In this document: one piece after another, positions 1-31,627 of the stretch
Numbering within the stretch: the first letter of the stretch is position 1
How the letters are laid out: every line of letters starts with the position of its first letter
From: a virus
Taxonomy: Duplodnaviria; Caudoviricetes
IMG/VR virus record: IMGVR_UViG_3300012942_000102
Span: 1 to 31,627 of that record
DNA length: 31,627 bases
Strand: one strand, 5' to 3'
The notes under the pieces: generated by a model
The model's input: the letters and a program-made list of their open reading frames with translations, nothing else
Told to the model about the DNA's origin: nothing
The model's database searches: none
Position numbers and translations under genes: made by a program

Positions 1-25
1 CTCCTGGAAATCCTCGCCATCAGTA

Positions 26-397
26 ATGACGGTAATGCGGAGGAGCGAGATGAAGCGCCGCGTCACGAAGCCTGCCGTCGCCGAGGGATCGAAGTATCTG
101 GCGGCGTGCCGCGGTGAGCCGTGCTTCGCGCGAATCGTTGGCGTGTGCTGGGGCGATACCGAAAGCGTCGTCCCAGCGCACAGCAATCAGGCGAAGCATG
201 GCAAGTCGATGGGCCGAAAGGCAGATCACATTTTCACGGTGCCAATGTGTTTCGCCTGTCATCAGTGGACGGATCAAGGTTCGGCATCACGCGAAGAAAA
301 GTTCGCGCTGTGGGATCGTGCTTACGCCGAGTGGGAGCCGGTACGGGCGAGAAAGATGGGAATTACCGAGCACCACGCATTGTCCTCGCGCGAATAG
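26..397 (+). CDS. DUF1364-like / nin-region Zn-binding putative nuclease
   Basis: Motifs CRGEPC..RIVGVC, AHSN..HGKSMGRKA.H and CFACH; position just upstream of a Q-like gene. Exact start uncertain. Confidence 0.7.
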   Translation: MTVMRRSEMKRRVTKPAVAEGSKYLAACRGEPCFARIVGVCWGDTESVVPAHSNQAKHGKSMGRKADHIFTVPMCFACHQWTDQGSASREEKFALWDRAYAEWEPVRARKMGITEHHALSSRE

Positions 398-406
398 CAC
401 GAAACT

Positions 407-436
407 TTGCATAGGACAACGAAATTCGTCTACAAT
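407..436 (+). promoter_or_regulatory. candidate sigma70 promoter
   Basis: TTGCAT(407-412)-18 bp-TACAAT(431-436) in an AT-rich intergenic gap upstream of ORF 489. Confidence 0.4.
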
Positions 437-488
437 ATAGCCCATAGGTAATGCCGTTTTCCACAACATATAGTTTTCGCACAGGGCG

Positions 489-857
489 ATGATGGAAGAC
501 TGGATCGAACATGAGATGCGCAACTGGAGTCGATGGGCCAACTCCGGACCCCTCCCGCACCCTCGCCTTCCGGGCAGTTTTCTCGAAAGCTGGCTGATTC
601 CGGACACCTTGGCAAGTGCGAACGATGATCTATCTCCCCCGATTCACGAAGAAAACGCGAAGAAGGTGCAGACGGTGTACGACTCCGCGATTCAGATTGA
701 ACGCAAGGTAATGCAGTCGGAATGGCTTTCGCCGTGGCAATACGGACGATTTACCGGCGGTATTCCTGCTGCCGCCCGGAAACTCGATATCAGCACGGCG
801 TCGTATGAAACGGTGCTGCGAGGCGTGAAACGTCGCGTTGCTGGAGTGTTTCAGTGA
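489..857 (+). CDS. putative late-gene antiterminator (Q-like)
   Basis: N-terminal 'MRNWSRW' motif, C-terminal helix-turn-helix-like segment (AAARKLDISTASY), position before the late operon. Confidence 0.55.
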   Translation: MMEDWIEHEMRNWSRWANSGPLPHPRLPGSFLESWLIPDTLASANDDLSPPIHEENAKKVQTVYDSAIQIERKVMQSEWLSPWQYGRFTGGIPAAARKLDISTASYETVLRGVKRRVAGVFQ

Positions 858-1147
858 AGTTTGCTGCGGACGTGATGGCCCTCCTCGCTCCTTTTCCAGG
901 CCGCGAATTCCGTATGCGGCAGATCGTGAACTACTGCGCGCCAAAGAAGGCCGACGAACGTGAACGCAAGCGCGTTCAAATGGCTGTGTACCGAGTGCTG
1001 CAGATGCTCGCAGACTCCGGCCATGTGGTCATCAAGGAGCGCTCGAAAAACGGCGCTCCCGCCACCTATGCATGGCGTTCGGTCGAGCAAACGGAAAACC
1101 GTTACATGGACTCCTTGAATACCGGTACAGGAACCGTTACGCTTTAA
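854..1147 (+). CDS. hypothetical protein, winged-helix-like DNA-binding candidate
   Basis: GTGA overlap with the upstream gene; basic 97-aa protein with a helix/beta-hairpin pattern. Confidence 0.55.
   Translation: MKFAADVMALLAPFPGREFRMRQIVNYCAPKKADERERKRVQMAVYRVLQMLADSGHVVIKERSKNGAPATYAWRSVEQTENRYMDSLNTGTGTVTL
1115..1143 (+). promoter_or_regulatory. putative late promoter (pR'-like)
   Basis: TTGAAT(1115-1120)-17 bp-TACGCT(1138-1143), overlapped by ACCG(T/G)TAC repeats and followed about 40 nt later by an intrinsic terminator. Confidence 0.55.
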
Positions 1148-1183
1148 CCCAAGCCAAGTTGCGCCCATGCGCGACGCAAACCT

Positions 1184-1212
1184 AACCCGCCTAGCGCGGG
1201 TTTTGTCTTTTT
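1184..1212 (+). terminator. intrinsic terminator (tR'-like)
   Basis: AACCCGC-CTAGC-GCGGGTT hairpin followed by TTGTCTTTTT. Confidence 0.75.
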
Positions 1213-1218
1213 GACGCC

Positions 1219-1473
1219 GTGAAATTTCCAGATCCTCAAGAATCACGCATGTACGGCGATCCGATGGAAATTTTGTCGGCAAAGCAAACGCACGAAGCTC
1301 GGAAGGCCGAGCGCCAGCGCAAGGACGGAACGCTTCGCTGCAAGCAGGGCTGGAGCGCCGCCCGCCAGCGTGCGGAAGCACTATTCAACTTCGCCCCTGA
1401 GAGTGTTCACTCATTCGACCAGGGCAACCCGCGCAATGCGGGCCGTGCCGGCGATGCTGGCAAGGATTCCTGA
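1219..1473 (+). CDS. hypothetical phage protein
   Basis: First ORF after the terminator, containing MYGDP; start uncertain. Confidence 0.45.
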   Translation: MKFPDPQESRMYGDPMEILSAKQTHEARKAERQRKDGTLRCKQGWSAARQRAEALFNFAPESVHSFDQGNPRNAGRAGDAGKDS

Positions 1474-1474
1474 A

Positions 1475-1600
1475 GTGAACGACCGACTCGCCCTGATCGA
1501 CAAGATCGAACTCGCGATTCAGCGTATCCGCGGGATGGATCCGTTGCTGTTGGCTAGCCTCGTCGTCCAACTCGACGAACTGCGGGCGATGGGTGGCTGA
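1475..1600 (+). CDS. small hypothetical protein (about 41 aa)
   Basis: GTG at 1475 after AAGGA, in frame with track ORF 1370..1600; fills the gap exactly up to the next ATG at 1601. Confidence 0.4.
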   Translation: MNDRLALIDKIELAIQRIRGMDPLLLASLVVQLDELRAMGG

Positions 1601-1819
1601 ATGGTGACGCGCAAGACGATCAAGATCGCAGCGATCGACCCGACCGAATCATGCAAGTCGTGCCGCTTTCTGCTGTTCAAGCGCGGGGATGGCATGTACT
1701 GCCGGCGCTATCCGCCGAAACTCGTCCTGGACTACACGTCTGGCGTAACGGCGCCAGCGATACCCGAAGTCGATGCTGCGTTCTGGTGTGGCGACTACCA
1801 ACCCGCGCTCAATTCCTGA
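1601..1819 (+). CDS. small Cys-rich phage protein
   Basis: CxxC..CRRYPP..WCGDY pattern; tight gene packing. Confidence 0.65.
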   Translation: MVTRKTIKIAAIDPTESCKSCRFLLFKRGDGMYCRRYPPKLVLDYTSGVTAPAIPEVDAAFWCGDYQPALNS

Positions 1820-1822
1820 CCT

Positions 1823-3007
1823 ATGGCTGCGATCGACCCCAAGCTGCGAGAATTCGCCACCGAGCGACAGCGCGACGTCCTCGACGCGATCGAGAAGCAC
1901 GGCAGCCAGCGGAATGCGGCCAAGGCGCTACGTCTTTCCTCTGGTACTGTCGGCAATACGATGGCAGCGGTGCAGCGCAAGGCAGCGAAGATGGGGTATT
2001 CGCCAGCCCACGACATGACTCATGTCGTGCCGGACGGGTTCAGGGTGCGCGGAGTTTCGACTTATTATGACGATGAGGGCAAGCCGCGCGGGCAATGGGT
2101 GAAGTCTGCCGTTGACCGAGATCGGCAGGAAGCGATTCTGCGCGAGTCGTTCGCCGCGATGGCTGAGGCGCTGCCCCGTGTACGGCCTGTCCCCGGGCCA
2201 ACGAAGGCAGACGAGGCGCTGTGCAACCTGTACACCTTCACCGACAGCCACGTTGGCGCCCTCGCATGGCACCGGGAAGGGGGCCACGATTGGGACCTGA
2301 AGATTGCCGAACAGACCCTGGTAGCCGCGTTTGCACATATGGTGCAGGCGGCGCCATCGGCCAAAGTTGGTTTCATTAATCAGCTCGGGGACTTTCTGCA
2401 TTCAGACGGGTCGAACGGCCTGATGCCGGTGACGCCGATGCACGGCCACATCCTCGACCAGGACGCGCGATTCGCGAAGGTTGTAGCGACCGCGATCCGG
2501 GTGCTGCGGCGCATCGTTGATTTCGCGCTGGAGAAGCACGAGCAAGTCGTCGTGCTACTGGCCGAAGGGAATCACGATATGTCGTCGAGCATCTGGCTTC
2601 GCGCCATGTTCAGCGCGCTCTACGAAAACGAGCCGCGCGTGACGGTGATCCAGTCGGAGTTGCCCTACTACGTCTACCAGCACGGCAAGACGATGCTGGC
2701 TTTCCATCACGGGCATCTACGGAAGAACGACGACCTGCCGCTCCTGTTCGCCGCGCAGTTCCCGAAGGTCTGGGGCGAGACGACGAAGCGCGTGTGCCAT
2801 GTCGGTCACAGGCACCACGTCGAAGAGAAAGAGCACAGCGGCATGACCGTGGTTCAGCACCCAACGCTTGCGGCTCGGGATGCATACGCGGCCCGCGGCG
2901 GCTGGTTCGCGGAGCGATCGGCGACGGCCATTACTTACCATAACGAATATGGGCAGGTCGCCCGGAATACGGTGACGCCGGAGATGTTCGGGCAAGCGGA
3001 TGGGTAG
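1823..3007 (+). CDS. calcineurin-like metallophosphoesterase with N-terminal HTH
   Basis: All five motifs visible: DSH, GDFLH, GNHD, HHGH, GHRH. N-terminal HTH-like segment (GSQRNAAKALRLSSGTV). Confidence 0.85.
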   Translation: MAAIDPKLREFATERQRDVLDAIEKHGSQRNAAKALRLSSGTVGNTMAAVQRKAAKMGYSPAHDMTHVVPDGFRVRGVSTYYDDEGKPRGQWVKSAVDRDRQEAILRESFAAMAEALPRVRPVPGPTKADEALCNLYTFTDSHVGALAWHREGGHDWDLKIAEQTLVAAFAHMVQAAPSAKVGFINQLGDFLHSDGSNGLMPVTPMHGHILDQDARFAKVVATAIRVLRRIVDFALEKHEQVVVLLAEGNHDMSSSIWLRAMFSALYENEPRVTVIQSELPYYVYQHGKTMLAFHHGHLRKNDDLPLLFAAQFPKVWGETTKRVCHVGHRHHVEEKEHSGMTVVQHPTLAARDAYAARGGWFAERSATAITYHNEYGQVARNTVTPEMFGQADG

Positions 3008-3081
3008 TCCCGTAACGAAGCGGGGCGTGACTGTAAATCAAGTGCCATGGCCTTGGTGGTTCGAGTCCACCGCCTCCACCA
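2998..3081 (+). tRNA. tRNA-Tyr(GTA)-like gene, structurally degenerate (possibly pseudo-tRNA)
   Basis: GA-CTGTAAA-TC anticodon arm (GTA at 3033-3035), long variable arm, perfect T-arm GGTGG-TTCGAGT-CCACC, 3' ACCA end, 84 nt. Acceptor and anticodon stems contain mismatches. Confidence 0.65.
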
Positions 3082-3144
3082 TTTCTCCTCCAGCCTAGCC
3101 AACTCGGCTTTCGCCCGTAGGGGCGCTTTCTATATAGCAGCAGC

Positions 3145-3666
3145 ATGGCACGCGACATTGATTGGGACACTATCCGCGCCGAATACGAGGCGGGTGCCAG
3201 TCAGGCGTCGCTCGCCAAGAAGCACGGCGTCAGCAGGGGTGCTATTCAGAAGCACATAGCCGCAGAAGGCTGGACACAGGATCTCGAGCCAGCCATTCAG
3301 CGCAAGGTGGCAGAGAAAGTAGCAGGGGTAGTAGCAGCCTGCGACCCGAAAAAAAAGGCGGAGGCGATCGACGCGGAAGCCTCTCGCCGTGCAGACGTGG
3401 TGCAACGTCACCGCGACGAATGGGAGGAGCACAAGTGGATTGTCGATTCGGCAATCGGAACGAAGGACTTCGAAACCGCCAAGCTTGCCAAGATCACGGC
3501 CGAAACATTGAAGATCCGGCAGGAGGCTGAGCGCAAGGCGTGGGCAATCGACACTCAGGTCGCGCCAGTCACCAACATAACTGTCAGCCAGATCGGCGGC
3601 CCACAGGCCACGGTCGATGAAATCCGCGATGTTCTGAAGGAGAGCGCCGCCGCACCGAAGGTCTAG
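3145..3666 (+). CDS. terS: terminase small subunit
   Basis: DWDTIRAEYEAG..LAKKHGVS HTH start; immediately upstream of the large terminase. Confidence 0.75.
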   Translation: MARDIDWDTIRAEYEAGASQASLAKKHGVSRGAIQKHIAAEGWTQDLEPAIQRKVAEKVAGVVAACDPKKKAEAIDAEASRRADVVQRHRDEWEEHKWIVDSAIGTKDFETAKLAKITAETLKIRQEAERKAWAIDTQVAPVTNITVSQIGGPQATVDEIRDVLKESAAAPKV

Positions 3667-3669
3667 CCC

Positions 3670-5046
3670 ATGGAATTCACCGACAAGGAGCGCCGCGTCT
3701 ATCGCTCGCTGTCGATGGCCGACCTTTTGTGGTTCACGCGCTGGATGTTCGTCAACCGCCGCGGTTATACGTGGCAGCAGGCGCAGCACCATCAGACCGT
3801 CTGCGATGCCTTGATGCGAGTGTTCAGGGGCGAGTGCAAGCGCCTCATCATCAACATTCCGCCGCGGTACTCGAAGACAGAGATCGTTAAGAACTTCGTC
3901 GGATGGTCGCTGGGGCACGCGCCTGATAGCGAATTCATCTACACGTCGTATTCCTCGCGCCTCGCTGCCGCATCCTCATGGGACGTGCGCGGACTGGTGC
4001 AGGAGGCCGAGTACAAGGCTATCTTCCCGGCTGTCGGTCTGCGCGAAGACAGTCAGGCGAAGGATGAATGGCGCACGACGGCCGGCGGCATCATGTATGC
4101 GGTCGGTGCAGGCGGCACGATCACTGGTTACGGCGCAGGCAAGCACCGCCCCGGTTTTGGGGGAGCCCTGCTGATCGACGATCCGCACAAGGCAGACGAG
4201 GCGCGATCCGATGTGATGCGCCAGAACGTGATCGACTGGTTCCAGAACACGTTTGAATCGCGGAAAAACAGCCCCGACACCCCGATTATCCTCATCATGC
4301 AGCGCCTGCACGAGAGCGATCTTGCTGGCTGGCTGCTGAATGGTGGAAACGGAGAGCGATGGGAGCACGTGTGTCTGCCTGCGTTGCAGGATGACGGCTC
4401 GGCGCTCTGGCCGGAAAAACATAACATCGAAGAACTCAGGCGGATGGAGGCGGCATCGCCTTATACGTTTGCCGGTCAGTATCAGCAGCGGCCGGCGCCG
4501 GCTGAGGGGGGCTTGTTCAAACCGGACCGCATCGAGGTCATCGACGCTCTGCCCGCCGACGCGAGCACATTCATCCGCGGCTGGGATCTTGCCTCAACGA
4601 CTGATGGCGACTGGACTGTCGGCGCGCGCATTGGAAAGCTCAAAGACGGCCGCTACGTTATCGCCGATATGGTGCGCGTGCGCGAAGGTCCTGACCAACG
4701 TGATGCCACGATGCTGGCGACGGCGAGCCGGGATGGCATGGGGACGCGGGTCGGCATTCCGCAAGACCCCGGCCAGGCAGGCAAGACCCAGGTTGCATAC
4801 CTCACGAAGATGTTTGCCGGGTACCGCGTCACCGCCACGCCCGAAAGCGGCGACAAGGTTACGCGCGCCGAGCCGTTCGCCGCACAGGTCAATGTCGGCA
4901 ATGTCGTCATGGTGCGCGGCGCATGGAACTCCGCATTGATTGACGAAATGCGCATGTTCCCCAACGGCACGTTTGACGACCAGATCGACGCATGCTCGCG
5001 CGCATTTTCCGAGCTAATACAGAAACGTACGTCCTACTTCGGCTGA
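3670..5046 (+). CDS. terL: terminase large subunit
   Basis: Walker A-like INIPPRYSKT, Walker B LLIDDPHK, nuclease motifs GWDLA and DDQIDA. Confidence 0.95.
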   Translation: MEFTDKERRVYRSLSMADLLWFTRWMFVNRRGYTWQQAQHHQTVCDALMRVFRGECKRLIINIPPRYSKTEIVKNFVGWSLGHAPDSEFIYTSYSSRLAAASSWDVRGLVQEAEYKAIFPAVGLREDSQAKDEWRTTAGGIMYAVGAGGTITGYGAGKHRPGFGGALLIDDPHKADEARSDVMRQNVIDWFQNTFESRKNSPDTPIILIMQRLHESDLAGWLLNGGNGERWEHVCLPALQDDGSALWPEKHNIEELRRMEAASPYTFAGQYQQRPAPAEGGLFKPDRIEVIDALPADASTFIRGWDLASTTDGDWTVGARIGKLKDGRYVIADMVRVREGPDQRDATMLATASRDGMGTRVGIPQDPGQAGKTQVAYLTKMFAGYRVTATPESGDKVTRAEPFAAQVNVGNVVMVRGAWNSALIDEMRMFPNGTFDDQIDACSRAFSELIQKRTSYFG

Positions 5047-5049
5047 TTC

Positions 5050-6531
5050 ATGTTCAACTGGCTCAAGAAACCCGTTCCCCAGAAAACGGAAGCGAAAGAG
5101 CCGGTTTCCGTCTTCAGTACGCATTTGCCGCCATCGCCCCAGCCCGGCCAGCGATTCGCTGCCGTGATGGAGCGAGCCGAGCGAATGTTTCCGAAGGCAT
5201 CGGCTGCGATGGACTCGGCTGATTATGCCGAGTTGAAGCTTCAGCCTACGCCGACCATCATCAACGGCGCGTTGATGGATTGGTACGCGTCCCAGTCGTT
5301 CATCGGCTGGAACGCGTGCGCGATGCTCGCCCAGCACTGGCTGATCGACAAGGCATGCTCGATGCCGGCGCGCGATGCGACCCGGAACGGATGGGATGCA
5401 GTCACGGTCGATGGGTCGAAGCTTGATGGAAAGACCGAAGCGCTGCTGAAGAAATACGACAAGAAGTACCGCGTCAAATGGAACGCGGAACAGCTTGTCC
5501 GCTTCGGACGCGTCTTCGGTATCCGCATCGCGATCTTCAAGGTCAACTCGACCGATCCCGACTATTACACGAAGCCGTTCAACCCGGACGGCGTGGAACC
5601 CGGTTCATACAAAGGAATTTCGCAGGTTGACCCTTACTGGTGCGCGCCGCTGCTCGATGCTGCGGCAACCAGCGATCCCGGCAATCTGCACTTCTACGAG
5701 CCGACATTCTGGACCATTGGTGGTGTGACGTATCACCGCTCTCACCTGCATGTTTTCCGCACAGCCGAGCCGCCTGACGTCCTGAAGCCGATGTACATGT
5801 ACGGCGGCATCCCGGTCGCGCAACGGATCATGGAGCGCGTCTACGCCGCGGAGCGCACGGCCAACGAAGGCCCGCTGCTCGTCACGTCCAAGCGCACGAA
5901 TGTATGGCTGACGAACATGGCTGCGTTCCAGATGGCCGGCGACGATGCGAAGCAGAAGATGGCCGAATGGGTGGCTTTCCGCGACAACTTCGGGATCAAG
6001 ATCGGCGACAAGGAAGCAGACGAGTTCCAGCAGTTCGAAACCTCGTTGGGCGAACTGGATTCGGTCATCATGAACCAATACCAGTTGGTCGCGGCTGCCG
6101 CGAACGTCCCGGCGACGAAGTTGCTCGGTACCACACCGAAGGGATTCAACTCGACTGGCGAATACGAAGAAGCCAACTACCACGAAGAGCTGGAAAGCAT
6201 CCAGGAACATGATTTGACGGCGTTTCTGGAACGTCATCATCTGCTCTCGATGCTCTCTGAGGGTGAAGAGCCAATCGAGACTACGGTTGCCTGGCGTCCG
6301 CTTGATGCGCCGACTGCACTGGAAGTCGCGCAGACCAATCTGGCGAAGGCGCAAACGGGTGCCGCGCTCGTCCAGTCCGGCGCGATCGACTCGGAAATCG
6401 AACGAAAACGTGTGGCGACCGACCCAGACTCGGGCTACTTCGGCCTTGGCGACGACGAAAGCGATCCGCTCGCTGACTTGGGTCTATCCGATGAGGCGGT
6501 AGAGGCAGCGCATGAACTCGGCATCGGTTAA
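5050..6531 (+). CDS. portal protein (DUF1073-type)
   Basis: 493 aa after terL; motifs HRSHL and [19 protein letters not shown]. Confidence 0.9.
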
Positions 6532-7324
6532 ACGAGGTGCCCCGCTCGTTTCGTCAGCGTCCATCGCCGATCAGTATCAGAAGGTGATCGTCGCCCTCTT
6601 TCGCAAGATGGCCGAAGAAGCCGAGCGCGAACTGAAGGCGATGTTTCATGACCCGGCCTATGCGTTGGACGCCGAGGCGAACCCGGCCTCGCGCGCGCGG
6701 ATCATCATCAATGACCTGAAACGCAAGTACGCGAAGTACTTCAACCGGCTGGCCCGAACGGCGACGAACCGGATGATCCGCGCGACGATCCGGCATTCAA
6801 CGGCGACCGTTGGTATGTCGCTTCGGGAAATCTCGGCCGACCTTCAGTTAGACGCTGCCTTTCTCAATTCAGGGCGACTGAAAGAGATTGTCATGGCTTC
6901 GACTCAGGAAGCCGCCCAGCTCATCAAGACGATCCCCGATCAGTACCTGTCGCAGGTACAGGGCCAGGTGATGCGCTCGATCACGACCGGATCTGGCCTC
7001 GAAACGCTGATGCCATTCATGCGCGAGAAGTACGGCCAGAACGTGCGCAAGGCTCGATCCGTCGCGCTCGACCAGACGCGCAAGGCGTACTCGAACATCT
7101 CGAATGCGCGGATGCAGGATGCCGGAGTCGAGGAATTCGAATGGCGCCATATTCGCCGCGCTAAGCAGCCACGCCATCAGCACATCCAGTGGAGCGGAAA
7201 GATCTTCCGCTTCGACGCGCCGCCCGTCGATGACCGGTTCGGTCCGGTATTGCCCGGACAAGCCATCAACTGCAATTGCCTCGCAATTCCGGTACTTCGC
7301 TTTGGAAAAAACGATGACGACTGA
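6512..7324 (+). CDS. head morphogenesis protein (SPP1 gp7 / Mu gpF-like)
   Basis: DQTRK, '[26 protein letters not shown]' C-terminal motif; follows the portal. Confidence 0.9.
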
Positions 7325-7487
7325 AACGACTGTTGCGGCTGCGCCGGACAACTCTACTACCCTCGCGATTCTCGATGAAATCGCCGAACTCGCCGCCAAG
7401 GCACAAATCTACGCTGACCGCGATCAGGGGTCCGCACTCGGCGCAAAGATCAGTGCGCTTGTTGAGCAAGCGAAGGCGGCGCTGTGA
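7314..7487 (+). CDS. small hypothetical protein (57 aa)
   Basis: ATG at 7314 in the frame of track ORF 7104..7487; stop overlaps the next start (GTGA). Confidence 0.55.
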
Positions 7488-9979
7488 CGAAAGCCAAGGC
7501 GCGCAATCTCGCTGCGCTTCGGACTGCATGGGCTGCAATGGGGCTGGACGAACTCGTGAAGGGTTCGAGCAAGGCAGATATCCAGAAGAACATCGAGACG
7601 GAAATCGCCAGCGGCAAAGCCCCAAATCAGGCAGCAGCGATCGCGTATAGCGTCGCGGGCAAGGACGGTGAAGGACAGCTGAGGGATGACGACGGGAAGT
7701 TTGCGGAGACGGGGTCGTCTGGCCAGAGTGGCGGACAGTCATCGACTGCCGAGCCGGTTGCGAAACTCTCCGGTGCCGAACTGCACAGCGAGGAGCACCC
7801 GGAAATCACAGCCGACAATGTCGTCGCGGCTTCCCGCAACTGGTTCAAGGCCAACCTGCAGGGCAAATCACTGCCGATGAACGGTGGCGGCGAGGCCCGA
7901 GTCTCGGCGAAATCCTGGGAAAAGCTCAAATCCAACACGAAGTCGGATCTGGATAAAGCTCGGCTCATCCCGGCTATTCCCCACATCGTACAGAAAGGTC
8001 AGCGCAGTGACTTCGTTCCGCTGTATAAGCCGCGCTCCGATGGTGTGGTTGGGTTCCACAACTTCAATGCTCCCGTGCAGCTTGGAGACACGATGCACCA
8101 CGTTCAGGTACAGGTAGGCAAGGACAAGTCAGGTGACTTCGTCTACCACCTGAAACACCAGGGCGACGAGCAAAAAACAAAAGGCTCCAAGCCGGTCCGG
8201 GGGACTTCGCCCGGGGGAGTGGAGCCTTCGGTGGCCAGCGATGCCGGTCACGAAACCAATATATCCGATTCCAGCGAAGAACTCAACCTGACGATTCTGC
8301 GCAGTTGGTCGGCTGAAAACGGGGACGAAGCCGGGGAAGCGACGGGGGCGCCACCTGTTCTGGCCGCGGGCGTCCTCTATCTCACTGCTGGCAAGGTCCT
8401 GCTCGTCAAGCGCAGTGCGGACACCGCGGACTTCCCTGAAACGTGGGGATTCCCCGCCGGCCATCTTGAGCCCGGCGAAGATCCGATGCTCGCCGCAGCA
8501 CGGGAGTCTTATGAAGAGGTCGCGCACTTCCCGCTGTCGCTTGCGCCGATGTCAACCGGCACATTCGCTCTCTTCCTGTCGCGCGACGAAATCTTTACGC
8601 CAGTCATTAATGGCGAGTCCACGGATGTGATGTGGGCACCGGTCGGAGCGTTGCCCGGGTCATTGCACCCCGGTGTCGCCGAAGCCATAGCTAGTCTAGT
8701 CGCGGCCGATGCGATGGACGAAATCGCCGCCGTGAAATCGCGCATCGAGTTCGCTGACGCGTGGGCGCAGGACAAGTCCGCTCGCATCGAGGACGTGAAT
8801 GGTTGGCCCGAAATCAAGGATAACCCGATTAGCAAGGTCGGGATCTTCGATTACCACGGCTCACAACTTCCTGGCGCGCCAGACCCGAACGCGATGTATC
8901 GGGTCTACCGCCCTGCCGAAGAACTGGCCGATCCTGAGACGATCGAGTCATTCAAGCTGATTCCGTGGATCGATAACCACGTGATGCTCGGCAGCGAGGA
9001 CGATGGGCTGACGCGCCCTGAGGAAAAAGGTGTGCAAGGCGTCATCGGGCAGGAAGTCCGCTTCGACCCAGATGCGTTCGAAGATGGAGGACTGCTCGGC
9101 AACCTCAAGTTGTTCTCGTCGGCTATGGCCGATTCCATCAATGCCGGCAAGAAAGAACTCTCCGCCGGTTACCGCTGCACGTACGACTGGACACCCGGCG
9201 AATTCAACGGCCAATCCTACGACTGCGTACAGCGCCAGATCCGCGGCAACCATCTAGCACTGGTCAAGAAAGGCCGGATGGGTCCGGATGTCGCGGTACT
9301 TGATACCGCATTCACGTGTGATTCCCTCCCTGAAAAGGAACCTGTAATGGCTGATACCAGCAACACCGCCGCCGAGGGCGGCACCGGCGGCGGCGCGTCG
9401 CTGGAGGATATGCGCGCGCAATTCGCAGAGTGCGTCGGCAAGATGGACGAGGCACTGCAGGCAGTCGCAGCGCTGAAGGCCGCGTTCGGCGAGCACGAGC
9501 AAACCGAAGGCGAGGAAGCTTCTGCGGAAGCTGCTGCGCTCGAAAACGGCAGCGAAGACAACGAGGCCGAAGAGCGTGAGGTCGCGCTCGGTGAAACGTC
9601 GGCGAACGAAAAGGCTGGCACTGACGAAGACGATCCCGACGCTGCGGTCGACGAAGGGCAGAAGGAAGCAAAGAAGGAAGCCGCGATGGACGAAGCCGCA
9701 CTGTTCCGCAAGTTCGAGCAACGCGCTGCTGAACGCAATGCCCTGGCTGAAAAGGTTTCGAAGCACGTCGGCACGTTCAACGCAACCGGCATGGACACGG
9801 CTGCTGTAGCTGCCTATGGCTGCAAGAAGCTCGGCCTGAAAGCGCCGAAGGGTCAGGAAATCGCATTCCTGTCTGGCTATCTCGCAAACAACAAGGCCCC
9901 GACTGAGGCCGTCACCGTGAAGGCGACTGGCATGGATTCGGGTAATTGGCTCACGAAGCAACTGGCTTCGCTGAACTAA
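7484..9979 (+). CDS. prohead protease/scaffold (DUF2213-type) fused to N-terminal cargo domains (LPD3/BECR-like and Nudix)
   Basis: DUF2213-type motifs [37 protein letters not shown]; Nudix box [21 protein letters not shown]; acidic scaffold-like tail. Confidence 0.85.
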
Positions 9980-9994
9980 TCGGAGAACGAAACC

Positions 9995-10510
9995 ATGTCT
10001 TTCCAATCGACTGTCAATGTCCTGCAAGGCTTCGGCGTTCCGGGTGAGGTGATTCTTCACAGCCCGCTGCGCGCCGAACCGCTGACCATCAACTCGGCCG
10101 GCGCCACGCCGAACGTGTACGGCTATGCCGCTACGAAATCGGTGACGACCAACATCGCGAAGATGGGCGGCGCAATCACCGCCGGCACGAGCGTATTCGC
10201 AGGAATCATGGCCAACCCGAAGGCCGCCCGGCTTGTTGGCGATACGAACGGTACCCTTGACCCGACGCTCGCCATTCCCGATCAATCCATCGCCGACTTC
10301 CTGACGATGGGCGATATCGTCGTCTCGGTTTCGACTGCATGCGATATCGGCGATCTCGTGATGTATGACACGACGACGGGCGCCCTGAGCACGATGGCAC
10401 CCGGCGGCACGCCGACCGCAGGCACCGCACAGGTGCCGAACGCTGTCGTATATCGCTATCCGGTGACGGCCTCCGGCGGCGGTCTCACGGTCGCACGGCT
10501 GACCAACTAA
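9995..10510 (+). CDS. head decoration/cement protein
   Basis: SFQSTVN..GVPGE start; lies between scaffold and major capsid gene. Confidence 0.75.
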   Translation: MSFQSTVNVLQGFGVPGEVILHSPLRAEPLTINSAGATPNVYGYAATKSVTTNIAKMGGAITAGTSVFAGIMANPKAARLVGDTNGTLDPTLAIPDQSIADFLTMGDIVVSVSTACDIGDLVMYDTTTGALSTMAPGGTPTAGTAQVPNAVVYRYPVTASGGGLTVARLTN

Positions 10511-10531
10511 CCCTCCCCTCACGTTCATAAG

Positions 10532-10559
10532 AACCCCGCTTCGGCGGGGTTTTTATTTT
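10532..10559 (+). terminator. intrinsic terminator
   Basis: AACCCCGC-TTCG-GCGGGGTT followed by TTTATTTT. Confidence 0.8.
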
Positions 10560-10570
10560 CAGGATCAACA

Positions 10571-11710
10571 ATGAATCTTCAAATCTCGAAGACGCATTCG
10601 AGCGTGAGCGGTCGTCAAGCTGCTGCCCGCCGCGCCGAAGGCAAATCGCTGTTCGCAATGGACAGCAAGGAAGTCGCGGACTATCTGCAGCTTCGTTATA
10701 CCGGCCTCGGTATTGATGAGTCGTGGGCACTCAAAGCTGCCCATTTTGCGATGGACGACCCGCAGGGCGGCGTATTCACCGCCTCGGTTGCGACGCCGGT
10801 CCAGTTCCTGCAAGCATGGCTCCCGGGTCTCGTGCGCGCGGTTTTCCAGATCCGCGTGATCGACGAAATCGTTGGTATTCAGACGGTCGGCGAATGGCAC
10901 GATCAGGAAGTCGTGCAGGGGGCAATCGAGTCGATGGGCGACGCGGTACCGTATGGCGACCTCGCGAACGTTCCGCTGGCGAACTGGAACGTCAACTTCG
11001 AACGCCGCACCATCGTACGCTTCGAAAAGGGTTTCTCCGTCGGGAGACTCGAAGAAGCGCGCGCCGGCGCGATCCGGGTGTCGTCGCAAGCGGAAAAGCG
11101 TATCGCCGCCGCGACTGCACTCGACATCCAGCGCAACCTGATTGGCTTCAACGGATACAACTCGGGCAGTGACCGTACCTATGGTTTTCTGAACGACCCG
11201 TATCTGCCCGCCTACGTGACCGTCGCGAACGGCGCCACGTCGGGCACGCCGGCATGGGCAACGAAAGCGACGCTGGACATCATCGCTGACCTGCTGCTGG
11301 CGTTCAAGACGCTCGAAGTGCAGTCGGGCGGCAACATCCAGCCGAAGGTAGACGATACGACGCTGGTTCTCCCGACCGGCTTCGATGCATTCCTCGGCAC
11401 GCCGACAACGCTAGGATTCTCGGCGAGTGGCTGGCTGCGCGACAACTATCCGAAGTGCCGCATTGTCACCGCGCCGCAACTCGCGGGCGCGAATGGTGGC
11501 GCAAACGTGATGTATCTGTTCGCCGATCGTGTCGCCAGCGACCCGGACTCGACCGACGATGGCCGTACGTTCCTGCAAGCGGTGCCATCGAAGTTCCAGA
11601 CGCTCGGTGTGCAACAGGAAGCCAAGCGCTATGTCGAGGACTTCTCCAACGCGACGGCCGGCGTCATGGTCAAGCGTCCTTGGGCGGTCGTCCGCTACAG
11701 CGGTCTCTAA
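10571..11710 (+). CDS. major capsid protein (DUF2184-type)
   Basis: 379 aa; YGD, GFLNDP and C-terminal TAGVMVKRPWAVVRYSGL motifs; synteny. Confidence 0.9.
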   Translation: MNLQISKTHSSVSGRQAAARRAEGKSLFAMDSKEVADYLQLRYTGLGIDESWALKAAHFAMDDPQGGVFTASVATPVQFLQAWLPGLVRAVFQIRVIDEIVGIQTVGEWHDQEVVQGAIESMGDAVPYGDLANVPLANWNVNFERRTIVRFEKGFSVGRLEEARAGAIRVSSQAEKRIAAATALDIQRNLIGFNGYNSGSDRTYGFLNDPYLPAYVTVANGATSGTPAWATKATLDIIADLLLAFKTLEVQSGGNIQPKVDDTTLVLPTGFDAFLGTPTTLGFSASGWLRDNYPKCRIVTAPQLAGANGGANVMYLFADRVASDPDSTDDGRTFLQAVPSKFQTLGVQQEAKRYVEDFSNATAGVMVKRPWAVVRYSGL

Positions 11711-11719
11711 CAGCCAGTC

Positions 11720-11801
11720 TTGCCCGGTCTAGGTTCGCGAGCCGAAGCCGTCCCATCCCTCCTAAGGCGGCGCGACCGGGCAACCCTCTCGGAGGTAGGA
11801 G
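11720..11801 (+). ncRNA. structured cis-regulatory RNA candidate (three-way junction, anti-SD loop), copy 1
   Basis: P1 TTGCCCGGTC/GACCGGGCAA; TAGG..CCGA hairpin; P3 GCCGTC/GGCGGC with loop CTCCTA complementary to downstream TAGGAG. Confidence 0.6.
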
Positions 11802-11807
11802 AATTAA

Positions 11808-12194
11808 ATGCCGCATATTGCATCCACCCTCACCTGTGACAACCGGTACGCTAATTATCTGCGTGGCGACGGCATCCTGACCGAAGCCGAAGGTGTCACA
11901 ATCAAAGGTGGCTTCGGCCTTGCCAATCAGAACTTCGTGACGCCGACTGGCGCGGTCGTGACCGCCGTGACTGATTCTGAGCTCGCATTGCTTGAAAAGC
12001 ATCCGCAGTTTCGCGAGCATCAAGCTAGGGGCTTCGTCAAAATCCTGAAAGGCACGACGGACGGCGACAAGGGCGCGGTCGGTATGACGCTCGGCGACAA
12101 GTCGCAGCCGATCAATCCGCAGATGTACCAGAAGAAAGACGACGAGCGGCCCGAAATCCTGTCGGTTAGCACGGACCAGTTGAAGGTGAAGTGA
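11808..12194 (+). CDS. conserved virion-module hypothetical protein
   Basis: Strong RBS, follows the capsid gene; GGFGLAN..TP.G..T.V motif. Confidence 0.7.
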   Translation: MPHIASTLTCDNRYANYLRGDGILTEAEGVTIKGGFGLANQNFVTPTGAVVTAVTDSELALLEKHPQFREHQARGFVKILKGTTDGDKGAVGMTLGDKSQPINPQMYQKKDDERPEILSVSTDQLKVK

Positions 12195-12610
12195 TGGCCT
12201 TTGATATCGCTGCCTTCCAGACAGCGTTCCCGGCGTTCAGTGACACGGCGACCGCGACCATTCAGACGTGGGTCAATATCCTGGCTGAATCGTCGATGGC
12301 CGACTGGTTCGCCAGTACCACACTGACGCAACAGCAATTGATCGTCGCTCACGTCGGCTATCTGATGACGAACGCAAGCACCCTGAACGATTCGCAGGGT
12401 GGGGGTGCCGTCGTCAGCGCATCGGAAGGCAGCGTATCGGCTTCGTTCGTGACCCCTCCTGTAAAGGACGGCCTCGAATACTACCTGTCTGGTTCGCAGT
12501 ACGGCCAGATGCTGTGGGCGATGCTGAATATCAGCGCTGCCGGCGGCATCAATATCGGCGGCCTCCCCGAGAGTCGAGCCTATCGACGCGTGTACGGGGC
12601 ATTCCGTTAG
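12194..12610 (+). CDS. head-tail adaptor (DUF4054-type)
   Basis: FDIAAFQTAFPAF start, SASEGSVSASF and SQYGQMLW motifs. Confidence 0.8.
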   Translation: MAFDIAAFQTAFPAFSDTATATIQTWVNILAESSMADWFASTTLTQQQLIVAHVGYLMTNASTLNDSQGGGAVVSASEGSVSASFVTPPVKDGLEYYLSGSQYGQMLWAMLNISAAGGINIGGLPESRAYRRVYGAFR

Positions 12611-12849
12611 TCCTCATCGTCCTCTTCGTCATCCAGTTCGCGGCTCAGGTCTTCTGCCTGGTGGCAGGCCTCGATCATCTCGACTACCTCGCGAATCTCT
12701 TCGTCGTTCAGTTCGATGCGGAAATCGCAACGCGGGCATTTCAGGCCGCGCAGCTTGAAGTACTCATCGAGGTTGCGCGAGAACGAGAAACCGCACCGCT
12801 CACAAACGAACGGCAGCATTTCCTCCAGCGTGCGTGAACTGTATGGCAT
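12607..12849 (-). CDS. small acidic Zn-ribbon protein, antisense insertion
   Basis: CERC..CPRC pairs and an acidic tail; fills the gap between two + strand structural genes. Start uncertain. Confidence 0.55.
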   Translation of the reverse strand: MPYSSRTLEEMLPFVCERCGFSFSRNLDEYFKLRGLKCPRCDFRIELNDEEIREVVEMIEACHQAEDLSRELDDEEDDED

Positions 12850-13385
12850 TTAAGCTCGACGAAATTAACAGACGGCTTGAGGCCCTCAAGACGCAGACGA
12901 TCAAGGCCGGGATTCTGGGTGGGACGTACGAAGACGGAACGAACATTGCCTATGTCGGGGCGATCCAGGAGTACGGCGCACCGGCAGCAAGCATACCACC
13001 GCGCCCTTTCATGCGATCCACGGTGGCAGCCGAGCAACGCGAATGGCGTAAGGCACTTGCCAGCAATATCGCCCGTGTCGCTGCTGGTGAAATGACGGCC
13101 GAAGACCTGATGAACGCCGTTGGTGCGCGCATGGCGGCAGACATTCAGACGACGATCGCGGAGATGGATTCGCCGCCGTTGAGCCCGATCACCGTCATGC
13201 TCCGCGGGATGCGCAGCCACGACCGCGACCTTGTCGTTACCGGCAAGACGGTCGGGGAAGCCGCACAGCGTGTAGCTGATGGTGCTACCAATTACGGCGC
13301 CTCCGACAAGCCGCTGACACCGCCGGATTCCGAAGGCGGCACAGGTCTGCTGCTCAAATCAATCTCCTGGAAGGTAGGCGAATGA
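12843..13385 (+). CDS. neck / tail-completion protein
   Basis: EYGAPAASIPPRPFMRST motif, ending LLKSISW; synteny. Confidence 0.75.
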   Translation: MAFKLDEINRRLEALKTQTIKAGILGGTYEDGTNIAYVGAIQEYGAPAASIPPRPFMRSTVAAEQREWRKALASNIARVAAGEMTAEDLMNAVGARMAADIQTTIAEMDSPPLSPITVMLRGMRSHDRDLVVTGKTVGEAAQRVADGATNYGASDKPLTPPDSEGGTGLLLKSISWKVGE

Positions 13386-13765
13386 AGCTCCGGTCGATCG
13401 TCAACGGTGCGATCCAGGGCATCAATCGCGATCAGACCGTGACCTGGGTGTCGAACCAAGGCTACACGACGGCACCGGACGGCACGCGCACACCGAATCG
13501 GACCTCGCAGACCGTACAGGCCAATGTGCAGGCGTTGAGTGGCACCGATCTTCGGCATGTCGACGGGCTGAACCTGCAGGGCGTCATGCGTTCCGTCTAC
13601 CTCTACGGAGACGTAGAGGGGATCGTTCGTGCGGACGGGAAAGGCGGCGACATGCTGCAGTTCCCGGAAGTGCCTGGTGGTACGACGCGCAACTGGCTTG
13701 TGAACCAGGTCATGGAAGTTTGGCCCACCTGGTGCCGCGTAATCGTCACGCTGCAAAATCCATGA
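13382..13765 (+). CDS. head closure / collar protein
   Basis: ATGA overlaps on both sides; VQAL..L.H.DGLNLQG and W..WC motifs. Confidence 0.7.
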   Translation: MKLRSIVNGAIQGINRDQTVTWVSNQGYTTAPDGTRTPNRTSQTVQANVQALSGTDLRHVDGLNLQGVMRSVYLYGDVEGIVRADGKGGDMLQFPEVPGGTTRNWLVNQVMEVWPTWCRVIVTLQNP

Positions 13766-14478
13766 GCTTATCCGTCACCGAATCCAATGTCTTTGCGGCA
13801 TTGCGCGCATTCCTGTTGGCAATCCTGCCGGCTGGCGTCGAGGTCGTGAAGGCCCAGGCGAATCTCGTGCCGCCGCCGGCTGGCACGGATTACGTCACCA
13901 TGACGCCGCTTCTGCGGCAGCGACTGGAATGGAACATCGCTGATTATTCAGACACATCTTTCACTGGATCGATCAGTGGCGATACACTCACCGTGACCGA
14001 AATATTGATCGGCACGATTGAGATCGGCACAGCGATCGTCAGTAATGGCGTCGCAGCAAACACGATCATCACTGCGGCCGACGCAGTCAACCCGGACGGC
14101 ACTGGCACTTACACAGTCAGCCAGTCGCAAACCGTCGCGAGCCAGAAAATGGCGGCGGGCACCAAAACCGTCCTTCAGCCGACGCAGGTCAGCGTGCAAC
14201 TGGACGTGCATGGCCCGAACTCGGGCGACAACGCGCAGATCATCACGAGCCTCTTTTTCGACCCGTATGCGACGGACGCTTTTCAGTTGTCCGGATATGA
14301 CGTGGCTCCGCTGTACGCCGATGACCCGAAACAGATCCCGTTCATCAACGCTGAAAACCAGTATGAGGATCGCTGGGTAGTCACGGCCTACATGCAGGCC
14401 AATCCGACGATTACGCTGCCGCAGCAGTTCGCCGACGAACTGGAAACGACCGTCACAGAAGTTCAGGCAAGCGCCTGA
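13762..14478 (+). CDS. tail terminator-like protein with an inserted beta-rich domain
   Basis: ATG at 13762 overlaps the upstream stop; VQLDVHG, PLYADDPKQ and EQYE.RW-like motifs; directly before the sheath. Confidence 0.7.
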   Translation: MSLSVTESNVFAALRAFLLAILPAGVEVVKAQANLVPPPAGTDYVTMTPLLRQRLEWNIADYSDTSFTGSISGDTLTVTEILIGTIEIGTAIVSNGVAANTIITAADAVNPDGTGTYTVSQSQTVASQKMAAGTKTVLQPTQVSVQLDVHGPNSGDNAQIITSLFFDPYATDAFQLSGYDVAPLYADDPKQIPFINAENQYEDRWVVTAYMQANPTITLPQQFADELETTVTEVQASA

Positions 14479-14503
14479 TATCCCCGCATCCCCGTTTCAT
14501 TCG

Positions 14504-14533
14504 AGCCCGCCATTGAGCGGGCTTTTTCTTTTT
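14504..14533 (+). terminator. intrinsic terminator
   Basis: AGCCCGC-CATTGA-GCGGGCT followed by a T-tract. Confidence 0.75.
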
Positions 14534-14544
14534 GTGGAGCCCAA

Positions 14545-16053
14545 ATGGCGAGCATTCCCGCAAGCGCAATCGTCTCGGTTATTCCGAGTGTCATCTCGGC
14601 CGGCGGGAGCGCTCTTGATCTCATCGGCCTGTGCCTGACGCAAAACACTCGTGTTCCGACCGGTGAAGTACTTTCGTTTCCCTCCTCGGCCTCGGTGTCG
14701 AGCTACTTCGGCGCAACGTCGGTAGAGGCTGCGCAGGCCGCAATCTACTTCGCGGGGTTCGAGGGATCTAACGTGCTTCCCGCCGCAATGCTGTTCGCGC
14801 AGTACAACACGGCGGATGTTCCGGGCTATCTGCGCGGCGGCAGTGTAGCGTCCCTAACGCTTGCAGAATTGCAGGCACTGTCTGGCACTCTGACCATTAC
14901 GGTCGCAGGCGTTGCCGAAACCTCATCGTCGATCAGCCTGTCGGCTGCTACCAGCTTTTCCGATGCGGCATCCATCATCGAAGCCGCATTCACGTCGCCA
15001 ACCTTCGCCATCACGTACGACAGCGTCTCCGGCGCCTTCGTGTTCACGACCACGACGACCGGAGCGACGGAAACGATCACGTATGCGACGGGAACGCTGG
15101 CTGCGGGTCTGGCGCTGACGCAAGCGACCGGCGCCATTCTTTCGCAGGGTGCGGCAGCGCAAACGTCACCATCCGCTTTCATGGCGGGGATCGTCAATCA
15201 GACGACGAACTGGGCGACCTTCTGGACTGACTTCGACCCGGATGCTGGCACGGGCAATGCCGTCAAGTACGAGTTCGCCCAGTGGGTCGGCACGACGACC
15301 AACCGCTTCGCCTATATCGCCGAAGACACCGACATCACGGCGACCGAATCGACCAACGCAACGACGTCGCTCGGCCAGAAGGTCAAGGCTGCCGGTATTT
15401 CGGGCGTCTCGTTGTGGTACGCGCCGACGACCCCGTACGGCCTCGCCGCTTTTGTGTCTGGCGCCATCGCGTCGATCGACTTCACGCAAACCAACGGCGA
15501 AGCAACGCTCGCGTTCAAGTCGCAGTCGGGTCTTGCTGCAACGGTAACGGACCAGACCTCGGCGGCGAACCTGATCGCCAACGGGTACAACTTCTACGGC
15601 GCTTACGCGACGGCGAATGAGAGTTTCATCTTCTCATATCCGGGCTCCGTCTCTGGCTCGTTCGAGTGGCTCGATGCTTACGTCGGGCAAATCTGGCTGA
15701 ACAATGCGCTACAACTGGCGCTCATGGAACTGCTCACGAACGTCAAGTCGATTCCCTACTCGCCGGCTGGATACGGACTCATTTCCGCCGCGATGCAGGA
15801 CCCGATCAACGCGGCTGTCACCTTCGGTCTGATCACGCCCAACGTCACCCTCTCGTCGGCACAGATCGCCGAAGTGAACAACGCCGCGGGCACGAACATC
15901 GCGAACACGTTGCAAAGCCAGGGTTGGTATTTGCAGATCCAGGCACCTACTGCGCAGACCCGCGGGAATCGCACTAGTCCGCCGGTAAATTTCTGGTATT
16001 GTCAAGGGGGCTCTATCCAGAAGATCAACGTCGCGAGCGTTGAGGTCCAATAG
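14545..16053 (+). CDS. tail sheath protein (DUF3383-type)
   Basis: 502 aa; [18 protein letters not shown] start, [25 protein letters not shown] end. Confidence 0.9.
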
Positions 16054-16056
16054 TCG

Positions 16057-16065
16057 TGCTACAGT
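16057..16065 (+). promoter_or_regulatory. candidate extended -10 promoter of the HNH cassette
   Basis: TGcTACAGT lies 7 nt upstream of the structured leader. Confidence 0.4.
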
Positions 16066-16072
16066 AGCAATC

Positions 16073-16154
16073 GTGCGGGATAGGAGGCATCCGACAAGCC
16101 AGTTCCCTAGCTGGTTTCCCGCACCCATTACTAGGGGTTTGTTTAGGGACAAAC
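16073..16154 (+). ncRNA. structured cis-regulatory RNA candidate, copy 2 (leader of HNH)
   Basis: P1 GTGCGGGA/TCCCGCAC; TAGG..CCGA; P3 AGCCAG/CTGGTT with loop TTCCCTAG complementary to CTAGGG (16131) and TAGGGA (16144, the RBS). Confidence 0.65.
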
Positions 16155-16877
16155 ATGGAATCGAAAAGCTGCAACAAATGCGGCCTTGTGAAGCCGTTGG
16201 ATCAATTTAGCAAGTCATCGAGCGGGAAATTCGGGCGCAAATCGCGCTGTAAATCGTGCATATCTGAGGACAAGCGCGCATATCGCGCGGCCAATCTAGA
16301 CGCGTGCCGAGCCAAGGACAGAGAGAGAAGGGCTCTTGACGGGGGCGTAAATAACGCTCGTTCTCGCGCTTGGTATGCCGCCAACAAAGATAAGGCCAAG
16401 CAAACGCGCAGGGCATGGCGGGAACGCAATGCAGAAAAAGACCGGGCAGATGTAGCGGCCTATCAAAAGGCGAATGCTGAACGGCTCAAAGCGGCGGCAA
16501 AAATCTGGAGCGCAAATAACCGAGACAAGAAGCTCGGCTATGCCAAGAAATATCGGGATACCAATCGGGAACAATTCCTGTTGGCTGGCGCGGAATGGCG
16601 AAAGCGAAATCGCCACAAGGTCAATGCAAAAAAATCGCGACGTATCGCCTCTCAAGTTCGGGCCACGCCGGGTTGGGCAGATTTAGAGAAGATTTCGGCA
16701 GTCTACTTTGCCGCAAACTTTTTGAGCATGGTGACAGGCGAGTGGTATCACGTTGACCATATCGTGCCTATACGGTCTGACGTTGTTTGTGGACTGCATT
16801 GGGAAGGCAACCTCCGAGTGTTGCCGTCCGCCGAGAACCAAAGCAAAGGCAACCGGCACTGGCCGGATATGCCCTAA
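16155..16877 (+). CDS. free-standing HNH homing endonuclease
   Basis: N-terminal CxxC..CxxC, long basic helical repeats, C-terminal HVDHIVP..GLH..NL......N..KGN. Confidence 0.9.
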   Translation: MESKSCNKCGLVKPLDQFSKSSSGKFGRKSRCKSCISEDKRAYRAANLDACRAKDRERRALDGGVNNARSRAWYAANKDKAKQTRRAWRERNAEKDRADVAAYQKANAERLKAAAKIWSANNRDKKLGYAKKYRDTNREQFLLAGAEWRKRNRHKVNAKKSRRIASQVRATPGWADLEKISAVYFAANFLSMVTGEWYHVDHIVPIRSDVVCGLHWEGNLRVLPSAENQSKGNRHWPDMP

Positions 16878-16898
16878 GCAATCACATCTGATTCAATC

Positions 16899-16929
16899 AA
16901 AGCCACCCTCCGAGGTGGCTTTTTCTTTT
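16899..16929 (+). terminator. intrinsic terminator
   Basis: AAAGCCACC-CTCCGA-GGTGGCTTT followed by TTCTTTT. Confidence 0.75.
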
Positions 16930-16939
16930 GGGGCCTTAC

Positions 16940-17371
16940 ATGTCGGATATCACTTCGGCGAACAGTGTTCTACTGCTCGGCGTGAATAGTCTTTACACCG
17001 TGCCTCAGCAACTTCAGGGTTTTGGTCAGGACGACGCCTATGCGATGGAAGCTGTCGATAACAAGGAAGTCCAGATCGGTGTCGACGGCAATCTGTCGGC
17101 GGGCTGGATCCCGCAGATCAAGACGATGACCGTGACGCTGCAGGCCGACAGCGCATCGAACGATTTCTTCGAGGCGTGGTATGCCGCAGAAGAAGCGGCT
17201 AAAAGCGCGTACTTCGCGTTCGGCACCATCGTCCAGCCGGCGATCAACAAGATGTACACGCTGACGAACGGCGTGCTGTCGAACTACACGCCGCTCGCGG
17301 AAGCCAAGAAAGTGCTCCAGCAGCGCAAGTTTCAGATCAAGTGGCAAGTCGTTATCGGAGTGCCGACGTAA
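16940..17371 (+). CDS. tail tube protein
   Basis: MSDITSANS start, GVDG.LSAG and TLQADS motifs; follows the sheath. Confidence 0.8.
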   Translation: MSDITSANSVLLLGVNSLYTVPQQLQGFGQDDAYAMEAVDNKEVQIGVDGNLSAGWIPQIKTMTVTLQADSASNDFFEAWYAAEEAAKSAYFAFGTIVQPAINKMYTLTNGVLSNYTPLAEAKKVLQQRKFQIKWQVVIGVPT

Positions 17372-17820
17372 TGGCCCGCAAACAGATCACGATCACGATC
17401 GATACGCCAGGACGCGACTTCGGTAAGTCATACCGGCTCACGGAAATGCCGGCGTCACAGGCCGAGAAGTGGGCTGCGCGCGCCTTTCTTGCACTCGCAA
17501 AATCCGGCGTCGAGATCCCAGACAACATCGCGAAGGCCGGCCTCGCTGGCATTGCCGCGTTCGGGTTGAAGGCGCTCGGCAGCATGGACTTTGCTGACGC
17601 CGAATCGCTGATGGACGAGATGTTCCAATGCATTTCCTGCATACCCGATCTGTCGCGCCCGATGGTCGTCCGTGGCTTGATTGAGGACGACATCGAGGAA
17701 GTCTCGACGCGCGTGAAGCTGCGCAAGGAAGTGTTCGGTCTTCACGTCAATTTTTCTATGCCCGCCGCCGGCTTGACCTCTTCTTCGACGGCGACGGGCG
17801 CGAATACGCCGACTACCTGA
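17371..17820 (+). CDS. tail assembly chaperone (gpG-like)
   Basis: GRD.GK.Y.LTEMPASQAEKWA.RA motif; between tube and tape measure. Confidence 0.8.
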   Translation: MARKQITITIDTPGRDFGKSYRLTEMPASQAEKWAARAFLALAKSGVEIPDNIAKAGLAGIAAFGLKALGSMDFADAESLMDEMFQCISCIPDLSRPMVVRGLIEDDIEEVSTRVKLRKEVFGLHVNFSMPAAGLTSSSTATGANTPTT

Positions 17821-17972
17821 ACGTCCCTCGCAATATCGGGACGGTGATATCCGCCAGACTCGCGACGATGGCCGAGCTTGATTCGGTACTCGGCACCGAA
17901 GACCTTCACGATCTGTTAGAGATAGCGGCGGTCGATGCATACAACAAGCAGCTAGCCTCCAAACCCGATTAA
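17754..17972 (+). CDS. -1 frame extension of the tail chaperone (gpGT-like); not in the ORF track
   Basis: Open -1 frame after AAT TTT T (17749-17755): ..YLNVPRNIGTVISARLATMAELDSVLGTEDLHDLLEIAAVD..*, stopping 2 nt before the tape measure ATG. Confidence 0.7.
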   Translation, partial: FYARRRLDLFFDGDGREYADYLNVPRNIGTVISARLATMAELDSVLGTEDLHDLLEIAAVDAYNKQLASKPD

Positions 17973-17974
17973 TC

Positions 17975-19996
17975 ATGGCTCAAATCGTTGATGCTTTGCT
18001 GGTGACACTCGGTCTCGACCCGAGCGACTTCATCAAGGGTCAAAAGCAGGCGACCGAGTCGTTGAAGAAAACTGGCGACGAAGCCGACCGCGCCGCGAAG
18101 GACATGGAGGCCAAGGGCAAGCAGGCCGCCCAGTTCTTCGCTCAGATCAAGAAGGAAGTGCTCGGGCTCTTCGCGGTCTTCACGGCCGGCAAAGGCATGG
18201 AGGCGTTCGTCTCCGACGTAGTCTCCGGTGACGCCGCGGTTGGGCGCCTTGCGAAAAATGTCGGCATGACGACAGAAAGCCTTTCCGAGTGGGAAGGCGT
18301 GGCCGACCGTGCTGGCGGTTCCGCACAAGGAATTGCCGCGTCGCTGCAGAACATGGCGCAGCAGGCGCAGAACTTCCAGCTCCGCGGCGAGGCCTCTCAA
18401 TCGACCATCGAAGCGCTCGCGCGGATGCATATTGATCCGGGCAAGTTCCTCGGCGCGAGCACGAGCCAGACCGACCGGATGCTGGAACTGGCCGAAGCGT
18501 TCAGCCATCTGAGCGCGCCGGCCGCACAGATGTGGGGCAAGCAACTCGGATTGGACGAAGGCACGATCAATGTCCTGATGCGGGGTCGGCAGGCGGTTCA
18601 GGCGCTGCTGGCCGAGCAGGCGAAGATCGGCGCGACCAACGAGGCAGATGCTCAATCGGCTCAGCAGTTACAGACCGCATGGCGGGCACTCACCCAGTCG
18701 TCAACCGACCTTGGTCGAAAGATCCTAACGGGTCTATCGCCGTACCTTCAGCAACTCGCCGCCGCCCTGCTGCGCCTGTCCGAATGGGCTGCAACGCACC
18801 GCCCGATGGTCGAGGCGATGTTCTATGGCCTCGCTGCGGCTGCTACGGCTTTCGCTGTCATCATCGCGGCGCCTGTTGCCGGTGTCGCTGCGCTTGCGGC
18901 TGGGATCGGCGTAGCAGTCGCTGCCATTGCGGTGCTGTACGACGACTGGAAAACGTGGATCGACGGCGGTCAGTCTGCCTTCGGCGGCTTTTGGCAATTT
19001 TTCGCTGATGCGTGGAATTCGGTTGCATCGATCGTCGGGCCGGCCTTCGCATATCTTGCAAGGCTGTTCGACGACTATTTCGCCGATGCGCGAGACGTCC
19101 TTAAGCTGGTCGTTGGGTTGTTCTTCGGAAGTGCAGATGATGTCCGCAAAGCATGGGCATCGCTCGGCGCGGACATTCAGAAACAGACACAAGATTGGGT
19201 TAAATTCTTCGATAGCGCGGTCAAAGCGATACTCGGCCTGAACGATATGCTCGCCAAAGCGATCGTCGCGGCCTTTAAGGGTGCTTTCAACTATATCGAA
19301 GATCGTGCGAAAGTTGTATGGGATCTGATTACAGGCAAGAAGCACGATAATCCCGATGCGGCACCCGTAGGTACTTCTACCGCACCCGCCAACTCTCCGT
19401 CGGCACCGTCCGCTCTAGTCAAGGGGACATCTGTACTCGCTGAGGCAATGGCTGCGGCGAAGGCATCGGAAGAAAAGTACGGCATCCCGGCATCGGTAAC
19501 GCTCGCCCAGTTCGCGCTCGAAAGCGGTAACGGGGCGCATATGCCGGCAGGGAGCAACAATCCCTTCGGCATCAAGGCGAAGCCTGGGCAAGCCTATGTC
19601 GAGGCTCAGACCAACGAGTTCATCAACGGTCGGATGCAGCGGGTCACGCAGCGTTTTGCGAAATTTGACTCGCTGGCCGATGCATTCGATGCTCATGCGA
19701 AGCTACTTGCTACGGCGGCTCCTTACGCCGCAGCGCGTGCGCACGCAGACGACCCGAAGGCATTCGCCAATGCGCTGACTGGCACATATGCGACCGACCC
19801 GATGTATGGCGCCAAGCTAAACGCGATTATGGCGCGAAACTCCGCAGGCGCAGCACCCAGCAGCAAGACCGATGTGAATGTCAACCAGATCACCGTACAG
19901 ACTGCGGCGACGGATGCGCGCGGCATCGCCCGGGATATCGGTGGCGCCATGCAAAACAATCTCCTGATCTCGCAGGCCAATACAGGACTTAGCTGA
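17975..19996 (+). CDS. tape measure protein with C-terminal GH73 (FlgJ-like) peptidoglycan hydrolase domain
   Basis: Ala-rich helical body; AQFALESG..NNPFGIKA..YATDP.Y at about 19440-19840. Confidence 0.9.
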   Translation: MAQIVDALLVTLGLDPSDFIKGQKQATESLKKTGDEADRAAKDMEAKGKQAAQFFAQIKKEVLGLFAVFTAGKGMEAFVSDVVSGDAAVGRLAKNVGMTTESLSEWEGVADRAGGSAQGIAASLQNMAQQAQNFQLRGEASQSTIEALARMHIDPGKFLGASTSQTDRMLELAEAFSHLSAPAAQMWGKQLGLDEGTINVLMRGRQAVQALLAEQAKIGATNEADAQSAQQLQTAWRALTQSSTDLGRKILTGLSPYLQQLAAALLRLSEWAATHRPMVEAMFYGLAAAATAFAVIIAAPVAGVAALAAGIGVAVAAIAVLYDDWKTWIDGGQSAFGGFWQFFADAWNSVASIVGPAFAYLARLFDDYFADARDVLKLVVGLFFGSADDVRKAWASLGADIQKQTQDWVKFFDSAVKAILGLNDMLAKAIVAAFKGAFNYIEDRAKVVWDLITGKKHDNPDAAPVGTSTAPANSPSAPSALVKGTSVLAEAMAAAKASEEKYGIPASVTLAQFALESGNGAHMPAGSNNPFGIKAKPGQAYVEAQTNEFINGRMQRVTQRFAKFDSLADAFDAHAKLLATAAPYAAARAHADDPKAFANALTGTYATDPMYGAKLNAIMARNSAGAAPSSKTDVNVNQITVQTAATDARGIARDIGGAMQNNLLISQANTGLS

Positions 19997-20589
19997 TGGC
20001 GTCCGGCATTCCCTCGCTACTCAACCAGGTGGCGCAGGTAACGAACGATGTTGCATTGGTCGTTGCCGACGCCCCGAACATCCTGAACGTGTTCGCTGGC
20101 CCGCAATGGGGCATCGGGCAGAACGGCTTTTTCGTGCTCGTTCCGGATTCGATCATCTCGATCGACTACAAGAACGACTGGAATCTGCCCGACTACCCGA
20201 TGGAGCCGAACGCCTTTGGCAACTACAACAAGGTCAACACTCCCTTCGACGTCCGTGTGCAGATGACGAAGGGTGGCACCGTTGCCGAGCGATCTGCCTT
20301 CCTCGATGCCGTCGAAGCCATAGCGCAATCGACTGACCTCTACGATGTGGTGATGCCAGAGCGCGTGCTGTCGAATGTCAATGTGACTCACTTTGACTAC
20401 CGGCGCACATCCACGGCCGGCGCGGGTCTGCTGACGGTCGATCTGTGGCTACTCGAAATACGGATCGCCGCTGCGCCGTCGTTCGCCAATACGGCACAAC
20501 CGAGCGGCGCTGATCCGGTCAACACCGGAACGGTACAACCGCAGACGCCGACTACGAGCCAGTCGGCCGCAGCAAGTCTGGCTACTTGA
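19996..20589 (+). CDS. baseplate / tube initiator (Dit-like) protein
   Basis: DYPME....YNKV..P motif; follows the tape measure. Confidence 0.7.
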   Translation: MASGIPSLLNQVAQVTNDVALVVADAPNILNVFAGPQWGIGQNGFFVLVPDSIISIDYKNDWNLPDYPMEPNAFGNYNKVNTPFDVRVQMTKGGTVAERSAFLDAVEAIAQSTDLYDVVMPERVLSNVNVTHFDYRRTSTAGAGLLTVDLWLLEIRIAAAPSFANTAQPSGADPVNTGTVQPQTPTTSQSAAASLAT

Positions 20590-20911
20590 GTGGCTGAAAT
20601 GCGGGGGTCGGATGCAGGCACTCCATGAATAGCTGTGACTGAAGTTCATCGCTGGCCGGAATGGCGAAGCGCTGATCGAAGTAAACCAGATTGATGGCCT
20701 TTTTCATGAATGCTTCGTCAACGTCAGCACCGAACGCGTTTTTCGTCCTCGCGAAGGTGTCCTGCGGGGTTAGTCCGTTATCACGCCATTGAAGCGCGTT
20801 GTTGATGACAAGCGATCTGAACATGCAGTCATGGGTCTTCTGTTCGCCCGGTGTCGTGGCAGATGCGGCGAACGGCATGAATAAGGCTGCAGCAACGATA
20901 AAGCACCTCAT
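20582..20911 (-). CDS. exported hypothetical protein (antisense moron)
   Basis: GGGAG RBS, signal peptide MRCFIVAAALFMPFAASA, one Cys pair in the mature part; fills the gap between + strand genes. Confidence 0.7.
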   Translation of the reverse strand: MRCFIVAAALFMPFAASATTPGEQKTHDCMFRSLVINNALQWRDNGLTPQDTFARTKNAFGADVDEAFMKKAINLVYFDQRFAIPASDELQSQLFMECLHPTPAFQPLK

Positions 20912-20939
20912 GGTCTACTCCCTGGGTGGTTAGAAAGTA

Positions 20940-21272
20940 ATGCTGATAATCCCCATCAACGACACTTACAGCCAGACGCTGACCATTCAGCTTGCTGGTC
21001 AGAACTGCAAGATCAATCTGTATCAGAAATCGACGGGCTTTTACTGCGATCTATACGTGAACGATGAGCCGATCGTTGTCGGTGTCATCTGCCAGAACCT
21101 GAACCGGATTGTGCGCAGCGCCTATCTCGGGTTCATTGGCGATCTTAACTTCTTCGATACGCAAGGCTCGGCGACCATTCCGAGCAATGGGCAAGACCCG
21201 ACTAGCCCAGGACTCGGCACGCGATTTCTGTTCCGATATCTCGAAGCCACCGATCTGGACGGAGCCTCATGA
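20940..21272 (+). CDS. baseplate protein (plug-like)
   Basis: QTLTIQLAGQNC.I.L.QK..G.Y.DL and YLGFIGDL.F.DTQG motifs. Confidence 0.75.
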   Translation: MLIIPINDTYSQTLTIQLAGQNCKINLYQKSTGFYCDLYVNDEPIVVGVICQNLNRIVRSAYLGFIGDLNFFDTQGSATIPSNGQDPTSPGLGTRFLFRYLEATDLDGAS

Positions 21273-22129
21273 TGTCGTTCGCGCGCAAACGGATTGATAT
21301 CACGTTCAGGCTCGGAACAGGGACCTTCGGCAACTCTGGCGCCAATACGATTACGGTCACCGGACTTCGTACCCATGTAGATGCGAAGGCGACTGGCGGC
21401 GATGCAATGCCTAATCTGGCGTTGAAGATTTTCGGTTTGCCGCCTGGAATGATGAACCAGTTGACCAGCATTGGCTTTGTCAACTCCGGGATGCGAAACA
21501 ATTCAGTTATCGTGGCCGCAGGGGATGATGGGTCAGCGCTGACGACGGTTTTTTCCGGGACCATCTGGCAGGCATGGGCAGACTATGACCAGATGCCGGA
21601 GGTGTGCCTCAACGTTACGGCGAATGGCGGCGGATTGGCGAGCTTGAAGCCCGTCAATGCACTGAGCTTTCAGGGAACTGCGGATGTCGCGAGCATCATG
21701 CAAGGCCTGGCGCAAACGATGGGATTCGGCTTTGAGAACAATGGCGTCAATGTCAAGCTGCAAAATCCCTACTTCGCCGGCACCGCGCTGGCCCAGATGC
21801 GAGCCTGCGCGCGAGCAGCGAACATCTACGCGCAGATTGATCGTGATGTTCTGGCTATCTGGCCAAAGAACGGCAGCCGCGGCGGCGAAGTCCCCGTCAT
21901 CTCGGCTGCGACCGGCATGATCGGCTTCCCCAAGTTCTCCAGCAACGGAATACAGGTGGCGACGCTGTTCAATCCGTCGCTTCGGATTGGCCAAAGGATT
22001 CAGTTGCAAAGCTCCCTTACGCCCGCCTGCGGAACATGGGAAGTTTTTGGGCTTGCCCATTCGCTCGATAGCGAAACGCCGAACGGCCACTGGTTTTCCT
22101 CATTCCTTGCCATCCCGGCGGGATCATGA
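21269..22129 (+). CDS. baseplate hub protein
   Basis: 286 aa; AGD....VFSGTI and TGMIGFP motifs; synteny. Confidence 0.75.
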   Translation: MMSFARKRIDITFRLGTGTFGNSGANTITVTGLRTHVDAKATGGDAMPNLALKIFGLPPGMMNQLTSIGFVNSGMRNNSVIVAAGDDGSALTTVFSGTIWQAWADYDQMPEVCLNVTANGGGLASLKPVNALSFQGTADVASIMQGLAQTMGFGFENNGVNVKLQNPYFAGTALAQMRACARAANIYAQIDRDVLAIWPKNGSRGGEVPVISAATGMIGFPKFSSNGIQVATLFNPSLRIGQRIQLQSSLTPACGTWEVFGLAHSLDSETPNGHWFSSFLAIPAGS

Positions 22130-22884
22130 ATCAAGACAGCTATCTCGGGTTAGCCGACCCCACTTCGGCTGATGGCGACTACAATGCGCATGCCTTCCTC
22201 GTCTGGCAGATCCTGCAGTCGATCAGTGGCGCGCGGCTCGTCAGGGTAATAGGTGTAACGAACGCAGGGAGTGTCTCGCCTGTCGGCTTTGTCGATGTGC
22301 AGCCGCTCGTGAACCAGCTCGACGGCTGGAACAACGCGGTGCCGCACGGCACGATCTACCATCTTCCGTATTTCCGACTGCAGGGCGGCACCGACGCCGT
22401 GATCATCGACCCGAAGATCAACGACATCGGCGTAGCCGTCATTGAGGATCGCGACATATCGTCGGTGAAGGCAACCAAAGGACAGGCCAATCCCGGGTCG
22501 AAGCGAATCTTCGACATGGCCGATGGGCTGTATATCGGCGGTTTTTTAAACGGCACTCCGGTGCAGTACATACAGTTCTCGGCTTCTGGAGTCGACATCG
22601 TCTCGCCGACGCAGATCCGGTTGGCTGCCCCAACCATCGTGATGCAAGCGACGCAAACTATCGGGCTAACCGCTGGTACGCAAATCACGAATTCGGCTCC
22701 GACGATCGAACTCGACGGCCAGATCGACCAAGGCAACGGCCCCAATGAGGGCAACGCGAGCATTCAAGGGACGCTTACTGCAGGTACGGACGTCGTGGCA
22801 GATGGAGTTAGCCTCGTCAACCATCTCACAACTGGCGTTCAACCCGGCAGCGGAATATCTGGCAAACCTCAGTCGGGAACTTGA
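22126..22884 (+). CDS. baseplate central spike (gpV/gp138-like)
   Basis: VDVQPLV, R.FDMADG, beta-repeat C-terminus ending VSLVNH..GVQPG. Confidence 0.85.
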   Translation: MNQDSYLGLADPTSADGDYNAHAFLVWQILQSISGARLVRVIGVTNAGSVSPVGFVDVQPLVNQLDGWNNAVPHGTIYHLPYFRLQGGTDAVIIDPKINDIGVAVIEDRDISSVKATKGQANPGSKRIFDMADGLYIGGFLNGTPVQYIQFSASGVDIVSPTQIRLAAPTIVMQATQTIGLTAGTQITNSAPTIELDGQIDQGNGPNEGNASIQGTLTAGTDVVADGVSLVNHLTTGVQPGSGISGKPQSGT

Positions 22885-23231
22885 TGGACACCCTTTACCT
22901 CAATGAGAACTGGGATCTGGAACTAGACATCAGCGGCAATATCGCGCTTGCCAGCGCTCCCTATGCACTGGCGCAGGATGCCGCATCTGCCTGCCGGACG
23001 TTCCTCGCGGAGTGCTGGTACGACCAGACCATCGGCATACCGTATTGGGAGCAGATCCTCGGGCACTGGCCGTCACTGATGATCGTCAAATCGCAACTCG
23101 TCTCCGCAGCAATGACGGTCCCGGGAGTTGTAAGCGCTCAGGCATTCATTACGGGCGTCATCGACCGAAAACTGACTGGGCAGATTCAGGTGACTGATTC
23201 CGCTGGAAACACTTCTGCCGCAGCCTTCTAG
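22881..23231 (+). CDS. baseplate wedge protein (gp25-like)
   Basis: WDL.LD.SGNIA and ECWYD...GIPY motifs. Confidence 0.75.
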   Translation: MMDTLYLNENWDLELDISGNIALASAPYALAQDAASACRTFLAECWYDQTIGIPYWEQILGHWPSLMIVKSQLVSAAMTVPGVVSAQAFITGVIDRKLTGQIQVTDSAGNTSAAAF

Positions 23232-23251
23232 GCCTTGCAACTCCTCTCGAT

Positions 23252-23276
23252 AAAGCCGCCTCCGGGCGGCTTTTTT
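23252..23276 (+). terminator. intrinsic terminator
   Basis: AAAGCCGCC-TCCG-GGCGGCTTTTTT. Confidence 0.75.
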
Positions 23277-23283
23277 ATTGCCC

Positions 23284-24480
23284 ATGACGACTCAAGTACC
23301 GCAACCCACTTTCGGGGTGGCCGGCTTCGTCGCGCCCGCCGAGTCTGCGATTCTCGATGGTGTTCAGGCCGACATCAATCAGGCTTTTGGCGGTAACGTT
23401 AATCCGGGCCTGACGACGCCACAGGGTCAACTCGCGCAAAGTACGACCGCGATTATCGGCGATAAGAACGATCAATTTCTTGCGCTCGCGAATGGTGTCG
23501 ATCCCGCATATGCATCGGGCCGCATGCAGGATGGCATCGGCCGCATCTACTTCATCGAGCGCAACCCCGCAGAACCGACTGCTCTCGAAGTGTCCTGCAT
23601 GGGCGCAGTCGGCCTGTCGATTCCGCTCGGTGCGCTGATCAGCGACCCAGACGGCAACATCTACGTCTGCACACAGGCCGGCATCATCCCGTCGTCCGGC
23701 ACGATCACGCTGTCATTCGCGAATCAGGTCACTGGCCCGACACCAGTACCTGCTTCCGTCTCGATCTATCAGGCGATTCCTGGATGGGACAGCGTTACGC
23801 TGATATCGGGCGTCATCGGGCAGAACGTCGAATCCCGCGCGGACTTCGAATACCGGCGTCAGCAGTCCGTGGCGATCAACTCGGCCGGGTCGGTCCCATC
23901 CGTCCGCGCGAATGTGCTAGCCGTGTCGGGCGTGCTCGACGCCTACGTGACGGACAACCCGCTCGGCACGTCAGTTACGATCGGCGACTACACGCTCAAG
24001 CCGAACTCGCTATATGTCGGTGTCTTCGGCGGGGCCGCGCAGGACATCGCCAACGCGATCTGGACACGCAAATCGCCGGGCTGCAACTACAACGGCGACA
24101 CGACGGTAACCGTCTACGACACGTCAGTTGGGTCGCAGCCCTACCCTTCGTATCAGGTAACGTATCAGACACTGACTGCCGTTCCGATCCTGTTCGCCGT
24201 GCAGATCGTCAACAACCCGAACCTGCCATCGAACTACGTCCAATTGATCCAGAGCGCCATCATCGCCGCATTCACTGGCGCTGACGGTGGATCCCGAGCG
24301 CGCAGCGGCACGACGCTCTACGCCGGCCGGTACTACCAGGGCGCACAGGCAGTAGATCCTTCCGTTGAAGTGCTGTCGATCCAGTTGGGCACGACGACTG
24401 CGAATGCGAACAGCGTCGTTATGGGAATCGACCAGACGCCGACAATCACGGCGGCGAATATTTCGGTGACGACGGTGTAA
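23284..24480 (+). CDS. baseplate J / gp47-like wedge protein
   Basis: TPQGQLA, DP..ASGRMQD.IG and ESRADFE.RR motifs. Confidence 0.9.
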   Translation: MTTQVPQPTFGVAGFVAPAESAILDGVQADINQAFGGNVNPGLTTPQGQLAQSTTAIIGDKNDQFLALANGVDPAYASGRMQDGIGRIYFIERNPAEPTALEVSCMGAVGLSIPLGALISDPDGNIYVCTQAGIIPSSGTITLSFANQVTGPTPVPASVSIYQAIPGWDSVTLISGVIGQNVESRADFEYRRQQSVAINSAGSVPSVRANVLAVSGVLDAYVTDNPLGTSVTIGDYTLKPNSLYVGVFGGAAQDIANAIWTRKSPGCNYNGDTTVTVYDTSVGSQPYPSYQVTYQTLTAVPILFAVQIVNNPNLPSNYVQLIQSAIIAAFTGADGGSRARSGTTLYAGRYYQGAQAVDPSVEVLSIQLGTTTANANSVVMGIDQTPTITAANISVTTV

Positions 24481-24482
24481 CG

Positions 24483-25154
24483 ATGCAGAACGTCGAAGCG
24501 ACATTTCTTAGCCAGTATGCGAATAGCGCTCGGCTCATCGCCCTTATCGGGAATCTCAACGATTGCGTAGATCCTGCCGCCGATATTGATGCATTTTTCC
24601 AAAATGTCTGGAATATTGATACCGCCGTCGGCTATGGCCTCGATTGCTGGGGGCGCATCGTAGGACTTCCGAACGGCCGGATCCTCAAGATTCCCGATGA
24701 CCAGATCTACATCGGGTTCAGTGAAGCTGGCACGGAGAGCGCCGCCCCTCTTAGCCAGGCTCCTATCTACCCCGGCTATAGATCGACCCAGAACTTTTCG
24801 CTGTCCGATGATGCATTTCGCACACTCATCCTCGTGAAAGCGATGGCAAATATTCTGGATGGCTCGATCCCGTCGTACAACAAATTGCTGCAATTGCTGT
24901 TTGCCGGTCGTGGACGTTGCTACATAAACGATGTCGGCAACATGCAGATGCGGTACACATTCGAGTTTTATCTCGAACCATTTGAACTGGCGATCATCAC
25001 ATCGTCGGGGATCCTGCCTCGCCCAACCGGCGTCCTGGCTTCATCCATTCAGGTTCCCGTGCCGAACATCATCGGCTTCCGTGAACAGGGTGCTGGTGTC
25101 GCGCCGCTGAGCCAGGGGACGCTGTACAGCAGCGGAACCGTCTACACCTCCTGA
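24483..25154 (+). CDS. baseplate protein (DUF2612-type)
   Basis: SQYANS, WNIDTA.GYGLD.WGRIVG, LSDD.FR.LI.VKA and LPRPTGV motifs. Confidence 0.85.
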   Translation: MQNVEATFLSQYANSARLIALIGNLNDCVDPAADIDAFFQNVWNIDTAVGYGLDCWGRIVGLPNGRILKIPDDQIYIGFSEAGTESAAPLSQAPIYPGYRSTQNFSLSDDAFRTLILVKAMANILDGSIPSYNKLLQLLFAGRGRCYINDVGNMQMRYTFEFYLEPFELAIITSSGILPRPTGVLASSIQVPVPNIIGFREQGAGVAPLSQGTLYSSGTVYTS

Positions 25155-25170
25155 TCTTTTATCTTCTCTC

Positions 25171-25200
25171 AAGGCCCGCAATCGTGGGCCTTTTCCTTTT
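25171..25200 (+). terminator. intrinsic terminator
   Basis: AAGGCCCGC-AATC-GTGGGCCTT followed by TTCCTTTT. Confidence 0.7.
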
Positions 25201-25209
25201 GGGTTTCAT

Positions 25210-26358
25210 ATGCAGGCAAGCCAGACTCCTACTCTTGTCCCTCTCGCATTCGCGGCAAACGGCAACAAGAATACGATCCCGGAAGATTCCCAGATTGGGG
25301 TAACTCCTGGCGCAGCATCACTGCAGGACGGATTTCCTCCGCTGACGATGACGCCGATCGCAGCGGGCGGCATTCCTATGTCAGGGCCGGACTTGAATGG
25401 CATTCTGAATCTCGCGACGCAATCCATCCGCTGGCAACACGCGGGCGGACTTTACAGTTACAACTCCACCTTTGCCAACGATGCAAATGTCGGCGGCTAC
25501 CCGCGTGGGGCTGTCTTGATGGCCGCCAATCAGAGTGGTTTGTGGCTCAACAGTGCTGACAACAACACGACAAACCCGGACGTGGGCGGCGCGGGATGGG
25601 CGCCGCTCGTCTCCGGCGTCGTCGGCCAGGCCCGCAACCTCTCGATGTCCGTCACCGCAGTCAGCGCAACGGCAACGATGACCGCAGACGAAATCATCGT
25701 AGAGTCGGCGCTGGGCGGTCTGCGGTACTGCCTGCCGTCGTTCAACAAGACGATCAATCTCGCAACGACCGGCGCGGGCGGGATGGATGCCGGGACGGCG
25801 CCTGCGTCAGGTTTTGTCGCAGTGTATGCGATCTACAATCCGACCACTGGCGCGAGCGCACTATTGGCGACGAATGCGACTGCCGTGAAAGCGCCGGAAG
25901 TGTATGGCGGTGCGAACATGCCGGCCGGCTATACGGCGAGCGCGCTGGTGAGCGTGTGGCCGACAAATAATGCGGGGAATTTTCAGATCGGCCAGCAGAA
26001 TGATAGATTTTTTTTGCGTACTGGGATCACGATTCTTTCTACTTCGACCCCGCAACCTTCACTGGTATCACTTGACATTTCGTCCTTTGTTCCCGCTAAT
26101 GCCAAGACGATCAGCGGCACAGGAAACATTGCTACGAATAGCGGATCGTATAACCTATCTTTTTCCGTTGCGGGATCGGTGGTTGGTCGGGGAACAAAGA
26201 CCTGGCTTATTAGCCAGACCTGGTCGAACGGCCAAGGATTTGGCGTTCAGTTCGAGGATGTCGCCCTTGTCACTCCTCAGACCATGGCGTATGCATTCTC
26301 GGGCGGGTCTGGATCGACTCCTACATTGTCGCTATTTAATAGCGGATACACTATCTAA
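25210..26358 (+). CDS. tail fibre protein
   Basis: N-terminus ASL.DGFPPLTM.PIAAGG.P..G.D.NGIL and GGYP.GA; variable C-terminus. Confidence 0.85.
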   Translation: MQASQTPTLVPLAFAANGNKNTIPEDSQIGVTPGAASLQDGFPPLTMTPIAAGGIPMSGPDLNGILNLATQSIRWQHAGGLYSYNSTFANDANVGGYPRGAVLMAANQSGLWLNSADNNTTNPDVGGAGWAPLVSGVVGQARNLSMSVTAVSATATMTADEIIVESALGGLRYCLPSFNKTINLATTGAGGMDAGTAPASGFVAVYAIYNPTTGASALLATNATAVKAPEVYGGANMPAGYTASALVSVWPTNNAGNFQIGQQNDRFFLRTGITILSTSTPQPSLVSLDISSFVPANAKTISGTGNIATNSGSYNLSFSVAGSVVGRGTKTWLISQTWSNGQGFGVQFEDVALVTPQTMAYAFSGGSGSTPTLSLFNSGYTI

Positions 26359-26367
26359 GGATTCACA

Positions 26368-26568
26368 ATGGCGGATTCAATTGCGGTGCAATTTTCGGAG
26401 GATGCCGAGCAAACAATCATTACGTTTCTCGGCATCACTACCCACGAGCCAGACAAGAACGAATGGCCCAACAGCACGATCATCACGACTGATGATGCAA
26501 GGTATGAAACCTACTACAACGCACAGTGGCCAATGATTCAGGCGGGACTTCCGGCTCCGGGCTCCTGA
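26368..26568 (+). CDS. small tail-fibre-associated protein
   Basis: AAGGA RBS; VQFSED..WPN....DD.RY..YY; directly after the fibre gene. Confidence 0.65.
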   Translation: MADSIAVQFSEDAEQTIITFLGITTHEPDKNEWPNSTIITTDDARYETYYNAQWPMIQAGLPAPGS

Positions 26569-27569
26569 TCCGTCAATTTACGTTCGATCTGGCATAGTTT
26601 TTCCTCCAGATGCCATATCAATCGTTCCTTGTCGATAACGACCTTTTCTAGTTCTGAGGCGCGATATTCGAAAACGCGAACTTGTTGCTCCGCTGATTCA
26701 GCCCTGGCTATCAACGCTTCAATGTCGTGGGGACGAAGGTGTGATTCTGGTGGCATAAATGCCGTTCGTTTCGCGAGATACTTATTCAGCGCTGCTTCGA
26801 CATCGGAGCGATTGAACCCAGCGAGCAGATTGGAGAACTTGTTGTGGTTCAGATGTTCGTGGGCGACATGATAAGCGGCATTGTCTTCGGTCAGATCGTG
26901 GATTTCGGTGCCATGCACGGCGAACGCACATGGGAACACCTTCAACAGACGCTCACGAAATTCCGGAATTGTCATTCGACGGAACATGGAGAGACACCAA
27001 TGATTCATCTCCATGAAAACGAGCGGGCCGTAAGCGTCGAATGTCTTTTTTGAGCCCTCGAATACATCCAGCTCAAAGCCTTCAACGTCGATTTTCATGG
27101 CGTCCAGTCGCGCGAGCCCGGTCTGGTCGAGAACATCGTCCAGACGATGGACTGGAACCCGCTCTACGAAGTGGTTGCTGCCCTTGATGGAGAACTTGTC
27201 CGCAATAAAGGAACCGGCCAGGAAATCGGGATTCCCCTGCATCTCCAGTTCGCCACTCTCCGCGCCAAGCGCAAAATTGTGCAAACTGACATTTGGCGCA
27301 CGAACGTTCCGCTGCAGTAATGCATATGTACGAGGGACCGGCTCAATCGCCGCAATTCGTCCTGCGGGACAGAACTGTGAGAGACCGATGGCAGTGAAGC
27401 CAATATTTGCCCCTACGTCGATAACATGCGAGTCGGGAGCTACTATCGACGACAGGATTTCGAGTGTCATCGGCTCAAAGGTGTCCCCCATGCTGCTCAG
27501 GTACCCCACGTCGCCGGTGATATCGTGGAGCGCATCAGCAATGCGAATTTTCCGCGTCTGTAGTCTCAT
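26538..27569 (-). CDS. FkbM-family SAM methyltransferase with C-terminal coiled coil
   Basis: IDVGANIG, AIEP and KIDVEGFE motifs; heptad-like tail; visibly lower GC. Confidence 0.9.
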   Translation of the reverse strand: MRLQTRKIRIADALHDITGDVGYLSSMGDTFEPMTLEILSSIVAPDSHVIDVGANIGFTAIGLSQFCPAGRIAAIEPVPRTYALLQRNVRAPNVSLHNFALGAESGELEMQGNPDFLAGSFIADKFSIKGSNHFVERVPVHRLDDVLDQTGLARLDAMKIDVEGFELDVFEGSKKTFDAYGPLVFMEMNHWCLSMFRRMTIPEFRERLLKVFPCAFAVHGTEIHDLTEDNAAYHVAHEHLNHNKFSNLLAGFNRSDVEAALNKYLAKRTAFMPPESHLRPHDIEALIARAESAEQQVRVFEYRASELEKVVIDKERLIWHLEEKLCQIERKLTDQEPGAGSPA

Positions 27570-27656
27570 TGGTCTATCGGTGGTAGTTATGTGATTTTCA
27601 TATCGCTATCGCAAGGATGTGCGGCGCGCAGGGCATTATATATAGAACCCCGATGA

Positions 27657-28379
27657 TCACCAGAACGTATAGTTCAAGCTCAACATCCACTCGCCCTTGA
27701 CGCCCGCTGGAATGTTGCCGTTGGTGAGCCGGCCGGCTGGCGCATAGAGATAGTTCGCACGCACCGAGAACGGCCCGCGCGCGACGGATACGCCAGCGAG
27801 TGCGCCCAGTTGGATGGCGGGCGAACGCGAGAGCGTTTCCTGCGTTCCTGCGGCCCCGAAACGGCCATCCGATAGTGCGGTCGCAACGGCGGTCCACGTC
27901 GAGCGATAGAGCGCCGGGCCGGCTTCAATACCGAACTGCCAGCCGGCCCCGAGATCCCAGTACGGCTCGATCGTCAGCGCGATCGCCTGAATGCCGCCCG
28001 TCGAGTCGAAGCGGCGAAACGTGCCGCAGTTTCCGTCGTTGCAGGTCTGCGTCTTGATGTTGTAGCCGCCGGTCGTGCCGGTCCCGTCGAAGTCGGCCGC
28101 ATCCTGCGGATTGACGGACGACCAGCGTACCTTGCCGAAGTTGTAGTAATCCAGGTGAAGGCGCAGACCCGGCACAAACGACCGCGGATGCGCGTCGATC
28201 GCGTTCAGCACGATCCCGACGCGACCGCCGTAACTGCCGTTCGGCGTGCTGTGGGAGAAGCCGCGAGAGTAGTACATGCCGTCGCCAAGCTTCGTGGCTG
28301 ACGTGATGCCAACGCCGGCTTCGATCTGAAAGAACGATTCGGCGCGCGCCTGTGTTGCTGCGGCGCAGCCGAGCGTCAT
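27657..28379 (-). CDS. outer-membrane beta-barrel protein
   Basis: A-x-A cleavage-like site (ARA/ESFF), alternating beta-strands, terminal WMLSLNYTFW beta-signal. Start ambiguous (28379 or 28718). Confidence 0.75.
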   Translation of the reverse strand: MTLGCAAATQARAESFFQIEAGVGITSATKLGDGMYYSRGFSHSTPNGSYGGRVGIVLNAIDAHPRSFVPGLRLHLDYYNFGKVRWSSVNPQDAADFDGTGTTGGYNIKTQTCNDGNCGTFRRFDSTGGIQAIALTIEPYWDLGAGWQFGIEAGPALYRSTWTAVATALSDGRFGAAGTQETLSRSPAIQLGALAGVSVARGPFSVRANYLYAPAGRLTNGNIPAGVKGEWMLSLNYTFW

Positions 28380-28381
28380 CG

Positions 28382-28672
28382 CTACGGCTGCGACTCTCCA
28401 TCGGCATCCAGGTCGATCTGCGCGCCGACCTTGCGCATCCGCGCGAGCACGCGCTCGACCGTGGCCGCATCCAGCTCGAGGCGCGCCATCGCGAAAAACA
28501 GCATGTGTGCGCCCATATCCCGCCGATTCTGCGGGTCGTTGGCTTGCGACGTGTACCGCCGCCATTGCCGGGCGCCCGCAAGCCCGAACAGTTCGGCCAT
28601 CTCGCCGCTGCTCTTTCTGAGTTCGATCTTTAGGGCCTCCAGCGCTTCGGGAGGCGGCGGCGTGTAGTGCAT
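28382..28672 (-). CDS. XRE-like helix-turn-helix regulator
   Basis: LEALKIEL.KSSGEMAELFGLAGARQWRRY HTH pattern; AGGGA RBS. Confidence 0.75.
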   Translation of the reverse strand: MHYTPPPPEALEALKIELRKSSGEMAELFGLAGARQWRRYTSQANDPQNRRDMGAHMLFFAMARLELDAATVERVLARMRKVGAQIDLDADGESQP

Positions 28673-28771
28673 GGGAATGTCCCTGCGCGTGAAAAAGCGC
28701 GCGAAGAAAGCGTTTCATGGTCGTTCCTTTCGGAGTATCGAACCGCGCGGATGCGCTGCTCAGCAACTCCT

Positions 28772-28800
28772 AGAATAGTACCCAAAGGGTACGCAGTCAA
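28772..28800 (-). promoter_or_regulatory. sigma70 promoter with palindromic operator
   Basis: Minus strand TTGACT-17 bp-TATTCT; the spacer holds the inverted repeat GTACCC-N3-GGGTAC (28778-28792). Confidence 0.75.
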
Positions 28801-28838
28801 GAAATTTGATGTGACGCCCAGAATGGGCAAGACAGATC

Positions 28839-28865
28839 AGCCGCCATCGGGCGGCTTTTTTATTT
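28839..28865 (+). terminator. intrinsic terminator
   Basis: AGCCGCC-ATCG-GGCGGCT followed by TTTTTATTT. Confidence 0.7.
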
Positions 28866-28875
28866 CGGGGATCGG

Positions 28876-29136
28876 ATGGACAGCACAGTCCTCTACATCG
28901 GCGGCGCAGTGACGACCGCAACTGCCACGGTTGTCTGGTGGGTTTTCCGCTCCATGCATGGGCGCATAAGTGGACTTGAGCGCGACCTTGCAGCCTACAA
29001 ACTCCACGTCGCCGAAAAGTACGCAACGACGACTGAGCTGAGCAAGGCAATTTCGGACCTGAACGAGTCGATCAAGATGTTATTCACGAAGATCGACGGT
29101 GTTCGGGATCTCCTGGACAAGAAGGCTGACCGATGA
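28876..29136 (+). CDS. putative holin/antiholin-like membrane protein
   Basis: One N-terminal hydrophobic segment plus a coiled coil; ATGA overlap with the endolysin. Confidence 0.6.
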   Translation: MDSTVLYIGGAVTTATATVVWWVFRSMHGRISGLERDLAAYKLHVAEKYATTTELSKAISDLNESIKMLFTKIDGVRDLLDKKADR

Positions 29137-29579
29137 CGCCCGATCAATTCATCTGCGCGATCACGCCGGCGGCGAAGACGTGCTGCTCGGAAACCTCGAT
29201 CCCGGCCAGCTTCACCATTGCGCAGGCCGCGCTTGAATCTGGCTGGGGCGCTCACACTCCCGGAAACAACTTGTTCGGTATCAAGGCGACGCCAGACTGG
29301 ACGGGTGCAGCGCGAAGGCTGGTCACGCGCGAAGTCGTGAACGGGAAGACGATCACGACGACTGCTGTGTTCCGCGCCTACCCGGACTGGCTGTCGAGCA
29401 TTCAGGATCACGCGAAGTTCCTGACCGATAACCCGCGCTACCGGCCAGCGTTCGCATACGCGTGCGGGATCAACTTCGCGAAGGCGGTGCAGGCTGCCGG
29501 CTATGCAACCGATCCTGCCTACGCGAACAAAATCATCTCGATCATCAAGGCCCACGGGCTGTCGTCTCTCGACGCATAG
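29133..29579 (+). CDS. endolysin, GH73 glucosaminidase/FlgJ-like
   Basis: AQAALESGWG, NNLFGIKA, FRAY and GYATDP.Y motifs. Confidence 0.92.
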   Translation: MTPDQFICAITPAAKTCCSETSIPASFTIAQAALESGWGAHTPGNNLFGIKATPDWTGAARRLVTREVVNGKTITTTAVFRAYPDWLSSIQDHAKFLTDNPRYRPAFAYACGINFAKAVQAAGYATDPAYANKIISIIKAHGLSSLDA

Positions 29580-29645
29580 CGCGCCCGATTATCCCGTAGT
29601 CGGCTATTCCCCGCTTATCCGTATCAGCGATATTCACCCCACCTC

Positions 29646-29666
29646 AAGCCGCCTCCGGGCGGCTTT
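29646..29666 (+). repeat. 21-bp hairpin identical to 23253-23273
   Basis: AAGCCGCCTCCGGGCGGCTTT occurs at both sites; the T-tract is short here. Confidence 0.7.
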
Positions 29667-29683
29667 CCCGTTGGAGCATCCGC

Positions 29684-29887
29684 ATGAAAGACCTTATCAA
29701 GCCCATGTCTGTCGGGCTGCTGTTTGTGTTTCTGGCCGTCTGCGATTTTCTCAAGATCGACGATCCGATGTTGCGTGACGCGGCATTTGGCATGATCGGC
29801 CTCATCACGGGCTGGCATGGCGTGCTGAGCCTGCCGGTTACCTTCGGCAAATCGACTTCGGCCGTACCGCAACCGCCGCAGTCGTGA
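29684..29887 (+). CDS. putative holin (two hydrophobic segments)
   Basis: GGAG RBS; 67 aa with two TM-like stretches, next to the endolysin. Confidence 0.55.
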   Translation: MKDLIKPMSVGLLFVFLAVCDFLKIDDPMLRDAAFGMIGLITGWHGVLSLPVTFGKSTSAVPQPPQS

Positions 29888-30090
29888 TCCGCGCAGCCCT
29901 GCTTTGCTTCACGTTGTGCAGCTGTACATCAGTTCAAGTCCTGCCCGTAGTCAATCTCAACACCATGACGGCCGATTGCTGCGCGGCTGTCTACGTTGAG
30001 CCAACTCCCACCTCTCGCTACTCGCTCACCGTCAAGCGTTCGGACCTGAGAGGCATCTCCATGTCTGTCCGTGCTCGCTGGAAGTTCTAA
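29884..30090 (+). CDS. small putative lipoprotein
   Basis: MIRAALLCFTLCSC lipobox-like start; GTGA overlap. Confidence 0.5.
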   Translation: MIRAALLCFTLCSCTSVQVLPVVNLNTMTADCCAAVYVEPTPTSRYSLTVKRSDLRGISMSVRARWKF

Positions 30091-30112
30091 CCCATCCCGA
30101 AGGTACTCACCC

Positions 30113-30580
30113 ATGAAGAAGCTGCTCATCGCGGCTGGCCTCGTCGCGTCCATCGCATTCGCCGGCTGCTCGACCACGGCCACGCAGCCGCATCTCATCA
30201 TCCCGCCGCAGCAACTGATTGCTGACTTCTGTCCTTCGGTGAATGCCCAGCTCAAGTTGCTCACGCAGCCGGCTGCCGCAGCGCTGCTGAACTCGACGCA
30301 ACAGGCACTCGTCGCCCAGATCCTGACTGTCAATACGGCAGTGTGTTCGGCAAACGGCGAGATTGATGCATCCGATCTGCAAACGCTGAATGCGACGCTG
30401 TTCCCGGCGCTCATCACGCTCGTCGCATCGGTCCCGGCCATCCCGAACCAGCCGGCGATCCTGATCGGCCTCATGGCAGCGCAGCCGGTTTTGTCGCAGG
30501 TGCTGACGCTCATTGCCCAGCAGCAGGCGGGGGCCACTCCTGCCGCCGCGGCGCCGGCTGCTGCTTCCGCGGTGCAGTGA
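30113..30580 (+). CDS. lipoprotein, spanin candidate
   Basis: MKKLLIAAGLVASIAFAG-C lipobox; hydrophobic C-terminal helices. Confidence 0.7.
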   Translation: MKKLLIAAGLVASIAFAGCSTTATQPHLIIPPQQLIADFCPSVNAQLKLLTQPAAAALLNSTQQALVAQILTVNTAVCSANGEIDASDLQTLNATLFPALITLVASVPAIPNQPAILIGLMAAQPVLSQVLTLIAQQQAGATPAAAAPAAASAVQ

Positions 30581-30951
30581 TGAAGCTCGAAGAACTTCAT
30601 CGCACTGATGGCGCGCGCACGATGATGTTCGAGTGCCCCGGCTGCGACATGATGCATCAGGTCAATGTCGGCGGCTCGGCGCATCCCGTATGGCAATGGA
30701 ATGGCAGCACGGAGCGGCCCACATTCACGCCGTCGATCCTCGTTACCTATGACCACATGAGCGAGGCGGGGCGCGCACGATCCAAGGCTTTCCACGAGGA
30801 GCACGGTCGCTACCCGACACACGAGGAAAACCCGTACGACGTGCACGACGTCTGCCATTCGTTCGTAACGGATGGGCGTATCCAGTTCCTCGGCGATTGC
30901 ACTCACAAACTTGCCGGCCGCACGGTCGATCTTCCGGAGATCGAGTCATGA
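30577..30951 (+). CDS. DUF6527-like protein
   Basis: FECPGC...H..W.WNGS...PTFTPS and CHSFVTDGRIQFL.DCTH.LAG motifs. Confidence 0.75.
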   Translation: MMKLEELHRTDGARTMMFECPGCDMMHQVNVGGSAHPVWQWNGSTERPTFTPSILVTYDHMSEAGRARSKAFHEEHGRYPTHEENPYDVHDVCHSFVTDGRIQFLGDCTHKLAGRTVDLPEIES

Positions 30952-31627
30952 TGGACTGGCAAGCACTCGCAGCGGCCTGCCGACGTGCGAACGCTTCGTA
31001 CATCGAGAAGGACGTCGACTGCCAGGCCGCGTTCGAGAAACTTGGCGATACGTGGATCGGTCAGTACGCCGACGCCTCTCATCAGGCGTGTCTGTCCGTC
31101 GACTCGCACGGCCAAACGTGGCTCTCGATCAGTGGAACGCGTGCGAGCAATCTGCAGTTGGGAGACGTTCTGCGCGACGTTGCGCTAGAGCCAGTCAAGG
31201 TCAACGATGGGACGGTCACGCAAGGCGCTGCCGAAGGCATGGATCGAGTGTTTGCGTGGGCTGCTTCGACGGCACCGGCCGCTTCGGTGTTTCAGCTTAC
31301 TGGCCATTCGCTCGGCGCGGTCTCCGTTCAAACGGCTCCTGCGTTCATGCCGGCTGAACGGATCGGCGCGCTGTACAGCTTCGGCGCGCCCAAGTTCATC
31401 GCGAACGACTTTTTCGCGTCACATGCTGCGGTGTTCAAGCGGTTAATCGCCGCGGTCGACGGGGCCGATGGCTGGTCGTCCTGGCCGTGGTTCGACCATC
31501 GCTGGCAGTATCGCGCGCCGGTGCCGACTGTCTGGCTCAAGGACAACGGTGCTTTCCAGATTATTCCGGATGGCAATCAGTGGCCGGGCGGGTGGGACTT
31601 TGGCGATCACGATATCGACGAGTACCA
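30948..31627 (+). CDS. class 3 lipase (alpha/beta hydrolase), truncated by the window end; not in the ORF track
   Basis: Own translation from ATG 30948 is open to the end: ISGTR oxyanion region, TGHSLG nucleophile elbow, YSFGAPK, DHDIDEY. Confidence 0.88.
   Translation, partial: MMDWQALAAACRRANASYIEKDVDCQAAFEKLGDTWIGQYADASHQACLSVDSHGQTWLSISGTRASNLQLGDVLRDVALEPVKVNDGTVTQGAAEGMDRVFAWAASTAPAASVFQLTGHSLGAVSVQTAPAFMPAERIGALYSFGAPKFIANDFFASHAAVFKRLIAAVDGADGWSSWPWFDHRWQYRAPVPTVWLKDNGAFQIIPDGNQWPGGWDFGDHDIDEY

Follow-up and report, generated by a model that had tools for sequence, protein, structure and literature searches.

The window analysed herein, namely the whole 31.6-kb stretch of DNA, is a linear virus record containing a myovirus late operon, in which the tail sheath gene (nearest named relatives in Burkholderia phages, 56-58% identity) is followed by an inserted cassette with a structured RNA leader and an HNH-type endonuclease gene, and then by the tube gene (Table 1). 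The nuclease carries CxxC pairs in its N-terminal part and HVDH..GNL..EN in its C-terminal part, which we take to be an HNH-type motif. Searches of Pfam, NCBIfam, and PDB with this protein gave no match and no solved relative. The hairpin and U-run located after the nuclease gene were also present in the orthologous loci L003, L004, L015, L084, and L089. Terminator-like sites occur at 10524-10560 (this one spotted by eye), 14503-14524, and 16899-16922, upstream of the capsid, sheath, and tube genes, respectively, and their presence within the late operon implies antitermination or internal promoters.

Table 1. Positions of the two RNA elements, their parts, and the neighbouring genes in the window.
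Feature	Position	Strand	Evidence or remark
Major capsid gene	10571-11710		Copy 1 directly downstream
Copy 1 junction	11720-11783	+	After major capsid gene; RF02996, 26.3 bits
Copy 1 boxes GGAGG and TAGGAG	11791-11795 and 11796-11801	+	Adjoining, not ~14 nt apart; ATG at 11808
Tail sheath gene	14545-16053	+	PHROG 205, E 3e-88; upstream of inserted cassette
Extended -10 box TG-C-TACAGT (predicted promoter)	16057-16065	+	7 nt ahead of P1
Copy 2 three-way junction, int-alpA type	16073-16124	+	Folding; Rfam RF02996, 38.0 bits, E 2e-5
Copy 2 P1, GTGCGGGA / TCCCGCAC	16073-16080 / 16117-16124	+	UA after the 5' strand
Copy 2 P2, GGA-GGCA-TCC	16083-16092	+	
Copy 2 P2 loop GGCA	16086-16089	+	2-nt GC palindrome only, at the position of the family's self-complementary loop
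Copy 2 P3, AGCCAG / CTGGTT	16097-16102 / 16111-16116	+	
Copy 2 P3 loop TTCCCTAG	16103-16110	+	Complementary to box 1 and box 2
Box 1, CTAGGG(G)	16131-16137	+	14 nt from junction; proposed cis decoy or pseudoknot partner
P4 hairpin, GTTTGT-TTAGGG-ACAAAC	16137-16154	+	Box 2 in its loop
Box 2, TAGGGA, SD of nuclease gene	16144-16149	+	5 nt upstream of ATG 16155
HNH-type endonuclease gene, 240 aa	16155-16877	+	PHROG 1035 endonuclease VII, E 4e-23; PHROG 7091 HNH, E 2e-7
Intrinsic terminator-like site	16899-16932	+	Closes cassette ahead of tube gene

The RNA in front of the nuclease gene (copy 2) folded as a three-way junction formed by the helices P1, P2, and P3 (16070-16130; z -3.68, 1/200 shuffles equally good), and the element downstream of the capsid gene (copy 1) likewise folded as a three-way junction (11718-11786; z -2.31, 3/200 shuffles equally good), in agreement with the layout that the original prediction had described as common to both sites. 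As had also been proposed, the P3 loop TTCCCTAG of copy 2 is complementary to both CTAGGG and TAGGGA at the predicted positions, with computed duplex energies of -10.1 kcal/mol for box 1 and -9.0 kcal/mol for box 2, and the ribosome-binding site indeed resides in the GTTTGTT/GACAAAC hairpin, with the Shine-Dalgarno sequence (SD) in its loop. A T-A pair of this P4 hairpin (-4.2 kcal/mol, equalled by 0/200 shuffles) is replaced by C-G in four orthologous rows; the hairpin pairs the spacer ahead of the nuclease ATG, and the SD bases TAGG within its loop were unpaired with a probability of 0.99.

The predicted -10 box would, judging from the sequence, put the transcript start at approximately 16073. 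In an alignment of six rows, comprising copy 2, four orthologous rows, and one unrelated member with an identical P2, the T, A, and T of the hexamer were invariant (6/6), the middle bases being different, and a sigma-70 scan of 9900-17500 found no full -35/-10 pair. Across the family, a -10-like hexamer was found 9-15 nt ahead of the junction in 35/88 members, as compared with 14, 7, 6, 6, 4, and 2 in windows further upstream. The element had originally been drawn from 16057 onward; the junction and the boxes within that span proved real, but the small hairpin into which 16057-16069 folds was not conserved in relatives, the conserved part there being the -10-like hexamer. A U-run after P1 was absent from both window copies.

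Neither element represents a new architecture, an idea that was rejected because of the match to the Rfam family int-alpA (RF02996). In a narrow scan with permissive filters, copy 2 scored 38.0 bits, a borderline value above the gathering cut-off of 35.8, and copy 1 remained below it with 26.3 bits. Scans with the Rfam gathering filter, an E-value scan of the whole window, and an own-genome search did not report copy 2; stricter-filter or longer-sequence scans thus miss it, and routine annotation would not flag it. RF02996 and both copies share the P1/P2/P3 junction, the P3 loop, and AGGG at the end of a 3' tail, and broadly also the UAG and CGA(A/C)AA strands. Against the junction consensus of RF02996, UA(G), (C)GAAAA, and CU, copy 2 retains UAG and CGA, whereas its J2/3 strand reads GACAA (one change; GACA in 1/89 representatives of the family) and its J3/1 strand is shortened from CU to one U. 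The RF02996 model spans 71 positions and stops at box 1; box 2 and P4 are absent from it, and neither the P3 loop with its boxes nor the P2 loop is shown as paired. The name int-alpA presumably denotes a location before integrase or alpA genes. The window copies instead precede a nuclease gene and a head-region gene, and the other Rfam-scoring members are also found before many gene types, indicating that gene context is not defining for int-alpA. Copy 2 is thus a real, borderline-scoring additional member of a catalogued orphan RNA family.

Rfam types RF02996 as "Gene; sRNA", and the motif reportedly originates in Weinberg et al. 2017. The term "alpA" was absent from the main text of that paper (PMC5737381), whose supplement may describe the pseudoknot or the SD pairing, and from that of Fremin 2023 (PMC10690425). 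In excerpts of two further sources, int-alpA is listed in a genome inventory of putative sRNAs, without further study there (PMC12370729), and "int-alpA" occurs as a gene-order phrase only (PMC13612085). Searches by name, by RF02996, and by concept, with most subscription papers outside their coverage, found no published function or mechanism.

For a family-wide comparison, sequences were gathered from protein-anchored loci, six pattern scans, 50 related records (7/50 with a match), and eight annotated phage regions. These 896 sequences yielded 174 distinct matches to a descriptor covering the core only, one of which was dropped, and the remaining 173 were reduced to 89 at 72% similarity. As the search patterns fix the junction letters, the conservation of the junction is partly built in. 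An Rfam check placed 15/20 loci above the int-alpA cut-off, and a pattern scan of genome contigs gave one descriptor match in 120 loci. RNAalifold recovered the junction from 67 of the 89 cores (49-53 nt), with compensatory changes in 13 of 14 consensus pairs; the cores having been preselected for pairing, the evidence lies in the variety of pair types and not in the pairing rate. In the window itself, the full descriptor matched exactly two sites, which were the two copies, whereas 100 doublet-shuffled windows gave a mean of 0.03 and never two.

A start codon was assignable for 79 of the 89 non-redundant members, at a median distance of 41 nt from the junction (IQR 37-45). Using the longest Watson-Crick helix between each loop and its own upstream window or SD window as the measure (n = 79), we obtained a mean of 4.46 for the box 1 window versus 2.84 upon permutation (2.96 when GC-binned), and of 4.72 for the SD window versus 3.40 (3.49 when GC-binned); in all four tests, 0/20,000 permutations reached the observed value. 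Loop-target covariation across homologues, whose absence the original prediction had named as refuting, was therefore present with both boxes. The permutation null includes the SDs of other members, and thus generic anti-SD likeness does not explain the covariation; loops far from anti-SD were among those covered, two examples being TGGTT, matched by AACC/AACCA, and TGCACC, matched by GGTGCA/GTGCAG. In an earlier subset the count was 48/58, whereas permutation yielded a mean of 9.4, and the upstream and same-sense controls stayed at background level. Both boxes paired over at least 4 bp in 52/79 members. In these 52, the distance between the junction and the start of box 1 had a median of 15 nt (IQR 14-17), box 2 started 14 nt after box 1 and ended at a median of 8 nt ahead of the start codon, and box 2 lay inside the loop of a hairpin of at least four pairs in 45 cases (null 12.3, maximum 22). 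The two pairings overlapped by at least 3 loop nt in 46/52, indicating that one loop cannot hold both boxes. The lengths of P1 and of the linker were negatively related, but this relation was partly definitional and was discarded.

The claim that each loop fits its own target was borne out in part. Among the 31 gene starts in the window, a 6-bp match of each loop was found solely at its own downstream gene. The loop of copy 2 was also calculated to bind the boxes of copy 1 far less strongly (-3.6/-5.3 kcal/mol) than its own, but the loop of copy 1 bound the boxes of copy 2 (-7.7/-7.1 kcal/mol) nearly as well as its own (-9.4/-8.9 kcal/mol). The specificity is accordingly one-sided, and orthogonality between the copies holds in one direction only. 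In copy 1, the P2 loop contains the palindrome TCGCGA (11735-11740) and the P3 loop spans 11753-11765; its counterparts in L005 and L015 showed compensatory changes in P1 and P3 with the P2 palindrome retained. In close relatives, the capsid site of copy 1 holds a different family member. Variant elements with another P2 closing (AGAG..CTC, or T-A) and a loop CTGACCG/TTTGACCG that matches two CGGTCA-like boxes were observed after the capsid gene in L004 and L013 and at L639:1502-1590.

Comparison of related sheath-tube sites revealed how the leader is distributed. In L002, L005, L006, and L013, the sheath stop adjoins the tube start and the element is absent from that site, whereas it is present, with 74-76/82 nt identity (90-93%), where a nuclease gene is inserted. 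The gene behind it encodes a GIY-YIG protein unrelated to the window HNH in L003, L004, and L009, and an HNH protein approximately 40% identical to that of the window in L015, L084, L085, L089, and L090; the leader was conserved even beside a sheath of only 51% identity. Since the leader including the SD is nearly identical before different nucleases, the SD belongs to the module and travels with it. The assertion that the loop had been re-matched to the HNH ribosome-binding site consequently failed, and the leader is a portable unit with its own SD. The modular architecture likewise inferred at the outset was corroborated. Six other sheath-tube insertions (L022, L023, L024, L029, L038, and L041) were devoid of the element, which is thus not required for insertion there.

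Throughout the family, placement ahead of a homing endonuclease gene is frequent; further downstream genes encode Rha and AntA antirepressors, replication initiators, and tail assembly chaperones, together with many proteins without a family match. One strict pattern was fitted by approximately 2,700 IMG/VR stretches, 61 of 121 sampled ones passing the full descriptor. At 80% query coverage, a related stretch occurs in 481 phage records, the majority being Guernseyvirinae of Salmonella and E. coli. The element was also detected in phages D3 and D6E. In a Kagunavirus and in phage Jersey, it heads the chaperone-tape measure genes, divergently from the neighbouring genes. In the Kagunavirus record MK931438.1 (L648:1500-1590), it overlaps the annotated start of a divergent superinfection-immunity gene and is hence also antisense to the 5' end of this gene, while the annotated start in Jersey is further from the element. 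Two other elements (L308:163-305 and L407:518-657) begin 4 nt past a tRNA gene, the processing of which could supply their 5' end, and are followed approximately 340 nt downstream by a second element with a different loop.

The P2 loops displayed a further family-wide feature. Palindromes of at least 4 nt occurred in 32/60 distinct P2 hairpins, compared with 12.8-15.8 in shuffles (maximum 22-26), whereas the P3 loops used as a control had 10/86 against 27.9; the P2 hairpin types are phylogenetically non-independent. Among the palindromes, 11 distinct 4-mers are represented; additional unpaired bases flank them 5' in 21 hairpins, 3' in two, and on neither side in nine, unlike background hairpins, which were symmetric. 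A DNA operator as the source of the palindromes is disfavoured by this 5' offset. Nine further P2 hairpin types have the loop GACG, which has been associated with the dimers of retroviral RNA (PMC516450, in excerpt). Counted over members, a self-complementary P2 loop of at least 4 nt was present in 53/89, and copy 1 also has one, and a loop that is either palindromic or GACG in 63/89, in which respect the family resembles the retroviral dimer-initiation hairpins as described in that excerpt. The resemblance is confined to one loop; here the RNA is a bacterial mRNA leader with a putative dimer, and copy 2 has GGCA, which lacks self-complementarity of at least 4 nt and does not qualify as a kissing-dimer hairpin. 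Copy 2 belongs to the class without a 4-nt palindrome (26/89 members), in which 11 of the 20 with a start codon keep both boxes.

On these grounds, we consider it highly probable that loop-SD pairing, whichever route is taken, enables the element to control how the next gene is translated. As to the route, we tentatively favour, with confidence somewhat short of even, that the int-alpA-type leader acts as a protein-free translation limiter, box 1 serving as a cis decoy and a second copy covering the SD. Transcription would start at P1. Of the two boxes, box 1 is transcribed first and its spacing is constant, and the nascent P3 loop would pair with it in cis; the SD would then stay in the weak P4 loop, permitting some translation. 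Junction-only RNAs of approximately 52-60 nt with a free P3 loop may accumulate, through 3' decay stalling at P1 or, in some members, termination at a U-run. A second copy would then dock by P2-loop kissing, and its P3 loop would kiss the SD loop, whereby output would be capped as the transcript number rises. The docking step is weakest for copy 2, because its P2 loop GGCA gives only two central pairs. For simple repression, box 1 would be superfluous. Taken together, box 1, P4, and the palindromes can be accounted for by a decoy for the nascent loop combined with an SD loop exposed to a second copy, a view that we hold with slightly less than even conviction.

In favour of such a limiter, the downstream genes are often ones kept low, such as those for homing endonucleases, Rha/AntA antirepressors, and replication initiators, and earlier examples exist of short RNAs that act on the read-through form of their own transcript, namely IsrK, and P4 CI with two targets (PMC4825925, in excerpt). 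Several observations count against it: one box is missing at 4 bp or longer in 27/79 members; the box 1 helix is longer than, equal to, or shorter than that of box 2 in 32, 15, and 32 of 79, respectively; the boxes of copy 1 adjoin; the P2 loop of copy 2 lacks a 4-nt palindrome; and some of the genes behind the element, e.g., in Guernseyvirinae, encode tail assembly chaperones, which are needed in quantity. A U-run after P1 was found in only 23/89 members, on which basis a terminator at this position was rejected as a family rule, and the short form would accordingly need decay or cleavage. Moreover, IsrK activates rather than represses according to the same excerpt (PMC4825925), and the element's effect may therefore be of either sign. 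Of four runs compared with the Kagunavirus-like locus L164, two provided contigs, one 0 reads, and one 30 reads without any pile-up at start or end, which is too little to weigh either way.

Phages possess other RNAs with which the element can be compared, and the P1 C4 RNA is grouped with the P4 CI and IsrK type. The likeness to P4 CI and Gifsy-1 IsrK lies in a phage RNA derived from the transcript that it would control, in the two complementary targets, and in a short form that may act on the long form (PMC4825925, in excerpt). In contrast to C4, CI, and IsrK, both int-alpA targets are downstream and are addressed by one pairing loop, and CI terminates and IsrK activates; no C4-type Rfam match was obtained up to E 10 in 11600-16300, and no match of at least 6 bp to a C4/CI-like target within 300 nt upstream of either copy. 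With the T-even endonuclease genes (I-TevI-III, segB, and mobE), copy 2 has in common an RNA structure at the SD of a homing endonuclease. In the T-even genes, the SD is concealed in a simple hairpin, which is left out when transcription starts at a late promoter (PMC2988022, in excerpt). In copy 2, by contrast, the SD is in a loop at which a separate junction is directed, and the whole structure lies downstream of the predicted promoter; copy 2 is thus no case of an SD in a stable hairpin omitted by an internal late promoter.

The same anatomy can be read without a second RNA. In a purely cis two-state attenuator, the P3 loop would switch partners, the SD being open while the loop pairs with box 1 and closed while it pairs with box 2, and folding kinetics or the helix balance would set a fixed low output. 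This arrangement, which we regard as somewhat unlikely, is consistent with the near-equal duplex energies in copy 2 (-10.1 vs. -9.0), with the equal helix lengths and fixed spacings across the family, and with the persistence of both boxes where a 4-nt palindrome is lacking, copy 2 included. It fits copy 2 about as well as the decoy mechanism does, but leaves the palindromes, with their 11 sequences and 5' offset, unexplained. The opposite sign of control is a rather improbable alternative, in which the loop-box 1 pseudoknot or a docked copy opens P4 or aids 30S loading and thereby raises translation of inserts in the late operon. A timP pseudoknot activates (PMC11228461, in excerpt), as does IsrK in trans (PMC4825925, in excerpt); the spacer before the ATG is paired in P4, and the occurrence ahead of tail assembly chaperones would suit activation. 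Nevertheless, the box 2-loop covariation exceeds generic SD similarity, pointing to direct occlusion of the SD, and T4-type homing endonucleases are held down by RNA structure that hides the SD (PMC2988022, in excerpt).

We deem it quite improbable that a metabolite, ion, or protein of the host bound to the conserved UAG/CGAAAA junction selects the box in the manner of a riboswitch. A conserved junction with two exclusive pairings, the SD among them, would be expected of such a device; nevertheless, no metabolic theme emerged among the downstream genes, and the junction conservation is, as noted above, partly a product of the search patterns, copy 2 even deviating from it (GACAA). That the element is instead a free sRNA acting in trans on other genes, or a 5' stabiliser that blocks nucleases and has no role in translation, appears very improbable. 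The Rfam type and the 5'-terminal position agree with either possibility, and a junction with a loop pseudoknot resembles xrRNAs; on the other side, the loop tracks its own downstream boxes, no 6-bp match exists at the other gene starts among the 31 in the window, and the start codons lie at a fixed distance (junction-start median 41, IQR 37-45). Chance folding combined with an SD-like coincidence is practically negligible: the bare TAGG..CCGA pattern does occur at chance level (6 matches vs. 4.2 expected) and anti-SD-like loops fit SDs generically, but the descriptor count (2 vs. 0.03 expected), the Rfam match, the compensatory pairs, and the permutation covariation, whose nulls already hold the SDs and loops of other members, refute this reading.

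Returning to the preferred limiter with its decoy box, a more far-reaching version seems doubtful, though it merits statement: int-alpA would be a widespread RNA that, without any protein, keeps count of its own transcripts, the copies pairing via the self-complementary loop and their two programmable loops clamping the duplicated site over the SD, so that translation of any gene behind is capped at whatever dosage, with homing endonucleases, antirepressors, and morons carrying a portable promoter-leader-SD cassette. If true, such dosage sensing would constitute a new kind of RNA-only autoregulation as well as a programmable part. The anatomy elucidated herein, that is, two covarying boxes, the SD in a loop, a predicted promoter at P1, and a palindromic P2, makes the function of the orphan motif testable, the window locus being one further member with a weak P2 loop.

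Several other features of the window were noted. A tRNA-Tyr-like remnant at 3001-3081, overlapping the end of the exonuclease gene, retains a GTA anticodon arm, a T arm, and a CCA end with the 5' acceptor strand unpaired; it was called by neither ARAGORN nor Rfam, and is possibly an attachment site or a decayed tRNA. The 831-aa head maturation protease (7484-9979) includes a weak Nudix-like stretch at around residues 294-351, below curated cut-offs. Past the tail fibre genes, the moron-like region 26538-28766 on the minus strand holds an FkbM-family methyltransferase (TIGR01444, above cut-off) and a 369-aa ORF without a family match. At L014, L017-L022, and other sheath loci, many related matches to the sheath are 210-670 nt longer than the window gene, which suggests inserted domains.
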